Shown: positions 1 to 64,000 of the stretch, piece after piece
Numbering within the stretch: position 1 is the first letter of the stretch
How the letters are laid out: each line of letters begins with the position of its first letter
Source: a virus
Taxonomy: Duplodnaviria; Caudoviricetes
IMG/VR virus record: IMGVR_UViG_3300031760_000005
Span: 1-64,000 of that record
Length of the DNA: 64,000 bases
Reading direction: 5' to 3' (one strand)
The notes under the pieces: model-generated
What the model saw: the letters and a program-made list of their open reading frames with translations, nothing else
What the model was told of the DNA's origin: nothing
Database searches by the model: none
Made by a program: the position numbers and the translations under genes

Positions 1-28
1 TGGTAGAATATGAATTCTACCATTTTTT
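1..28. terminator. Intrinsic terminator-like hairpin
   Basis: TGGTAGAAT-ATGA-ATTCTACCA followed by T-run. Confidence 0.6.
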
Positions 29-73
29 GTAAGTAATTAAATACTTTTATATTGTTAATTTTTTATTTAATTA

Positions 74-364
74 TTATATCTTCATAACTCTATTTTTAGA
101 CCTTAAAACATATTCTGCTCTGCCCCATTTACCGTCAACAAATCTATTAAAATGTTGTATAATTTTAAAATTATCTATTAAGTCATAATTTGGTTGAATT
201 TTAACAAAACAATCAGTAAACCCGACAATTTCTCCGGTTGCCATAAAATCAAATTCATCTCTATAATTAGTACAAACAAATGCAACAATATCATTTATTG
301 CAATATCTTGATCCAAGCAATCTGTTGGTCTAATGTTCCAAGGAATTATTTCATTATTTTCCAT
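74..364 (-). CDS. Hypothetical phage protein
   Basis: 96-aa ORF coupled to upstream gene. Confidence 0.7.
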   Translation of the reverse strand: MENNEIIPWNIRPTDCLDQDIAINDIVAFVCTNYRDEFDFMATGEIVGFTDCFVKIQPNYDLIDNFKIIQHFNRFVDGKWGRAEYVLRSKNRVMKI

Positions 365-1391
365 ATAAAGTTCTATCTTTAAGTATTTTAATAAATTGTT
401 CTTGAGTTAAAGTACAGCCAGCAGCACCTTTATGACCACCACCATTATAATTCTGCTTTAAAAATTCTCCACAATGGAACCAATAATCATCATTAATATT
501 ATACATAGACAATACCCAATTTCTATTAGGAGAATGTTTAAATACGAGACCCAATTGAATATCTTTATCAGTCTTTTTTAACGATTTAAACATAGTAGAA
601 TTAGTGGCACCTTGATGGAATATTGCACATGCTTTAATATATAATGGACGTCCTTTATCCTCGTCATATACTGCAATTTGCCAAGTCTTATCACCACTTT
701 GCTGAATAATTCCTTCCATTACGACATCATCATAATTATTAAGAATTTCTCCATAATCCAAAAATGATTTTATGTCTACTATATTTTTATGACCCTCATT
801 CCAATACTTTATAATATTATGAACATGGGCAGCAATAAGATCAAAATTAAGGTTGAATTTTATTGTATACGCTTTGTTGATAGCTTTTACATAATCAAAC
901 TCATATCCCTCACGTTCATAGGACCAACTATCCCATGCAGACAATATGCGGAATAATTCAGGAACATCTTTGTTATTATAATGCTCATTAAATGCATCAT
1001 AAAGATATTCATAAACACAAAGAATAGCTGATTTAGATGTATTTCTAACACCTAAAGCATCAGCAAAACCTAAAGAAAAAGATTCATCGATAATAGGCTT
1101 ATGATGATCACACCAAATAAATAATTTATCATTATATTCATCATATATCTTCTTCATATATTTTCCATCATTGAAAGATATATCAGTCATAATGATATTT
1201 TCATATTCTTCTTTAAGTGTTTTAATTGGGTGGTCCTTTTCGAATTGTGCAAGCAAATTATAATCTGCACCAAACAATGTAATTTCGAATTTGTCAATAT
1301 TGAGTGTGCTTGTCAAATAATCATAGAATAATGCTCCGGAAACTACTCCATCATTATCTTCTCGATGATAAATTATTAAATATTTTTTCAT
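354..1391 (-). CDS. DHH/DHHA1 family phosphoesterase
   Basis: YHREDNDG, TDISF, CDHH and GGGHKGAAG motifs; start moved to MKKYLII. Confidence 0.85.
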   Translation of the reverse strand: MKKYLIIYHREDNDGVVSGALFYDYLTSTLNIDKFEITLFGADYNLLAQFEKDHPIKTLKEEYENIIMTDISFNDGKYMKKIYDEYNDKLFIWCDHHKPIIDESFSLGFADALGVRNTSKSAILCVYEYLYDAFNEHYNNKDVPELFRILSAWDSWSYEREGYEFDYVKAINKAYTIKFNLNFDLIAAHVHNIIKYWNEGHKNIVDIKSFLDYGEILNNYDDVVMEGIIQQSGDKTWQIAVYDEDKGRPLYIKACAIFHQGATNSTMFKSLKKTDKDIQLGLVFKHSPNRNWVLSMYNINDDYWFHCGEFLKQNYNGGGHKGAAGCTLTQEQFIKILKDRTLYGK

Positions 1392-1401
1392 AAATTTATA
1401 A

Positions 1402-1701
1402 TTATTTATTTTCTGTTGAAACATATTTTTGTATATATCGTTGTTGAGGATCTAATGTATAACTTACACCTCCATAAAAACCAAAATTATGAAATACCTT
1501 AAAAATCTCAACTATTTTATTTTGTTCATCTATTGTCATTTCTTTTAACTCTTCGCTTAAATTAAATTCCTTATCAATGAGATTAATTAAATCCATAAAA
1601 TGGTCTTCACGATATTGTTCCATAAATATTGCAAATTCAGGAGGTAGTTCAGCTAATTGTTCATCAAATGTTTTATATTTTTCATTTTTTATTTCATCCA
1701 T
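1402..1701 (-). CDS. Hypothetical protein
   Basis: 99-aa ORF in operon. Confidence 0.7.
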   Translation of the reverse strand: MDEIKNEKYKTFDEQLAELPPEFAIFMEQYREDHFMDLINLIDKEFNLSEELKEMTIDEQNKIVEIFKVFHNFGFYGGVSYTLDPQQRYIQKYVSTENK

Positions 1702-1706
1702 ATAAT

Positions 1707-2918
1707 TTATATTAATTTATTTGCCATATTTATTGCTGCTAATATAGTATCATCCATATCTAAATATTGATATAAACCTAAACGTCCTCCAACTATTATA
1801 TTCATATCATGTTCTTTATTATATATTTCTAATTCATTTAAATATTTATTATAAAGTTCATTGTTTTCTTCATTATTAATTGGGTAATAACGTTCTAATC
1901 CTATTTTCCAATCTACTGGTAGTTCAAATGTTTTACATACAGGTGTCCCAATAAATTTAGATAAAACTTCTGGTGTAAAATATATATGATCTATAACTCT
2001 TGTATATTTATTATTTTTTCCAACAAAATTTGTTTGTGCGGTTCCTTGACTTGTTTTATAATCAAAAGGATAATATTCATCTTTAAATTCTAAACTTCTC
2101 CAATTTAATATACCAAATTTAAAATAAAATAATTCATCAATGGATCCACAATATATAATGTTTTTATATGTATTTTCAAGTTGAGATCTTTCTTTTAAAA
2201 AATCAGTATTTAATATATATGAAATTGGTTTATCTAATGTATTATCTATATGTTTGCCATCTAAAATATTTTTAACCATTTTGGTATATCCACCAATAGG
2301 AATACCTTGAAATGTATCATCAAAATAATTATTATCAAAATATAATCTAAATGGTAAACGTTTTATAATATCAGGAGATAAATTTTTACATGATGTATTC
2401 CATTGTTTTTCTGTATAATTCTTAATTAATTTTTCATAAATTGTTTTACCCACTAAACTTATTGCTTGTTCCTCTAAATTTATTGGAGATTCTTTTCCAT
2501 TTACAAAATCATAACTATTAATTTCATCTTCTATAATATTTAAAATTTTATCTATATCATATATTCCAAAAATATCATATAATGTATTTCTATTAAATGG
2601 CATATGATATAATTTATTATCATCATCAATAGCTAAAACATTTAATCTGAAATTATTAAAGTTCGCATATTTGGTAACAAAATCTATAACTAATGAATTT
2701 GATGTATGAAAAACATGAGGTCCATAATCATGTCTAGTCATTGTATATGATGCATTATCCTTTTCAATAGTTATTGGAGTATCATATACATTTCCGCCCA
2801 AATGAAAACGTTTATCAATAACTAGACATTTATGACCATTATTAGTTAAATGTCTAGCTATTGTTACTCCATATAAACCTGCGCCAACAATCAAAAAATC
2901 ATCATTGTTCTTCATCAT
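1707..2918 (-). CDS. glf: UDP-galactopyranose mutase
   Basis: IVGAGLYG FAD motif, GGNVYD, HDYGPHVFHT, YTEKQW, YFDDTFQGIP, RYYP, GRLGLYQYLDMD. Confidence 0.92.
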   Translation of the reverse strand: MMKNNDDFLIVGAGLYGVTIARHLTNNGHKCLVIDKRFHLGGNVYDTPITIEKDNASYTMTRHDYGPHVFHTSNSLVIDFVTKYANFNNFRLNVLAIDDDNKLYHMPFNRNTLYDIFGIYDIDKILNIIEDEINSYDFVNGKESPINLEEQAISLVGKTIYEKLIKNYTEKQWNTSCKNLSPDIIKRLPFRLYFDNNYFDDTFQGIPIGGYTKMVKNILDGKHIDNTLDKPISYILNTDFLKERSQLENTYKNIIYCGSIDELFYFKFGILNWRSLEFKDEYYPFDYKTSQGTAQTNFVGKNNKYTRVIDHIYFTPEVLSKFIGTPVCKTFELPVDWKIGLERYYPINNEENNELYNKYLNELEIYNKEHDMNIIVGGRLGLYQYLDMDDTILAAINMANKLI

Positions 2919-3222
2919 GTTCTAAAATAATTTGCTCAATATTTGGTGATTCTTCTACTTGTTTCTTATCATTTGCTTCATATTTTTGTAAATACCACAA
3001 TAATACATCTGCCTCATATGTTGCATCTTCACGTTCTTTAACAGTCAAACGTAAATTATCAATTATTTCTTTAAATAAATTTTTTACAGTCTTATTATCA
3101 TTATCACCTCCAGCTTCAAATCTTACTGTACGTTGACAAGAATTACCCATCGAACCATAACTGATATTAAGTGTTATAATATTATCAGTTTCGGTAGTAC
3201 TAACTTCAAATGTAAATTTCAT
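2902..3222 (-). CDS. Hypothetical protein
   Basis: 106-aa ORF overlapping neighbours. Confidence 0.7.
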   Translation of the reverse strand: MKFTFEVSTTETDNIITLNISYGSMGNSCQRTVRFEAGGDNDNKTVKNLFKEIIDNLRLTVKEREDATYEADVLLWYLQKYEANDKKQVEESPNIEQIILEHDEEQ

Positions 3223-3494
3223 TATTTCTTAACTATATATTTTTCATAATTACCTGTTTTAAGACAGCAATTTTTATACTTTAAACCGCTTCCGCAAGGA
3301 CATGGATCATTTCTACCAATTTTATGTTCTCTAATTTTAGGTGTATGAGACATTTTATAATTTTCTATAGCTTCCATAATTTTTTTATTATCTGAAGCTG
3401 CTGTTATTTCATTTTGTGCCTTTTTAAAATCTTTAGGAGCTGATGTTGCTGCACTAAGTATAGTTTCATTAATATTTAATAAATTATTTTCCAT
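3222..3494 (-). CDS. SEC-C motif protein
   Basis: [20 protein letters not shown]; likely start MENNLL. Confidence 0.85.
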
Positions 3495-3530
3495 AAAAAA
3501 CAAACATATATTTTTTATAAAATAGAAATA

Positions 3531-3557
3531 AAAAAGAGAGGTATTCAATACCTCTCT
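3531..3557 (-). terminator. Intrinsic terminator after SSB
   Basis: AGAGAGGTATT-C-AATACCTCTCT with flanking A-run. Confidence 0.65.
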
Positions 3558-3584
3558 ATATATTATATCATTTTAATTTAAATA

Positions 3585-4736
3585 TTAAAATGGAAGATCA
3601 TCGTTATTATCAAGTGGTTGTGTAAATGGTGCTGTAGTTGGCTCAGCTGCAGGAACAGTATAATCTGAATCTGCTTTATTGTCACCAGTATCTGTAGAAT
3701 TATTAGAAATTACTTCAGGTACCTCATCTGATTTAGCTGGATCATTACCACTCAATACAATATCAATCCATTTTTGTACACGAGCTTTTGTTTCATCATT
3801 CCATTCCTTATAACTTAATTGTTCTATCAAATTAGGACATACTGTCTTAATACCAGCAAGTACTTTAGAATAAATAGTTCTCAATTCAGCAGTTAAAGGA
3901 TTAGCATTTAATTCTGCTGAAAGTGATTCGCGAGTTTCTGGATCTTTGGACTTCCAAATTTTTGAACATAATGCTACATAATCATCAAGAACTGCTTGCT
4001 CTCTATCATTAAGAATTGGACTACCATCAGGATTTATAACTGATACTGGATCTTCAGAAAGCTCACCAATATATTTTGTATCACGTGCATAACGTTCATC
4101 ACCTGGATTACCTGGACCAGGAACTACTTCAAGTTCAATTGAACGTCCAAATAAATAATCCATTACTGGAATTGCAGCCTTCTTAGATTCTGGAGATGGT
4201 GATTGCTTGTTCATGATTAATTCATAAATAGCCTTTGGAAGCTTCCAGAATAAATATTTACCTACTAATTCTGGTTGATTTTCATCTTCCAATACTTGAA
4301 CTACGCAATAACGTGCAAAACGCTTATCGAATATTTCATTACCGCCATCTTTCTTTAAAGCAGCTTGTTTCCAAAGTTCTGGGTTTTCTTCTTTCTTTGC
4401 ATAATGACACTTCTTCCATGCTTTAAAAATGGGGCATGAAGTATCACCAACTGTTAATGAAGATATTACAGTTAACCATCCCTTTTCATCATGAATAGCA
4501 TAAGATTGTTGTTCAAGAATAGAATCTTTAAAATTAAAAGGATTATAAACGGGTTTAATTACACAGCGATAATGGCCGTCTTCAGATTTAGAATCTTGTG
4601 GTTTAGTTTTGTAAATAAAAGGATTACCTTGTGATTGTGGTCTTTCATTGTTTGTTCTGTTGTTTACTGTTAATTGTGAAGGATCAAAACCTAAAATGTC
4701 GTTTTCAATTACTTCTGTTGTCATAATTTTTTTCAA
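3585..4736 (-). CDS. T4 gp32-like single-stranded DNA-binding protein
   Basis: SSLTVGDTSCPI, RFARYCVVQVLED..PELVGK; acidic tail ending DDLPF. Confidence 0.75.
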   Translation of the reverse strand: MKKIMTTEVIENDILGFDPSQLTVNNRTNNERPQSQGNPFIYKTKPQDSKSEDGHYRCVIKPVYNPFNFKDSILEQQSYAIHDEKGWLTVISSLTVGDTSCPIFKAWKKCHYAKKEENPELWKQAALKKDGGNEIFDKRFARYCVVQVLEDENQPELVGKYLFWKLPKAIYELIMNKQSPSPESKKAAIPVMDYLFGRSIELEVVPGPGNPGDERYARDTKYIGELSEDPVSVINPDGSPILNDREQAVLDDYVALCSKIWKSKDPETRESLSAELNANPLTAELRTIYSKVLAGIKTVCPNLIEQLSYKEWNDETKARVQKWIDIVLSGNDPAKSDEVPEVISNNSTDTGDNKADSDYTVPAAEPTTAPFTQPLDNNDDLPF

Positions 4737-4837
4737 AATATTTTTCTAAAATTGCTTGTTAAATTGACATGGGCTTTAACCATATCATTTATATATTTAA
4801 AATAGACTTGTCAAATATAATAATTTCAAATTTTTAT

Positions 4838-5170
4838 TTAATTAATGCCAAGAGTATTAGGGATTTTTCCACCAGTAATAGGAGTTGGTGGAGGAGATAT
4901 TATTGCCGTTTGAGTTACCATAGAACCAACAGTAATTATTGTGCCTGTTATATCCGCATTTCTTACATAATAATCTATTGCGCCAGCTAAAGACTCAGCT
5001 AACGGTTCAGATACCATCTCATCAAAAGTATTCTTAAAATCTTCAGCAACTTTACGACCAGCTTCAGATTCATTTCCAAAACTATTTAACATACATTGTT
5101 CTAAAGCTGGAGGAATAGTATTGGATAAAGCTGCTTTAATTTGATCTTTTAAATCATTTTTCTTTAACAT
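4838..5170 (-). CDS. Hypothetical protein (possibly structural)
   Basis: 110-aa ORF with Thr/Gly-rich C-terminus. Confidence 0.6.
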   Translation of the reverse strand: MLKKNDLKDQIKAALSNTIPPALEQCMLNSFGNESEAGRKVAEDFKNTFDEMVSEPLAESLAGAIDYYVRNADITGTIITVGSMVTQTAIISPPPTPITGGKIPNTLGIN

Positions 5171-5178
5171 TCATTATA

Positions 5179-5544
5179 TTATTTATTTATTATCCAACAT
5201 GCAAACTCATATAAACCTGCATATATATCATTTAATGTTTGAGTATTAAAATTACTATTAGGCTTAATTATAGTATCAACATATTCAGCAACTAATTTAT
5301 GAATTTGAAGACCTTGCTCAGTAGATACCTTTTCAGATGGACGTTCAACCGCTTTTTTCTTATCGTTTTTATGGGCATTTTCATAAATTGAATTACCTAA
5401 ATCTTTAATAGAATCCAATACACTTTCAGTGTTCTCTCCACTAATTGTCATTAATAAGTTAAATAATGGATTATTTTTTAATTCATTTATTGATTCATTA
5501 AATGTATTCAAATCTTCTTTATTAGTTAAATCTAAATTTTTCAT
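5179..5544 (-). CDS. Hypothetical protein
   Basis: 121-aa ORF downstream of promoter motif. Confidence 0.7.
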   Translation of the reverse strand: MKNLDLTNKEDLNTFNESINELKNNPLFNLLMTISGENTESVLDSIKDLGNSIYENAHKNDKKKAVERPSEKVSTEQGLQIHKLVAEYVDTIIKPNSNFNTQTLNDIYAGLYEFACWIINK

Positions 5545-5598
5545 ATTTAATTTAAGTGTTTTTAAAGTTATTTAAAAATAATTAAAACTTTCTAATTT

Positions 5599-5628
5599 AA
5601 TATAGTTTTTCAATAAGAAATGATTCAA
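5599..5628 (-). promoter_or_regulatory. Early/middle promoter motif TTGAAT-N18-TATATT
   Basis: Recurrent motif upstream of minus-strand operons. Confidence 0.6.
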
Positions 5629-5679
5629 TTTTATAATCGTATAAACATTATTATTATATAAAATAAAATATTTTATTTA

Positions 5680-6087
5680 ATGGCTGAATTAACAATAAAT
5701 GGTATTAAATTTAATATAAATCCAAATGATTATTACGGTAATTGTATCAATACTAAAATAGTGCCATTAGAGACAAAACAAGAATCTAATGATAAACCAG
5801 ATATTGAATATTTACAAGAAATGGTCAATAACAATAAAGATTGGAATAAAATAATTAATATTATTGACGTAGATTTTAATAATGCAGAAATAACTGATAT
5901 TGAAAATAATACTATCTCATTAAAAACAATATCTGATTTATTAAATATTATACAACAACAAAATAATGAAATTAATAAACTTAAAAAAGATATGGATTTA
6001 TTAGTTTCATATAGTATGGCTTATAATTGGGGTCCTAATACTCCTAATACTGATTTCTATGAGAATCAAACTGTATACGTAAATTAA
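5680..6087 (+). CDS. Hypothetical virion/fibre-associated protein
   Basis: First gene of fibre cluster; coiled-coil C-half. Confidence 0.6.
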   Translation: MAELTINGIKFNINPNDYYGNCINTKIVPLETKQESNDKPDIEYLQEMVNNNKDWNKIINIIDVDFNNAEITDIENNTISLKTISDLLNIIQQQNNEINKLKKDMDLLVSYSMAYNWGPNTPNTDFYENQTVYVN

Positions 6088-6125
6088 ATAAATAAATTAT
6101 AATAAATAAATTTTATATAACAAAT

Positions 6126-7523
6126 ATGGCAATAAAAGATCAAATAACTATTACAACTAAAGATGATCAAGGTAATCCATTGATAAAAGGATTATTTTCT
6201 CAAATTTCCTTAAAAGGAAATAGATACGAGGTACAAGATACCGCAGCAAGAGATGCTATTGATAATTTAAATGCAATAGCTACACAAGGTTTACAAAAAG
6301 CAACAACTACAACATTAGGTGGTATTAAAGCATCATTTGGAACAGAAATTGGAAACACTTATCCAACCATAATTGTTGATAATGATGGCTTCGGATATGT
6401 ATCTGGCGCCGCAATGGCAGGTCATAACCATGATGATAGATATTACACAGAAACAGAAATTGATGGTTTCTTTACTGGAATTAGAGGTACATCATCAGAT
6501 GCAGCATCTGCAGAAACTATTGCTGGTGCTAAAAAATATGCAGCTGATGCAGTTGCAGCATTAGCGCAAACTGTTGAAGATACATACGCAGGACTTGATT
6601 CAACAACACTTGCAACTATTAATCAAATTAAAGCAGAATTACAAAATCCTGATAATGAAAATGGTTTTAACTCATTCCTTGATACTGCTAAAACAACATT
6701 ATCTAAAACTGTTAAAGGTATAAAATATGATAATGAATCATATACTTTATCTTATACAAAAGATGATCCATCAGATGAGAATGCTACATGGGATTCTTTA
6801 GTAAATGCGCAAACTTTAGTTACTGATGGTTTACAAATAGCAACAGGTGAAACATTAGGTGGTATTAAAGGAACATCATATGAATCAACTGTAGATTTTT
6901 CACAGAGCGATAGATATTATGGTGTAATAATTGACCAATCAGGTTTAGCATATGTAAATGTACCTTGGACTGATACTCACGTAACTGCTGCCTCAACTAC
7001 AACATTAGGTGGAATCAAACTTTATAGTGCAAAAGGTAGTACAGCAATTGAACCTCAAACCGCTTCTACAGCAGCTAATCGTTACTATCAAGTACAATTA
7101 GATTCAAATAATAAAGCATTTGTAAATGTACCTTGGACTGATACATTATATACATTACCACAAGCTACAGCATCAGTATTAGGTGGTGTGAAAGTTTCTT
7201 ATAATTATACTTCAGCATTAGATAATATACATGATGTTCATGCAGAAAGTGATAGTAGTGAGATGCTTGACTCTCATTATCAATATCATTTTGGTTTACA
7301 ATCAGATAGTACCGGTAAGGCATTTGTAAATATACCTCAATTAGCGTATTTAGGTGGTAAATTAGAATCAGTAAATTATAGTGGTGGCAAACTTAAAACA
7401 ACAACTGATAGCAATGGATCATCTTTTACAGAAGTAGTATCAGCGTCTCAAATTGTTACAGATGGTGATGGTTTAAAGAAATCAGAAATGAAAGTAGAAA
7501 ATCAAATTCTTTATTTAGGATAA
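6126..7523 (+). CDS. Head/tail fibre protein
   Basis: Repeated ATTTTLGGIK and AYVNVPWTDT modules, GHNHDDRYYTETEID motif. Confidence 0.75.
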   Translation: MAIKDQITITTKDDQGNPLIKGLFSQISLKGNRYEVQDTAARDAIDNLNAIATQGLQKATTTTLGGIKASFGTEIGNTYPTIIVDNDGFGYVSGAAMAGHNHDDRYYTETEIDGFFTGIRGTSSDAASAETIAGAKKYAADAVAALAQTVEDTYAGLDSTTLATINQIKAELQNPDNENGFNSFLDTAKTTLSKTVKGIKYDNESYTLSYTKDDPSDENATWDSLVNAQTLVTDGLQIATGETLGGIKGTSYESTVDFSQSDRYYGVIIDQSGLAYVNVPWTDTHVTAASTTTLGGIKLYSAKGSTAIEPQTASTAANRYYQVQLDSNNKAFVNVPWTDTLYTLPQATASVLGGVKVSYNYTSALDNIHDVHAESDSSEMLDSHYQYHFGLQSDSTGKAFVNIPQLAYLGGKLESVNYSGGKLKTTTDSNGSSFTEVVSASQIVTDGDGLKKSEMKVENQILYLG

Positions 7524-7543
7524 AAATATAAATAAAATATATA

Positions 7544-9367
7544 ATGGCAGACAATCAACAAATTTCTAAACTTAATATTAAAGGCACAGTCTTTGATATA
7601 GTCGATGAGTATGCTCGTAGTAAAATATATGAAGCGCCAACATATACTGCTAAAAGTAGTGGCCTTTATAAAATAACTGTAGACGGCGGTGGTCACGTAA
7701 GTGCAACTGCTGCTGTAACAGCTAGTGATTTACCAAGTCATACACATGATCACTCACACACTCAATATTTGACAGCTCACCAAAGTTTAGCTCACTCACA
7801 TAGTCAATATGCAAATACAAGTCACTCTCACTTACAATATATAACAACTGTAGGTACTGGTTTAACTAAAAGTGGTCAATCAATTAGTTTAAATAAAGCA
7901 GCTATTGATTCTGATTCATCATCTCCTCGCGTATTAGGTGGTATTTTACCATATAATGCATATAATTTTGATATGACAAATTATATTCAAAATATAACAC
8001 CTGATAGTAGTGCTAATGACAATTATGGTATAACAGTAGATGCAAATGGTCTTGCATTCGTAGGATTACCTGATTTTTCATTAACAAGTCACTCGCACAG
8101 TCAATATTTGACAAGTTTAGCTCACTCGCATAGTCAATATGCAACTACAAGTCACTCTCATAGCAATTATTTGACAGCTCACCAAAATTTAGCTCATTCA
8201 CATAGCAATTATTTGACAGCCCACCAATCATTAGCACACTCACACTCTCAATATGCATTTGGTACTGGTACTTTAGCAAATTTAACTGGTGCCACATCAT
8301 CAACAGATAACACAGGTAAATTATGGGGTGCTTATACATTAGTACAATGGATGAGTGATATTATTGGTGCTGATTTAAGTGCGATTTCATCAACATCTGC
8401 GGAAATTGAAAAGATATTAGAAGATAATGACGTAAGTACAGGTTTATTGAAAAGAATTAGTAGTTTGGAAACTAATAAAGCTAATAAATCTGCAACTGTA
8501 TCTACAATAACTTACGATACAACTAATAAGAAAATCACAAAAACAATTAATGGTACAACAACAGATGTTGTAACTGCTGCTACAATTGTTACAGATGGTG
8601 GAGGTATAAAATCATTAGCACACTCACACACACAATATTTAACAAGTTTATCTCACTCGCACACAGAATATATAACAACTAATGGTACTGGTTTAAGTAA
8701 AAATGGTCAAACACTTAGTTTAAAAACAGCATCAACTACTGAAATTGGTGGTATTAAAGTATCTTTTACTACTGCTAATAATACAGCTAATATAGCAGAT
8801 GTTACTGGTTCATCTGTTGAATATGGAGTTAGTTTAGATAAAAACAATTTAGCATATGTAACATTACCTGATTTTTCATTAACAAGTCACTCGCACAGTC
8901 AATATTTGACAAGTTTAGGTCACTCACATAGTCAATATTTGACAGCTCATCAATCATTAGCACACTCCCACACCCAATATTCAACTACTGATCACTCGCA
9001 CACTCAATATATAACAACTAATGGCACTGGTTTAAGTAAAAGCGGTCAAACACTTAATTTAAAAGCTGCAACAACTACTGAAATTGGTGGTATTAAAGTT
9101 AAAGCTGTTGGTACTACAGCAGTAACTACTGTTGGTGATGGTGGTACTTTCTACGGTGTTAATGTAGATAAAAACAATTTGGCATATGTAGCATTAGAGT
9201 TAGGTCACTCACACAGTAATTATTTAACAAGTTTAGCTCACTCGCACACTCAATATTTGACAGCTCACCAAAGTTTATCACACAAGCATAGTGAATATGT
9301 AAGACTTGATAATGTATGGTATAATTCTACTACTAAAACATTAAATATTGGCGTTGCACCTGCATAA
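7544..9367 (+). CDS. His-rich fibre protein
   Basis: About 17 HxHxxY repeats, EIGGIKV modules, GLYKITVD..GHVS motif. Confidence 0.75.
   Translation: MADNQQISKLNIKGTVFDIVDEYARSKIYEAPTYTAKSSGLYKITVDGGGHVSATAAVTASDLPSHTHDHSHTQYLTAHQSLAHSHSQYANTSHSHLQYITTVGTGLTKSGQSISLNKAAIDSDSSSPRVLGGILPYNAYNFDMTNYIQNITPDSSANDNYGITVDANGLAFVGLPDFSLTSHSHSQYLTSLAHSHSQYATTSHSHSNYLTAHQNLAHSHSNYLTAHQSLAHSHSQYAFGTGTLANLTGATSSTDNTGKLWGAYTLVQWMSDIIGADLSAISSTSAEIEKILEDNDVSTGLLKRISSLETNKANKSATVSTITYDTTNKKITKTINGTTTDVVTAATIVTDGGGIKSLAHSHTQYLTSLSHSHTEYITTNGTGLSKNGQTLSLKTASTTEIGGIKVSFTTANNTANIADVTGSSVEYGVSLDKNNLAYVTLPDFSLTSHSHSQYLTSLGHSHSQYLTAHQSLAHSHTQYSTTDHSHTQYITTNGTGLSKSGQTLNLKAATTTEIGGIKVKAVGTTAVTTVGDGGTFYGVNVDKNNLAYVALELGHSHSNYLTSLAHSHTQYLTAHQSLSHKHSEYVRLDNVWYNSTTKTLNIGVAPA
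7735..9300 (+). repeat. Intragenic HSH(S/T)QY repeats and duplicated modules
   Basis: Recurrent cactc(a/g)ca(c/t)a(g/c)tcaatat units; three copies of a YITT.GTGL.K.GQ...GGI module. Confidence 0.8.
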
Positions 9368-9389
9368 ATAATATGATAAATTTTTTAAT

Positions 9390-9418
9390 AAAAGAGACTC
9401 TTATTTGGAGTCTCTTTT
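9390..9418 (+). terminator. Intrinsic terminator
   Basis: AAAAGAGACTC-N7-GAGTCTCTTTT. Confidence 0.8.
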
Positions 9419-9429
9419 TTATTTTTAAT
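9419..9429 (+). promoter_or_regulatory. Putative late promoter motif TTATTTTTAAT
   Basis: Same 11-mer precedes several plus-strand operons. Confidence 0.45.
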
Positions 9430-9453
9430 TAGAAAATAATTAAATATATATTT

Positions 9454-10185
9454 ATGGCAGAAATTTCAAAACTTAATATTAAAGGTACTAATTATGAGAT
9501 AAGTGACGATACAGCCCGTTCAGGATTAACAAATAAAGCCGATAAAACTTCTGCTGTATCAAATGTAACTTATGATACAACAAATAAGAAACTAGCAAAA
9601 ACAATTAATGGGACAACAACAGATATTGTCACAGCATCACAAATTGTTAGCGATGGATTAAGAATTGCTGGAGGATATGAATCTAATTTTTTGGGTGGAA
9701 TAAGACCTCAATTAGGTTTATCTAATAACCTAAATACGAAAAATATTTATGATGTAGTAAATGAGATAAAAGATTTGTCTAATTCTTCAGATTATACTGC
9801 AAGTGATATATATCATGGACATCTGTCAGATCAATTACCATGTATAACTAACTCTATATATACAACTCCTGATGGTCATTTAATAGTAAATTTAGGAAAA
9901 ATGGCATATGCATATATAGATAGTTTTGGTGGTATGGGAGTTGATTATGCATATATGAATAATATAATAATTAATACGAATTCATTGGAATACGCTTTAG
10001 ATAAAATTATGAATTATAATCAAAGTTATTGTAAATCAAATTATATACGTGAATATGCAAACCATATTGAATGTAATTTGGGTAAATATATTGCGGTAAT
10101 GTATGAATTACTTGATATTGCTTTTGCAAGAATTGAAGCATTAGAGAGCTATTCATATGGTTACTCATATTCTTATAGTTATTAA
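9454..10185 (+). CDS. Fibre-related structural protein
   Basis: N-terminus ISKLNIKGT and TYDTTNKK..KTINGTTTD module shared with 7544..9367. Confidence 0.7.
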   Translation: MAEISKLNIKGTNYEISDDTARSGLTNKADKTSAVSNVTYDTTNKKLAKTINGTTTDIVTASQIVSDGLRIAGGYESNFLGGIRPQLGLSNNLNTKNIYDVVNEIKDLSNSSDYTASDIYHGHLSDQLPCITNSIYTTPDGHLIVNLGKMAYAYIDSFGGMGVDYAYMNNIIINTNSLEYALDKIMNYNQSYCKSNYIREYANHIECNLGKYIAVMYELLDIAFARIEALESYSYGYSYSYSY

Positions 10186-10221
10186 TATATATTGCGATTA
10201 TAAAATACTTTTGCTACTGGT

Positions 10222-10608
10222 ATGGCATTAGGTGATATAGATGGTCAATTTAATACAGCACGTATTGGTTTAGATGCAGGTACTGGTAGTGGTTTAGATA
10301 GATATCCGGCAGTTAAAGCATGTTTGCAATATTCAACTACTGGAACTAATGCAGGAGAATGGTATCTTCCAGCTTTAGGTGAATTAGTATTTATAGTAGC
10401 AGATAATGCAGCAATAAATATTATATTGGGCAGTATTAATGGAGAATATCCAAATGATTCAATAAGCTCATTACAGAATAACCCTTATTGGTCTTCTACT
10501 GAGTATGATGCCAATGATGTTTATTATATTACATTAGACAGTGGCGGTGTTTTCACCACATATAAAAACGCCAAAGACCACATAGTTATTCCTTGGTTAG
10601 CTCGCTAA
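10222..10608 (+). CDS. DUF1566/CLec-like domain protein, probable DGR target; may be N-truncated
   Basis: DGQFNT, WYLPALGEL, YWSSTEY motifs; C-ending codons concentrated in the last 45 codons. Confidence 0.7.
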   Translation: MALGDIDGQFNTARIGLDAGTGSGLDRYPAVKACLQYSTTGTNAGEWYLPALGELVFIVADNAAINIILGSINGEYPNDSISSLQNNPYWSSTEYDANDVYYITLDSGGVFTTYKNAKDHIVIPWLAR

Positions 10609-10644
10609 ATTAATAATACAATAACATTTTATAAATTCAAATAG

Positions 10645-10672
10645 AAAGAGGAACTCTTAAGAGTTCCTCTTT
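10645..10672. terminator. Bidirectional terminator (perfect palindrome)
   Basis: AAAGAGGAACTCTTAAGAGTTCCTCTTT between convergent genes. Confidence 0.85.
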
Positions 10673-10674
10673 TG

Positions 10675-11418
10675 TTATGTATTACCAAGTTTTCGGCTAA
10701 TCAATTTCCCATCTTCATCTAATTCTTCAACTAGATAATTTTTATAAATACAATCAATTCCCCAAAATTCTGCTTCGCAATCTTTCCAATATATAGGTGT
10801 ATCTGGTTCCGTATGTCCAAATACTTGTGACCAAACTATTCCATCATTCCCAATCCATTCGGTGTATGGGGATTTCTTTAATCCTTCTGGTCTAATCCAT
10901 AATGGACTATTCCAAGATGAACTTCCATAATAATCCCCACCATCTCTATATGTAAAACAAAATGCCTTTGTTTCAATTGTATTTATATCAGCTAATGATC
11001 CTGATTTTATCCATTGATTAAACCAATTCATTGATACCCCAGCATGAGAATAAATAGTTTTATTTATTTCATCAATGTAGCAAATTTTAAGTATTTCCTT
11101 ATCCCAATCTCTGCATAAAGGATATCCAGCAATAGAGGCTGATAAAGGATTCCACCCAGAGCATCTACCGAAATTTTCATCCATATAGTGCATATCATGG
11201 TTACCGATAAGCATATGGAATCCTCTCCCATATTTCTTAATATGCTCTTTACGAAGTTCTATTATATGTTCATAGGCATCCCTCTGGGTATAAGCATCTA
11301 TAGCGAAAGAATCAAAATAATCCCCCAATATAATTACTTCGTCAGGATGTTCTTTATAATATATATTTCTGACAAATTCCCAACGTCCATGTGGATCTCC
11401 TATGATTATTCTCTTCAT
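10675..11418 (-). CDS. Calcineurin-like metallophosphoesterase
   Basis: GDPHG, GDYFD, GNHD, SHAG, FGHT motifs. Confidence 0.9.
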   Translation of the reverse strand: MKRIIIGDPHGRWEFVRNIYYKEHPDEVIILGDYFDSFAIDAYTQRDAYEHIIELRKEHIKKYGRGFHMLIGNHDMHYMDENFGRCSGWNPLSASIAGYPLCRDWDKEILKICYIDEINKTIYSHAGVSMNWFNQWIKSGSLADINTIETKAFCFTYRDGGDYYGSSSWNSPLWIRPEGLKKSPYTEWIGNDGIVWSQVFGHTEPDTPIYWKDCEAEFWGIDCIYKNYLVEELDEDGKLISRKLGNT

Positions 11419-11420
11419 AA

Positions 11421-12368
11421 CTAATTATTTAAATATTGAAACATTTTTTTATCATCATGTATAATAACATTATTTAAATTTTCAATACATAATTTAGGTA
11501 ATACTGTATCAAGTTTTTTTAATGTTTTTCTAGATAAACTGCGTAGTGTTTTAAAAATTTGATCTGCTGTTTTTTTCTCTCCAGTTATTTCTAAATATGC
11601 TTTTTCTATTTCATCAATATTTTTATTTTCTAAAGTATTATCAAAATAAGAATTTATTTCATTATTTAATTTATTATATGCAATATATATTTTTGATTTT
11701 TTCAATACTTTTAATGCATCATAAGGATTTTTAATTTTTTCTTTATGATTTTCTAATTCAGCTTTTATTTGTGCAAAAAATGCATTTTTCTCATATCCCA
11801 GTAAAAGATATAATGCTTTCTTTATTAAAAATTCATTATCATTTGAAGAATTCTTTTGAATATTTTTATACATTAATGATTTTGCCGCATTAATATATCC
11901 ATTATCACCTTTAAGACACATTATATAATTATTATATGCATGGGTTAATTCATGCATAAGTATTTCTTTAACTTCACTTAATCTATTTTCATATAAATAA
12001 ATATTGATATTAACTTCATCAAATAATAAATCACCATTTAATTCTTCATTATCTAAATATTGACCACCAGCATTCTCTGAAGTATCTATATCAACAATAA
12101 GAGTTTTGAAAAATATGTTTTTAAAAGATTTTAATTCATCAGATGTGAAAGTATATTGATTATCCATCCCATCCTTCTTTACTCTTTCATAAACATATTG
12201 TGCTAATTCTTCACATCCTTCATATATCCCATATTTTTCTAAAACAATTCTACTACGTGAATATAAATTGTTTTCTTTATATGAAATCGCCAAATGAGCC
12301 AATATGCTTTCATCAACATTTGACTCAATAATTTCTTGTTCTTGTATATAAGAATTTAATTTTTTCAT
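11421..12368 (-). CDS. Zincin-like metallopeptidase with capsid-targeting-like leader
   Basis: HELTH plus downstream EKNAF; N-term MKKLNSYIQE. Confidence 0.65.
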   Translation of the reverse strand: MKKLNSYIQEQEIIESNVDESILAHLAISYKENNLYSRSRIVLEKYGIYEGCEELAQYVYERVKKDGMDNQYTFTSDELKSFKNIFFKTLIVDIDTSENAGGQYLDNEELNGDLLFDEVNINIYLYENRLSEVKEILMHELTHAYNNYIMCLKGDNGYINAAKSLMYKNIQKNSSNDNEFLIKKALYLLLGYEKNAFFAQIKAELENHKEKIKNPYDALKVLKKSKIYIAYNKLNNEINSYFDNTLENKNIDEIEKAYLEITGEKKTADQIFKTLRSLSRKTLKKLDTVLPKLCIENLNNVIIHDDKKMFQYLNN

Positions 12369-12674
12369 TTATTTTTCACAATATATATTTCTTTGTTCCC
12401 AATCAAATATACAATAGTTTAAACAACTTTTGTAATCATCCCAAGTGTTTACAAGATTAATTGATTTTCCATTTTTATCTTTTAACCTTGTATCACAATA
12501 TATATCATTAACTGAATATATTTCACCAAAGCTATCTTTAAACATAATATTCTTTTTTGATGAATATATTCGTTTACATAGTTTGGGAAGATACCTATCG
12601 TTTTTTTGATTCCAAACTATAACCCAATATTCAGTGTTAAATTGAATATCCTTTTCTTCTATTTGTTTATACAT
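12369..12674 (-). CDS. Hypothetical protein
   Basis: 101-aa ORF. Confidence 0.65.
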   Translation of the reverse strand: MYKQIEEKDIQFNTEYWVIVWNQKNDRYLPKLCKRIYSSKKNIMFKDSFGEIYSVNDIYCDTRLKDKNGKSINLVNTWDDYKSCLNYCIFDWEQRNIYCEK

Positions 12675-12675
12675 T

Positions 12676-12921
12676 TCACATTATAATTTCTTCTATTCTA
12701 ACTGAGTCAATGCTATCGCATGATATTGTCCTATTGTAACAAAACTCTTCATCATAAAAAGAAATTAGTAATCCAGCATTTCCATTTTTATCAATAGCCG
12801 GAGTAATAGAATTGATACAATCTACCGGAATTTCATCAATTTCTTCTGATGTTGAATTATTAAGTACAAGGTAATAATTCTTATAACTAATTTTACCATT
12901 TTCAGTAAACATTTTATCCAT
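12676..12921 (-). CDS. Hypothetical protein
   Basis: 81-aa ORF. Confidence 0.65.
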   Translation of the reverse strand: MDKMFTENGKISYKNYYLVLNNSTSEEIDEIPVDCINSITPAIDKNGNAGLLISFYDEEFCYNRTISCDSIDSVRIEEIIM

Positions 12922-12924
12922 AGT

Positions 12925-13164
12925 TTAATATCCTAAAATTTCTTCATATTCTTTTATAGTGACGTAATACTCTTCAATAGCATTCAATATAGCTTGCTTT
13001 CCATAATAACTATTTAATGCTTCTTCGAATTTCTCATCTAAATCTTGAGAATAATATTCGTCACTTTTACGATATTCCTTTGGGTATCTCCAGTATACCT
13101 TATTAACTACTTTCTCTTTGAAGTTATTAATGAATTCCTCTAAGTTATTTCCAAAATTTATCAT
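12925..13164 (-). CDS. Hypothetical protein
   Basis: 79-aa ORF. Confidence 0.65.
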   Translation of the reverse strand: MINFGNNLEEFINNFKEKVVNKVYWRYPKEYRKSDEYYSQDLDEKFEEALNSYYGKQAILNAIEEYYVTIKEYEEILGY

Positions 13165-13167
13165 TGT

Positions 13168-13344
13168 TTAAATAGCTAAACAAATTATTATAATCAATAC
13201 TACCCAAAACATACATCCTAAAGATGTAAAAAATCCTTCTAATAAAAAATCAAATACATAGCCAAATAATTTCAAAAACCATCCAGCTATGCCAAATATT
13301 ATAAATAATATAAAGCCAAAAATAAGAATTAAAAGTATTTCCAT
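13168..13344 (-). CDS. Small membrane protein (58 aa, not in ORF track)
   Basis: MEILLILIFGFIIFIIFGIAGW...CLAI; two hydrophobic segments directly after a promoter motif. Confidence 0.65.
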   Translation of the reverse strand: MEILLILIFGFILFIIFGIAGWFLKLFGYVFDFLLEGFFTSLGCMFWVVLIIIICLAI

Positions 13345-13368
13345 TATATCAATTATTTATAGTAATTA

Positions 13369-13397
13369 AATATAGAAATGCTTTAATTAAAATTCAA
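13369..13397 (-). promoter_or_regulatory. Early/middle promoter TTGAAT-N17-TATATT
   Basis: Recurrent motif. Confidence 0.7.
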
Positions 13398-13417
13398 ATA
13401 TTATATAAATTTATGAC

Positions 13418-13903
13418 TTAAAATGAATTATTTTTTATATTATGTTTAGTTTTAAATTCTTCTTGAATATTAAGTAACTCATGATAAGATTCCACAACTT
13501 TATTAAAATTGTGAGCATTATAATTTAATTTCATTTGCTCTAAATAATCATTAAATGTATAATATAAATCTTCATAACAATGAATTATACCAATCTCTTT
13601 ATGCTGTGATAAAATTTGTTGTATTATGGGAATTTCAAATTCTTTTGCAGGAATTTTAGCGAATGTACTTCCATAATCTAACATATCCAAAAATGCTTGA
13701 ACAATACTTTTTCTTGATTCGACATCAAAATACAAATATAGATTATCAAGGTTTTTACGAATATCTTTTAAATCACCAAATATATCAAATATTTTATCAC
13801 GCATTATAGTTACTTCATTTAAAGCATATTGTGCTTCTTTTTGTTCTTTTGATGCAATATCATAGCATCTCTTTAATTTAAGAATAAAATCTTTAAAATA
13901 CAT
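13418..13903 (-). CDS. Hypothetical protein
   Basis: 161-aa ORF. Confidence 0.65.
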   Translation of the reverse strand: MYFKDFILKLKRCYDIASKEQKEAQYALNEVTIMRDKIFDIFGDLKDIRKNLDNLYLYFDVESRKSIVQAFLDMLDYGSTFAKIPAKEFEIPIIQQILSQHKEIGIIHCYEDLYYTFNDYLEQMKLNYNAHNFNKVVESYHELLNIQEEFKTKHNIKNNSF

Positions 13904-13926
13904 AATCTTATATAATATATAATAAA

Positions 13927-14208
13927 TTACAGTTTTTCTTCAACTAGATGAAATATAAATTCACCATCAATCTCGGCAATTAAATTAATAATATACTTCT
14001 TATTAAGTCGTTGACCTCTACATAAATATGGTCCACCAGATGGATCTACAAAACTAATTGTAATATTATCATTTTCATATCCAATACGCATATAATCAAG
14101 TACATATTTATGATGATCATCTACTTGTAATTTCCAGAGATTAGTGTCATAATTTACAAGACATAAATCTGCACCATCTCTATTATAAAGTTTAATTTTA
14201 TCTGTCAT
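13927..14208 (-). CDS. Hypothetical protein
   Basis: 93-aa ORF with FVDPSGGPY motif. Confidence 0.7.
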   Translation of the reverse strand: MTDKIKLYNRDGADLCLVNYDTNLWKLQVDDHHKYVLDYMRIGYENDNITISFVDPSGGPYLCRGQRLNKKYIINLIAEIDGEFIFHLVEEKL

Positions 14209-14534
14209 GATATAAATATATTTCCTTTGTTTTCTTTAACTATTGTTTTACTTGATGATGTTATTTCATTAATATCATTTTCTAATTTATAAGCTTTTAT
14301 ATCAGATTCAATAATTGTTCCACAATCAGCGCATTTTAATATCTGTAATGGATATATAATAGATTCTCCACTTTGACCAACTAATGTTCCAGGAATTTCC
14401 TTAAGTATATATCCTGCTTCAAATACTATTCCACCGCATTTACTGCATTTTATTGTTTTATAATCTCGTGGATCAATTTTTGGTCCACCTATATTTGGTA
14501 TTCCTGCACCTAATAACATATCTTTATTTTCCAT
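14205..14534 (-). CDS. Zinc-ribbon protein
   Basis: CSKCGG...CADCG. Confidence 0.7.
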   Translation of the reverse strand: MENKDMLLGAGIPNIGGPKIDPRDYKTIKCSKCGGIVFEAGYILKEIPGTLVGQSGESIIYPLQILKCADCGTIIESDIKAYKLENDINEITSSSKTIVKENKGNIFIS

Positions 14535-14548
14535 ATTTAAATATAGTA

Positions 14549-15004
14549 TTAATTTTCACATTTTTCAATAGTCTGTTTATAATAATTAATTTGTTGTTTA
14601 CGTTTTTCTATTTCACTTTCCATATATGATATTCCAGAATTGCACATATCTTTAACATATTCAATAGCTTTATCTTTATTTATAAAAATTTCTAATGTAG
14701 GACATGTAGGATCTGTTGAAGATATAGTCATATGAGATTTTCCTAAATAATATGAATTATATCTTCGTGAATATTCTTTTGAATTAAAATTTATTATCAA
14801 TACATTTTCATATTTTATTACTATCTTACGTTCATAATCACGAGTTTTAATTTCACGTTGATTATTTGATAATACCGTAATTTTAGAAATAGCATATTCA
14901 ATATTAAATTTATTAGTATAACTAAATCCATCATAGTTTACATTATATACAGCATATATAATATCACCAGGTTTTAATGTATTGAATTCACCATATTTAT
15001 TCAT
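14549..15004 (-). CDS. Hypothetical protein
   Basis: 151-aa ORF. Confidence 0.65.
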   Translation of the reverse strand: MNKYGEFNTLKPGDIIYAVYNVNYDGFSYTNKFNIEYAISKITVLSNNQREIKTRDYERKIVIKYENVLIINFNSKEYSRRYNSYYLGKSHMTISSTDPTCPTLEIFINKDKAIEYVKDMCNSGISYMESEIEKRKQQINYYKQTIEKCEN

Positions 15005-15024
15005 AATTGTTGTTTAACATCATT

Positions 15025-15969
15025 TTAATAAAGATCTTTTTCTATAGATTCATCTGGAATCCATGTAGTAAAACTATCTCCTCTCCATTTATCTATAGGT
15101 ACTCTTATTTTCTTATAACCAAATGTTTTGTAATATTTTCCATCTTCATGTTTTTCCAGATTTTCTTTCCATGACCAAAACCATTCACATTCAGTTCCAT
15201 CTTTAAGAATAGACTTATGATGATGTTCATAATCAAAACAATGTACTAAATCATTCCATACAAACAAATCTTCAAAATCATGCATGTAAAAATGTTCAAT
15301 ATTTGGCATGTCCTTAGTTAATTCTTTAAACTTATTAGGAACAACATCATTTCCTAAATCTTCTTTATTCTGCCATCTTTTAAATAATTTCCATGCAAAA
15401 TCTTCAGACATGCAATCATTATTATAAAATCTTTGACAGATCTTTAAAACTTGTGGTCGTAACCATTCTTCCCAAGTTATTGTCTCTAATGAATAACCTC
15501 TATCATTATCAGCTAACTTAATGTGAATATCTCTATATTTAAGAAAATCTTCTTTAGATTTAATATTATATTCATCTATAAATTCACATACAATATCAAC
15601 CGCAGTAGTATATATTCTATTTAATGATGTAATAGGGAAATAAAAATACGGTGCTCTAAATCTTAAACAATTTTCAATTTCTCTATTAATATCATAAGCT
15701 GTAAAAAGTTGACGTTCTTTTGACATACGGCCTTTACAATTTTTCCATATATCATAAGCATGCATACTTGAAGCAATTGTATGACGTCCTATACAATAAC
15801 GATATGACATCCACATACAATCTTCTTCATAATCAGTCAACTGAGTATTATTACAAAGGAAATCACGTAAAGTAATTTCAATTGTATTTTTATTAACTTC
15901 GTCAAGTTCATTGAAAGTCTTACTACCATATTTTAGAAGACCTGTTTCTGTGTCAATCGTTATTTTCAT
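15025..15969 (-). CDS. Hypothetical protein
   Basis: WMSYRYCIGRHT motif; likely start MKITID. Confidence 0.7.
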   Translation of the reverse strand: MKITIDTETGLLKYGSKTFNELDEVNKNTIEITLRDFLCNNTQLTDYEEDCMWMSYRYCIGRHTIASSMHAYDIWKNCKGRMSKERQLFTAYDINREIENCLRFRAPYFYFPITSLNRIYTTAVDIVCEFIDEYNIKSKEDFLKYRDIHIKLADNDRGYSLETITWEEWLRPQVLKICQRFYNNDCMSEDFAWKLFKRWQNKEDLGNDVVPNKFKELTKDMPNIEHFYMHDFEDLFVWNDLVHCFDYEHHHKSILKDGTECEWFWSWKENLEKHEDGKYYKTFGYKKIRVPIDKWRGDSFTTWIPDESIEKDLY

Positions 15970-16174
15970 TAAAACTATCGTATAATTCTTTAATTGTACT
16001 AACTCTTGTGCCCAATTGTGGAATAAGAGTTCCATCTTCTGCTTCTCTAACTAAACACCATCCAAGAAATTCATTATCATATTCTTCATCAATTACCGCT
16101 GAAACTTTACGAGTACCTGAAAGATTTAATAATTCGGTTAATTGGTCACAAACAAATTTTAACTCTATTTTCAT
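15953..16174 (-). CDS. Hypothetical protein
   Basis: 73-aa ORF. Confidence 0.6.
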   Translation of the reverse strand: MKIELKFVCDQLTELLNLSGTRKVSAVIDEEYDNEFLGWCLVREAEDGTLIPQLGTRVSTIKELYDSFNENND

Positions 16175-16211
16175 TATATTATATTTTATATATTTGTATT
16201 AATTGTTATCT

Positions 16212-16757
16212 TCATTTTATGTTTAAATGTAAATTTGAAGACTCTACTAAATGTTCTATATAGCTCACTATTGAATTAATATCAGTACTATGGCTAATTA
16301 CTTTATGAGGGATATTTTGTAATACCTTTTCAATTTTTTCATCAACCTTTTTTGCTTGTTCTTCAGTTTGATAACGACCACTTTCCATGTATTTGTTACC
16401 ACGCTGAATATAAAAATTTATATTATTAAATTTTGAAAATTCTTTATCAATAAGTGCTTTGAGTTCAGGATAATCTTCTTTAAGATAAATATATGAATTT
16501 TGTAAAGGAGAATCACATATACAAACATCTACTTTACCTATAACTCTATTTATGCGATGAAGTTGTTTTGCAAATATATAAATTTGTTCATCAAAATATT
16601 GATTACGTTCTTCCCATATAACGTCTTTCGCATATTCTGGTGCCATTTCTACTTCAAGACCTCTACACTTTAATTTATAAAATAAATTTGCCATAAATGT
16701 AGATTTTCCAGCGCCTGGTCCTCCATATAAATTAACAACAATTGTATTTTTATTCAT
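16212..16757 (-). CDS. P-loop ATPase/kinase (AAA_28/NadR-like)
   Basis: GGPGAGKST Walker A, EYAKD, CDSPL, GRYQTEE. Confidence 0.8.
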   Translation of the reverse strand: MNKNTIVVNLYGGPGAGKSTFMANLFYKLKCRGLEVEMAPEYAKDVIWEERNQYFDEQIYIFAKQLHRINRVIGKVDVCICDSPLQNSYIYLKEDYPELKALIDKEFSKFNNINFYIQRGNKYMESGRYQTEEQAKKVDEKIEKVLQNIPHKVISHSTDINSIVSYIEHLVESSNLHLNIK

Positions 16758-16768
16758 ATTTATTTATT

Positions 16769-16954
16769 TTATTTTTCTTCATTATTACCTAAGAAAATGC
16801 AAACCTCTTTTGCATTTAATTTAGTATCTACTTCAGATCCACAATCTGCAGAATCCCATCCATATGATAATTTACCTTCATATGGACTACCATCTTCAAA
16901 TACCACCACAATTTCTGCTTCTGGATTTAATCCAATAAAATCTTTAACTTTCAT
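16769..16954 (-). CDS. Hypothetical protein
   Basis: 61-aa ORF. Confidence 0.6.
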   Translation of the reverse strand: MKVKDFIGLNPEAEIVVVFEDGSPYEGKLSYGWDSADCGSEVDTKLNAKEVCIFLGNNEEK

Positions 16955-16972
16955 ATAATTTTAATTTATTTA

Positions 16973-17194
16973 TTAATTATGAAATTTTATATTTCTATAC
17001 ATAAGCCATACATGCAAAGTACATATTGCAATAATTCCAGTAAATATCAATTGAAATATTAGATATAAAATTTTAACTAATAATCCCCAATTATTCCAAT
17101 TAATGGTTATCCAATAAATTTGTCCAATAAATAATGCTATTGTTATTAATGTCATCGCAATAGCTCCAGTTAATATATGTGATTCATGTTTCAT
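16973..17194 (-). CDS. Small membrane protein
   Basis: Two hydrophobic helices; likely start MKHESH. Confidence 0.6.
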   Translation of the reverse strand: MKHESHILTGAIAMTLITIALFIGQIYWITINWNNWGLLVKILYLIFQLIFTGIIAICTLHVWLMYRNIKFHN

Positions 17195-17195
17195 A

Positions 17196-17375
17196 TTATT
17201 CAATAACAGTAAATATTCTTCCTTTAAATGGAATGCTACCATTTTTTATAAAATTTACACTAGTAAAAAAATTGTAAAGATCTTTATCCATTTTTATTCT
17301 AAATTCAGCTTTAGTAGGATAGTTTTCAATGTTTTCATTAAGAAAATCAATAAAAGTATATAAATCGTACCACAT
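17196..17375 (-). CDS. Hypothetical protein (59 aa, not in ORF track)
   Basis: MWYDLYTFIDFLNEN...FTVIE fills the gap after infA. Confidence 0.55.
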   Translation of the reverse strand: MWYDLYTFIDFLNENIENYPTKAEFRIKMDKDLYNFFTSVNFIKNGSIPFKGRIFTVIE

Positions 17376-17393
17376 AATTTTTATATTATTTAA

Positions 17394-17612
17394 TTATTTT
17401 AATCTCATTTCAATTCTTCCCTTAGTTAAATCATAAGGACTCATTGATAATTTAACTTTATCTCCAACCATTATTCGAATATTATTAATTCTGATTTTAC
17501 CAGAAATATGACATAATACATCTAAACCATTTTCTAATTGAACCCTAAACATTGAATTAGCTAATGCTTCAACAACAATACCTGTCATAGAAATTACATT
17601 TTGTTTACTCAT
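17394..17612 (-). CDS. infA: Translation initiation factor IF-1
   Basis: [37 protein letters not shown]. Confidence 0.95.
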
Positions 17613-17983
17613 TTATTTATTTGCTTTTTTAAATTTAAATTTTCCTTTTTTAATTTATTATTTTCTTTAGTTAAAGAATTTATATGTGCATCTTTTATAG
17701 AAATTTCATTTTTTAATTCTATAATTATATTTACCAATTCGTTTTGATTTCCTATAGCAATTTCTTGATATGTACTTTGACTACGTTGTGAATCATCCCA
17801 ACGAATTTTTAGAATATTTAATGAATCCTTTTGTATTTTAATTAATGAATCCTTTTGTGCTAATTCTGCTTGTTGCTTATTTACTTTTGTTCCGCGATTA
17901 CATGCAACCGTACATTTATTCAAACTAAATACAACAAGTAAGCTAATTAAAATGATTTTCCAGTTTTTCTTTAGTTTTTCCAT
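17609..17983 (-). CDS. Membrane-anchored coiled-coil protein (possible spanin-like)
   Basis: N-terminal hydrophobic helix, heptad-rich C-terminus. Confidence 0.55.
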
Positions 17984-18057
17984 TTTTATTAATTTAAGTT
18001 AGATATTTATAAAAAAATAGTAATCTTTATTATATTTTTCTATATTAAAATAAATAT

Positions 18058-18954
18058 ATGAATAAAATATTTTATATGAAAGTATTATTAGCAGGAATTG
18101 CTAAATTAGAAAACGATTATATAAGAGAATGGTGTGAATATCATTTAAAACTTGGGTTTGATAAAATTATTTTAGGAGATAATAATGATAGTAATGGAGA
18201 ATCTTTAGTAGATCCAATTAAAGATTTTGTTTATCATAATTTTGTTGACGTGTTAGATTGCAGAAATCCAGAAATAACGCAAGTATTATTATATCAATAT
18301 ATTTATGATAATTTTGCTAAAGATTATGATTGGATAATGTTTTTAGATATTGATGAATTTTTGTTTTTAGAAAAAGATAATAATGTTCATGATTATTTAA
18401 ATAGACAAGAATTTAATAATTTCAATAGTATTAAAATACATTGGAAAATAATGGGTGATAGTAATCAGTTAATTAATACCGGATTACCTGTATTAGAAAG
18501 ATTAACTGAAGAAGGAAAAAATCCGCCAATGGTTTGGAAAAAAGATCCAAATAGAAAAATAACCATGAATTGTTTTGTTAAAAGTTTTGTGCGTCCAAAT
18601 ATTCCTAATACAATGTGGGACACCGCGCCACAACTTATTCCTAAAGATTTTAATGATATTACATTAAAAATATGTGATAATAAAGGGAGTGAATTAGATA
18701 TAAAATATATTGATGATACTTGTATTGATGAAATAGATTATACTCTTGCTCATATAAAACATTTTAGAACTAAAACTATTGAAGAATACATTTCTAAAAA
18801 ATGTCAAAAGGGTTGGCCAATAATAAATTGTAATAACAAAGAATTTATTGAATCATATCTCAATATGAATTTCTTTTTTGATATAAATGAAAAAACACCA
18901 GAAAAAATAGAATTGGCTAATCAATTAATGGAAAAATATAATATTAAATTATGA
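18058..18954 (+). CDS. GT-A glycosyltransferase (GT2/GT92-like)
   Basis: YIREWCEYH..LGFDKI, DNND, FLDIDEF, HFRTKTIEEY. Confidence 0.85.
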   Translation: MNKIFYMKVLLAGIAKLENDYIREWCEYHLKLGFDKIILGDNNDSNGESLVDPIKDFVYHNFVDVLDCRNPEITQVLLYQYIYDNFAKDYDWIMFLDIDEFLFLEKDNNVHDYLNRQEFNNFNSIKIHWKIMGDSNQLINTGLPVLERLTEEGKNPPMVWKKDPNRKITMNCFVKSFVRPNIPNTMWDTAPQLIPKDFNDITLKICDNKGSELDIKYIDDTCIDEIDYTLAHIKHFRTKTIEEYISKKCQKGWPIINCNNKEFIESYLNMNFFFDINEKTPEKIELANQLMEKYNIKL

Positions 18955-19829
18955 AAAGTTGCGTAGTTGCTATAGCTAAATATGAAGGAGATTATATTAG
19001 AGAATGGGTAGAATATAATCTTAATATTGGATTTAATCATATCTTTATTGGTGATAATAATGATGATAATCAAGAAAATATAAGAGAAATATTAAATGAT
19101 TACGTAATAAAAGGACTTGTTACTATTATAGATATAAAAGATTTTTATATTACACAAATAGATTTTTATAAAATGGCATTTAATAACTTAGTTGGACGAT
19201 TTGATTGGGTATTATTTTATGATATAGATGAATTTTTAGTATTAAATAATTTTTATTATGTTAATGATTATTTATCACAAAAAAAATTTGATAAATTTGA
19301 TGTTATTAAAATTAACCAAAAAATAATGTCTAATGATGGTTATGTTATTTATATAAATAAACCAGTATTAGAAAGATTTAAAAAAGAAGGAAATAATTAT
19401 GTTATTGGTAATATCTCTGATAATGATAATAAAGAACATATTATTTATATGAATAATACTGTTAAATCATTTTACAAAACAGGTGCAAAATTATTGCCAA
19501 GTGTTCATTCTACTGAAAAATATTATCCTAATATAAAATATTGCGATAATAGAGGTAAAGAAATTAAAGATAAAGATTATTGGCCAAATTGGTCACAAGT
19601 AAATGAAAAAATAAATCATGACGATGCCTATATTAAACACTTTGCAACAAAATCTTTAGAAGAATATGTTAAATATAAAATAAAAAGAGGATGGTCATGT
19701 TTTAAAAATGAAGATCAGCAAAAATATGTAAAAGATAATTATTTAAATTTAGATGTGTTTGAAAAAATAAATGGAAAATCTACACTATACGAAAAATTAT
19801 ATGATGAATATTTAATTAAATTTAATTAA
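18951..19829 (+). CDS. GT-A glycosyltransferase (GT2/GT92-like), tandem paralogue
   Basis: YIREWVEY, DNND, FYDIDEF, HFATKSLEEY. Confidence 0.85.
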   Translation: MKSCVVAIAKYEGDYIREWVEYNLNIGFNHIFIGDNNDDNQENIREILNDYVIKGLVTIIDIKDFYITQIDFYKMAFNNLVGRFDWVLFYDIDEFLVLNNFYYVNDYLSQKKFDKFDVIKINQKIMSNDGYVIYINKPVLERFKKEGNNYVIGNISDNDNKEHIIYMNNTVKSFYKTGAKLLPSVHSTEKYYPNIKYCDNRGKEIKDKDYWPNWSQVNEKINHDDAYIKHFATKSLEEYVKYKIKRGWSCFKNEDQQKYVKDNYLNLDVFEKINGKSTLYEKLYDEYLIKFN

Positions 19830-20295
19830 GAATATTTATTTTTGACCATTGTGGAATATATAACACTTTTATATGATCTTTGTAATGAAAAATAATAGAT
19901 TTAGGTAACCAAAACTGTTTACCTTTCATATGTATTTTTTGTGTATTTGTCCAATCTTCTATAAATTCAAATAATATAGCTTTATCCGTTATTTTAACAA
20001 TACGAACAACTTTATTAAGTTTACAATATAAATGATTACCTATACGTAATAGCCAGTCATCATTTTCTTTAATATCAATTTTAACAATATTTTCATAATC
20101 AATATTATATCTAATATCTTTAACTAATGTACCTGTGTAAATAGTAGGAATATTATTAAACGCATCATAATCACCATTGTCATAATCATAACAGGCTTCA
20201 CAAAATTCGCGTTCTATATTATCTTGTGCATAATCACCCATATTACTTCCAAAAATTAGTAGTAAACAAAACAGACAAATCAATCTTTTTCTCAT
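19822..20295 (-). CDS. Hypothetical protein
   Basis: 157-aa ORF (start may be internal MGDY); FWLPKS motif. Confidence 0.6.
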   Translation of the reverse strand: MRKRLICLFCLLLIFGSNMGDYAQDNIEREFCEACYDYDNGDYDAFNNIPTIYTGTLVKDIRYNIDYENIVKIDIKENDDWLLRIGNHLYCKLNKVVRIVKITDKAILFEFIEDWTNTQKIHMKGKQFWLPKSIIFHYKDHIKVLYIPQWSKINILN

Positions 20296-20539
20296 TTATA
20301 TCACTAGCTATATTATCTCCAATATTCCAATAATTATCAAATAAAAAATCACAAATATATGTACCTACACTTTTAAAAAAATCATTAGGGTAACGTCCAA
20401 ATAGTATTAGTGAAAATGGAATCCAACACCACCAAATACAAAATCTAATTACTTCAATACACGTCAATCCAACAAAAATTGGAATATAAAATAATCTCCA
20501 AAAAATCATAAAAATAAAACTTATTGCTTTCATTATCAC
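20243..20539 (-). CDS. Membrane protein
   Basis: Hydrophobic, aromatic-rich N-half. Confidence 0.55.
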   Translation of the reverse strand: MIMKAISFIFMIFWRLFYIPIFVGLTCIEVIRFCIWWCWIPFSLILFGRYPNDFFKSVGTYICDFLFDNYWNIGDNIASDINEKKIDLSVLFTTNFWK

Positions 20540-20579
20540 TTAATACTTATAAATTCAATCTTTACAATATATTTTTTTA

Positions 20580-20590
20580 TTATTTTTAAT
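20580..20590 (+). promoter_or_regulatory. Putative late promoter motif TTATTTTTAAT
   Basis: Recurrent 11-mer before plus-strand operon. Confidence 0.45.
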
Positions 20591-20626
20591 AAAATAGTTA
20601 TTTGTAAAATTCAATTCAAGTTATAT

Positions 20627-21229
20627 ATGAAATTGTTATCTGCATTAATATCGGAATCATTAGAAGCAAAATATATAAAATATTTTAAACAAATACTTGC
20701 AACTAATAATGCATTAGTAAAAGATAATAAAATACAGCAAATTGATGTTGATATAAATAATATCGGTTGTCCTGATAAACCATTTTTATTTAATGATTTT
20801 TGTAATGATAAAACTATACGTTCTATTATAGATAATAATTTATTTGGATTCACCGTTATTAATCAAATGTTAAAAATACCTAAAAAATATTTGACAGATA
20901 ACAATAAAGAATTAACACCTGATTGTTGGCCATTTTCATATCAACAAGGAGAAAATATGTATTTTATAGGTTTAGCAATGTTTGATAAAAATGTATCACA
21001 TATAGATAATTTTATAAATTTAGTAGCTATTGAAACATCATTAATTGTAGAAAAATCTTCTCCAGTATTAAAGGAGATGTTAAAACAGGTTATTAAAAAC
21101 ATATCTAAAGAACATCAATATTCAGGTATAACCGCTAAACCAACTCATCCAAAAATGAAAGCCACATTATTAAAACTTGGATTTATTACATTTAAAGATA
21201 ATAAAGATATATTAACATATAAATTATGA
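20627..21229 (+). CDS. GNAT-like fold protein with capsid-targeting-like leader
   Basis: MKLLSALISE; C-terminal INLVAIET...LLKLGF resembles GNAT. Confidence 0.5.
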   Translation: MKLLSALISESLEAKYIKYFKQILATNNALVKDNKIQQIDVDINNIGCPDKPFLFNDFCNDKTIRSIIDNNLFGFTVINQMLKIPKKYLTDNNKELTPDCWPFSYQQGENMYFIGLAMFDKNVSHIDNFINLVAIETSLIVEKSSPVLKEMLKQVIKNISKEHQYSGITAKPTHPKMKATLLKLGFITFKDNKDILTYKL

Positions 21230-22041
21230 AACAAATAAACGAATATTTAAAAGAAAATAATATAGTTAGCATTAATGAAATGCTTACTGCTGGTATAGCT
21301 TTTATTGCTGTATTATGTGGAGCATGTGCATTGCATTTCGGTATTAAATTAGGTAGAAAAATTACTAAATATGCTGGTAACTTTTGGGATTGGGCTATAG
21401 GAGAAAAGGATATTGATGCATCTTTATCTATGACATCTGCTAAAGAATCATTAATGGAATCTGAAGATAAATTTGATAAATCAAAAGTACAACCTATGCA
21501 AATAGATACAGCTGAACATCTTCAAATGGTAGTTGATAAATCAAAACCTAAAATGACTAAAGAAGGTGGTAAAGGTTTCTATATATTTCAACAATTATTT
21601 AAAGAAGATCCAGAATTTAAAAAACTTAATAAAGCTCCTTATTATCCAAATTATGTTATATTTATGGATCCAGGTTCAGAAGATAACCCAAATGAAAAAC
21701 CAAATTTTTACGGAATGTTAGGCTTCTCATTAAAATATTGGGAAGTAGTTGCTAAAAAAGGAAAAACAGAAGAAATAAAAAACATAGGGTCTGAATTTAA
21801 AAAATATATAAATATTTTTGCAGTTCAGACTGATCCACAATATGCTAAACAAGGATTATTTGAAATTTATTTAGAATCACTTAAAAAAGCTTGTAAAGAA
21901 GTTAAAGCAGATGGTTTGACAATTAAATTAGAAAATGATGATTTGTCTAAAGTATTTGAAAAGTATGGTTTTAAAAAAATTGAAGGACTTGACAAATATA
22001 TGAGTTTAACTTTAAAGAAAAAGAAAGATGAAAAGGCTTAA
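21226..22041 (+). CDS. GNAT acetyltransferase-domain protein with leader and hydrophobic helix
   Basis: AVQTDPQYAKQGLF (motif A), VFEKYGF (motif B); MKQINEYLKE. Confidence 0.6.
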   Translation: MKQINEYLKENNIVSINEMLTAGIAFIAVLCGACALHFGIKLGRKITKYAGNFWDWAIGEKDIDASLSMTSAKESLMESEDKFDKSKVQPMQIDTAEHLQMVVDKSKPKMTKEGGKGFYIFQQLFKEDPEFKKLNKAPYYPNYVIFMDPGSEDNPNEKPNFYGMLGFSLKYWEVVAKKGKTEEIKNIGSEFKKYINIFAVQTDPQYAKQGLFEIYLESLKKACKEVKADGLTIKLENDDLSKVFEKYGFKKIEGLDKYMSLTLKKKKDEKA

Positions 22042-22363
22042 ACAATTTATATTAGAAGAATTAGACGTAGATATATTTTGGCTATTAGACAAATGGTTTG
22101 AAAGAAATGAAACTCAAAAATCTGAATTTATTGAGATTGTTATTAAATGCATAAAAGATAAAATTATACAAACACCTAAAATTAAAGAATATTTAAAAAA
22201 TACAACTTTAGAAAAAGATTTAGAAGAATTTGTAAATTTTATTGATAATGAAGTTGAACCAGAAAATGAAAAAGATTATTTTGAAAGATTTAAAGTAATT
22301 GTTAAACAAGTAATAAATTGGAAAGATAATAAAAATCCTTATATAAAAAATGAACCAGTTTAA
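22028..22363 (+). CDS. Putative internal head protein
   Basis: MKRLKQFILE leader. Confidence 0.6.
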   Translation: MKRLKQFILEELDVDIFWLLDKWFERNETQKSEFIEIVIKCIKDKIIQTPKIKEYLKNTTLEKDLEEFVNFIDNEVEPENEKDYFERFKVIVKQVINWKDNKNPYIKNEPV

Positions 22364-22377
22364 ACTGGTTCATTTTT
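22346..22377. terminator. Bidirectional terminator (perfect palindrome)
   Basis: AAAAATGAACCAGTTTAAACTGGTTCATTTTT between convergent operons. Confidence 0.85.
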
Positions 22378-22395
22378 GTTTATAATATTTAAATA

Positions 22396-23670
22396 TTATG
22401 CTACTTTCTTAATATGATTAGTCGTATTATCAAAGAATATTACTGAACCATCTTGACGAGATTCATTATTCCAATTTTGAATAACTTTAATTGCTTGTTC
22501 AGTAAGAAATTTTGCCGTTTTTACTGGAACATTTTGACCAATCTTAGGCAAATTACTTTTATCACCAAACCAGTCAAAATCATGTGGCATACCCATAAGT
22601 TCAAGATATTCACGTATATTGCACATACGTTCACCACTTGGATGTATTGATGTTGTAATACTTCTAAATTGAATTGCTGGGAAATGTTCTTTATAATAAC
22701 AACAATCTGAACCGTACCATCCTAATCCTTTAGAAGTTTTATTACGAATATGTTCAATATAATTACGTGTCTTTTCTTTTATTTCTGGCGTCATCTTATC
22801 ATAAGATTCCATAAATGTTAAAAGCTCATTAATAAGATTACGACGTACAATATTTTTCATAAGACAGCAATCTGTATTATCAATCCATTTATCCCCATAT
22901 TTGTATTTGAAGAAATCTATTACTAAATAATTATAGGGCATTGTTTCACATTCATCTTGATTACTAAGACCTTCTGGAATGTTAGCAAAGAATTCTTCAA
23001 TTGTCATTTTATTGTCTACAAAATCTAATGTGGGTACTTTATTTTCTCCATCAATTTTTTGTATAAACATAACAAATGTTCTTGGACGTTTTTGACAATT
23101 GTAATGTTTCCATGTATCTGTCTTATAATAAACTACTACATATCCATTTTCAGCTGCGATTTTCTCAAATTGCTTACGTAATGTATCGCCTCTAAATCCC
23201 ATAAGAGTTGGTGCATTTTCGAAAAGATAAACTTTAGGACGAATTTTAGTCAACGCTAATTTAACTAAATATAGCATATTACAATTACGTTCATTTTTTG
23301 TATCGTCTTTTGCAGATGTAACCATAGACAAACCTGAACATACAGGTACTGCAACAACTACATCTACATCATAATTTGGCTTTGCTGGCTCACCATTAAG
23401 CGTAATTTCAGGATCCATATCATCCAAATTACACTCAAACATTGCTCTATTCATCTTATAATAAGGCACTTCACGATTTACCTTCTTAAGATAGTTAAGC
23501 AAATAAGCTTCATTTGATACAGAAGTAATATTACCTTCTTTATTCTTTTTAATTTCGTCTAAACCATTATACGTCAATATCCATTCGGCAGGATATCCAA
23601 ATGCTTCTTCTGCACCAAGATACATTCCGCCTGTTAATGGTTGTATAGCCGCCCATTTAATTTTACTCAT
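22396..23670 (-). CDS. C5-cytosine DNA methyltransferase-like protein, atypical motif I
   Basis: VPVCSGLS (IV), LFENAP (VI), QKRPRTF (VIII), IREYLELMGMP..F (IX), IGQNVPV (X); motif I reads QPLTGG. Confidence 0.8.
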   Translation of the reverse strand: MSKIKWAAIQPLTGGMYLGAEEAFGYPAEWILTYNGLDEIKKNKEGNITSVSNEAYLLNYLKKVNREVPYYKMNRAMFECNLDDMDPEITLNGEPAKPNYDVDVVVAVPVCSGLSMVTSAKDDTKNERNCNMLYLVKLALTKIRPKVYLFENAPTLMGFRGDTLRKQFEKIAAENGYVVVYYKTDTWKHYNCQKRPRTFVMFIQKIDGENKVPTLDFVDNKMTIEEFFANIPEGLSNQDECETMPYNYLVIDFFKYKYGDKWIDNTDCCLMKNIVRRNLINELLTFMESYDKMTPEIKEKTRNYIEHIRNKTSKGLGWYGSDCCYYKEHFPAIQFRSITTSIHPSGERMCNIREYLELMGMPHDFDWFGDKSNLPKIGQNVPVKTAKFLTEQAIKVIQNWNNESRQDGSVIFFDNTTNHIKKVA

Positions 23671-24163
23671 ATAATTCTCTATATAAATCTTTTTTTAGTT
23701 TCTTTGCTACCCAAATAGCCATGTCTAAATATGCGCCCTGTCCACCATCAAACTCTGTTACATAATTGGCAACTTCTTTAACTTCTTTACGTGATTGTTT
23801 TGGACAAACAAATATGTCACATAAACCATTTTCAGCTATTTTTAAATCACCGATACCATCGCCAAAGAAAACAATAGTATCGTAATCATTTCTTAATGAT
23901 TCTACAAATTTACGACGTTCAACTTCACTATATACCTCTAATCTGCTATTTGACATGTCAGCCAAACGCTTCTGTACAATAGGAAGTCCAGTTTTGTCAG
24001 CAGTCACAAATATAACATCAATATCGTTCTTTTTGAGAAGTTTTACACCTTCGTGATCGCCTACACCAAATTTCTTCATTACCTTACCATTGGAGGTATA
24101 ATACATACCTCCATCAGTAAGACAACCATCTACATCGCTTATTACTACAATTCTATTGTTCAT
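23663..24163 (-). CDS. KdsC-family HAD sugar-phosphate phosphatase
   Basis: DVDGCLTDG, KKF...D..G, FGDGIGD, GGQGA. Confidence 0.85.
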   Translation of the reverse strand: MNNRIVVISDVDGCLTDGGMYYTSNGKVMKKFGVGDHEGVKLLKKNDIDVIFVTADKTGLPIVQKRLADMSNSRLEVYSEVERRKFVESLRNDYDTIVFFGDGIGDLKIAENGLCDIFVCPKQSRKEVKEVANYVTEFDGGQGAYLDMAIWVAKKLKKDLYRELYE

Positions 24164-24165
24164 AA

Positions 24166-25515
24166 TTAAACTTTATTAGGATCAAACACATTCTTAGAGA
24201 AGTGGTCAAATATTGATTCACATCCTTCTTTATTAATATAGTCAAATCCAAGATCTTTTGCAATAGTATTAAAGATAAAATTATTCATTCTTTTACCTGT
24301 CAAATCATCTTCATCAATACAAGCAAAACATTCATTTAAAAGATTTAGATACTTATCCTTGTCGGCATCCAATTCTCTCATCTTATTTAAAAAGTCTTTC
24401 TCATCCTTAAGGTAACAATATTCTGGAAGTCCAAGAAGACGATCTTTATCATAATCAGGGTGAATAAATGGAATCAATCCCTTAATGATCATTTCCCATG
24501 CCTTAACTGTAACAAAACCAGGAAGAATAGAATAAACTAATGAATAACGAGCGTCTGCCACTTCATTATCAAGCTCAACTAATGGCTTGTCAACAATTTG
24601 TGGATATTTCTCATATGTCTTGTCATCCCATGTTCCATAAATCTTTGTACCTTCAAATTCTGTTCCCTTAAGATTATCAATTATATATTTTTTATAACCA
24701 GGAAGACGTGAACTCTTACCACCATTTGCTCTATTTGGATTTTTTTGACCACATCCATTAGAAATTACAATAAGATGTTCACCCTTAGTATTTAACTTAC
24801 GATCAATATCAATATTCTCTTTCCAATTCTTATCAAGACCCATCATAAAGATACGTTCAACATATCCATAAATACACTTAATTTTCTCTGTGGTCTTTGA
24901 CCAATCTGTTTCAGACTTGATGTGTTCTATTGGCTCATAATAACCATTTGTTTGCGTAAAGATAATACGCTCACGATTATATAAGTCAGCAGCATTTGTT
25001 GTAATATAACGCGCGTCTTCTGAAATAAGATAGAATGGAACTCCAGTTTGGTTAAGTGTGTAAATATATGGACCTACATAATTTTTAAATGCGTTCAAAA
25101 CTTTTACATACTCACCAGTCTTATCACTCTTAATAAAGTTAGGTATATTTATAACTGAACACATACCTGACATAAGAAGTGCAAAATCTATCTTAATATC
25201 ATTATCTACAAAATATTGAAGAATAGGAGCAAATGGATGTTTACCTTCTGCTTCATAGTCTGCTCCATATGCTGAATGTACATTATGATTTGGGAAAATA
25301 TAATCATATTCCTCATCACTAAGCTTATTCATCTGATTAGGACCAACCCAGAAGAAATTATATTCTGGGTTCATACGAGCAATTGATGAATAAAAAATCA
25401 TACATGCGTCACCACCTGTACGAATATCAAGATTTTTAAATTTTATTGATTTACCAATTTTACCGATTAAAATGTTTTTTTCTGCTTTACGATTAATTTC
25501 AAATACTGTTTCCAT
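24166..25515 (-). CDS. DNA glycosyltransferase, T4 beta-glucosyltransferase-like GT-B fold
   Basis: C-terminal FVTVKAWEM...FIHPDYD...Y.....F..KMREL parallels the BGT nucleotide-sugar domain; operon with dCMP hydroxymethylase. Confidence 0.7.
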   Translation of the reverse strand: METVFEINRKAEKNILIGKIGKSIKFKNLDIRTGGDACMIFYSSIARMNPEYNFFWVGPNQMNKLSDEEYDYIFPNHNVHSAYGADYEAEGKHPFAPILQYFVDNDIKIDFALLMSGMCSVINIPNFIKSDKTGEYVKVLNAFKNYVGPYIYTLNQTGVPFYLISEDARYITTNAADLYNRERIIFTQTNGYYEPIEHIKSETDWSKTTEKIKCIYGYVERIFMMGLDKNWKENIDIDRKLNTKGEHLIVISNGCGQKNPNRANGGKSSRLPGYKKYIIDNLKGTEFEGTKIYGTWDDKTYEKYPQIVDKPLVELDNEVADARYSLVYSILPGFVTVKAWEMIIKGLIPFIHPDYDKDRLLGLPEYCYLKDEKDFLNKMRELDADKDKYLNLLNECFACIDEDDLTGKRMNNFIFNTIAKDLGFDYINKEGCESIFDHFSKNVFDPNKV

Positions 25516-25521
25516 ATTAAA

Positions 25522-27186
25522 TTATTTTGTTTTTATTGAATTTTCTTTTCCTAATAATTTCATTAAATTTACATATAATGTCAACTTGCCCATATAGAAT
25601 AAAAATTTAGATACTGGATTTAGGAAGTACAATGGAGACATACTTACCCAACATGCACCTGTTATCATTTCAATATATGGAAATCTTACACCATAGTTAT
25701 ATTCTACAAATTCTTTTAACACTTGTTTACAATCATATACATAATTATTGCAAAGAATATTTATATATATATCATTTGGATCTGACTCATCAATGTAAAA
25801 TAAATCATTATATGCACTATTAAAATTAAATGTAATATTATGATTCATTTTACCAAAGTCATAATTCTTATCTCCATATTTTACGATTTCAATAAAGTTA
25901 GGACGCCAGTCTAATAAGATATACTTATCATTCTTTCTGTCATATAACATGTTATCTAAAACAAAATCGCCATGCCATCCAGTTGGACATGAATTTTTCC
26001 ACTCAGGTAAATTCATCATTTCTTTAAGCATTCTTTCTATTGTCCACTCTTTGGGAATAAGAATATCATTTACATATATGTCATGATCTTCATCAACTTT
26101 ATAAAAATCTTTAAATTGATTTACTCTATCTATATTTTTCTTAATATAGAATTTCTCCATAGAGGAAAAAAAAATGTTATCATCAACCTCTTCAGTTTTA
26201 TCCTTCCAAAAATCATTATCCTTAAGATAATTCATTAATTTCTTAAAACGTACAGGATTCATTTTATCGATAGCATTTTCTGCATCAATATAATCATAAC
26301 ATAAAAAGTTTTTAGTGTATTCTGTTATAGGTTGACAAAAATCTTTAATCACTTCATAATGACCAATCAAATCATCAACTACACCATCTTTCGCAAAGAA
26401 CTTAATTACTTTATTATTGATAATAAAAATTGCTTGATCGTTTTTATCAAGAATAAAAAATTGATCTTTACAAGCTTTACGAGCATTCTTTACGCCTGCA
26501 ATATTACCAGTATCTGTCCAGTTATCAACTTTAATTGCTCTTAAATTATTTTTGAACATACCATACTTATGATAAACCAAGAAATCATAAGGAGTCTTTT
26601 CATTTTCAAGAGCTTTATGCATGTATTCCCAGAATGTCTTATAATCATATATACCGCAAATACCAATAAATGATAACATACCTGCCAAAGAATCAGGCTT
26701 CATATAAGTCTTAATCAATTTATAAGACTCATATTTACCTTTAAGTCTTGTATTTACATCATAGTCAAACGCATCATATAATTCAGAATTAAGGGTTTCA
26801 TATCCTACTAAGAAGTTATAATCAAACTTCATAGGAATTTGTTCTTGAAGATTATCAACTATAGTATCGCAATCATGATAAATAAATGGTTCTTGTAAAT
26901 ATTTCTCAGCTTGTAATTGTGAATAAACTTGAGAAGATCCAGGACCATCATATTTATCAACTTCAACTAATGTAATATTCTTATTAGGATATGCTAATGA
27001 AAGATATTGTCTTACATGATCACCAAAATAACCTAATGAAATTACAAATTCCGTATCTTCAGGATATGAGTCAATAATATAAGAAATAACTGGACGCTTG
27101 CCAATCTTAATCATTGACTTATTTGTATATTTGGTAAGTTCAAGTAATCTTGAACCAATACCGGAAGTTGTTATAAATACTTTCAT
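25522..27186 (-). CDS. Sugar nucleotidyltransferase fused to APH/choline-kinase-like phosphotransferase
   Basis: N-term SGIGSRL..LT....K, HDCD, WTDTG; C-term HGDFVLDN, LLDWR, GDKNYDFGK. Confidence 0.85.
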   Translation of the reverse strand: MKVFITTSGIGSRLLELTKYTNKSMIKIGKRPVISYIIDSYPEDTEFVISLGYFGDHVRQYLSLAYPNKNITLVEVDKYDGPGSSQVYSQLQAEKYLQEPFIYHDCDTIVDNLQEQIPMKFDYNFLVGYETLNSELYDAFDYDVNTRLKGKYESYKLIKTYMKPDSLAGMLSFIGICGIYDYKTFWEYMHKALENEKTPYDFLVYHKYGMFKNNLRAIKVDNWTDTGNIAGVKNARKACKDQFFILDKNDQAIFIINNKVIKFFAKDGVVDDLIGHYEVIKDFCQPITEYTKNFLCYDYIDAENAIDKMNPVRFKKLMNYLKDNDFWKDKTEEVDDNIFFSSMEKFYIKKNIDRVNQFKDFYKVDEDHDIYVNDILIPKEWTIERMLKEMMNLPEWKNSCPTGWHGDFVLDNMLYDRKNDKYILLDWRPNFIEIVKYGDKNYDFGKMNHNITFNFNSAYNDLFYIDESDPNDIYINILCNNYVYDCKQVLKEFVEYNYGVRFPYIEMITGACWVSMSPLYFLNPVSKFLFYMGKLTLYVNLMKLLGKENSIKTK

Positions 27187-27199
27187 ATTACTTTAAATA

Positions 27200-27889
27200 T
27201 TAATTATTAATTTTTATTGCATTACGTAATTCTTCTACACTTTTTTCCAATGGTTGATCTTTTCTAAACAAACCTGATGTTCCGCCAACAAATATGTCAA
27301 CACCATCTTTTGATAATTTCTTTGCTCTATCAACAGATACTCCTCCATCAACTGATACTGCAATATTATTATATCCAATTGAATCTAAATAATTTCTAAC
27401 ATATAAAGGCTTATTCAATATACCTCTAATAATTGGTTGACCAGCAAATCCAGGATTAATCAACATAACCAATATCATATCAGTATGTGTCAAATTATAA
27501 TCACTAAAACCTTCAATAGATGTTTCAGGATTGATAGCTATTCCAATTTTTACGCCACGTTTCTTAAGTGATACTAAATATTCGAATGCTTCATTAAAAT
27601 TTTTATTGTCTATTTCAGCATGTATAGTAACAATATCGCCTTCTGACAATTCCAATCTTTCAATAAACATCAACGGATTGTCTACCATTAAATGATAATC
27701 ACATGGCAATTTTGTTACACGATGAATTGCATTTAATATGTCAGGACCAAATGTAATATTATTCACAAAATGTCCATCCATTGCATCTAAATGCAGCATA
27801 TCTATACCTAACTTTTCTAACTCTTCTATGTCATGTGCCAAATTCATTAAATTTGGTGTACACATTATTGATGCTGATATCTGTTTCAT
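27200..27889 (-). CDS. Ribulose-phosphate 3-epimerase family, AlsE (allulose-6-P 3-epimerase)-like
   Basis: HLDAMDGHFV, DYHLMV, NPET, PGFAGQP, VDGG, GTSGLF; N-term SIMC. Confidence 0.85.
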   Translation of the reverse strand: MKQISASIMCTPNLMNLAHDIEELEKLGIDMLHLDAMDGHFVNNITFGPDILNAIHRVTKLPCDYHLMVDNPLMFIERLELSEGDIVTIHAEIDNKNFNEAFEYLVSLKKRGVKIGIAINPETSIEGFSDYNLTHTDMILVMLINPGFAGQPIIRGILNKPLYVRNYLDSIGYNNIAVSVDGGVSVDRAKKLSKDGVDIFVGGTSGLFRKDQPLEKSVEELRNAIKINN

Positions 27890-28668
27890 GATTTTTTAAT
27901 TTTATTTGATTGTTCATTTAACTGTTGATAGTAATTATAAACATTTTGCTTTGTCTCAAAACTTGTTAGGATGTCAAAATGTCTTTCATAAATATGCAAT
28001 GAACCGGCATTCCAATACATATTACCTTCTATTAAATTCTTACCATATTTTTCAAAATAACGATTATGTAAATTATCAGTTAATTTAACTAATACATCCC
28101 ACATCCATAGCGCATCATTGTTAAAACCAAATACTGCATCATTTGACCTAAAATTAACAATGCAATCTATATAGTCATTTTTGTCATCATATTCATTTAT
28201 AAAATACTGAACATTTTGGCAACACATAAAATCATGCATTCCATCTTTATTATAATCTTGTTGCATAGATGGACGATTATAAATCATTATTGCTTCACGA
28301 GTATGTGGATCATTTAACAAATGTTGTGCGCAATTATCAAATTGGTACCCATTATCTTTTGAAAATATACACCAACCATAATTTGAATTGATATAACCCA
28401 ATGGTGTTGCACACACTTTCCACATTTTTGGAGCACCTCCCGGTATGTCATTCACATTTAATGATTGTGATAAATACCATGCCTTTTCTCTATCGTAATA
28501 ATCATAATTAGGTTCACGAACAATCCAACATTTATCAACTTCAAAATGCGCATTTTGAATTTCCAATGTTTTTGATTGTTGAACTGCATTACCAATTATA
28601 CGAAACTCATTTTTTTCATATTTGTTAATAAAAATATTGAATATATCTCTTGTATTCATATTATTCAT
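27886..28668 (-). CDS. dCMP hydroxymethylase (T4 gp42-like)
   Basis: DIPG..PK.W, INSNYGW, RPSMQ.DYNKDGM.DFMC, RSNDAVFGFNND (cytosine-specifying Asp), GSLHIYERHF. Confidence 0.9.
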   Translation of the reverse strand: MNNMNTRDIFNIFINKYEKNEFRIIGNAVQQSKTLEIQNAHFEVDKCWIVREPNYDYYDREKAWYLSQSLNVNDIPGGAPKMWKVCATPLGYINSNYGWCIFSKDNGYQFDNCAQHLLNDPHTREAIMIYNRPSMQQDYNKDGMHDFMCCQNVQYFINEYDDKNDYIDCIVNFRSNDAVFGFNNDALWMWDVLVKLTDNLHNRYFEKYGKNLIEGNMYWNAGSLHIYERHFDILTSFETKQNVYNYYQQLNEQSNKIKKS

Positions 28669-29206
28669 TTATAAATTTCCATGCGTCATCATATATTTCT
28701 TTAGGTAATCTAAATTGATCACCATCATTAATATATATAAGTTGTTTTTTAGGTAAAATAGATTTATCAAAAATTTTTTTAAAACGGTCTACTTCCTTAT
28801 GAATGTATTCTATTTTGTTTTTTGATAAAGATTTACCATCGTCATTATTAAATAAAAGCTTATCAGAATTACATAATAATTGAATATAATAAACATCAAT
28901 ATTATGTTTTAAATATATTTCATCAATTTCATTAATAATATCTAAAGCATCATTATCAGATATACCTCTATATAAACATCCATAGACATATTCTCCATAA
29001 TGACTTCTATTTAATATAACTGCATCAGTATCATAAACTTTGTTTACAATAGAATATGCATAACCTCTGAAAATTGTATTTTGAATATATTTATTTTCAG
29101 GTTTTGTATAATGAATATTAGTAACAGTTAAAAAATTTTCTCCTAATTTATTTATGAGTGTGTTTTTTCCACAATTATCAGGACCTTCAACAATAATTAA
29201 TTTCAT
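28661..29206 (-). CDS. dNMP/thymidylate kinase-like protein
   Basis: EGPDNCGKNT P-loop, NRSHYGEYVYG..YR. Confidence 0.85.
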   Translation of the reverse strand: MKLIIVEGPDNCGKNTLINKLGENFLTVTNIHYTKPENKYIQNTIFRGYAYSIVNKVYDTDAVILNRSHYGEYVYGCLYRGISDNDALDIINEIDEIYLKHNIDVYYIQLLCNSDKLLFNNDDGKSLSKNKIEYIHKEVDRFKKIFDKSILPKKQLIYINDGDQFRLPKEIYDDAWKFINE

Positions 29207-29337
29207 TAAATTCTATAACATATATTTCTATTATGAATATAGAACATTTTTAATTAATTTTTAGAAAAATCTGTATTTTTATTCTAAATAAATTCTTATA
29301 TTCATCTTCATAATTTAATATAGAAATTAGAGAATAT

Positions 29338-29348
29338 TTATTTTTAAT
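29338..29348 (+). promoter_or_regulatory. Putative late promoter motif TTATTTTTAAT
   Basis: Recurrent 11-mer. Confidence 0.45.
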
Positions 29349-29397
29349 AAATATGATTTATATTCATATTCATTTATAAATATTTTAATTAAATCTA

Positions 29398-31056
29398 ATG
29401 AAGCAAGAATACATAAATTATAATGATCCTACTACTGTAGCTAAAGTATTTGAAACAGTAGAAAAACTTCGTGAACAAAGGAAAAATAAAGAAAACAATT
29501 TTTCTACTCATGAAGAATTAATTAAAGAAGACGAAGATGTTAAACATAATAAAAAAGAGTCTTCAAAATTTTTCTTTAAAAATATTCTTTTCTTTACTAA
29601 TGATAGAGATTCTGAATCTAATAAAACATTAAAAAATTTAGAAAAGGCAATTAAAGATAAAGGTGTAGAAATATTTCCATTTGTTGCTGAAGAAATAAAT
29701 TATAAAGCTACTGATGATAAAATAGAATGGAGTGATAATAAAAATAAATATAAAATTGATGAACAATCAAATGTTGATACTATTGTAATTACTCGTCTTG
29801 GCGTTCAAGAGTCTGAAGAATGTATGGAACTTATTAAAGAACTTCAAGATTGGGGATTTTTTGTTATCAATCCAATACAATCAGCTAAAAAAGCATCTAA
29901 TAAATATCAATCTTCAGTTTTACTTGAAAGATATGAAATTCCTCAACCTCGTTTTACATTAGTATCTAAAAATGATATTACTAAAGGTGAAGAATCTCTT
30001 GTTAAAAAACTTAAAAATATTTATCCTGACATCGGTAAAGATGAAGAGAAAGATAAAGAAAATGAATATGTAGTTAAAATTCTTGATGGACATGGTGGTA
30101 CTGGTGTAACAATGCAAACTGGTAAAACATTACTTTCAATGTTACAAATGGTATTTGCTGTAGATGAAGAACGTGAATTATTAGTGCAAAAGAAAGAAGA
30201 AGCTGATGGTGGAGATATTCGTGTTCATGTTTTGACAATGCGTACTCATCAAAAAATTCTTGCTCAAATGAAACGTAAAAAACTTGGTGGAGACTTCCGT
30301 TCAAATGTATCACTTGGTGCAACTGCGGAAAAGGTTACATTAACTCCCGAACAAGAAGAAATTGCTCTTAAAGTTGCTAAGATTTCTGGTATGCCATGGT
30401 GTGCTGTTGATATTATGCCACTTGTTAAAGGTTCAAATCCTGAAATTGGTGATAACGTAGTACTTGAATATAATGCATCTCCTGGCACAGATGGTATTTC
30501 TGAAGTAATGGAAGAAAACTTTATGGAAATATTACTTAATGAAATCAATGATGTTAATGAGTTAGTACTTGCACCTAAAGCTATCGGTTATCTTGAAAAT
30601 GTTAAATTTACTATGGATAATGATGATGAATTTGAATTTGAAGCTAAATTCGATACAGGTAATGGTGCTAAAGCTTCTACAATAGGATGTGACTCTGTCG
30701 ATTATAAAGGAAATCTTGTTATAGCTACTATTGAAGGTAAGAAATATCAATTTAAAAAAGCTGGTGAATCAAGAGCTATAGTTGGACAAGTAACTGAACC
30801 TCGTACAACTGTAATTATTCCATGTATACAAGTTGGTTCACGTAAACTTCTCGATGTAGAATTTGCATTAGTTGACAATCGTAATAAGAAACAAAAGGTA
30901 TTAATTAATCGTGATGTAATGTCTCGTATGGCTTATCAAATTAATCCTGCTAAAAAACATATTCTTGAAGATGATTTAGCATATTCTTTTAAAGAAGAAG
31001 CAGAAAAGAAAGCTAAAGAAACAGAAGAACAAAATAAAGAAAATTCTAAAAAATAA
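29398..31056 (+). CDS. RimK-like ATP-grasp ligase fused to retropepsin-like aspartic protease
   Basis: GHGGTGV, DIRV, DFRSNVSLG, AVD, EYNASPG; C-terminal AKFDTGNG and LINR. Confidence 0.85.
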   Translation: MKQEYINYNDPTTVAKVFETVEKLREQRKNKENNFSTHEELIKEDEDVKHNKKESSKFFFKNILFFTNDRDSESNKTLKNLEKAIKDKGVEIFPFVAEEINYKATDDKIEWSDNKNKYKIDEQSNVDTIVITRLGVQESEECMELIKELQDWGFFVINPIQSAKKASNKYQSSVLLERYEIPQPRFTLVSKNDITKGEESLVKKLKNIYPDIGKDEEKDKENEYVVKILDGHGGTGVTMQTGKTLLSMLQMVFAVDEERELLVQKKEEADGGDIRVHVLTMRTHQKILAQMKRKKLGGDFRSNVSLGATAEKVTLTPEQEEIALKVAKISGMPWCAVDIMPLVKGSNPEIGDNVVLEYNASPGTDGISEVMEENFMEILLNEINDVNELVLAPKAIGYLENVKFTMDNDDEFEFEAKFDTGNGAKASTIGCDSVDYKGNLVIATIEGKKYQFKKAGESRAIVGQVTEPRTTVIIPCIQVGSRKLLDVEFALVDNRNKKQKVLINRDVMSRMAYQINPAKKHILEDDLAYSFKEEAEKKAKETEEQNKENSKK

Positions 31057-31059
31057 TAC

Positions 31060-32049
31060 ATGAAGAATATAAGCAATTATATATTTGAAAAATTACAAAT
31101 AGGTTCTAATACTAAATTGGGTGACAATTATTATCATCCAAAAGATTTAAATGAATTAAAAGAGTTGGTTAATAAATTAATTAAAGAACGTGGTAATAAT
31201 GCGGATTTAAATGATATAGATACTTCAAAAATAACTGATATGAGTGAATTATTTGAAGAATCTGAATTTAATGGTGATATATCTAAATGGGATGTAAGTA
31301 AAGTAAAAAATATGTGGGCAACATTTAAATATGCTAAATTTAATGGAGATATATCAAATTGGGATGTTAGTAATTTAGAAATTATGAATGAAACATTTAA
31401 CAGTTCTGAATTTAATGGTGATATATCCAAATGGAATGTTAGTAATGTAACTAAAATGATTGCTACATTTTATAAGTCTAAATTTAATGGCGATATAAAA
31501 GATTGGGATGTCAGTAATGTAATTGATATGGGGAATTTATTTGGTAATTCTGAATTTAATGGTAATATAAAAGATTGGGATGTAAGAAATGTCCAATATA
31601 TGCACTTTATGTTTTATAAATCAAAGTTTAATGGTGATGTATCTAAATGGGATGTTAGTAAAGTTAAAGATATGGAAAATATGTTTGATGGTTGTCCATT
31701 TAATAGTGATATATCTAATTGGAAAATAAATGATAAATGTAATGTATCACATATGTTTTCTAAACTTAATGATAGAGATAAAATATTAAAAATTATACCT
31801 AAAAATTTATTTGAACAAAATAAAAGAAAAACCAAACATAATGGTTCAAATCTTATGTGGTGGGATGTTTATCAAATAATTGAAGAATTTGGACCTATGT
31901 CTAAAGGAGATGTATTACGAAAAATGAATTTAAAAACAACAAGTTATGTGACATTATTTAATGATTTGAGCGCATGTAATATAATTGTACCTAAAAATAA
32001 AAAATTATATACTATGCCAAATGATAAATGGTGTAAAAATATATTTTAA
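31060..32049 (+). CDS. DUF285/BspA-like repeat protein with capsid-targeting-like leader
   Basis: DLNDIDTSKITDM cap then 22-aa FNGDISKWDVS.V..M..MF repeats; extra C-terminal domain. Confidence 0.85.
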   Translation: MKNISNYIFEKLQIGSNTKLGDNYYHPKDLNELKELVNKLIKERGNNADLNDIDTSKITDMSELFEESEFNGDISKWDVSKVKNMWATFKYAKFNGDISNWDVSNLEIMNETFNSSEFNGDISKWNVSNVTKMIATFYKSKFNGDIKDWDVSNVIDMGNLFGNSEFNGNIKDWDVRNVQYMHFMFYKSKFNGDVSKWDVSKVKDMENMFDGCPFNSDISNWKINDKCNVSHMFSKLNDRDKILKIIPKNLFEQNKRKTKHNGSNLMWWDVYQIIEEFGPMSKGDVLRKMNLKTTSYVTLFNDLSACNIIVPKNKKLYTMPNDKWCKNIF

Positions 32050-32052
32050 TTT

Positions 32053-32736
32053 ATGAAGAAGATAAATAATTATATATTAGAAAAACTTCAAATAGGTTCT
32101 ACCACTAAATTGGGCGACAATTATAATTATCATCCTAAAACTAAAGAAGAATTAAAAGAATTATTATATAAACTAATTAAAGAACGTGGTAATGAAGCTA
32201 ATTTAAATGATATTGACACATCAGAAATAACTGATATGTCTGATTTATTTGAAGAATCTAAATTTAATGGAAATATATCAGAATGGGACGTTAGTAAAGT
32301 TACTGATATGAGTGGTATGTTTTATGATTCTAAATTTAATACAGATATATCGAAATGGGATGTAAGTAATGTTACAGATATGAATTGTATGTTTAATTTT
32401 TCTAAATTTAATGGAGATATTTCCCAATGGAATGTTAGTAATGTAACCAATATGGAATATATGTTTTCCAATTCTATTTTTAATGGAGATATATCTAAAT
32501 GGGATGTAAGTAATGTTACAGATATGGAGGGAATGTTTAATATATCTAAATTTAATCAGAATATATCTGAATGGGATGTAAGTAATGTTACTAATATGTT
32601 TATAATGTTTTATGATTGTAAAACATTTAATCAAAATTTAGATAATTGGGATGTAAGTAATGTTAAAGATATGAGGCATACATTTGGTGGATGTAAATCA
32701 TTAAAAAATAAACCAACATGGTATAAAACACAATAA
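32053..32736 (+). CDS. DUF285/BspA-like repeat protein (paralogue)
   Basis: Same leader and repeats. Confidence 0.85.
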   Translation: MKKINNYILEKLQIGSTTKLGDNYNYHPKTKEELKELLYKLIKERGNEANLNDIDTSEITDMSDLFEESKFNGNISEWDVSKVTDMSGMFYDSKFNTDISKWDVSNVTDMNCMFNFSKFNGDISQWNVSNVTNMEYMFSNSIFNGDISKWDVSNVTDMEGMFNISKFNQNISEWDVSNVTNMFIMFYDCKTFNQNLDNWDVSNVKDMRHTFGGCKSLKNKPTWYKTQ

Positions 32737-32927
32737 TGAAACAACTTAAACAATATTTAGAAGATTTATTTGCAACGCCAGCAAATACTATAGGGATGGG
32801 AGGTATAACAGCTCCTACAGAAACAACGCCTGGTTCTGGAGATATTCCTCAACCTATGTGTATAGATATTAAAACAGGTAAAATGTATAAAAGAAGAAAA
32901 AAATTTAAACGATATAAAATTGTATAA
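32736..32927 (+). CDS. Small putative internal head protein
   Basis: MKQLKQYLE leader, ATPANTIGMG, basic C-tail. Confidence 0.6.
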   Translation: MKQLKQYLEDLFATPANTIGMGGITAPTETTPGSGDIPQPMCIDIKTGKMYKRRKKFKRYKIV

Positions 32928-32930
32928 TTG

Positions 32931-32962
32931 AAATGGGAAACTCATTAATGAGTTTCCCATTT
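32931..32962. terminator. Bidirectional terminator (perfect palindrome)
   Basis: AAATGGGAAACTCATTAATGAGTTTCCCATTT. Confidence 0.85.
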
Positions 32963-32963
32963 G

Positions 32964-33131
32964 TTAACTAAAAAATAATGTTTCACCTCCACATATCCAT
33001 ATAATTGACTGAGCTAAAAATGCGCCACATAAAAAAGCAAATACTCCTGTGATCCAATTAAAATACTCATTAGTAATTATACGATATGCCAAAATAAAAA
33101 ACGTAACTAAAAAAATAATTATATTAATCAT
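32964..33131 (-). CDS. Small membrane protein (55 aa, not in ORF track)
   Basis: MINIIIFLVTFFILAY...GGETLFFS; ATGA overlap with upstream gene. Confidence 0.55.
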   Translation of the reverse strand: MINIIIFLVTFFILAYRIITNEYFNWITGVFAFLCGAFLAQSIIWICGGETLFFS

Positions 33132-33553
33132 GATTTTTTATACAATTTATTTTCAATAACATGTTTAATAATTCTATATTTTGCCTGGTCATTAAGTGCG
33201 TTCAAATGATAATAGATTGCGCGAAAAATATCATTCATACTCATATTATCAATACTAGCATGACTATTTGGAAGAAAATGCTCATTTTTAACTAATTCAC
33301 GGGTTTTATATAACAACTCTTCCATTCCATCATCAGGAATAATAGCTTCCCAATAATTTGACTCCATTTCCTTAATAGAAAATAAAAGCTCATTAGCATT
33401 AGTATGAGGCAAAATAATTTTATCACCCAAACGAATAGCTAAATTTGTATAAAGTGTGCCATTAATTGCCTGCGCTTTAAGCATATTAAGAGCATCATGA
33501 AGTTTAAGATCAGACTTAACTACCTTCCAATATTTCACCTTATTAATATTCAT
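33128..33553 (-). CDS. Hypothetical protein
   Basis: Likely start MNINKV. Confidence 0.6.
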   Translation of the reverse strand: MNINKVKYWKVVKSDLKLHDALNMLKAQAINGTLYTNLAIRLGDKIILPHTNANELLFSIKEMESNYWEAIIPDDGMEELLYKTRELVKNEHFLPNSHASIDNMSMNDIFRAIYYHLNALNDQAKYRIIKHVIENKLYKKS

Positions 33554-33797
33554 AATCACTTCTATTTTTTTTATTAACAATTGAATCAATATCCTTCATC
33601 AAACATTTGGGATCATGCGTAAAACCATGCCCATACAATCCACCATCTTTAAATTCTATAAATACATGGCCATCATATGTAAATCTTTTAGCAACGAGAG
33701 CATAAGAAATTCCATCTGAATTAACAGGTTCTGTGTCATTTGAATAACAACCACTCAATACCATGCACCCAACAAATAAAAACAAAATCTTTTTCAT
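33543..33797 (-). CDS. Putative lipoprotein
   Basis: Signal peptide with lipobox LSGC; THDPKC. Confidence 0.65.
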   Translation of the reverse strand: MKKILFLFVGCMVLSGCYSNDTEPVNSDGISYALVAKRFTYDGHVFIEFKDGGLYGHGFTHDPKCLMKDIDSIVNKKNRSDYEY

Positions 33798-33799
33798 AA

Positions 33800-33958
33800 T
33801 TATGAAAGACGGGTTTTAAGTTCTGTCAACCATTCCATGCATTTCTTAATTCTTTCTTTAGAATCACTATCACCATAATCGATACATTCTAAAGCATCAT
33901 GCAAATATTTTCTTGCAAAAATAATCATTTCTTCATCTTTTTGTGATAACTTACCCAT
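33800..33958 (-). CDS. Hypothetical protein (52 aa, not in ORF track)
   Basis: MGKLSQKDEE...LKTRLS, first gene after a promoter motif. Confidence 0.55.
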   Translation of the reverse strand: MGKLSQKDEEMIIFARKYLHDALECIDYGDSDSKERIKKCMEWLTELKTRLS

Positions 33959-33994
33959 AATAGTTTATTTTTTGTTATTTTTATTTGATATTTA

Positions 33995-34023
33995 AATATA
34001 GTAACAATTAAATAAAAATTCAA
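33995..34023 (-). promoter_or_regulatory. Early/middle promoter TTGAAT-N17-TATATT
   Basis: Recurrent motif. Confidence 0.7.
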
Positions 34024-34040
34024 ATAATATTTAATTTTAT

Positions 34041-34355
34041 ATGAAAGGTTTTGTATATTTATTATGCGATGGAGAAAATTTCAAAATAGGAATGACTAAA
34101 CAAAAAGATATTCATAAAAGAATATCTGAATTACAAACGGGTAATCCTAAAGAGATTTATATTACATCTTATTATGAAACTGATTATCCATATAAAGTTG
34201 AACAATTAATGCACATAAAATATAATATTTCTAAAGTTAAAAATGAATGGTTTAATTTAACATTAGAACAAGTTGTTAATTTTAGAAAAAATTGTTTAGA
34301 ATGTGAGTATAGAATAGAATTATTAAAAGATAATCCATTTTTTGAAGCAAAATGA
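34041..34355 (+). CDS. GIY-YIG superfamily (T5orf172/MUG113-like) protein
   Basis: GFVYL...FKIGMT...R..ELQTGNP...E..MH...EWF. Confidence 0.85.
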   Translation: MKGFVYLLCDGENFKIGMTKQKDIHKRISELQTGNPKEIYITSYYETDYPYKVEQLMHIKYNISKVKNEWFNLTLEQVVNFRKNCLECEYRIELLKDNPFFEAK

Positions 34356-34365
34356 AAATTCACAA

Positions 34366-34779
34366 TTATTTATTTTCTTCAAAATTTATTTGCATTACCC
34401 TATCACTATATCCCTTATCCCCAACCTCAACATTAAGAGGAATATAATTGTAATAACCTGGAGTATCTTCAGTATACAAAACAAAATTTAACAAATCGTC
34501 ATCTCCCAAATCATTAATAATGTCATAAAGTACATCGATAGGAGTCATCATAAGATCATTATCGAAATCATCTTCTAATACATATGTACAAACGTAATGA
34601 CCTTCGTCATTTAGCTTAGTAAATATATGTTGAATCTTCACACTTACGAGATTAGGCATAGGATAATGATTACATTTCATAAAATCTTCTTTAGATCCAT
34701 GCTCCCACTTCCTAAATAAAATATTCCAAGTAGGAGGGCAACTCAAAACCATATCACGAAATTCTGATACTGTAATCAT
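34366..34779 (-). CDS. Hypothetical protein
   Basis: 137-aa ORF. Confidence 0.65.
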   Translation of the reverse strand: MITVSEFRDMVLSCPPTWNILFRKWEHGSKEDFMKCNHYPMPNLVSVKIQHIFTKLNDEGHYVCTYVLEDDFDNDLMMTPIDVLYDIINDLGDDDLLNFVLYTEDTPGYYNYIPLNVEVGDKGYSDRVMQINFEENK

Positions 34780-34820
34780 ATTAAAAAAATTTGTTAAAAT
34801 TATTTTTTAATTATATATAA

Positions 34821-34876
34821 AATATAGAAAAACCTCTACAAAAATTCAAATATTATTTGAAATTTGCAGAGGCTTT
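34821..34876 (-). promoter_or_regulatory. Promoter TTGAAT-N17-TATATT embedded in a stem-loop
   Basis: Motif at 34821-34849; CCTCTACAAA..TTCAAAT/ATTTGAA..TTTGCAGAGG inverted repeat. Confidence 0.65.
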
Positions 34877-34900
34877 GCTTATTTGATGTTTAATGATAAT

Positions 34901-35386
34901 TTACATTCTTACAAGCCAGTCGGCAGCAGATGTTGCAAGAGGTGCGATAGTCTTAAATCGTACTTCATAACCCATTGACTCTACCCAACCTTTAGCTGTT
35001 TGGAACACCTCATTTGACTTAAACTGAGGATTTGGGTTAATATCGATATCGATATACTTAGGTCTAGGACAACCTGCTTCAGTAAGTTCATTAGCAAGGT
35101 TAAGAGATTCCTCTACCTCTTTAAGCAAACGAACTTGACGTACTGTCTCCTTAGCAGTTCTCCAACGTCTAAAGATACAATGTGCACCGTGGCCTGGAGT
35201 ATATAATGCAATAACTGTTGAATAAGTTGTGTGTCTACCCTTGTTTTGTGAGTCGGTTCCAATGATTATGTCAATACCACCATTCTTAGAATGCTCAGCA
35301 ACATACTGCTTAACATAATCTGAAACACTTAAAAGCTTTTCACCAGTAAACTTCTTAAAATCTACGGTACCTACTGTCTTTTCCAT
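34901..35386 (-). CDS. RNase H-like YkuK family protein
   Basis: IIGTDSQ, RLLKEVEES, IDIDIN...SN, AADWLVR. Confidence 0.85.
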   Translation of the reverse strand: MEKTVGTVDFKKFTGEKLLSVSDYVKQYVAEHSKNGGIDIIIGTDSQNKGRHTTYSTVIALYTPGHGAHCIFRRWRTAKETVRQVRLLKEVEESLNLANELTEAGCPRPKYIDIDINPNPQFKSNEVFQTAKGWVESMGYEVRFKTIAPLATSAADWLVRM

Positions 35387-35439
35387 AATTTTATAAATTT
35401 AATAATTAATGTGTTTTTTAATTCTTTATTAAAATAGTA

Positions 35440-35473
35440 AATCCCTAAACTTTATTAAAAATTTAGGGATTTT
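35440..35473 (-). terminator. Intrinsic terminator-like hairpin
   Basis: AAATCCCTAAA...TTTAGGGATTT. Confidence 0.65.
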
Positions 35474-35500
35474 ATATATAGTTTTAATAAAGTTTAACAA

Positions 35501-35854
35501 TTATTTCAATAAATCACATAATAATTTTGCATTATTATCATTCATCGCATATTCTTTTCCTGATTTTGTTAATTTAATAGAATTACAATTAACTTCTGTA
35601 GAATCTTCTTCATCGGTTTGAATAATAATATAATCTTCATCTCCATCATTTGCATCATAAAAATTAAATGTTGAAGAATTATAATTTAATTCTAAACATA
35701 TTGAAGGAAATTCATCTTCTTCAGTTCCTTTAACTAAATATGCAATACCAGTACTATCAGGGCCTTGTAATGTGCACCCATATTTTAAAACAAGTTTTTT
35801 AAATTGATCTAATTTAGAATTTGATTCTAAAATAAAAGTTTTAATATCTTTCAT
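35501..35854 (-). CDS. Putative internal head protein
   Basis: MKDIKTFILE leader. Confidence 0.6.
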   Translation of the reverse strand: MKDIKTFILESNSKLDQFKKLVLKYGCTLQGPDSTGIAYLVKGTEEDEFPSICLELNYNSSTFNFYDANDGDEDYIIIQTDEEDSTEVNCNSIKLTKSGKEYAMNDNNAKLLCDLLK

Positions 35855-35888
35855 ATTTTTTATATTATATATTTATTTTTACTATTAA

Positions 35889-36242
35889 TTAATATTCTAT
35901 TTCATCCCCAAAATATGAAACAAACGTTGCAGTGTAAGTTTTATTATTCAAGCTAAAAGAGACTTCCCAATCATTTGATGTTTCTATAGAAGTTACTTTA
36001 ATGTTTTCATCCCAGTTATCATTTAAAAATTTTGCAATTTCTTTACAAGCTTTTTTAGGATCTGAATCATCAAAATTATCAAACCAACCATTATCAAGTA
36101 ATCCTTGACAATTTTCAGGTTCTACTTTTCCTGGTTTTCCATCAGGCATCTCGCCAAGACATGCCCATTTGGCAAAATCACCAACAGTAGCTTGATCTAC
36201 ATGTTTCTTACCTTCTAATATAAATTGTTTTAAATCTTTCAT
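35889..36242 (-). CDS. Putative internal head protein
   Basis: MKDLKQFILE leader. Confidence 0.6.
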   Translation of the reverse strand: MKDLKQFILEGKKHVDQATVGDFAKWACLGEMPDGKPGKVEPENCQGLLDNGWFDNFDDSDPKKACKEIAKFLNDNWDENIKVTSIETSNDWEVSFSLNNKTYTATFVSYFGDEIEY

Positions 36243-36269
36243 AATTATTTATATGTTTATTAATAATAA

Positions 36270-37130
36270 TTACATTTTTCTAAATGAAGTTTTCAAATCA
36301 AACCCATGTGCAAGAATTTTAGTTTTATTATCAGGATTTGACTCTGGCTCTTGTTTAATACTCCATAAGAAATTTTCAATATTAATGTATGTATTTAAAT
36401 CAAACAAATCATTATACCAATATTTAAGTATATTGTAATTTAATTTTTGAAATGATATATTGGTTACATAATGTATATATTCAGATGTTCCTATCTTTGG
36501 TATGTTACGCCAATTTTCCCAATAAACTCCATTAATAAATAAATCATAATAATATTTTACAAATACCGGTGATTGGATCTTGTAAAAAACATCAGGACAA
36601 TCTACTTTCCAAACATAAGATTTCAATTCACTTTTAATTTTTTCTACTTTATCAGTCGAAAATTTAATTTTAGTATATCCACAAATACCTTTATCGGCTA
36701 TTTTATCAAATTCTTTTTGAGCCATCGGAATTAATATATTATCAATTGCTTCTTTAGATTCTGTAGTTGATCCATTTAAGATTTTATCTACCAATTCTCT
36801 ACCTAAGATAATAAATACATATTCACGAGATTTATATCCTTTACATATATAATGTATTTTCATAATTGGTTGTGAAAATACAAATGGGTATATTCCGAAA
36901 ATAAGATTGTCAAAAGAAATATCTCCATTATTTGCACATGTATTAGTATAATATTGATGCCCAAAATATCCATGATATTTGGAATAATATGTAACTGAAT
37001 TACCATTTCTTTTAAACAATTCATCGAAATACTCGTTTACAATCACTGCACTACGTACATATGTCAAATCGGCATCATGATCTTGAACCAAATAATCATA
37101 AAAATCTTTATATTTACTAATTATCTTCAT
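36270..37130 (-). CDS. Conserved-type phage hypothetical protein
   Basis: MKIISKYKDFYDY...KILAHGFDLKTSFRK termini. Confidence 0.75.
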   Translation of the reverse strand: MKIISKYKDFYDYLVQDHDADLTYVRSAVIVNEYFDELFKRNGNSVTYYSKYHGYFGHQYYTNTCANNGDISFDNLIFGIYPFVFSQPIMKIHYICKGYKSREYVFIILGRELVDKILNGSTTESKEAIDNILIPMAQKEFDKIADKGICGYTKIKFSTDKVEKIKSELKSYVWKVDCPDVFYKIQSPVFVKYYYDLFINGVYWENWRNIPKIGTSEYIHYVTNISFQKLNYNILKYWYNDLFDLNTYINIENFLWSIKQEPESNPDNKTKILAHGFDLKTSFRKM

Positions 37131-37399
37131 TTCTCAATATAATTTTTTAAACTATAAATACTATCAAACTTCTTATCCCAATTTGTCCAAGCACCAATAA
37201 CTAATTTTGATGTTCTAGATACTTTAATATATAATACCTCTGGACGTCTTTTGTTATTACGAAACATAATATGATAACTGTAAATAAAATCTGTATCATT
37301 TCTTTTTACAGTGAATCCATATACCATATTACTAACTAAATATTTATTTAGTTCTTTAAAAGTAATTATACCAAAAGTTTTATTTAATCTAGGTCTCAT
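37127..37399 (-). CDS. Hypothetical protein
   Basis: 90-aa basic ORF. Confidence 0.6.
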   Translation of the reverse strand: MRPRLNKTFGIITFKELNKYLVSNMVYGFTVKRNDTDFIYSYHIMFRNNKRRPEVLYIKVSRTSKLVIGAWTNWDKKFDSIYSLKNYIEK

Positions 37400-37418
37400 A
37401 TCATTATATTTGTAATTA

Positions 37419-37447
37419 AATATAGATAAAACTAAATATTATTTCAA
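37419..37447 (-). promoter_or_regulatory. Early/middle promoter TTGAAA-N17-TATATT
   Basis: Recurrent motif. Confidence 0.65.
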
Positions 37448-37486
37448 AAATAAAAATAAAAAAATTAAGAAATATGAATTAACTAT

Positions 37487-37497
37487 TTATTTTTAAT
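37487..37497 (+). promoter_or_regulatory. Putative late promoter motif TTATTTTTAAT
   Basis: Recurrent 11-mer. Confidence 0.45.
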
Positions 37498-37518
37498 TAA
37501 ATATTTAAATTTAATATA

Positions 37519-39552
37519 GTGGAAAGACATACATTAAATATTAATGATCATAAATATCTAATTGACTATACAAATGTAGTATATGATAATTCTTCATCAT
37601 ATACTATATCTCAATATATTATGATTCGTAATTTTGATGTAGTTAATGATATAATTATAGATAAAGATTTAATTTTTATTGATAAACGAGTATTTATAAA
37701 TTATATCAATAATTTAAAATCTGGTAAAACAAATGATATACAAGTATTTCCAATTAATAATTCTAAATTAACTGGTTATTCTAACAATATAACTTCATTT
37801 AATGGATCATTATACAATAATGATTTATTTGATATAATTGATGAAAATAATAATATTAATACTAATCAATATGTATATTTATTATATGATAATGAACATA
37901 ATGAAAAATATGTAAAGAACAATATCATAAAATTATATCATCCAACAACGCAAATAACATTAAATGGAATAATTTGTATTAAAAGCATAATAAATAATAT
38001 TAATGTTTATTTCTTATGTAATAAAATTAATGAGTATACAACATATTCAAATGATGAAATACGTTTAGAAAATAATAATTATTCTGAATATATTAAAATT
38101 GAATTTCCTAATATAGAAGATTTATTTGATATTAATAAAAACGCAAGTGTTGGAATAAATAATACTAATTTTAATACATATTATATAGAAAATCTTAATA
38201 TTGTAAATATTGTTGACGATTTTATCAATGGTCAAACTAATGAAAATGTAAACTTTATAAATAATGAAACACAATATATTCCTTTAAATTTAATTATTCA
38301 ACCTTATAAAATTGTATTAAAGAATATAGAAGGAGAAAATATGCATATTAAAGAATATGTTAATATTAAATATCGTATAGAAAATAGATTATTAACATAT
38401 CCATTTATATTCAGTATATTTCCATATAATGAAAATATTAATGATATATATCAATTAGCAGATAATTTATCAATAGCACAAATTACAATAACTTCTGAAT
38501 GTAAAATAACATTATCATCTAAATTAGGTTTTAATGAAGAAGGTAAAATATCAATTAATTCAGAATTTATATATCCTAATTTTGATAAATACAAAACATT
38601 CAAAGATGCATATTTAGATTTAAATAATATATCAATATCAGATTATGATGATTTTTATGAGAATATTGATAATCGATTAGAAGATATAAATTATTCAGAT
38701 ATATCAGAATTAGAATTAGATGTAGTAACACAAAATTTAAAAATAGCAAATAAACAAATAAATGAAGAAACAATATTAGAGGAATATAAAAGATTATTAG
38801 AAGAGCAATTAAAGGATGAATATGCTGATGAGCTTGGTTTAGATCCAACTTTTATTGGATTTAGAATTGAAATTGCTACAGATAATAATTTTAATGATTT
38901 AATATATTATAATGAAAAAACAATTAAATTAATATCTTTACCCAATAAATTTAATTTTGCTATTGATGGAATTTTTGATGATTGGAATCAAAAACCACAA
39001 TCATTAATATGTCGCTGCATGTTTATTGATAAATATTTAGGTATAAAAATAGTAAGTAATTTTGTTGTTATAACTAAAGAATGGTTTAAATATATAATAC
39101 GTCATAATATTCCTAACTTAATTAATAAAATACAATATGATAATAATATGCAAGAAATAATATTAAACGATGATACTAAATTTAATTTTATAAATAATAT
39201 TAAATGTATAATAAAAAAAGAGGAAAATAATATAGATATTAATAGTAAAAAAATATCTGATTTTCAAAAAATAGTCTTTAAACCAATTTTTTATAAAGTT
39301 CAAAACTTGCAAAATATTCAAATACGTCAAACAGTTAAACAAAATATTGGAATTAATTTAGCTGATTATATGACTAAAGTCAATGCATTTAAATTAATTA
39401 TAAACAATGAAGAAATTATAGAATCAGCTCGTAATGATATGTATGTTATATTTAATATAGATGGAAAAAAAATTACAAGTTATTCTGGAAAATACGATAT
39501 TGTTAATCAAGATGACGAATATATATCATCTGGTGGTTGGACATTAGTTTAA
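37519..39552 (+). CDS. Putative baseplate/structural protein
   Basis: 677 aa, GTG start, co-oriented upstream of gp25/gp6-like genes. Confidence 0.6.
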   Translation: MERHTLNINDHKYLIDYTNVVYDNSSSYTISQYIMIRNFDVVNDIIIDKDLIFIDKRVFINYINNLKSGKTNDIQVFPINNSKLTGYSNNITSFNGSLYNNDLFDIIDENNNINTNQYVYLLYDNEHNEKYVKNNIIKLYHPTTQITLNGIICIKSIINNINVYFLCNKINEYTTYSNDEIRLENNNYSEYIKIEFPNIEDLFDINKNASVGINNTNFNTYYIENLNIVNIVDDFINGQTNENVNFINNETQYIPLNLIIQPYKIVLKNIEGENMHIKEYVNIKYRIENRLLTYPFIFSIFPYNENINDIYQLADNLSIAQITITSECKITLSSKLGFNEEGKISINSEFIYPNFDKYKTFKDAYLDLNNISISDYDDFYENIDNRLEDINYSDISELELDVVTQNLKIANKQINEETILEEYKRLLEEQLKDEYADELGLDPTFIGFRIEIATDNNFNDLIYYNEKTIKLISLPNKFNFAIDGIFDDWNQKPQSLICRCMFIDKYLGIKIVSNFVVITKEWFKYIIRHNIPNLINKIQYDNNMQEIILNDDTKFNFINNIKCIIKKEENNIDINSKKISDFQKIVFKPIFYKVQNLQNIQIRQTVKQNIGINLADYMTKVNAFKLIINNEEIIESARNDMYVIFNIDGKKITSYSGKYDIVNQDDEYISSGGWTLV

Positions 39553-39570
39553 AAATATTCATATATATTT

Positions 39571-39912
39571 ATGATAGATTTAGCATTAGATGGAAAGATT
39601 TTTATAGATAATACAGTTGATGCTGCTTTGCAAGAGTTAGATATGTTATTTAATACCGAAAAAACTGAGCTTATAAATAATGTTCAATATGGTACTAATT
39701 TCGAACAATTTTTATGGGTTTTAAATCCATCTGAAGAGCAATTAAAAAAATATATTAGTGAACAAATTACTAATACATATTTTTTAAGTAGTATGGATTA
39801 CGATATTAATGTAGAAATACTTAAAGGAGATTTCAGATTAATATATTTTGTTCAAATAAGTGTAACTGATGAATTTGGTCGTAATGGAATACGTGAATAC
39901 GAATTTAGATAA
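39571..39912 (+). CDS. Baseplate gp25-like protein
   Basis: QELDMLFNTEKTELI....YGTNFEQFLW pattern; precedes wedge gene. Confidence 0.7.
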   Translation: MIDLALDGKIFIDNTVDAALQELDMLFNTEKTELINNVQYGTNFEQFLWVLNPSEEQLKKYISEQITNTYFLSSMDYDINVEILKGDFRLIYFVQISVTDEFGRNGIREYEFR

Positions 39913-39927
39913 ATTTATAATAATTTA

Positions 39928-41613
39928 ATGATGAAATTATTTACTGTAATGCAAACGGCTTTTGATAATTTCGATAATACAGTAAGAAATTATTTAGCCA
40001 AAACTTTTAATAATTTAGGATTACAATATACTCATTCACAGATTTTTGGTGTGATATTTGATGGTATGAAAGGTATCATGCAAAATATTATGTTTTATAT
40101 TGAAGATGCTATGAATGAGCAAAACATATATACTGCTTCTCGTAAACAATCAGTATATTCATTAGCTAAAATATCTGGATATGAACCAAGTTATGGTAAC
40201 AGCGCAACTGGTACTATTATTGGTTCTATGCATATAAATAATGGATTAAATAGTAATTCTGATAAAATATATATAAAAAACCATTGTAAAATAACTAATA
40301 AAAATAATGGGCTTATTTATTCATTAAGTTTGCCTACAGATTATTATGTAATTGATATTAGTAAGCCTTTAATTACTCATATGTTTACTGTAATTCAAGG
40401 AATTTATGTACAAAATAATTATGTGACAAAAGGAATTAAATTAGAAAGTGTACATGTATCTGTTGGAGAATTATTTGATGGTAATCATATAATTGTTAAA
40501 GTTGACGGTAAAGAATATGAAAGAGTTGGTAATTTATATGATATGGCAGAAAATGGCGAACAATATATTTTAAATATTGGATTTGATAATGGTTTTGAAA
40601 TAACTTTTGGTAATGGAATATATGGTAAACAATTAACTGAAGGTCAAACTATAGAAATTGAATATTTAAAACATAGTGGTGTTATTGGTAATGTATTACC
40701 TGGTGAAGAAGCACGCTTTAAATTTAATGATTCAGGATTTGACACACTTGGTAATGAAATTAATATTAATAATTTTATAGAATTAAAAATGGATAATTGT
40801 ATATCTGGAGGAACAAATTCAGATAGTATTGGATTTATTAGAAAAATGATTGGTGCAAATTCAAGATCTTCAGTATTAGTATCTGAGGAAAACTTTAAAT
40901 TATTCTTTAAAAGATTTTCATTTATTGGGTACGTTAATTGTTGGTCTGAATCAAATTCAATGATAATTAATGTTACATGTTTAAGAAATTTTTCAAAAGA
41001 AATTAAAGATGTAGATGAATATTTTAAATTGACATCAAATGATTTCTTATTAAATAATGATCAAAAAATAATGATACAAAATACTCTTGAAAATTCTAAA
41101 AAATCTTTTGCGGGTATTACTGTTAAATTTCAAGATCCAATTATTCGTAAATATGCTGCAATTTGTTACGTTAAAATAAAAAATAATTATGATAAAGATT
41201 TAGTAAAAACACAAATTAAACATATATTAGCTGAATATTTTTATAATTCATTAGAAGATACACAATTCATTTCAAAATCAGAAATAATTAAAAAAATACA
41301 TAATGAAATTGATTCAGTTATATCTATAGACATCGATTTTATTTCTCAATTAAATGAAGATGCATTTAAAAATGGTTATTACTATAAATATGAATTAATT
41401 TATAACAACTCGGTTTATAAATATGTAACTAAACGAGTAATTTATGAGCCAGATAATATGGCTGGTCTTGATGGTTATGGAAACATACAAGTAGATTCTA
41501 AACTTGAAATTCCTATACTTATGGGAGGATTTAATTATTATCCAGATAAAACATCATTAGATGGAATAAATAATAGTATAACTACAGAAGCTGTACAAAT
41601 ATACTTTATTTAA
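39928..41613 (+). CDS. Baseplate wedge subunit (T4 gp6-like)
   Basis: EQNIYTA....SVYSLAKISGYEP, ITFGNGIYGK, IEYL...G..GN, SGGTNSDSI..IR. Confidence 0.85.
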   Translation: MMKLFTVMQTAFDNFDNTVRNYLAKTFNNLGLQYTHSQIFGVIFDGMKGIMQNIMFYIEDAMNEQNIYTASRKQSVYSLAKISGYEPSYGNSATGTIIGSMHINNGLNSNSDKIYIKNHCKITNKNNGLIYSLSLPTDYYVIDISKPLITHMFTVIQGIYVQNNYVTKGIKLESVHVSVGELFDGNHIIVKVDGKEYERVGNLYDMAENGEQYILNIGFDNGFEITFGNGIYGKQLTEGQTIEIEYLKHSGVIGNVLPGEEARFKFNDSGFDTLGNEININNFIELKMDNCISGGTNSDSIGFIRKMIGANSRSSVLVSEENFKLFFKRFSFIGYVNCWSESNSMIINVTCLRNFSKEIKDVDEYFKLTSNDFLLNNDQKIMIQNTLENSKKSFAGITVKFQDPIIRKYAAICYVKIKNNYDKDLVKTQIKHILAEYFYNSLEDTQFISKSEIIKKIHNEIDSVISIDIDFISQLNEDAFKNGYYYKYELIYNNSVYKYVTKRVIYEPDNMAGLDGYGNIQVDSKLEIPILMGGFNYYPDKTSLDGINNSITTEAVQIYFI

Positions 41614-41620
41614 AATTTAA

Positions 41621-41631
41621 TTATTTTTAAT
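41621..41631 (+). promoter_or_regulatory. Putative late promoter motif TTATTTTTAAT
   Basis: Recurrent 11-mer. Confidence 0.45.
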
Positions 41632-41657
41632 TATCAAATTATATTACTTTAAAACAT

Positions 41658-43265
41658 ATGTATACATTTTTAGATTTTATACAAGAACGAAAAGAAATGC
41701 AAGTATATGAAGCATTTAATACCAAGAATATCGATTTTGTTACAGAAAAAATAAATAGTATTTTGTTAAAACATATTGATGGTTTAGTACCATTAGTGGG
41801 TTATCAAAAAACTACAATAGAAAAACAAAATTTTTTATCATCACAATATATTATTGTTGATTCTAAATCTCCAAGTAAATCATCAATGTTTCAAATTAAC
41901 TGGTTAGAATCAAAAAATGATGTTTATGCGTATTCTATTGACTTTTTTAAAGATGTAAATTATTTATTTACTGGTGAAGGTAAATCTGACTTAAGTATCT
42001 ATACATTAGGAAGTTCTATTATATATTTCTTACCTATTATTTGGACAATAGTTACTTCACAAAATTATAATCTTTCTGAAAAGAAAGCTATTGAAATTGG
42101 TCGTTCATATTTTAAAAACGCTGAAATAAAAGAATCATTATATTATATTGGAGCATTACCTTATCATGTATTTGAATCATTAAATAATAAAACAGTTTTC
42201 GATATTTTTAAGAAAACAATTAATGAAGCGGTAGATCCAAAATTAAATGAATATGCAGATAAAAAACGTAGAGATGCATTACAAGCATACGCAGATAAAG
42301 ATGAAAAAAAAGCCAATAAATTAGCAGATGAATTTTCAGAAATAAATTCTGCAATTAAAGGTGGGGCAAGTGATCTTAAAGAACTTAAATTAGCTATTAA
42401 ACGTAATGTTAATCTTATTGCAGAAATATCTGAAGAAATGAAGTCTTTCGAAAGTCAATTGAAGGGGCAATCTGAAGATCCAGAACAAACATTTAAAAAA
42501 ATGCAAGGTTATGTAAAGATGGTAATTACAGGAATTAATCCATCTGTTATTCTTTGCGGTGCTCCTGGTGTAGGTAAAACTTATAGAATTAAACAACAAT
42601 TAAAAGCTAATAATTATAAAGAAGGAGAAAATATGTTTACAATAAAAGGTAAATGTACTCCACGTAGATTATATTTAGCTCTTTATGAGTATCAAAACAA
42701 AGGACAAATTCTTTTAATTGATGATGCTGATGGTTTAGTTGGTCCTGGTGCTCCTGAAGAATGTATAAATATTCTTAAAGCTGCGCTTGATAGTACTTCA
42801 GATGATGAAGGTCGTCTTATATCGTATGGTATTTCTGGAAAACTTTTAGATGATGACGGTAATGAAGTACCAAAGAGATTTTACTATAATGGTGGAGTTA
42901 TTGTAATTACTAATTGGAATGCCGGTAAACTTGATACTGCTCTTAGAGGTCGTTCATATATTCAAGATATTAATTTCACTACTGAACAAGTATTGCAAAT
43001 AATTAAAAATCTTATGCCAAAAATTGAACCTGAAACACTAAGTCAAGAATCAAAAACAAAAGCATATAATTATTTAGTAGAATTATCAGAAGAAGGTGCA
43101 GAAATGGAAATTTCAATACGTACATTTGGTATATGTGCAAAAATATTTGAAGCATGTTCTGGTGATATTAATTTCTCTGATGACGATGCAAAATCAATGA
43201 TTAAAGAACAAATGAAACTTCAAGCCTCACGAATTTCGGGCAAAGGAAATAAAGGTAAATACTAA
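41658..43265 (+). CDS. AAA+ ATPase with N-terminal domain and leader
   Basis: GAPGVGKT, LLIDDAD, ILKAALD, VITN...ALRGR; MYTFLDFIQE. Confidence 0.8.
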   Translation: MYTFLDFIQERKEMQVYEAFNTKNIDFVTEKINSILLKHIDGLVPLVGYQKTTIEKQNFLSSQYIIVDSKSPSKSSMFQINWLESKNDVYAYSIDFFKDVNYLFTGEGKSDLSIYTLGSSIIYFLPIIWTIVTSQNYNLSEKKAIEIGRSYFKNAEIKESLYYIGALPYHVFESLNNKTVFDIFKKTINEAVDPKLNEYADKKRRDALQAYADKDEKKANKLADEFSEINSAIKGGASDLKELKLAIKRNVNLIAEISEEMKSFESQLKGQSEDPEQTFKKMQGYVKMVITGINPSVILCGAPGVGKTYRIKQQLKANNYKEGENMFTIKGKCTPRRLYLALYEYQNKGQILLIDDADGLVGPGAPEECINILKAALDSTSDDEGRLISYGISGKLLDDDGNEVPKRFYYNGGVIVITNWNAGKLDTALRGRSYIQDINFTTEQVLQIIKNLMPKIEPETLSQESKTKAYNYLVELSEEGAEMEISIRTFGICAKIFEACSGDINFSDDDAKSMIKEQMKLQASRISGKGNKGKY

Positions 43266-43269
43266 TATT

Positions 43270-43674
43270 ATGAAATCACTTAAAACTATGATAACTGAAA
43301 GTCAAAATAATAATACAATATTTTCACTATTTAAAAATGGTGATGATTCTATTCTTTCAATGATTGCGAAAAGAATTGAAAAATGGGATGCTAATAATGG
43401 TAAACATTCTCGTGAACCAATGTTCTTATGTGACTGGAACAGACAAACTTTATCATGGTCAACTGTAGAAAATCTTCAAATAGAACTTGGAGACAATGAA
43501 GGTCATATTGATGGAGGAACAAATTATAAATTATTTGATGGCTTCTTAAAAGAATATATATCAGGAGAAACTACACCAAATGATCAATATATTCTTGGCG
43601 TATTTATTGATAGATGCTTTATTCCTATTATGGATAAAGAAACTTTTGAAAAGATCTGGTCAAAAATTGCATAA
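43270..43674 (+). CDS. Putative internal head protein
   Basis: MKSLKTMITE leader. Confidence 0.6.
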   Translation: MKSLKTMITESQNNNTIFSLFKNGDDSILSMIAKRIEKWDANNGKHSREPMFLCDWNRQTLSWSTVENLQIELGDNEGHIDGGTNYKLFDGFLKEYISGETTPNDQYILGVFIDRCFIPIMDKETFEKIWSKIA

Positions 43675-43829
43675 TGAATATTAAAGAACTTATTAAACAT
43701 TTAGAAATATTGCGTCAAAAATATGGGGATGATATAGAAGTATGTAAAGTAAAAAACCATGATTATCTTGCTTCTATATTATCTGATCAAATAGTATATA
43801 ATTGTAAAGAAAATAAAATTGAAATATGA
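43674..43829 (+). CDS. Hypothetical protein (51 aa, not in ORF track)
   Basis: MNIKELIKHLEILRQKYGDDIEV..., overlapping both neighbours. Confidence 0.6.
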   Translation: MNIKELIKHLEILRQKYGDDIEVCKVKNHDYLASILSDQIVYNCKENKIEI

Positions 43830-44362
43830 AACAATTAAATAATTATATATTAGAAAAACTTCAAATAGGTTCTAAAACTAAATTAGGATCAATGTTTAAC
43901 TATTATCCTGAAACTAAAGAAGAATTATATAATTTAGTGCGTAAATTAATTGAAGAACGTGGTAATAAAGCTAATTTAAATGACATTTATGTTAATGAAA
44001 TTACTAATATGAGTACATTATTTTACGAATTAGATTTTAATGGAGATATATCTAAATGGGATGTTTCTAATGTTACTAATATGTCATTTATGTTTTTTAA
44101 TTCTAAATTTAATGGAGATATAAAAAATTGGGATGTTAGTAGTGTAACAAATATGGACAGTATGTTTTGTGGATCTCAATTTAATAGTGATATATCTAAA
44201 TGGGATGTTAGTAAAGTAAAAAATATGCATGCTATGTTTAATTATTCTGATTTTAATGGAGATATATCTAAATGGGATGTAAGTAATGTTACTAATACGA
44301 CTTATATCTTTAATGATTCTCCATTAGAAAAAAATCCACCTAAATGGTATAAGGAAAAATAA
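43826..44362 (+). CDS. DUF285/BspA-like repeat protein (third paralogue)
   Basis: MKQLNNYILEKLQIGS leader; FNGDISKWDVSNVTNM repeats. Confidence 0.85.
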   Translation: MKQLNNYILEKLQIGSKTKLGSMFNYYPETKEELYNLVRKLIEERGNKANLNDIYVNEITNMSTLFYELDFNGDISKWDVSNVTNMSFMFFNSKFNGDIKNWDVSSVTNMDSMFCGSQFNSDISKWDVSKVKNMHAMFNYSDFNGDISKWDVSNVTNTTYIFNDSPLEKNPPKWYKEK

Positions 44363-44377
44363 ATTAAATAATTATAT

Positions 44378-44662
44378 ATGAAAAATTTAGAAGAAATTGT
44401 TACAGATACACAAATTACTGAAGATTTAACATATGATAGCATAATACAAAAATTACAAGAAGCTAAAGAAAATAATGTACCTATTGATGAAGGTATTTTT
44501 GGCGCTATTGGTGGAGCTATATTAGGTGCTTCAGTAGGTCCTAAATTAGGAAATGCAATATGTAAAGCTTTAGGTGTAGATATTAAAGGTACTTTCGGTA
44601 CATTATTAACTTCTAAACTTGTTATGGGTTCTATAGGAGCTACTATGGGTTGGAAAATTTAA
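44378..44662 (+). CDS. Small glycine-zipper virion/membrane protein
   Basis: IDE followed by GIFGAIGGAILGASVG. Confidence 0.6.
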   Translation: MKNLEEIVTDTQITEDLTYDSIIQKLQEAKENNVPIDEGIFGAIGGAILGASVGPKLGNAICKALGVDIKGTFGTLLTSKLVMGSIGATMGWKI

Positions 44663-44677
44663 ATAAATAATACATAT

Positions 44678-45472
44678 ATGAGACGTCAAAATATTATAAC
44701 AGTAATAACTCCAGTTTATAATACACAACATAATTATTTTAAAGAATATTTTGATTCAACAATTAAAGCTGTAGAATATTTTAATAATGAATATTTTAAT
44801 AAATTTAATGCTGAATATGATAAAGTTAATATATTAATTTATAATGATGGTTCTGATAATGAAGAAACATTATCTGTATTAACAGAATATAAAAACAAAT
44901 ATTCAGATATTATTACTATAATAAATGGAGAAATAAATAAAGGATATGCTACATCTATAAATATTTTATTAGATAATTGTAATTGTAAGTATGTATGTTA
45001 TATGGATTCTGATGATACTATGGAATTTAATCGATTAACTGTTCAATATGATTATATGGAAGAACATTCTAATATAACATTATGTACAAGTAATACAACT
45101 AATGTAGTAGGTTGGTATAATGGTATAGTTAGAATATTAGAATTATATAATAATCAAAATATAACAAATGATGTAAACACATTATTACCTCAAAATTGTA
45201 TATGTCACCCTACAATATTTTATAAATTATCTGATATAAATAAACATAATATAAGATATAATATTAATTATATTGTTTGTAATGATTATTATTTTTATTT
45301 TGATGTTTTAAAAAACAATTTATATATAGGTTTTATTCCTGATAAATTAGTATTTTATAGAATTAAGAATAATGATAATCAACTAATTCGACGAGAAAAT
45401 AAAAAATGTGGTGAAGAAATTACAAAAATTAAAACATTAATTAAAAATTATATCACAAATTCTGATAAATGA
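44678..45472 (+). CDS. Glycosyltransferase family 2
   Basis: VITPVYN, NDGSD, N.G.....N, MDSDD, RL..Q, HPT, DY. Confidence 0.9.
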   Translation: MRRQNIITVITPVYNTQHNYFKEYFDSTIKAVEYFNNEYFNKFNAEYDKVNILIYNDGSDNEETLSVLTEYKNKYSDIITIINGEINKGYATSINILLDNCNCKYVCYMDSDDTMEFNRLTVQYDYMEEHSNITLCTSNTTNVVGWYNGIVRILELYNNQNITNDVNTLLPQNCICHPTIFYKLSDINKHNIRYNINYIVCNDYYFYFDVLKNNLYIGFIPDKLVFYRIKNNDNQLIRRENKKCGEEITKIKTLIKNYITNSDK

Positions 45473-45549
45473 TTATTATTATTTAATAAATGAATATATT
45501 TAATGTATATTCATTATAAAACTGATAAAAATATAACAAAAATATACGT

Positions 45550-46830
45550 ATGAGCATAAAATTACTTAAAGACCTGAACTTTGCTGAAAAGATCAATTCT
45601 ACAGAAGCTATCACAGAGGCAGGTAAAGATGTTTTGAATAAATACCGCGCATATTGTTATTCAAATCCAGCAACTTGCGGTATTGTTAATGGCTTTGTTT
45701 TAGAAGCTTCTAAATTAAGCTTTGATACAGGTTTGACAAGTATATTAGAATCTGTTAATAACTTTATTAATGAAAACAACATTGGTTGGAAATTAGCTTC
45801 TGCATGTGAAAGTATTTCTAATAACAATTCAACTTACAATTACATTAATAAATTTGGTGTAGCACAAGTTGAAAAACTTCTTGAAATGAATGAATCAGAT
45901 ATTGTTAGCTATATTAAAGCTGGTTCTTTAAAGAGCATTCAATATGTTCCTGAATTCCGTCAAATTTGTAAAGAAGTTTATAAATCAACCATTAATGAAC
46001 AACAAGCAATTAATTATACTATTGTTAATCCTGTTAGTTACGTTTTAGTTGCTGAAAATGGTGAAAATAAAGAATTTTATTTTAAAGTATTAGATAAGAC
46101 ATTTAAAAATACTAATGGCGAAATTTCTGAAGCTGTTTGTGATGATGTTAAATTTAACAGAGTTAATGCTCTTCTTGAAAACTTCGTACGTCATAATGAT
46201 GTATTAGAATTAGAATACACAAGCATTTATAATGAACCTGCTAAATTTGAAATTAATGAAAATAAACTTATTTTCACAAAAGGTAATATTACTGAATCAT
46301 TCGAAAATGCAGTTGATTTTAATGAATATGTAAACAAAGTTGCTCGTGTAATGAATGTAAACGAAAAATTACGTTTCACACAAACTGCTGCTATTGTTTC
46401 TGAAGTATTTGAAAATATTGATAACATTACATCATGTGATTCTGTTAAATTAATGACAACAAACCAAGGTACAGTTCTTGCAATTGTTGAAGGTAATAAT
46501 AATGTTAATTTAACAGTATTCCGTTCTTATAATGCAGGTAAATCTTCAAATAACTATCAATATATGGTTGAAGCTCTTAATAATGTAGTTAAACTTACAG
46601 GTATTGATTTAAAGAATATGTTTGAAGAAAGAATCAATGAAGATATGAAGAAATTAGATCCTCAAGCGCAAGAAATTAAAGAACAACTTGAAGCTAATAA
46701 AGAGGCTCAATATGCAATTCGTAAGAAAAAGATTGCAATGCTTGCAGAACAATACAAAAATGATCCTGTAAAAATTGCTCTTCTTAGTAAAGTAGCTAAA
46801 GATCTTGCTATTCTTGAAAACGCAAAATAA
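45550..46830 (+). CDS. Abundant structural/prohead-core-like protein
   Basis: Codon bias suggesting high expression; several (I/L)xE protease-type sites; coiled C-terminus. Confidence 0.55.
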   Translation: MSIKLLKDLNFAEKINSTEAITEAGKDVLNKYRAYCYSNPATCGIVNGFVLEASKLSFDTGLTSILESVNNFINENNIGWKLASACESISNNNSTYNYINKFGVAQVEKLLEMNESDIVSYIKAGSLKSIQYVPEFRQICKEVYKSTINEQQAINYTIVNPVSYVLVAENGENKEFYFKVLDKTFKNTNGEISEAVCDDVKFNRVNALLENFVRHNDVLELEYTSIYNEPAKFEINENKLIFTKGNITESFENAVDFNEYVNKVARVMNVNEKLRFTQTAAIVSEVFENIDNITSCDSVKLMTTNQGTVLAIVEGNNNVNLTVFRSYNAGKSSNNYQYMVEALNNVVKLTGIDLKNMFEERINEDMKKLDPQAQEIKEQLEANKEAQYAIRKKKIAMLAEQYKNDPVKIALLSKVAKDLAILENAK

Positions 46831-46857
46831 TTATTTTTATAAAATAAAAAAATTTAG

Positions 46858-46890
46858 AATGGAAACTATTTAATTAGTTTCCATTTTTTT
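46858..46890 (+). terminator. Intrinsic terminator
   Basis: AATGGAAACTA-N6-TAGTTTCCATT then T-run. Confidence 0.75.
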
Positions 46891-46903
46891 ATATTTTTAA
46901 TAT

Positions 46904-48604
46904 ATGAGGACAGAATTAGTAATATTTATTTCACATATTTTTAATGAGTTTACTGTTGATAGATATAATGATATAAAATATTCATTATTAGAAAATCAGG
47001 AGTTGATATGGTGTTATACTGGAAATCCACCTCCAAATTTTTTTAATCATAATAAAATAATTAAAACATACAAATTTAATCCTCCAGTAAATTATAGGGA
47101 TCCAAATAATAAAAATTTACCAAATAATTCATATTTATTTGTTGATATTTATAATAAATATAATATGTATGAATATTATTGGATGATTGAATATGATGTA
47201 ACTATAAATTCAAATGATTATAATCCATTTGAACAATTATTTAGATATTATAATACATATAGATATGAACAAACTGCAGATGTTATAGCTGACCATATTA
47301 ATACTTATATAACTAATCATAATTATGTATTACTTTATAATTATAATATGTTAAAACGTTTATATCATTTTAACAGTAATTTTATAAATGAAAAAGATAT
47401 TACTTTTGGATTTTTAACTATATGTAGATTTTCTAATAATTTTTTGAAACATTTTAGTAAAAGTAATGATTGGCATAAATTTTATTTTGAATGGGGTATA
47501 TTAACATTTGCTAACAAAAATAATTATCGTATATGTACATTACATAATACATTTTCAACAGAAAATTATTCGCAATTATTTACTTATACGCCATATAGAA
47601 AAATTAATGATGGGTCTAATTCACCACACCCAAATAATAATAAAATAGGCATAAATGATGGTTATCCATTAGGCTGTATTATACATCACGTTAAAAGTTA
47701 TAATGTACAAAAAGAAAAAATTAATGAGCAATATAATATGATTTCAAAAGAAAATAAAGTATGGATATGTGGATTTAATATTCCAAGACAGTTTAATAAA
47801 AATTTAACATATAATTGTTTTAACCCTAAAGAAGAATATTCTAAACATAATATAAATAAATTAAACAGATTTTGGAGTGAATTTGTTTGTCAATATTATG
47901 TTTATAAGAATAACATATATTCTAAAGTAATATCATTTTGTCATGACACAAGAATTATTCAGGCAACTAAAATTAAAGAAAATGAAATTTTGGACAAAGA
48001 TATAATTCAATGTTATTATATAGTTAAAACTAATATGACAAATGAATATGATTATTTAGGTAACAAAATACCTAAAATAGAAGAAGTACCACATAGAGAA
48101 TTTAGAAATATTTATTATGAAATTGTATCTAAAATGAATCAACCAGAATTTATGTACAATGATTTTATAGAATATTTAACAACGCAAAATATAGTTCCTA
48201 TTGAAAATATAATAAATATAACTTCAACTAATGATTATAATTTTATTACTCGTGAAATGTATACCTGTATATGGAATAGATGGATTGATATGATGAAATT
48301 TGTTTGCGGTTATTATGAGTTTATAATAAAAAAATATTCATTAAACATAGTTGATGATTATTATAAACATTTTATTAATAGAATAATTCCTCATTATAGA
48401 AATTTAAAACCAGAAAATTATACTCCATCAAAAATTTTATATATGCAGCCACATGCATTTAATGAAATAAATAATCCAAAAACCAAATATGGTTTAAATG
48501 CGCAATGTAATGTATGGAGATGCTATTCTTATCATATTGAAATATTAATATCATTATATATATTAACTCATAATAATATTTATACAACAAATTGTATTTT
48601 ATAA
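46904..48604 (+). CDS. Putative two-domain glycosyltransferase-like protein
   Basis: YEYYWMIEYDV, ICRFS, HHVK in N-half; INKLNRFWSEF..QYY...N in C-half. Confidence 0.5.
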   Translation: MRTELVIFISHIFNEFTVDRYNDIKYSLLENQELIWCYTGNPPPNFFNHNKIIKTYKFNPPVNYRDPNNKNLPNNSYLFVDIYNKYNMYEYYWMIEYDVTINSNDYNPFEQLFRYYNTYRYEQTADVIADHINTYITNHNYVLLYNYNMLKRLYHFNSNFINEKDITFGFLTICRFSNNFLKHFSKSNDWHKFYFEWGILTFANKNNYRICTLHNTFSTENYSQLFTYTPYRKINDGSNSPHPNNNKIGINDGYPLGCIIHHVKSYNVQKEKINEQYNMISKENKVWICGFNIPRQFNKNLTYNCFNPKEEYSKHNINKLNRFWSEFVCQYYVYKNNIYSKVISFCHDTRIIQATKIKENEILDKDIIQCYYIVKTNMTNEYDYLGNKIPKIEEVPHREFRNIYYEIVSKMNQPEFMYNDFIEYLTTQNIVPIENIINITSTNDYNFITREMYTCIWNRWIDMMKFVCGYYEFIIKKYSLNIVDDYYKHFINRIIPHYRNLKPENYTPSKILYMQPHAFNEINNPKTKYGLNAQCNVWRCYSYHIEILISLYILTHNNIYTTNCIL

Positions 48605-48736
48605 AAACTGTGGCTAGTTTTCATTCTCGTTCACTCAAATATATTAAATGTATAGTTTATCAAAAAATAATATTCAATACAGGAGAGTGAAGAAGAGCCC
48701 ATAAAAATGATAGTTTAAATTTATTTAATACAGTAC

Positions 48737-48763
48737 AAAGGAGAGAATTAATTCTCTCCTTTA
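48737..48763. terminator. Bidirectional terminator
   Basis: AAAGGAGAGAATTTAATTCTCTCCTTT. Confidence 0.8.
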
Positions 48764-49401
48764 TCTATATTATTTTCTATAAAATATTTTGAAAAATTAC
48801 TCATAAACCATGCATCAGATATATCATCAACTTTAGGAACAATTTTAAATTCTGGGTGATTTATTGTAAATATATTTATCATTATATCTTTATTACAATT
48901 ACCATTACCTGAAGCAAATTTTTTAATTTCTGATGGAGGTGTAATAATAAAAGTATATCCTTCCTTTTCAATAAATTTATCTCTTATAAGATAATTTAAT
49001 CCAGCTAAATCAAATATAGATTTTGTTCGCTGTGCAGAACCATATGATATACCTTCAATAACAATATATATACCTTCTGGATTATCTTTTGTCCAATCTT
49101 TTATTAAATTATAAATTGTTTTTGCGCATGTACACATATTCCAACTTTTCCAATATTCTTGAAAATGAGAATAATCTTTATAAATACTTAAATCTCTTTT
49201 TTCATAAAAACAATATTGAAAATGCTCAATTGCGTTTTCAGCTTCTTTTTCTTTTTTATTTAACCATTTTGATTCTAATTTATTATAATCAGCTGGTTTT
49301 AATATAATAAAATCTTCTTTAATTTTTACGTCACCATCAAATTTTTGTATACATATACCAGTACTATTAATTGATGGATCTATCCCAATATAATATTTCA
49401 C
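48748..49401 (-). CDS. RuvC-like Holliday junction resolvase
   Basis: IGIDPSINSTG, IEGISY, PSEIKKFASGNGN..K, DDISDA. Confidence 0.85.
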   Translation of the reverse strand: MKYYIGIDPSINSTGICIQKFDGDVKIKEDFIILKPADYNKLESKWLNKKEKEAENAIEHFQYCFYEKRDLSIYKDYSHFQEYWKSWNMCTCAKTIYNLIKDWTKDNPEGIYIVIEGISYGSAQRTKSIFDLAGLNYLIRDKFIEKEGYTFIITPPSEIKKFASGNGNCNKDIMINIFTINHPEFKIVPKVDDISDAWFMSNFSKYFIENNIDKGEN

Positions 49402-49423
49402 GTATATTCATAATATATATTTT

Positions 49424-49783
49424 TTAAGGTTTTACTGTTAATGCGTATTTAATCATAAACCATTGAGCTTTTGACTTTGCTTCAATTTCACCACATTGAT
49501 ATAAATTTCTAAAAATCTTCACTACATCATCTTCATATTCATAAAATTCTGTTTTTGTCCAACTATAATAATTTACCCAATTTTCTTTTCTAATTGTTTT
49601 TATAATATCAGAATTTTTTTTCTTACTATTTATTTTTCTAAACATCCCTATAATTAAAGAATAAATAAGACTATTAGTGTCACATAAACAATTTAAATCA
49701 GATTCAGTATATTCTTCATTTTTCAAATAATCAATAGGATATATCCTAACACCATAAACAGTTTGAAATTTTGAATTACTCAT
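49424..49783 (-). CDS. Hypothetical protein
   Basis: 119-aa ORF. Confidence 0.65.
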   Translation of the reverse strand: MSNSKFQTVYGVRIYPIDYLKNEEYTESDLNCLCDTNSLIYSLIIGMFRKINSKKKNSDIIKTIRKENWVNYYSWTKTEFYEYEDDVVKIFRNLYQCGEIEAKSKAQWFMIKYALTVKP

Positions 49784-49798
49784 TTTTATATTTTTTAA

Positions 49799-50023
49799 TT
49801 ATTTATCTTTACTTAATCTATTTAATACTTTCAATAAATCTAAACGTATATCTTCTGGTACATCTAAATTACCACCTGCGCCTGGTCCACAAATTTTAAC
49901 CACAGGTCCAAATCCATTATATCCATCCTTTTCCCAATAAGTAGCAATAAAATAATCATCACCTGTTGGATTAGTGAATATTTTAAGACATGCACCATCT
50001 ACATTATCACTTCGTATAACCAT
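49799..50023 (-). CDS. Hypothetical protein
   Basis: 74-aa ORF. Confidence 0.65.
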   Translation of the reverse strand: MVIRSDNVDGACLKIFTNPTGDDYFIATYWEKDGYNGFGPVVKICGPGAGGNLDVPEDIRLDLLKVLNRLSKDK

Positions 50024-50031
50024 AATTATAA

Positions 50032-50499
50032 CTAATATTTATAATGCCAACGTACATGAAATTCATAAGTATTTGTTTCATTACACACCTCTTTTTGATT
50101 ATATAAATTTATCTCAACTTTCAAACCATTATCAGTTAACCATTTTTCATAATAATTTTTATCATTGCTTTTTTCTTCACATATTAATATGAAATCTGCC
50201 CAGCATTGCCCATTATATGCAATGTCTCTCATGGTTTTTTGCATTACATTTAATGTCTCGCTTTTTAACAATTGCCAATCTTTATATTTTTTATCATAAC
50301 ATTCATTATAAAGTTTATCCAATTCATCACATAATTTATAGGATTTATTAGGATATAATTTATCTTTATATTCTATTTTTCCACATTTTTTACATTTCCA
50401 AATAGAACGTTTACCATTACAGTAATTTATTTGATCGCCATATATATTACGAACAAATTCATATTCATGCTCACAAAATAAACTTTTAAACCAACTCAT
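50032..50499 (-). CDS. Hypothetical protein with N-terminal Zn-finger
   Basis: LFCEHEY...CKKCGK. Confidence 0.65.
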   Translation of the reverse strand: MSWFKSLFCEHEYEFVRNIYGDQINYCNGKRSIWKCKKCGKIEYKDKLYPNKSYKLCDELDKLYNECYDKKYKDWQLLKSETLNVMQKTMRDIAYNGQCWADFILICEEKSNDKNYYEKWLTDNGLKVEINLYNQKEVCNETNTYEFHVRWHYKY

Positions 50500-50511
50500 A
50501 TATTTATTATT

Positions 50512-51126
50512 TTATTGTAGTTTTGGATATTTTTTCTCAAATGTGCCATCACCTATTTCATCATCACTTATTATCATATCACCTGTTTTTGGATCAATTC
50601 TTGAATGTTTCTTATGCCATTCATATGATTCTTCATTACTCATTGCTTTAATACCTTTTATATAAAAACCAATTGTATTCTGAGCAACACGAAAAGCAAG
50701 TGGTGTTTGTTGACGTGCCTTTTCATCCTCCATTAATTCATGAGTAGATAAAGAATGATCATAATAAAATTTATTATTGTTTATATTAAGTGCAGTATTA
50801 AAAAATCCTCCAAGTAAAAGACGACGAAGATTATGAGCAAATCTAATGTCTTTATTAGAATAATTATACATTCCAGGATATACTTCTAAAACTCTTGCAT
50901 CTTTAACTAAATATATACGATACCCAAGTTCAAGTAAATCGAATGACAAATGAAGAAGATCATAAGTACGAATTCGCTTACAACCATTTTTGATTGCCTC
51001 TTCTGTGTCAAGATATGAATAACAATCAATAGTAGGTAGTGATATAAATTTATATTCAAATGTATCAAGAATAAAATAGATCTCCTTTTTATTCTTTAAT
51101 CTTTCTTTTTTCCAATCAATTTCCAT
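50512..51126 (-). CDS. Hypothetical protein
   Basis: 204-aa ORF. Confidence 0.65.
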   Translation of the reverse strand: MEIDWKKERLKNKKEIYFILDTFEYKFISLPTIDCYSYLDTEEAIKNGCKRIRTYDLLHLSFDLLELGYRIYLVKDARVLEVYPGMYNYSNKDIRFAHNLRRLLLGGFFNTALNINNNKFYYDHSLSTHELMEDEKARQQTPLAFRVAQNTIGFYIKGIKAMSNEESYEWHKKHSRIDPKTGDMIISDDEIGDGTFEKKYPKLQ

Positions 51127-51138
51127 ACAATCCTATAA

Positions 51139-51393
51139 TTATTTAATAAATGTAATTTCTAAATTTTCATTAAAGACCATAATTAATAATTTAATAAATA
51201 GTACAAACCAAATACAATTATACATAAATTTAATCATTTCACGATATCTAACATACTTATTTGGATCGTCTAATATTTGATCAACAGCCATTTGATTTAC
51301 ACTATTATTAAATATTTCTAACAAATGTATAATTTGATATACGCATAATCTTACAATTAATATAATTAATATAATTTTTATAACTAATGACAT
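51139..51393 (-). CDS. Membrane protein
   Basis: Two hydrophobic helices. Confidence 0.6.
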   Translation of the reverse strand: MSLVIKIILIILIVRLCVYQIIHLLEIFNNSVNQMAVDQILDDPNKYVRYREMIKFMYNCIWFVLFIKLLIMVFNENLEITFIK

Positions 51394-51404
51394 ACTTTTA
51401 ATAT

Positions 51405-53348
51405 TTATATTATTTTAATACGATCTTGTAATTCTATTGGATATTGATTTTTTGTACTATTATATAATGTTTTAAAACATGCATCTAATATATATGTTAC
51501 GCACCAATCTCCATCATAACGAACACCACGACCAATACCCTGAATAATTTCATTTGATGTATGTGAATTATACCATAAAGGATATAATTTATTACGGGCG
51601 TTTACAAGTTTATCCATAAGAGTTGGATATGGTACTTTAAGTATTATAATAAATCTGCAATCATCTCCAGGTAAATCGATACCTGTATTAAGAGTAGGAC
51701 CAACTAATATGGTATCTTGTGACATTTGATGTAATTTTACCATTGTAATTTTTTCACGAGAACCATTATATACTAGCATACGTTGTTTAATTTCTAATGG
51801 AGCATCATTATATAAGCGTTTAGCAAATTCATATGAACCAGTTTGTATCATTCCTTTTTGTTCTTTAAATTTAGTTGAACAAATGGAATAAATAACTGTT
51901 TTTAAATGTCTAAATGATATTTCTCGTTCATTAAAAGACATCTTAAATTTATTAAAGAAATATATAGGGGATTCATTAAAATCAAATGTTGAAGGAATAA
52001 CTGTCATAAATGATTTGTCAACAATAGAATTTTCATGATCATATTCATCTTTTTCTTCATAATGAAATCCCATACGTTCATCAAATGCTGCTTTAGTTCC
52101 TACAGTGGCTGACAACATAACTTTATATGGAGCTTTACGTAATAAGAAATACCAAACTATATAATCTTCTTTAGTACACTTAAATGCCACAGATATATGC
52201 TTATCATCATTCGCTATTGTAATATCTTTTAATAAATAATCTACACCAGTAACATCAATCGCTGTAATAAAATCATTCCAATGACATAAATAATTTTCAT
52301 GCCATGAAGCTATTTTAAACATAGCTATATCATCTTTTGATAAATGCTCATGATTCATTTTTTTACTTGAAATTCTGCTTTTAATATCTTCACAACGTTT
52401 TGTAAAAGCAGTTAGTATTTCAAAATACTTTTTTAAATCATTTATGTCTTCATCTTTACGGGATTCTGGTGTTGTCCATGTTTTCCAGAATTTTTGTAAC
52501 TCTTCTTTAAATACAGTTACATTAGGATATTTAGTATAAACTATATTTTCCGCATCATTCAACTTAAACTCATCAAATAATGATATTTGTGGATCTGTAG
52601 TACCATTATATAAAGATTCTAATTTTTCAAAATCGCTTTCAACAATTGTGGGAGCATATTGTAATTGTACTATTTCTGGTATGTTATGACATTCATCACA
52701 AAATAATACTTGATGAGGAACAAATATTGGCGAACCATGACTATCACAATTAAACTGAGGATTATTCATTATAAATAAGAATAATTGATAAGTCATTATA
52801 CAAACTTTAGCTTTTACAGCCTTTTTTCTTGCTCGTACATATTCACATGTTGCAGCACATTCATACCCATATTTTTTGCATGTTTGCCAATTAAACATAG
52901 CAGCCCATGAAAGACCCGCCATTTTACAATCAGCGTTCTTCATGTCTTCACCATTTAATTTACAAACATAATTACCTGTTTGTCCTTTAAGTGTTGCAAT
53001 ACCTGTCTTCTTATGTTTTTTTAAAAAATTTTCGTATTGCTCCCAAAGAAACAAATCAGATACTAATATATATGAAGTAATATCAAAATATTCAGCTAAT
53101 ACACCAGCAGCTATCATATTTATAAGTGATTTACCAGATCCTGTTGGCGCTTCAACTACATAATTACGATATTTATGTGTTAAAATATTTTGAATAATTG
53201 TAACAATAGTTTCTAACTGATGAGGTCTAAATTCAAATGTTTTACTAATTTTATTATTAACCCAATCTTTTATATATGTAACAATATCTTCATCGGTATA
53301 AGAAATTTCTTCTCTATAATTATAAATATCTAATTCTTTTTTATCCAT
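51405..53348 (-). CDS. DinG/XPD-family SF2 helicase
   Basis: APTGSGKS, four-Cys Fe-S region, DECH, LSAT, GIDLPGD..R, QGIGRGVR. Confidence 0.9.
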   Translation of the reverse strand: MDKKELDIYNYREEISYTDEDIVTYIKDWVNNKISKTFEFRPHQLETIVTIIQNILTHKYRNYVVEAPTGSGKSLINMIAAGVLAEYFDITSYILVSDLFLWEQYENFLKKHKKTGIATLKGQTGNYVCKLNGEDMKNADCKMAGLSWAAMFNWQTCKKYGYECAATCEYVRARKKAVKAKVCIMTYQLFLFIMNNPQFNCDSHGSPIFVPHQVLFCDECHNIPEIVQLQYAPTIVESDFEKLESLYNGTTDPQISLFDEFKLNDAENIVYTKYPNVTVFKEELQKFWKTWTTPESRKDEDINDLKKYFEILTAFTKRCEDIKSRISSKKMNHEHLSKDDIAMFKIASWHENYLCHWNDFITAIDVTGVDYLLKDITIANDDKHISVAFKCTKEDYIVWYFLLRKAPYKVMLSATVGTKAAFDERMGFHYEEKDEYDHENSIVDKSFMTVIPSTFDFNESPIYFFNKFKMSFNEREISFRHLKTVIYSICSTKFKEQKGMIQTGSYEFAKRLYNDAPLEIKQRMLVYNGSREKITMVKLHQMSQDTILVGPTLNTGIDLPGDDCRFIIILKVPYPTLMDKLVNARNKLYPLWYNSHTSNEIIQGIGRGVRYDGDWCVTYILDACFKTLYNSTKNQYPIELQDRIKII

Positions 53349-53400
53349 TAATTAAACTTTTAATACTTAATATTAAAATAGAATATAATGTATAAAAATT

Positions 53401-53433
53401 AAAAGCGGAAGAAGATTTATTTCTTCTTTTGCT
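53401..53433 (-). terminator. Terminator-like hairpin
   Basis: AAGCGGAAGAAGA-TTTA-TTTCTTCTTTTGCTT imperfect stem. Confidence 0.55.
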
Positions 53434-53606
53434 TATATGATTCTCAATCAACTTGAATACTATATCGCCATGCAGAATGTCTAGTATTGATTTTTTGAAC
53501 CTTGGGAGTTTTTGTAACGTTACCGAACTTTATCCTATTAAACTCTAGATTGGGATTTTTATATTTTATTAAATTATATCTTATATGTAAAAATTATATC
53601 TTTATT

Positions 53607-53898
53607 TTAGGGTCGATCTCTAATCATCTTACTTATAATTTAAAAGTTCTACTAATTTATATTATATTAATTATCATTTTATCAAGTTTAATTATTTATT
53701 AGGGTCGATCTCGTATCATATTATATAATTTCAAAATTCTACTAATATCTTACAAATTATCATCTTATCAAGTTTAATTATTTATTAAGGTCAATCTCGT
53801 ATCATATTATCTAATTTTAAATTCTTCTAATATATCTTACAAATTATCATCTATTTCTATATCATTAATTTTAATTAGGGCGGAGGTCGTACTTCCAT
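53607..53898 (-). repeat. Intergenic tandem repeat, about 3 units of 86-92 bp plus a related fourth core
   Basis: Cores TTAGGGTCGATCTC at 53607 and 53699, TTAAGGTCAATCTC at 53785, TTAGGGCGGAGG at 53875; homologous spacers. Confidence 0.85.
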
Positions 53899-53909
53899 AA
53901 TTTTAAAAT

Positions 53910-54197
53910 TTAAAGGGTTTCTTTAGGATCAAGTGAAATATATGTTCTTACTGTCTTCTGTTTATTATGATAAATTACCGTGGTATTATTTGCACCATAG
54001 CAAATAAATTCATTAGTTTTATGACCATTTACTTCATAATACTTAGCATTATATTCATCAATCAAATTATTAAAAGTTTCTTCAGCTTTCCTTATATCAG
54101 TAAAAAGAAGAATATCATTAGCTCTATCAATTGCCATTGCATAATCAGTATTATTAGCAGTGAAGAAACTCTGAATTGTAATCTGATAGATTTTCAT
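53910..54197 (-). CDS. Hypothetical early protein
   Basis: 95-aa ORF behind promoter cassette. Confidence 0.7.
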   Translation of the reverse strand: MKIYQITIQSFFTANNTDYAMAIDRANDILLFTDIRKAEETFNNLIDEYNAKYYEVNGHKTNEFICYGANNTTVIYHNKQKTVRTYISLDPKETL

Positions 54198-54202
54198 TTT
54201 TG

Positions 54203-54255
54203 TTTGTTTGTTTGATTTACATATATAATATAGAAATTGTTTTATGAAAATTCAA
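54203..54255 (-). promoter_or_regulatory. Promoter/leader cassette copy 1
   Basis: TTGAAT-N17-TATATT; 34 bp identical to 54535-54568. Confidence 0.75.
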
Positions 54256-54270
54256 ATAATATATAAAAAA

Positions 54271-54522
54271 TTAATGAAAAACTTCTAATTTATAATTTGC
54301 CTCACGAAGCTGTTCAACATTACAAGTACAAATCTTAGACAAATTAAATTTCTTACCATAAAACTTAGTACGAGCTTTATTCTTAAATTGATAAGCCTCT
54401 GTAGGATTTTCTGTCAACTCACCATTAAGATTTTTAAGATATTCATTCTTGTTTGTAGCAATAATGAAACGTTTAACGTTGACAATTCTCGGATTTGAAA
54501 TGTTAATTGTTGTTGTTTTCAT
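54271..54522 (-). CDS. Hypothetical early protein
   Basis: 83-aa ORF behind promoter cassette. Confidence 0.7.
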   Translation of the reverse strand: MKTTTINISNPRIVNVKRFIIATNKNEYLKNLNGELTENPTEAYQFKNKARTKFYGKKFNLSKICTCNVEQLREANYKLEVFH

Positions 54523-54534
54523 CTTTAGTAGTTT

Positions 54535-54600
54535 TTTGTTTGTTTGATTTACATATATAATATAGAAAATGCTCGAAAAAATTCAAATTTTCGAGCACTT
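54535..54600 (-). promoter_or_regulatory. Promoter/leader cassette copy 2 with stem-loop
   Basis: TTGAAT-N16-TATATT; TGCTCGAAAA...TTTTCGAGCA stem around the -35. Confidence 0.7.
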
Positions 54601-54645
54601 TTTTTCAATAATATTTAAAAAATATTATACTATATTTATTTTTCT

Positions 54646-54975
54646 TTAATTGGATCTTTTATAGTAGTTGGTTTCAAGTTCTAATTCTGTTCCATTTTTA
54701 TCAAATTTTGATTTTTTAATAATTTCTATTGGTGCAGTTGTAGACAATAACTCTTCTTCTCTTTCCTTTTCAATTAAATAATTTGTTCCATTAAATGAAC
54801 ATACCTCGGTAATATTATCAGTATAAAATATATAAGTTTCTACATGATAAGTAGAATAATGAACATTTATCTCGGTTTTATATTTATTTGTTATATTAAT
54901 TGTTTTTATATTATTTCCACAACCTATAAATAAAATTGCACATAATATAATAATTATTCTCTTATAAGTTGCCAT
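54646..54975 (-). CDS. Putative lipoprotein
   Basis: Hydrophobic N-term with FIGC. Confidence 0.55.
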   Translation of the reverse strand: MATYKRIIIILCAILFIGCGNNIKTINITNKYKTEINVHYSTYHVETYIFYTDNITEVCSFNGTNYLIEKEREEELLSTTAPIEIIKKSKFDKNGTELELETNYYKRSN

Positions 54976-55559
54976 TTATTATCATTCTTATTTTTATATG
55001 TTGATTTATTTAGTTTATCAATTAAATAATTAAATCCTACAAATAATCCATCTTCATCATAATTACTTATTCCAAATAATTTACAGAAAAATTGTCTTAA
55101 TTGATCATAGTTAAATTGATTTATTGATTCAAGATATGTACCCCTCTGTTCCAATATTTTGTCTTCAATATCATCTAATACTTCACTTTGATAAAATTCC
55201 CTAATAGTACTATCATGATCATCCAATACCCAACTTCCTTCAAGATGATCTAACATATCTTCATCAGATAAATAGTTAAGTATATAATATTTATCTAAGC
55301 AATCAAGAATATCTTCAGTACCATATTTACGGTCAAGTTTATCTACTATATCATCAATTGGAGCATTTTCTACTACAAAATCTATATCAGCATCTTCACA
55401 TATACGATTCGGATCTTTATATATATCAACTGCATCAATAATATCAGAACTAGAAATTTTATCATTTTCAAGCCCAGCCGTCAAGAGTTCTTCTAATGAA
55501 AATTTTTCCCAAATATTTTTTAACTCTTTTTGCCTCAATTTTTCTTTATTATTTTCCAT
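54954..55559 (-). CDS. Acidic hypothetical protein
   Basis: 201-aa ORF. Confidence 0.65.
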   Translation of the reverse strand: MENNKEKLRQKELKNIWEKFSLEELLTAGLENDKISSSDIIDAVDIYKDPNRICEDADIDFVVENAPIDDIVDKLDRKYGTEDILDCLDKYYILNYLSDEDMLDHLEGSWVLDDHDSTIREFYQSEVLDDIEDKILEQRGTYLESINQFNYDQLRQFFCKLFGISNYDEDGLFVGFNYLIDKLNKSTYKNKNDNKWQLIRE

Positions 55560-55576
55560 AATAAATTATATATTTG

Positions 55577-56329
55577 TTAACTGAAAACTTTTTTGAATGC
55601 TACATAATTTCCATTACCATTATCAGGAATTGCAAAAATAACTTTTTCAAATTTATAATCTTTAAGAAATTCTTTGAAAATTGATGCAACCAATGTTGGG
55701 TCATTACCAAATACTCCGCAACCAAATGCACCAAGAATTAATATTTCCTGGTCATGTACTTTCGCCATATCTAATACAAACTTTATTCTTGATTCAAGTG
55801 TTTTAAGATAAAGATTTTCATCAGAATAGTATTTTTTATATACATTATAATTTGGTGCAGGACATGTAATTACATTTACTAGTAAATCTGAATTTTCACC
55901 AAATTTAAAATAGATAGAAGGAGAAAATATACCCCAATCTTCATAAAGTCCTGTCTCAAATGAACGCTTATAGAAATTTTCATCATATTTATCTTTAAAT
56001 GCTATCAATACATTATAAAGATTACTAACATGACATAATGCTTCTTCTTGTGCAATAGCACCTTTAATAAATCCTCCACCAGGACGTGTAAAACTGGCAA
56101 AATTCAATACACATAATTGTTTAAACGGTTGCGCGTATTTTGCAATTGCATTTTCGGTAGTGGAATCAATTACTTCAATACTATTATCATAAGTAAATTT
56201 TGGATAATGATTTTTATCATATATAACTGAATTTACTCGTGAGTTTTTAGTAATTCGTGATACAAAAGTATCATTTTCCATCTCATCGAAATGCTTTTCA
56301 GCAATTATTCTTCTTTCTTCTTTTGTCAT
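55577..56329 (-). CDS. TIGR02452 family PARG-like macrodomain protein
   Basis: VLNFAS...PGGGF..G..AQEEALC, ILGAFGCGVFGNDP. Confidence 0.9.
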   Translation of the reverse strand: MTKEERRIIAEKHFDEMENDTFVSRITKNSRVNSVIYDKNHYPKFTYDNSIEVIDSTTENAIAKYAQPFKQLCVLNFASFTRPGGGFIKGAIAQEEALCHVSNLYNVLIAFKDKYDENFYKRSFETGLYEDWGIFSPSIYFKFGENSDLLVNVITCPAPNYNVYKKYYSDENLYLKTLESRIKFVLDMAKVHDQEILILGAFGCGVFGNDPTLVASIFKEFLKDYKFEKVIFAIPDNGNGNYVAFKKVFS

Positions 56330-56667
56330 GATAGTTTAAATTCTGTAAAGTTAATTAAAATACATATTGCATTATCTAATTCATCCAAAGACATTACCTC
56401 CCCTATTGTTTCATATTGATTTTTTTCAAATCTCAACGTAAACATCCCATAATAATCAGGACATGGATCTACTCGTTCTGGTGAATATTCAGTATGCTCA
56501 TCTTCATAATTAATATAAATTTGTCGATATGATTCACCTTTGTCTTTGAGTAAATCATTAAGTTCATCCACATCTTTTAATATCGCTTTAAGATGACGTT
56601 TACCATAATCTAAAGCATAACCATCTATATATTTAATATTCTTAATATTGTCAATAGTTACTTTCAT
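56326..56667 (-). CDS. Hypothetical protein
   Basis: 113-aa ORF. Confidence 0.65.
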   Translation of the reverse strand: MKVTIDNIKNIKYIDGYALDYGKRHLKAILKDVDELNDLLKDKGESYRQIYINYEDEHTEYSPERVDPCPDYYGMFTLRFEKNQYETIGEVMSLDELDNAICILINFTEFKLS

Positions 56668-56733
56668 AATTAAATATCTTTATATCTTAATATATAAATT
56701 TCAAATTTAATATAGTAATTTTTAATGAAATTT

Positions 56734-57192
56734 CTATGAAATAATTTTATTCTTCAGAGTTCTTTGTAAAACTATATTTTCCTTGTCTACATATAATTTA
56801 TGCAGTTGCCAAAGTTGTTCAGAATTTTTATACTCAGGATATAACTTACGTACATGATCAGTTATAAATTCTTGAGTAACTGGAAATGCATCATCATCAA
56901 ATTTAAGCTTTAGTCTTACTCTTCCAGGTCCAAAATATGATAAATCATAATTTAAATTTCTAATTGTATCGCATACCTCAACTACTCGATGATCATCATT
57001 ATCATTCCAAATTGGAAAATATTCCCAACATGAAAACTTTCTATAATAGAATTGTACATAACCATTTGCATCTATTCTGTATATAGGTTTGCGTTGATCA
57101 GAAAAAATCTCATTCCACAAAATACAACAAATAATACATAAAATTGCTGGTATAAACCAATACCAGAAATAAGTCATCACTACATTATCCAT
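56734..57192 (-). CDS. Membrane-anchored hypothetical protein
   Basis: N-terminal hydrophobic helix. Confidence 0.6.
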   Translation of the reverse strand: MDNVVMTYFWYWFIPAILCIICCILWNEIFSDQRKPIYRIDANGYVQFYYRKFSCWEYFPIWNDNDDHRVVEVCDTIRNLNYDLSYFGPGRVRLKLKFDDDAFPVTQEFITDHVRKLYPEYKNSEQLWQLHKLYVDKENIVLQRTLKNKIIS

Positions 57193-57194
57193 AA

Positions 57195-57686
57195 TTATCC
57201 TTCATATTTTACTGGTTCATCATCCCATGTTAATTCTCTTCCAATTAGTTTTTTAATTGTTCCTTTTGGTAAATAACACCAATGAGGATAAGCACCCCAT
57301 TTAGCCATATCGATATCTTCCGGTATTTCTACCCAATGGTCATCTTTCATTTGTGTGTCATCATATGAACAAATTTTGTTTTTTTCATCAAATGATTTCT
57401 TACGAATTTCCGGATCTAATGAATATTGACTATGCCATAACTTGGGAGAAAATCTTTGAAATCCATTTTTCAAAGTAGTCATACGTTCATTACCATTAGA
57501 ATCAACAGCCAACCAAATAAATATATCATCAGTGGACTCTTCATTTCCTTCCCAATTAGGATCTACACCCTCATCAATTACTAAACCTAAATTTTCAATA
57601 ATTTTAGCGGCTTCCTCTAAAGATAATTTATATTCTTTCATATTTATATAGTTATTAATTCGGCTTTCTTCCAATTCTTTGTCCAA
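57195..57686 (-). CDS. Hypothetical phage protein
   Basis: WLAVD..G.E and LPKGTIKKLIGRELTWDDEPV motifs. Confidence 0.7.
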   Translation of the reverse strand: MDKELEESRINNYINMKEYKLSLEEAAKIIENLGLVIDEGVDPNWEGNEESTDDIFIWLAVDSNGNERMTTLKNGFQRFSPKLWHSQYSLDPEIRKKSFDEKNKICSYDDTQMKDDHWVEIPEDIDMAKWGAYPHWCYLPKGTIKKLIGRELTWDDEPVKYEG

Positions 57687-58309
57687 TGTTCGTCAGTTTG
57701 TACGTGCCCGGGTCTGACCCACTTACAAACATAATATGGAAAGTATTTATCTTCAAAAGTCTTTGTTAATCTTATAACAACACCTTCTCGTTGAGGCCCG
57801 TATAATGATGGTTCGCTTGTAAATTTTTCAACAAGATTTTTAAGTTGTTCTTCTGATTCTATCTTTCCTCTCCATAATTCAGGAACTGTTGGGACATTAA
57901 GAATCTTGGCAAACTCGTTTACTTCATCCCAACTCATCCAATAATTTATATCACTATCGTATCCGGCAAATATAAACCAATATGCATGTAACTTATCATA
58001 ATGAATAGAGTGTTCACCATACAAATTTTCACCAAATATCATTTCATCGTCAGCTAATAAAGGCTTAATTCTCCAATACAAACCATCAGAAGGATCCCAT
58101 AAATTACGAGACCAGGGGGAACGTGTAGGTGCACCATGAGAACGGGCATAAACATCTTGAAAAGTAAAACACGTATTCTCACCGTCCATTTTTTCGGTTA
58201 TAACAATCTCTTGACCTTTGAAATTATTAAACCAATTACCCTGAAGCTTCTTATCATCCTTAGTAGCTCCAGGTGAATATGGTAAATGATATGTTCTTGG
58301 GTATTTCAT
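57644..58309 (-). CDS. RNA ligase (nucleotidyltransferase family)
   Basis: KYPRTYHLP.SPG...DD, TEKMDGEN, FGEN, REGVVIR, KWVR..HVQTDEHW. Confidence 0.9.
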   Translation of the reverse strand: MKYPRTYHLPYSPGATKDDKKLQGNWFNNFKGQEIVITEKMDGENTCFTFQDVYARSHGAPTRSPWSRNLWDPSDGLYWRIKPLLADDEMIFGENLYGEHSIHYDKLHAYWFIFAGYDSDINYWMSWDEVNEFAKILNVPTVPELWRGKIESEEQLKNLVEKFTSEPSLYGPQREGVVIRLTKTFEDKYFPYYVCKWVRPGHVQTDEHWTKNWKKAELITI

Positions 58310-58797
58310 TTTATTTTCTTTAATTTGATTGTACTAGCATTCTGTATTATTTGGCACATTTCTCCCTTTTCATCGCGTGCCCAACAACGAGATCTACCTG
58401 TAATAGTTTTCATTCCCTTCAAATCAGGAAACATCTTATAAAATCTTTTCCAAGCCGTTTTACGTTTAAGCTTAGGAACTCTAATCTGAGGACTCCACGA
58501 CCAATCAGTACCAGTGTCAATAAAACTTAAATCATTATCTTTTCGTCTTTGAGGCTTCTTATAAGTGTATGAATATCGCTGAACATGATAATCAATTTCA
58601 GCTAACATTTTATTGGCATAATCTAATCGTTTATAAATATAATTCTCATCTTGACAATCATGCAATGTGCCAACCTTAAAATAACTTCGTTCACCATTAA
58701 GCCAATTTTGACATTGTTTGACTACTGTCTCCCAATTATCTTTAAAATGCTCTCTAAATGCATTTGTATATTCTTCAAGTGAGTTACATCTTTTCAT
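58306..58797 (-). CDS. Hypothetical protein
   Basis: IRVPKLKRKTAWKRFYKMFP motif. Confidence 0.65.
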   Translation of the reverse strand: MKRCNSLEEYTNAFREHFKDNWETVVKQCQNWLNGERSYFKVGTLHDCQDENYIYKRLDYANKMLAEIDYHVQRYSYTYKKPQRRKDNDLSFIDTGTDWSWSPQIRVPKLKRKTAWKRFYKMFPDLKGMKTITGRSRCWARDEKGEMCQIIQNASTIKLKKIK

Positions 58798-58862
58798 ATC
58801 CCTATATTTCTATTATGTATAAATATAGTAATGATTTGTTAGAAATTAAATATAATTTGAAT

Positions 58863-59171
58863 TTATTTCCTTGCAAGTTCGTCGCATTCACAACTTACAA
58901 TTTCCATTCCTCTATATTCAATAAACTTATTAAAGAACTCAATAGCTTCAGGACACAAATCCAAAAATATATCAAATATATATGCAGCATCACCTATATT
59001 TAATTGCATTTTTGTACCTAAATCTGCATCTTCAAATGTTATTGAATCTGTAAGTGAATTACTAGTTGCACCATCGGCATTTACAAAAGTTGCTGAACAT
59101 GAATTTTCATGAAAGTATTTAGAATTTTTATCTAACTCATCAAGTAATACTTCAAAATTTTCGTTAGTCAT
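58863..59171 (-). CDS. Hypothetical protein
   Basis: 102-aa ORF. Confidence 0.6.
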   Translation of the reverse strand: MTNENFEVLLDELDKNSKYFHENSCSATFVNADGATSNSLTDSITFEDADLGTKMQLNIGDAAYIFDIFLDLCPEAIEFFNKFIEYRGMEIVSCECDELARK

Positions 59172-59187
59172 AATTATTTATTTAATT

Positions 59188-59370
59188 TTAATATGATTCA
59201 GAAGCATAAAAAGATTCACCACAACTACATGTGACATCATATTCTTTATTACCATCATCTAATGTTTGATAATATTCATCTTCCCACACTTCTACTTGTT
59301 TTCCACATGCAGGACACCATGCCCACATTTCTCCATTATCTTCTATTTTAAGATTTGCTACTAAACTCAT
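59188..59370 (-). CDS. Small zinc-ribbon protein
   Basis: CPACG...CSCG. Confidence 0.65.
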   Translation of the reverse strand: MSLVANLKIEDNGEMWAWCPACGKQVEVWEDEYYQTLDDGNKEYDVTCSCGESFYASESY

Positions 59371-59593
59371 TTTTACTTAATTTATACATAAATATTTCTT
59401 CAGCTTCTATTATAAAATGATGTCGTTCAAAAAATGACAAATAACGATTTTCTGCTTCTTTTATAATTTCTGCTTCAGATTTTATTTCTTCACAATGTGC
59501 AGCCCACCAATCAGCAGCTCTACGTGCTTCCTGACATTTTAATTTGACATCTTCTTCAATTTCTTTACTTCGACGTTCCGAATATTCAGACAT
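59348..59593 (-). CDS. Hypothetical protein
   Basis: 81-aa ORF. Confidence 0.6.
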   Translation of the reverse strand: MSEYSERRSKEIEEDVKLKCQEARRAADWWAAHCEEIKSEAEIIKEAENRYLSFFERHHFIIEAEEIFMYKLSKNEFSSKS

Positions 59594-59595
59594 AT

Positions 59596-59964
59596 TTATA
59601 ACAATTTAAATTCATATTTTACCCAATATGCATCTTCTTCATCTAAATTTGAGTTACATTCTGCTTGATGTTTCAATTCATCAAATACACAAATCCATTT
59701 TTTATTCCATTCTTGTAAATCCTTTGGATTTTTAATGTTTTCTCTAAAAATCTTAAATGTTATATAATGGCTAAGTTCTTCAACAACAACATATTTGGGA
59801 ATAGGTATATTATATTTACTAAATGCATAACGAATTGATGCATCAACCTGTACATACCACCAAGTATCTTTACTAAGTGGAATTTCTTTCAAATCAAATT
59901 CCAATGTTTCTTTATTGAAAAATTGTTTAAAATATTTAGTTTGCTTATTATAATCAGTTTTCAT
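59596..59964 (-). CDS. Hypothetical protein
   Basis: 122-aa ORF. Confidence 0.6.
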   Translation of the reverse strand: MKTDYNKQTKYFKQFFNKETLEFDLKEIPLSKDTWWYVQVDASIRYAFSKYNIPIPKYVVVEELSHYITFKIFRENIKNPKDLQEWNKKWICVFDELKHQAECNSNLDEEDAYWVKYEFKLL

Positions 59965-60266
59965 GCTTCTAATATTTTATTTAGCTTTTCCAATAATTCA
60001 TTACTTTTATTATAATTTTCCAACCATTTCTCACTTTCATGACAACTTTGAAGAACTTCATTAAATTCAGGATTTGATTCATCTAATAACCATTCTCTTT
60101 CATAAATAGAACTTAATGAGAAATGAGACCCTTTCATATATTGTTCGGTTTCATCTTGAATATTGTCAATTTCTTCAGCAGTCGTTCCAATATAAGTTTG
60201 AGTTATGTCAGAATATAATGGGTCAATAGCTTTATACTTTATTATTCTTTTCATTTTGATATTCAA
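59961..60266 (-). CDS. Hypothetical protein
   Basis: 101-aa ORF. Confidence 0.6.
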   Translation of the reverse strand: MNIKMKRIIKYKAIDPLYSDITQTYIGTTAEEIDNIQDETEQYMKGSHFSLSSIYEREWLLDESNPEFNEVLQSCHESEKWLENYNKSNELLEKLNKILEA

Positions 60267-60540
60267 TATATTTCAAAACATCTTCTTTAGTATCATATAT
60301 TTCATCTGATTTAACCCACCAAGCATGACCTCTTCTATTTACTTTATATTTAGTTTCAACATGCCATACATCACTCATAGGCATACCATCATCATATTCA
60401 TCATATCCCTTTGTAATATTCAATTGGCATTCTTCAACATAAACTTCCATAGGTGCTGGTTCGTGAGTATTTTTAAGATGACCTACCATATACCTAAATA
60501 CCCCAACCTTATGAGAAGCAGAAATTCTTAACTCGTCCAT
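60232..60540 (-). CDS. Hypothetical protein
   Basis: 102-aa ORF. Confidence 0.6.
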   Translation of the reverse strand: MDELRISASHKVGVFRYMVGHLKNTHEPAPMEVYVEECQLNITKGYDEYDDGMPMSDVWHVETKYKVNRRGHAWWVKSDEIYDTKEDVLKYIEYQNEKNNKV

Positions 60541-60551
60541 ATCTTAACTAA

Positions 60552-60986
60552 TTAAACAATATCTACTGTGATGATTTTAGGATTCTTCACTACCATAATT
60601 GGATTACCATTTTCATCTAATTTTGGTATTTTATTTCCATTTTCATCAATTTCACATTCTTCTTCAAATTCACCCAACATTCTAGGTGCAAAATTTAATT
60701 CACGTCCAGCATCCAACAATTGTTTAACAACATTACCAGATGGTGTTTCAAGTAATTCTACATTTGCGCAAACTTGATTATCATTTATATAAATGTTGTT
60801 TACTTTATGCGTAATTTTTCCAGTATGAATTATCATTGGATCTGTCCCGTAATCAGGAGCAAGCTCACCGAATTGTTTGCCATTTTCTTTCCATTCTTTA
60901 ATAGCATTTTCTATACATTCTTTAGTAAAAACTACGCCATTCTTATCTGGATGGTCAAGGTTAAATATTTTAAAATCGATTTCCAT
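60552..60986 (-). CDS. Prohead core protease (T4 gp21)-like protein, catalytic residues substituted
   Basis: NG..F......A, FGELAP, ITH, ELLETPSG..VK.LLDAG, FAPRMLG, ITVDIV. Confidence 0.7.
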   Translation of the reverse strand: MEIDFKIFNLDHPDKNGVVFTKECIENAIKEWKENGKQFGELAPDYGTDPMIIHTGKITHKVNNIYINDNQVCANVELLETPSGNVVKQLLDAGRELNFAPRMLGEFEEECEIDENGNKIPKLDENGNPIMVVKNPKIITVDIV

Positions 60987-60989
60987 AAT

Positions 60990-61193
60990 TTAATCATTAT
61001 ATTTTTCATTATGATAAAAATCATAATATATTGCGCATTCTTTTAATCCTAAATTAGTATGGATCTTTATATATTTAAGTGCTGCAGGTTTTGATAATGA
61101 TTTCATTTCATTAAACTGCTCTTCAGTTAATAAATCTTTTTTATACCCATCACGAATTAATGCATCTATATCTTCCATATTTATTTTCCCCAT
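60990..61193 (-). CDS. Ribosomal protein L7/L12 C-terminal-like small protein
   Basis: K.AALKYIKIHTNLGLKEC..YYD resembles K..AIK..R..TGLGLKEAK. Confidence 0.5.
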   Translation of the reverse strand: MGKINMEDIDALIRDGYKKDLLTEEQFNEMKSLSKPAALKYIKIHTNLGLKECAIYYDFYHNEKYND

Positions 61194-61570
61194 TTATTTA
61201 TTTTATCATTCATTAACAATTCGTAATATTCACCAAAAGATAAATCCTTAATCTTATCTGGCTTCTTAATACTTACAGGTGATATATGCATATATTCAAT
61301 ACATTGACGTGGAGTAATTGTACCATTCTCTGCATCAATATGATGCTTAGCACATAGCGCAGCACCATTAGAAAGAATATATCCACCATTATTCCAAAGA
61401 TGTCTATCCAATATATGATGAGCATCTTCAGCGGCACAATTACACCCTGGAACGCAACACTTACCATTTGTCCTGGCAAACACTGCTTCCTTAAAATCAG
61501 ATCTCATCCGAATTTTTTCTTTTAAAATATTTTCTTCAATAGACATATTTTTATTTATTATATAAATCAC
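61181..61570 (-). CDS. HNH endonuclease-like protein
   Basis: CCVPGC...DAHHI..R......GY..SNG..LC..HH..AE. Confidence 0.8.
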   Translation of the reverse strand: MIYIINKNMSIEENILKEKIRMRSDFKEAVFARTNGKCCVPGCNCAAEDAHHILDRHLWNNGGYILSNGAALCAKHHIDAENGTITPRQCIEYMHISPVSIKKPDKIKDLSFGEYYELLMNDKINKWGK

Positions 61571-61886
61571 TTACCTCTCTCCACTCAGGTCTACGAAAAT
61601 CGGGAGTTACATCTCGCCAGCATGTCATATCAGGCTTAGCATAGCAAATTTCAAAAATTACATTCTTTTTGCCAATAATAGGATAATTATATCCAACTCT
61701 AATTGCGACCTGAGTTTTAGGATGCCTATAAAAAAGATAGTTACTAAACATAAAAGGTTCATCTTCAGGAGAAAATCCACCATCTCTAATAAAAGAATAA
61801 CCCTTATTAGTCAAACTCTCTTTAACCTTGTCAAGATTAAGTGAACTAAACTTTCTACGAATTTTTGCAGGATAAATAACAGGCAT
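61551..61886 (-). CDS. Hypothetical protein
   Basis: 111-aa ORF after promoter motif. Confidence 0.65.
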   Translation of the reverse strand: MPVIYPAKIRRKFSSLNLDKVKESLTNKGYSFIRDGGFSPEDEPFMFSNYLFYRHPKTQVAIRVGYNYPIIGKKNVIFEICYAKPDMTCWRDVTPDFRRPEWREVSDLYNK

Positions 61887-61914
61887 AATATTTAATTTTT
61901 TAATTACAATTATA

Positions 61915-61943
61915 AATATAGTAAACTTTAGTATTTATTTCAA
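61915..61943 (-). promoter_or_regulatory. Early/middle promoter TTGAAA-N17-TATATT
   Basis: Recurrent motif. Confidence 0.65.
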
Positions 61944-61971
61944 ATAATATTTAATTTTTTTATAACATCAT

Positions 61972-62002
61972 AAAAAAAGAGGAATAATTTCTTATTCCTC
62001 TT
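61972..62002 (-). terminator. Intrinsic terminator
   Basis: AAGAGGAATAA-TTTC-TTATTCCTCTT with A-run. Confidence 0.75.
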
Positions 62003-62023
62003 CGTAAATAATATTTATATATT

Positions 62024-62659
62024 TTATTTAAATATCTGATCTATAGTTTGACCTTTTACAAAATATTCAGAAGTTAAATCTTTTCCTTCCCATTTTACAG
62101 GATAACCTTCGTATTTTCCTCTCATAACTGGATTAAGAAGATCTTCATTTTCTTTCACTGCTTTTACAACAGCTTTGTGTGATACGAATTTAACTTTCTT
62201 TTTATTTTTACAAACGCAAATATAATAACCGTTTTCATTAAAGTTTGCTAATGAACCAAGTGAAATAGCCCCAATATAATCTTTAGAAATTTTAATGTCT
62301 ATAAAACAAATAGGTTTATTATCTTCATCAACAATGATTATATCACCGTTTTTAGTATCAAATGTACTCTTTTCTTTATCTGATAAGTTTTCCCATTTTT
62401 TGTTTTCACTTGTTAATTCGTAATATTGTTGAGTACTAATAGCTTTATATTCATTATTGTTCTTAGTAAAACTATCTATAAACAATTGTTCATTTATTTT
62501 AGATATATCAAATCTATTAGGATCTTGATCATTAGTATCTTTTAATTTACCAAAATCTAAATCTTTTGTAAGTGCATTAAGAATATTATTAATATTTGCT
62601 GGTATTTCTGCATCATATGATAATGATGACTCGTAAATATAATTTATAAGTTTTTTCAT
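62024..62659 (-). CDS. PD-(D/E)XK nuclease-like protein with capsid-targeting-like leader
   Basis: E..F helix, GDIII...FIDIK; MKKLINYIYE. Confidence 0.55.
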   Translation of the reverse strand: MKKLINYIYESSLSYDAEIPANINNILNALTKDLDFGKLKDTNDQDPNRFDISKINEQLFIDSFTKNNNEYKAISTQQYYELTSENKKWENLSDKEKSTFDTKNGDIIIVDEDNKPICFIDIKISKDYIGAISLGSLANFNENGYYICVCKNKKKVKFVSHKAVVKAVKENEDLLNPVMRGKYEGYPVKWEGKDLTSEYFVKGQTIDQIFK

Positions 62660-62704
62660 TTTATAATAAGCTATATTTTATTTAATAAAAATAATAAAAT
62701 AATA

Positions 62705-62805
62705 ATAAAATGGTGAAGGCGTTCATTTTCTTTCTTATGTGTTGCTAAGCAAGTTGACCACGAAAGTAATGTAGAGCCTTTACTTTTCTTCCTTCACCAT
62801 TTTAT
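62705..62805. ncRNA. Putative structured small RNA
   Basis: 15-bp perfect closing stem ATAAAATGGTGAAGG/CCTTCACCATTTTAT around about 70 nt of intergenic sequence. Confidence 0.4.
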
Positions 62806-62858
62806 CAATATTTAGTCATCCCAAGTATAATCATCTGGATTTGTGTGAATATATATAA

Positions 62859-62975
62859 TTAATCTTCAAAATAATTTCTATAGCAAAAAATACAAGGCAC
62901 AGGACTTTCTTCTAAGCCTTCATTATATATTGTATCTTGCCATTCTTTAAATATTTTACAAGGATTATTACACAT
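62859..62975 (-). CDS. Small Cys-containing protein (38 aa, not in ORF track)
   Basis: MCNNPCKIF...PCIFCYRNYFED immediately after rtcB. Confidence 0.5.
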   Translation of the reverse strand: MCNNPCKIFKEWQDTIYNEGLEESPVPCIFCYRNYFED

Positions 62976-62977
62976 AA

Positions 62978-64000
62978 TTAATCTCCTCCATCTGCCGCCT
63001 TAATATTAATTTTAGGTATCATCATGAATTTAATCTTACAAGTTTCCTGGATTAAATCTTTAATCTCATTGGTGTCCTTATAAGCCATAGGTGATTCGTC
63101 AATTGTTCCCTGACAAACTGTTGTAGAGTAAACATTCTTCATTGACTCTTCAAATTCCTTCATAGAAACTTTTTCCTTAGCCTTTGAGCGTGACATCTTA
63201 CGACCTGCTCCATGGGCACATGAATTAAGCCACTCAGGATTTGAAAGACCTTCACAAATAGCTACACCATCTCTCATATTAAAAGGAACAAGCATTTCTT
63301 CACCTATATAAGCTCGGATTGCACCCTTACGAATAATAGGTATCTCTTCATCAAAATCAATATAGTTATGTGTAGATATAATTTCCTTAGTTACTTTACA
63401 ACCATACTTAGCAACTATATTATCAATTGTACGATGAAGAATAATATGATTGAATCGAGCATATGTTCTTGCAGTAAACATATCGCAGAAATATCCATTC
63501 ATCTTATCTCCGGTTAAGAAACCTTCAATATGTCCTTCAGTCTTTGAATCCAAATACTTCTTAAGAGCATCCTTAAAGCCTTCCATGTTTTTTCTTCCAT
63601 GTTCTTCAATATATGCTTTCTTAAACTCATTTGTATACTCCTTCATTTCAGCTTTTGAAAGAGCAGCACCCTTAGACTTGTTTTCCCAATACTTACAAAC
63701 CTTTACTCCAAAATTTCGAGAACCGCAATGAACAGTTATACCATAAAGATTGTTCTCTTCATTGACATCATATTCGCAATAATGATTACCTCCCCCAAAA
63801 CTATTAATTGAGTAATACCAAGTCTTAGGATCCATTCCAAGACGATTAAGCATATCCATTATCCATTTCTCAGTTACTGTGTCTGGGAGCGCAGAGAAAA
63901 TTTCTGGATGTCTTGACTTTGCTTTTCTAAACTCAGTTGACATAAACTTATAAAGCTCTTTATCTTCATACATCTTCTTAGGAGACAAATTGAATCCCCA
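62978..64000 (-). CDS. rtcB: RtcB family RNA ligase (5' end outside window)
   Basis: SFGGGNHYCE, HCGSRNFG, THNYI, RKGA, PFNMRDG, SCAHGAGRKMSR, DESPMAYK. Confidence 0.92.
   Translation of the reverse strand, partial: WGFNLSPKKMYEDKELYKFMSTEFRKAKSRHPEIFSALPDTVTEKWIMDMLNRLGMDPKTWYYSINSFGGGNHYCEYDVNEENNLYGITVHCGSRNFGVKVCKYWENKSKGAALSKAEMKEYTNEFKKAYIEEHGRKNMEGFKDALKKYLDSKTEGHIEGFLTGDKMNGYFCDMFTARTYARFNHIILHRTIDNIVAKYGCKVTKEIISTHNYIDFDEEIPIIRKGAIRAYIGEEMLVPFNMRDGVAICEGLSNPEWLNSCAHGAGRKMSRSKAKEKVSMKEFEESMKNVYSTTVCQGTIDESPMAYKDTNEIKDLIQETCKIKFMMIPKINIKAADGGD

Follow-up and report, generated by a model that had tools for sequence, protein, structure and literature searches.

Based on the families, folds and diagnostic residues of its products and on conserved synteny, all established directly, a seven-gene phage operon at 22396-29206 probably directs a two-arm DNA hypermodification, in which a 5-hydroxymethylcytosine (5hmC) base receives a sugar from the phage's own NDP-sugar pathway through a glycosyltransferase (GT) resembling T4 beta-glucosyltransferase (BGT). 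Every substrate, the acceptor, the biological role and the kinase-then-phosphatase order are inferences. The phage most likely replaces cytosine with hydroxymethylcytosine capped by a self-activated sugar. The window, a 64,000-nucleotide stretch, comes from a viral record that is approximately 55% complete, and the operon's carrier is probably a giant uncultured phage of the rumen or gut.

Layout and recurrence of the operon

A first-pass annotation had described seven packed minus-strand genes closed by a palindromic terminator. The seven ORFs lie at exactly the coordinates it gave, and all seven family assignments hold on profile, PDB and model-fold evidence for each gene. At four junctions the neighbouring genes share 4 or 8 bases; elsewhere gaps of 2 to 10 bases separate them.

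29207-29397, no strand: AT-rich divergent intergenic region upstream of g1, putative promoter
28661-29206, minus: g1, YorR/thymidylate-kinase-like P-loop nucleotide kinase, 181 aa
27886-28668, minus: g2, dCMP hydroxymethylase of the T4 gp42 type, 260 aa
27200-27889, minus: g3, Rpe-family ketose-phosphate 3-epimerase, AlsE-like, 229 aa
25522-27186, minus: g4, nucleotidyltransferase-kinase fusion (NTK), 554 aa
24166-25515, minus: g5, GT-B glycosyltransferase, T4 BGT-like, 449 aa
23663-24163, minus: g6, HAD-IIIA phosphatase, KdsC/YrbI type, 166 aa
22396-23670, minus: g7, C5-cytosine DNA methyltransferase-like, 424 aa
22346-22377, no strand: bidirectional intrinsic-terminator-like palindrome, 14-pair stem, 4-nt loop, A-run/T-run flanks

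The palindrome is the shared end of the operon and of a convergent plus-strand gene (22028-22363). Sigma-70-like matches in 29207-29397 were not above shuffled expectation, and no specific promoter is claimed.

The seven-gene arrangement is not due to chance. Synteny in other jumbo phages, which the annotation had proposed as a check, was found: the operon gene order recurs in the independent viral contigs L005, L006 and L008, with the whole seven-gene order present in L005 and L006 at 45 to 88% identity. In L102 all the operon gene families occur in a different order, together with a 6-phospho-3-hexuloisomerase (PHI)-like isomerase.

The base and the methyltransferase-like gene

The product of g1 matches the thymidylate kinase family phrog_761 (4e-13), has SPbeta YorR (2axp/3kb2) as its best PDB match and shares 29% identity with RB69 gp45, which serves as nucleotide kinase in that phage's arabinosylation cluster (pairwise E 2e-9). 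For g2, the PDB match to T4 dCMP hydroxymethylase (1b49) has an E-value of 5.5e-56, and identity is 45 to 50% to T4 gp42 versus 21% to RB69 gp48. In the alignment, g2 has the catalytic Cys and carries Asp at the equivalents of ThyA L143, D169 and N177, while RB69 gp48 has Asn at the D169 position. Both g2 Asp residues are kept in all orthologues from related operons. The D169 position separates 5hm-dCMP synthases (Asp) from 5ho-dCMP synthases (Asn), every tested 5hoC synthase having Asn in place of that Asp; RB69 gp48, long annotated as a hydroxymethylase, is a proven 5hoC synthase (PMC13326640). Since g2 retains Asp at this diagnostic position, the base should be 5hmC rather than the 5-hydroxycytosine of RB69, and the earlier call of 5hmC survives this newest test. 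Before replication, g2 would turn dCMP into 5-hydroxymethyl-dCMP, g1 would phosphorylate this to hm-dCDP, host NDP kinase would complete the triphosphate and the phage polymerase would insert hmC into DNA.

No MazG-type dCTPase match was detected in the viral record or in a 97%-complete 410-kb relative, and T4 gp56 gave no tblastn match; the sole find was a divergent dUTPase-family ORF. Replacement of cytosine may therefore be partial, full replacement not being established.

The last gene, g7, matches Pfam DNA_methylase (PF00145, 2.2e-17). Five homologues (33 to 62% identity) all keep the motifs PVCSGLS, ENAP, QxRxRTF and QNVPV unchanged, and motif I is atypical. Conservation of g7 alongside the GT extends to L001, L005, L006, L008, L100, L102 and the P0057 contig. 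The product is possibly an operon-associated DNA C5-methyltransferase that methylates residual unmodified cytosine. Fully hmC-substituted DNA would offer such an enzyme no obvious substrate, which counts against our preferred explanation. The co-conservation of g7 also bears on whether the base is something other than 5hmC, either because the g2 product is 5-hydroxy-dCMP or some other C5 derivative or because an acceptor is created by g7 at the DNA level; the sugar would then be attached to another group. Thymidylate synthase (TS) homologues have surprised before, as RB69 gp48 did, and relatives of the operon carry a second, truncated TS paralogue. We nevertheless consider a different base very improbable, given how close g2 is to the T4 enzyme of known crystal structure and that it retains the Asp replaced by Asn in every tested 5hoC synthase. 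A TET/JBP dioxygenase, which would convert 5mC to 5hmC, was not found either, in a weak search whose control matched in no genome.

The proposed sugar pathway and its transferase

The epimerase g3 matches Pfam Ribul_P_3_epim (PF00834, 2.6e-50), with invariant metal ligands H33, D35, H66 and D181. Among solved structures E. coli AlsE comes closest (3ct7, 5e-36, versus 2e-31 for Rpe), and the GFAGQP and GTSGLF motifs of g3 agree with AlsE, while the NCBIfam models score 181 bits for rpe and 172 bits for AlsE, both under cut-off.

In g4, a nucleotidyltransferase occupies residues 1 to approximately 250 and a protein-kinase-like sugar kinase approximately 270-554. The N-terminal domain matches NCBIfam nucleotidyltransferase models at 1e-10, and a profile search of the PDB gave LicC, RmlA and G1P-CT. 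The AF2 model (pLDDT 91) has Foldseek matches to GalU, LicC and PntC; in VIA-align comparisons the nucleotidyltransferase domain aligns with LicC (Z 23.4) and the C-terminal domain with fructosamine-3-kinase (FN3K) and LicA choline kinase (Z approximately 14). Using hhalign, g4 matched RB69 gp52 (probability 88.7, E 2.6e-6) and gp53 (E 6.7e-5), and it is a remote homologue of the AfhE-type gp52:53 fusion with an equal two-domain architecture.

The phosphatase g6 matches TIGR01670 (KdsC/YrbI) at 2.9e-21 and a KDN-9-P phosphatase model at 1e-21, again both under cut-off, and its PDB relatives include 2p9j (7e-17) and KdsC 1j8d (3e-13). Because g3, g6 and the g4 domains fall below curated equivalog cut-offs, the specificities of the named equivalogs cannot be transferred. 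In cells, g4 homologues of approximately 700 aa (P0168, 702 aa, and P0174) carry a fused KdsC-type phosphatase domain, Rosetta-stone evidence that links these sugar steps.

We propose that g3 draws off a central ketose phosphate, most likely converting fructose-6-P to allulose-6-P, and that a bisphosphate arises when the g4 kinase domain acts on the anomeric hydroxyl. From this bisphosphate g6 would strip the terminal phosphate, and the g4 nucleotidyltransferase domain would then form the NDP-sugar. A kinase-first order through a 1,n-bisphosphate, rather than a phosphatase-first one, is likely by analogy with phage HY126, for which the summary in PMC13326640 describes AfhE as a sugar-5-P 1-kinase and UDP-sugar pyrophosphorylase and AfhF as the phosphatase that removes the 5-phosphate.

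The phage sugar module descends from a cellular cassette comprising a PHI-like isomerase, an Rpe/AlsE-like epimerase, an NTK and a KdsC-like phosphatase. This strict order (PHI > RPE > NTK > KDSC) was found in 42 of 78 cellular loci, mostly in Patescibacteria, and complete cassettes, cellular and phage, include the PHI-like gene. As a PHI-family member this isomerase scores 197 to 200 bits in cells and 114 in phage L102, versus 22 to 38 bits for KpsF/KdsD models. The PHI-like isomerase is absent from the lineage of the present phage, so the pathway may need the host or give a different product. Both sugar-converting enzymes resemble enzymes that use fructose-6-P, which makes a rare hexose our leading guess for the sugar; the allosyl, psicosyl and xylulosyl names given earlier are guesses.

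The same chemistry could instead deliver D-arabinose, as in RB69, HY126 and DLP3, giving arabinosyl-5hmC: g3 would only supply ribulose-5-P out of xylulose-5-P, arabinose-5-P would come from a host isomerase of the KdsD type, and g4 and g6 would make NDP-arabinose. The slight edge of the rpe model over AlsE, the Kdo-pathway type of g6 and the remote homology of g4 to gp52:53 are all consistent with this. The AlsE loop motifs and closest structure of g3 are not, and the isomerase of complete cassettes belongs to the PHI family rather than KdsD/GutQ, whereas RB69 gp55 scores as KpsF/KdsD. BLAST-level similarity to the RB69 sugar genes is also absent, and we regard arabinose as unlikely.

The transferase g5 has no match in Pfam, PHROG or NCBIfam. 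Its AF2 model (pLDDT 92, pTM 0.91) has T4 beta-glucosyltransferase structures as top Foldseek PDB matches (1qkj, 1c3j, 1bgt), and there is a weak tblastn match to T4 b-gt. Its family has 324 metagenomic clusters. On its modelled fold, g5 is a candidate DNA hmC glycosyltransferase, and after replication it would move the sugar onto the hydroxyl of hmC. The resulting coat would protect the phage DNA against restriction, CRISPR and nucleases specific for glucosyl-hmC.

Given that T4 BGT is the closest fold, g5 might take a host NDP-sugar such as UDP-glucose, leaving hmC plainly glucosylated and g3, g4 and g6 to reroute pentose phosphates or glycosylate virion or host surface structures. Some GT homologues, as in L101, indeed have no sugar genes closer than 8 kb, and the cellular cassette sits in surface-glycan loci with GT2, GT1, DegT and TylF genes. 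Conservation argues for a poor chance of this. Sugar genes and GT overlap in a single operon, and NTK and GT are its two most conserved genes between relatives (80 to 88% identity). The two genes stay adjacent even in phages with GTs of just 26 to 28% identity. In favour of our main explanation, the NTK-GT pair adjoins a TS homologue in the unrelated Pseudoalteromonas phage XG4 and Enterococcus phage Planchet as well as in the jumbo-phage contigs L008, L019 and L102. A dedicated NDP-sugar placed on hmC, the logic of the first-pass annotation, draws support from synteny and from the remote homology to RB69 gp52:53.

Comparison with known systems

Phage clusters of C5-methyltransferase, TET (5mYOX) and glycosyltransferase genes likewise place a C5-methyltransferase gene beside a DNA glycosyltransferase that decorates 5hmC, and some carry a partner sugar epimerase required for GT activity (PMC8256090; bioRxiv 10.1101/2023.12.21.572611). 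Those epimerases act on NDP-sugars, whereas g3 is of a type acting on ketose phosphates; the source of hmC here is a nucleotide-level hydroxymethylase, and the weak search found no dioxygenase.

In the T-even phages, as proposed here, hmC is made before replication and the DNA is glycosylated after it; T4 gp42 is homologous to g2 and the BGT fold is like that of g5. T4 (gp42, gp1, gp56 and alpha- and beta-glucosyltransferases) uses host UDP-glucose and has neither the sugar-activation genes nor the C5-methyltransferase-like gene of the present operon. No homologue of the gp1-family dNMP kinase or the gp56 dCTPase was detected in the present phage. T4 replication genes had no tblastn match, indicating that the phage is unrelated to Straboviridae.

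The NDP-heptose pathway (GmhA, HldE/HddA, GmhB, HldC/HddC) combines a SIS-family isomerase, an anomeric kinase forming a 1,n-bisphosphate, a HAD-IIIA phosphatase that takes off the terminal phosphate and a nucleotidyltransferase, and HldE is a kinase-transferase fusion. Its reaction logic is identical to that of the proposed sugar arm. The kinase here has an APH/choline-kinase fold rather than a ribokinase or GHMP fold, the cassette isomerase is PHI-like rather than GmhA, and a 3-epimerase is added.

The closest parallel is the Afh system. RB69 had been cited earlier as an arabinosylation precedent, and the own-sugar strategy is indeed described, but its modification is summarised in PMC13326640 (citing Mahler et al. 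2025 and He et al.) as arabosyl-5-hydroxycytosine made by the Afh pathway, as in DLP3 and HY126. Both systems hold in a single cluster a YorR/TMK-like nucleotide kinase, a TS homologue acting on dCMP, a bifunctional nucleotidyltransferase-kinase with a HAD phosphatase, one enzyme diverting a pentose-phosphate or glycolytic ketose phosphate, and GT-B DNA glycosyltransferase(s). They differ in the base (predicted 5hmC from a hydroxymethylase with Asp at D169, versus 5hoC) and in the diverting enzyme (an Rpe/AlsE-like 3-epimerase, to which related cassettes add a PHI-like isomerase, versus a KdsD-like arabinose-5-P isomerase). Here the phosphatase belongs to the KdsC/YrbI type and the GT resembles BGT, the conserved gene set includes a C5-methyltransferase-like gene and the sugar genes are without BLAST-level similarity. 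No account of such a gene cluster turned up in our literature searches. The first-pass interpretation is partly supported as a whole: rather than being unprecedented, the operon is a variant of the described Afh strategy (PMC13326640), and it would be a new form of an anti-restriction mechanism that was itself described only recently.

Operon layout and phage background

The seven minus-strand genes under study, g1 to g7, were assigned as follows.

Genes of the operon, with coordinates, strand and predicted identity
g1, 28661-29206, minus strand, YorR/thymidylate-kinase-like P-loop kinase
g2, 27886-28668, minus strand, T4-type dCMP hydroxymethylase
g3, 27200-27889, minus strand, Rpe-family barrel
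g4, 25522-27186, minus strand, nucleotidyltransferase and kinase fusion (NT-kinase)
g5, 24166-25515, minus strand, GT-B glycosyltransferase (GT) with a BGT-like model
g6, 23663-24163, minus strand, KdsC/YrbI-type HAD-IIIA phosphatase
g7, 22396-23670, minus strand, C5-methyltransferase (MTase) homologue

The first-pass annotation had placed seven closely packed minus-strand genes at 22396-29206, all of which were confirmed, and had read them as a dNMP kinase, a gp42-like dCMP hydroxymethylase, an AlsE-like 3-epimerase, a nucleotidyltransferase-kinase, a BGT-like GT-B enzyme, a KdsC-type phosphatase and a C5-MTase-like protein. These readings held in our searches, for g3 at the level of the family and for g5 on its structural model. 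All the functions assigned here are predictions. Four of the junctions are overlaps of 4 or 8 bases, and the remaining gaps measure 2-10 bases. The operon had also been described as closed by a palindromic terminator; a 14-pair palindrome indeed lies 3' of the last gene, at 22346-22377, and also terminates a convergent plus-strand gene. A sigma-70 promoter scan of the region upstream of the operon gave matches not above shuffled expectation.

The full IMG/VR record spans 157,695 bp, of which the window (GC content approximately 26%) is the first 64 kb, and is 55% complete according to CheckV. It includes a myovirus-type baseplate gene. When the whole 157.7-kb record was searched by tblastn, no match was obtained for T4 gp56, gp43, gp41, uvsX, gp44 or gp61, and gp42 alone matched. 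A T4-like identity for the phage was ruled out because of this lack of tblastn similarity to T4 replication genes. Together with the baseplate gene and the 55% completeness, the same result indicates that the window is a jumbo-phage fragment unrelated to the T-even group.

Synteny in other jumbo phages had been named beforehand as a check, and the seven-gene order was recovered in the two closest relatives, L005 and L006 (45-88% identity), with the NT-kinase and the GT as the most conserved genes. L008 and L019 have slightly altered versions of the order. Two genes absent from the window lie inside the operons of L005 and L006. The first encodes a truncated 196-aa paralogue of the thymidylate synthase (TS) homologue (L005:4110-4700, L006:4057-4647), which is missing about 40 residues and retains the Cys and both Asp. 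The other encodes a GT-A (Glyco_tranf_2_4) glycosyltransferase (L005:7103-8017, L006:7046-8005) and suggests a disaccharide in these phages. The L005 sequence (also L103; ONIZ01000001.1, 410,106 bp) is listed in IMG/VR as a 97%-complete virus, whereas its GenBank entry reads 'uncultured Firmicutes bacterium RUG343 scaffold_25', from a rumen metagenome-assembled genome (MAG). This is probably the genome of a megaphage that was assigned to a bacterium during binning, and its source hints that the window's phage may come from the rumen as well.

The predicted base, its glycosyltransferase and the methyltransferase homologue

The identity of the modified base was approached through g1 and g2. Profile and PDB matches identify g1 as a YorR/thymidylate-kinase-like P-loop kinase, and it is 29% identical to RB69 gp45, a nucleotide kinase within the arabinosylation cluster. 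The best support for g2 came from PDB 1b49 (E = 5.5e-56, approximately 50% identity); the protein has the thymidylate-synthase fold, and its catalytic Cys (T4 C148) aligns within a DFMC motif. An Asp occupies both the ThyA N177 position associated with cytosine specificity (FGFNND aligned with T4 FGFRND) and the L143 position associated with water access (HDFMC aligned with T4 SDFMC), and both residues are kept in the g2 orthologues of related operons. At the ThyA D169 position, g2 and T4 gp42 share RSND, whereas RB69 gp48 reads RSQN.

The last position bears on an alternative product. DNA of RB69 and DLP3 carries arabinosylated 5-hydroxycytosine rather than arabinosyl-hmC, with the 5-hydroxycytosine made by a flavin-dependent TS homologue; Asn stands at D169 in every 5ho-dCMP synthase tested, and Asp is kept in hydroxymethylases (PMC13326640, 2026). 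The D169N signature of 5ho-dCMP synthases is absent from g2, and identity to RB69 gp48 is 21%, compared with 45% to T4 gp42. Based on the Asp residues at D169, N177 and L143 and on its closeness to T4 gp42, the predicted product of g2 is 5hm-dCMP.

No MazG-type dCTPase was found in the record or in the 97%-complete 410-kb relative, and the record has no tblastn match to the T4 dCTPase gp56, so replacement of C in the phage DNA may be partial. All four genomes examined, namely this phage and three relatives, have in common a divergent dUTPase-family ORF (258 aa in this phage; G000:C1:87999-88310, minus strand, outside the window; also L182 and L183), which is a candidate stand-in for the missing dCTPase. 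Elsewhere in the record, a dCMP deaminase gene (PF00383, 4e-25; G000:C1:143708-144169, minus strand) fits control of the pyrimidine pools by the phage.

The model of g5 (pLDDT 92) best matches T4 beta-glucosyltransferase, with Foldseek ranks 1, 3 and 4 taken by 1qkj, 1c3j and 1bgt (E = 4e-7 to 4e-6, TM approximately 0.5-0.64 by target). The protein gave no match in Pfam, PHROG or NCBIfam, and its C-terminal tblastn match to T4 b-gt is weak (E = 0.016). Fold and context together point to DNA as the predicted acceptor: BGT is the best fold match, genes for nucleotide metabolism and a DNA methylase adjoin g5, and in distant phages (Pseudoalteromonas phage XG4 and Enterococcus phage Planchet) the NT-kinase/GT pair adjoins a TS homologue. 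Among cultured phages, the TS, NT-kinase and GT core is present in Pseudoalteromonas phage vB_Psh_XG4 and in Enterococcus phages 9183, Planchet and TJE4. The NT-kinase fusion on its own is no predictor of DNA modification, since most IMG/VR contigs with a homologue at about 35% identity have no TS, GT or MTase nearby. Approximately 70 such viral contigs (L020-L096) have no HMM-detectable TS, GT, MTase, epimerase or KdsC gene in the neighborhood and often carry a further gene, coding for roughly 450 aa, that is related to the NT-kinase; there the NT-kinase probably has a function other than DNA modification.

The C5-MTase assignment of g7 is supported by PF00145 (2e-17). Motifs IV (PVCSGLS), VI (ENAP), VIII (QKRPRTF) and X (GQNVPV) are invariant among five homologues of 33-62% identity. 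Motif I is atypical, reading IQPLTGG against the canonical FxGxGG, with the Phe and the first Gly missing, and the Pfam match begins at residue 88. An ESM Atlas look-up returned viral C5-MTase clusters alone. At least seven loci pair the GT with a g7 homologue, and some of them have two copies of it. No TET/JBP dioxygenase was detected, in a search that was weak in that its control matched in no genome. On a plain reading, g7 would methylate cytosines that escape replacement, and the association of MTase and GT is harder to account for than anything else in the operon.

Predicted sugar pathway and its cellular counterpart

Profiles and the model support both domains of g4. The N-terminal domain is a sugar-1-phosphate nucleotidyltransferase (NCBIfam, 1e-10) with profile matches to LicC, RmlA and G1P-CT and a Z score of 23.4 against LicC in a VIA-align comparison of the model. 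The C-terminal domain has a protein-kinase-like fold, for which VIA-align gave Z scores of about 14 to fructosamine-3-kinase and LicA choline kinase, and conserves an HGD..LDN motif. In the arabinose (Afh) pathway of RB69 and HY126, an isomerase produces arabinose-5-phosphate, the kinase domain of AfhE (RB69 gp52:53) phosphorylates C1, the HAD phosphatase AfhF removes the 5-phosphate and the nucleotidyltransferase domain of AfhE yields UDP-arabinose (PMC13326640). By hhalign, g4 is a remote homologue of both gp52:53 halves (kinase, probability 88.7, E = 2.6e-6; nucleotidyltransferase, E = 6.7e-5); the domain order is identical and the folds were confirmed on the model. This remote homology, along with the likeness of g1 to RB69 gp45, suggests that the operon would follow the logic of the RB69/HY126 system.

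Membership of the Afh cluster at the sequence level was ruled out, as tblastn of the RB69 sugar genes (gp45-55) against the whole 157.7-kb record gave no match. The Afh system combines the HAD phosphatase AfhF with one or more GT-B transferases; in the operon, the phosphatase is of the HAD-IIIA KdsC type and the GT has a GT-B fold, with no detectable sequence similarity to RB69 gp51 or gp46:47. No KdsD/GutQ-type arabinose-5-phosphate isomerase lies in the cluster, and no SIS domain was found in the 157.7-kb record; where relatives have a SIS gene, it is of the PHI type. The phosphatase, g6, has HAD motif I (DVDG) at residues 10-13, the small cap-less fold of the KdsC type and KdsC relatives in the PDB; it matches TIGR01670 over its full length at 2.9e-21, with a score of 76 bits that is below the cut-off of 107.

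The epimerase g3 matches PF00834 at 2.6e-50, and its metal ligands H33, D35, H66 and D181 are invariant in the alignment of homologues. Its best solved relative is the E. coli D-allulose-6-phosphate 3-epimerase AlsE, and three motifs of g3 (MC, GFAGQP and GTSGLF) are found in AlsE and not in E. coli Rpe.

Proteins homologous to g4 (30-40% identity) turn up frequently in cellular MAGs, in some cases as fusions with a KdsC-type phosphatase (P0168, 702 aa). The neighborhoods of these homologues were surveyed using one genome per prokaryotic species, with neighbors labeled by HMMs built from our own seeds. The strict order SIS-isomerase, Rpe-like epimerase, NT-kinase, KdsC-like phosphatase was present in 42 of the 78 cellular loci (for example L105:4725-8097 and L117:4623-8018, among L104-L180; also L010 and L011); truncated versions of it accounted for 10 loci, and the NT-kinase and phosphatase alone for 20. 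Most hosts belong to the Patescibacteria, joined by MAGs of Bdellovibrionales and Bacteroidota, and the cassettes sit among surface-glycan genes. The cassette SIS protein scores 197-200 bits on the 6-phospho-3-hexuloisomerase (PHI) model (cut-off 160) and 33-38 on the KdsD/KpsF models, the opposite of the pattern for RB69 gp55. Complete cassettes are also found between GT, MTase and TS genes on two phage contigs, one of 185 kb (L102, PHI-like gene at 114 bits) and one of 244 kb, likewise with a PHI-like gene. The window's lineage keeps the epimerase, yet searches of this record and of three relatives, one of them the 97%-complete 410-kb genome, detected no SIS/PHI gene.

These observations guided the choice of sugar. 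A rare hexose or ketohexose is our tentative preference, at somewhat short of an even chance; a pentose appears rather unlikely, and something else unlikelier still. A six-carbon sugar derived from fructose-6-phosphate is favored by the AlsE motifs of g3, by AlsE as its best solved relative and by the isomerase of the complete cassettes, a member of a family for which fructose-6-phosphate is also a substrate. Caution is needed, since g3 scores slightly higher on the rpe model (181 bits) than on the AlsE model NF007266 (172 bits, cut-off 271), both scores being below cut-off, and since a PHI-like enzyme may act differently in this setting. Arabinose is disfavored because the isomerase of the complete cassettes is of the wrong type, PHI-like rather than KdsD-like.

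We consider it possible, while leaning slightly towards doubt, that the operon specifies an undescribed base in which 5hmC is O-linked to a rare sugar. Candidates would include psicofuranose, allose, altrose or another hexose derived from fructose-6-phosphate. A novel four-enzyme NDP-sugar route would comprise a PHI-like isomerase, an AlsE-like epimerase, a fusion of an APH-fold anomeric kinase and a pyrophosphorylase, and a KdsC-like phosphatase, and jumbo phages would have acquired it by capture of surface-glycan loci of the Patescibacteria type. A putative dedicated role in the modification would fall to the C5-MTase-like enzyme that is conserved alongside.

Distribution and relation to known glycosylation systems

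A 403-kb phage contig (L100:5102-13386) encodes the same GT family with a GT-like paralogue and two C5-MTases. Its sugar module is different and consists of a stand-alone nucleotidyltransferase, a beta-phosphoglucomutase-like HAD protein and a kinase-like protein, suggesting that the GT/MTase core exchanges sugar-supply cassettes. Metagenomes hold hundreds of members of the GT family, which occurs in phage genomes of 185-410 kb, so the modification may be common in uncultured jumbo phages, where it may bias sequencing and restriction behavior. Selective 5hmC labeling could draw on the GT and the NDP-sugar enzymes as tools, and the cellular cassette would be an unannotated NDP-sugar pathway in its own right.

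Literature searches returned no description of this cluster, and nothing relevant on an epimerase-containing hmC cluster, on allulose-6-phosphate with a nucleotidyltransferase or on a hexuloisomerase-epimerase-transferase cassette. Phage DNA glycosylations form a small list of glucosyl- and gentiobiosyl-5hmC, arabinosyl-5hoC, hexosyl-5hoC and TET-dependent glycans. If confirmed, the operon would add to it a new sugar and a new NDP-sugar pathway, and the self-supplied sugar strategy would have at least two evolutionary origins, involving two distinct cytosine handles. The strategy itself, in which a C5 handle is installed at the nucleotide level and a phage-made NDP-sugar is transferred by a DNA glycosyltransferase, is already known. 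Compared with the described Afh case, the operon differs in its predicted handle, its sugar-diverting enzymes, its GT family and its association with an MTase.
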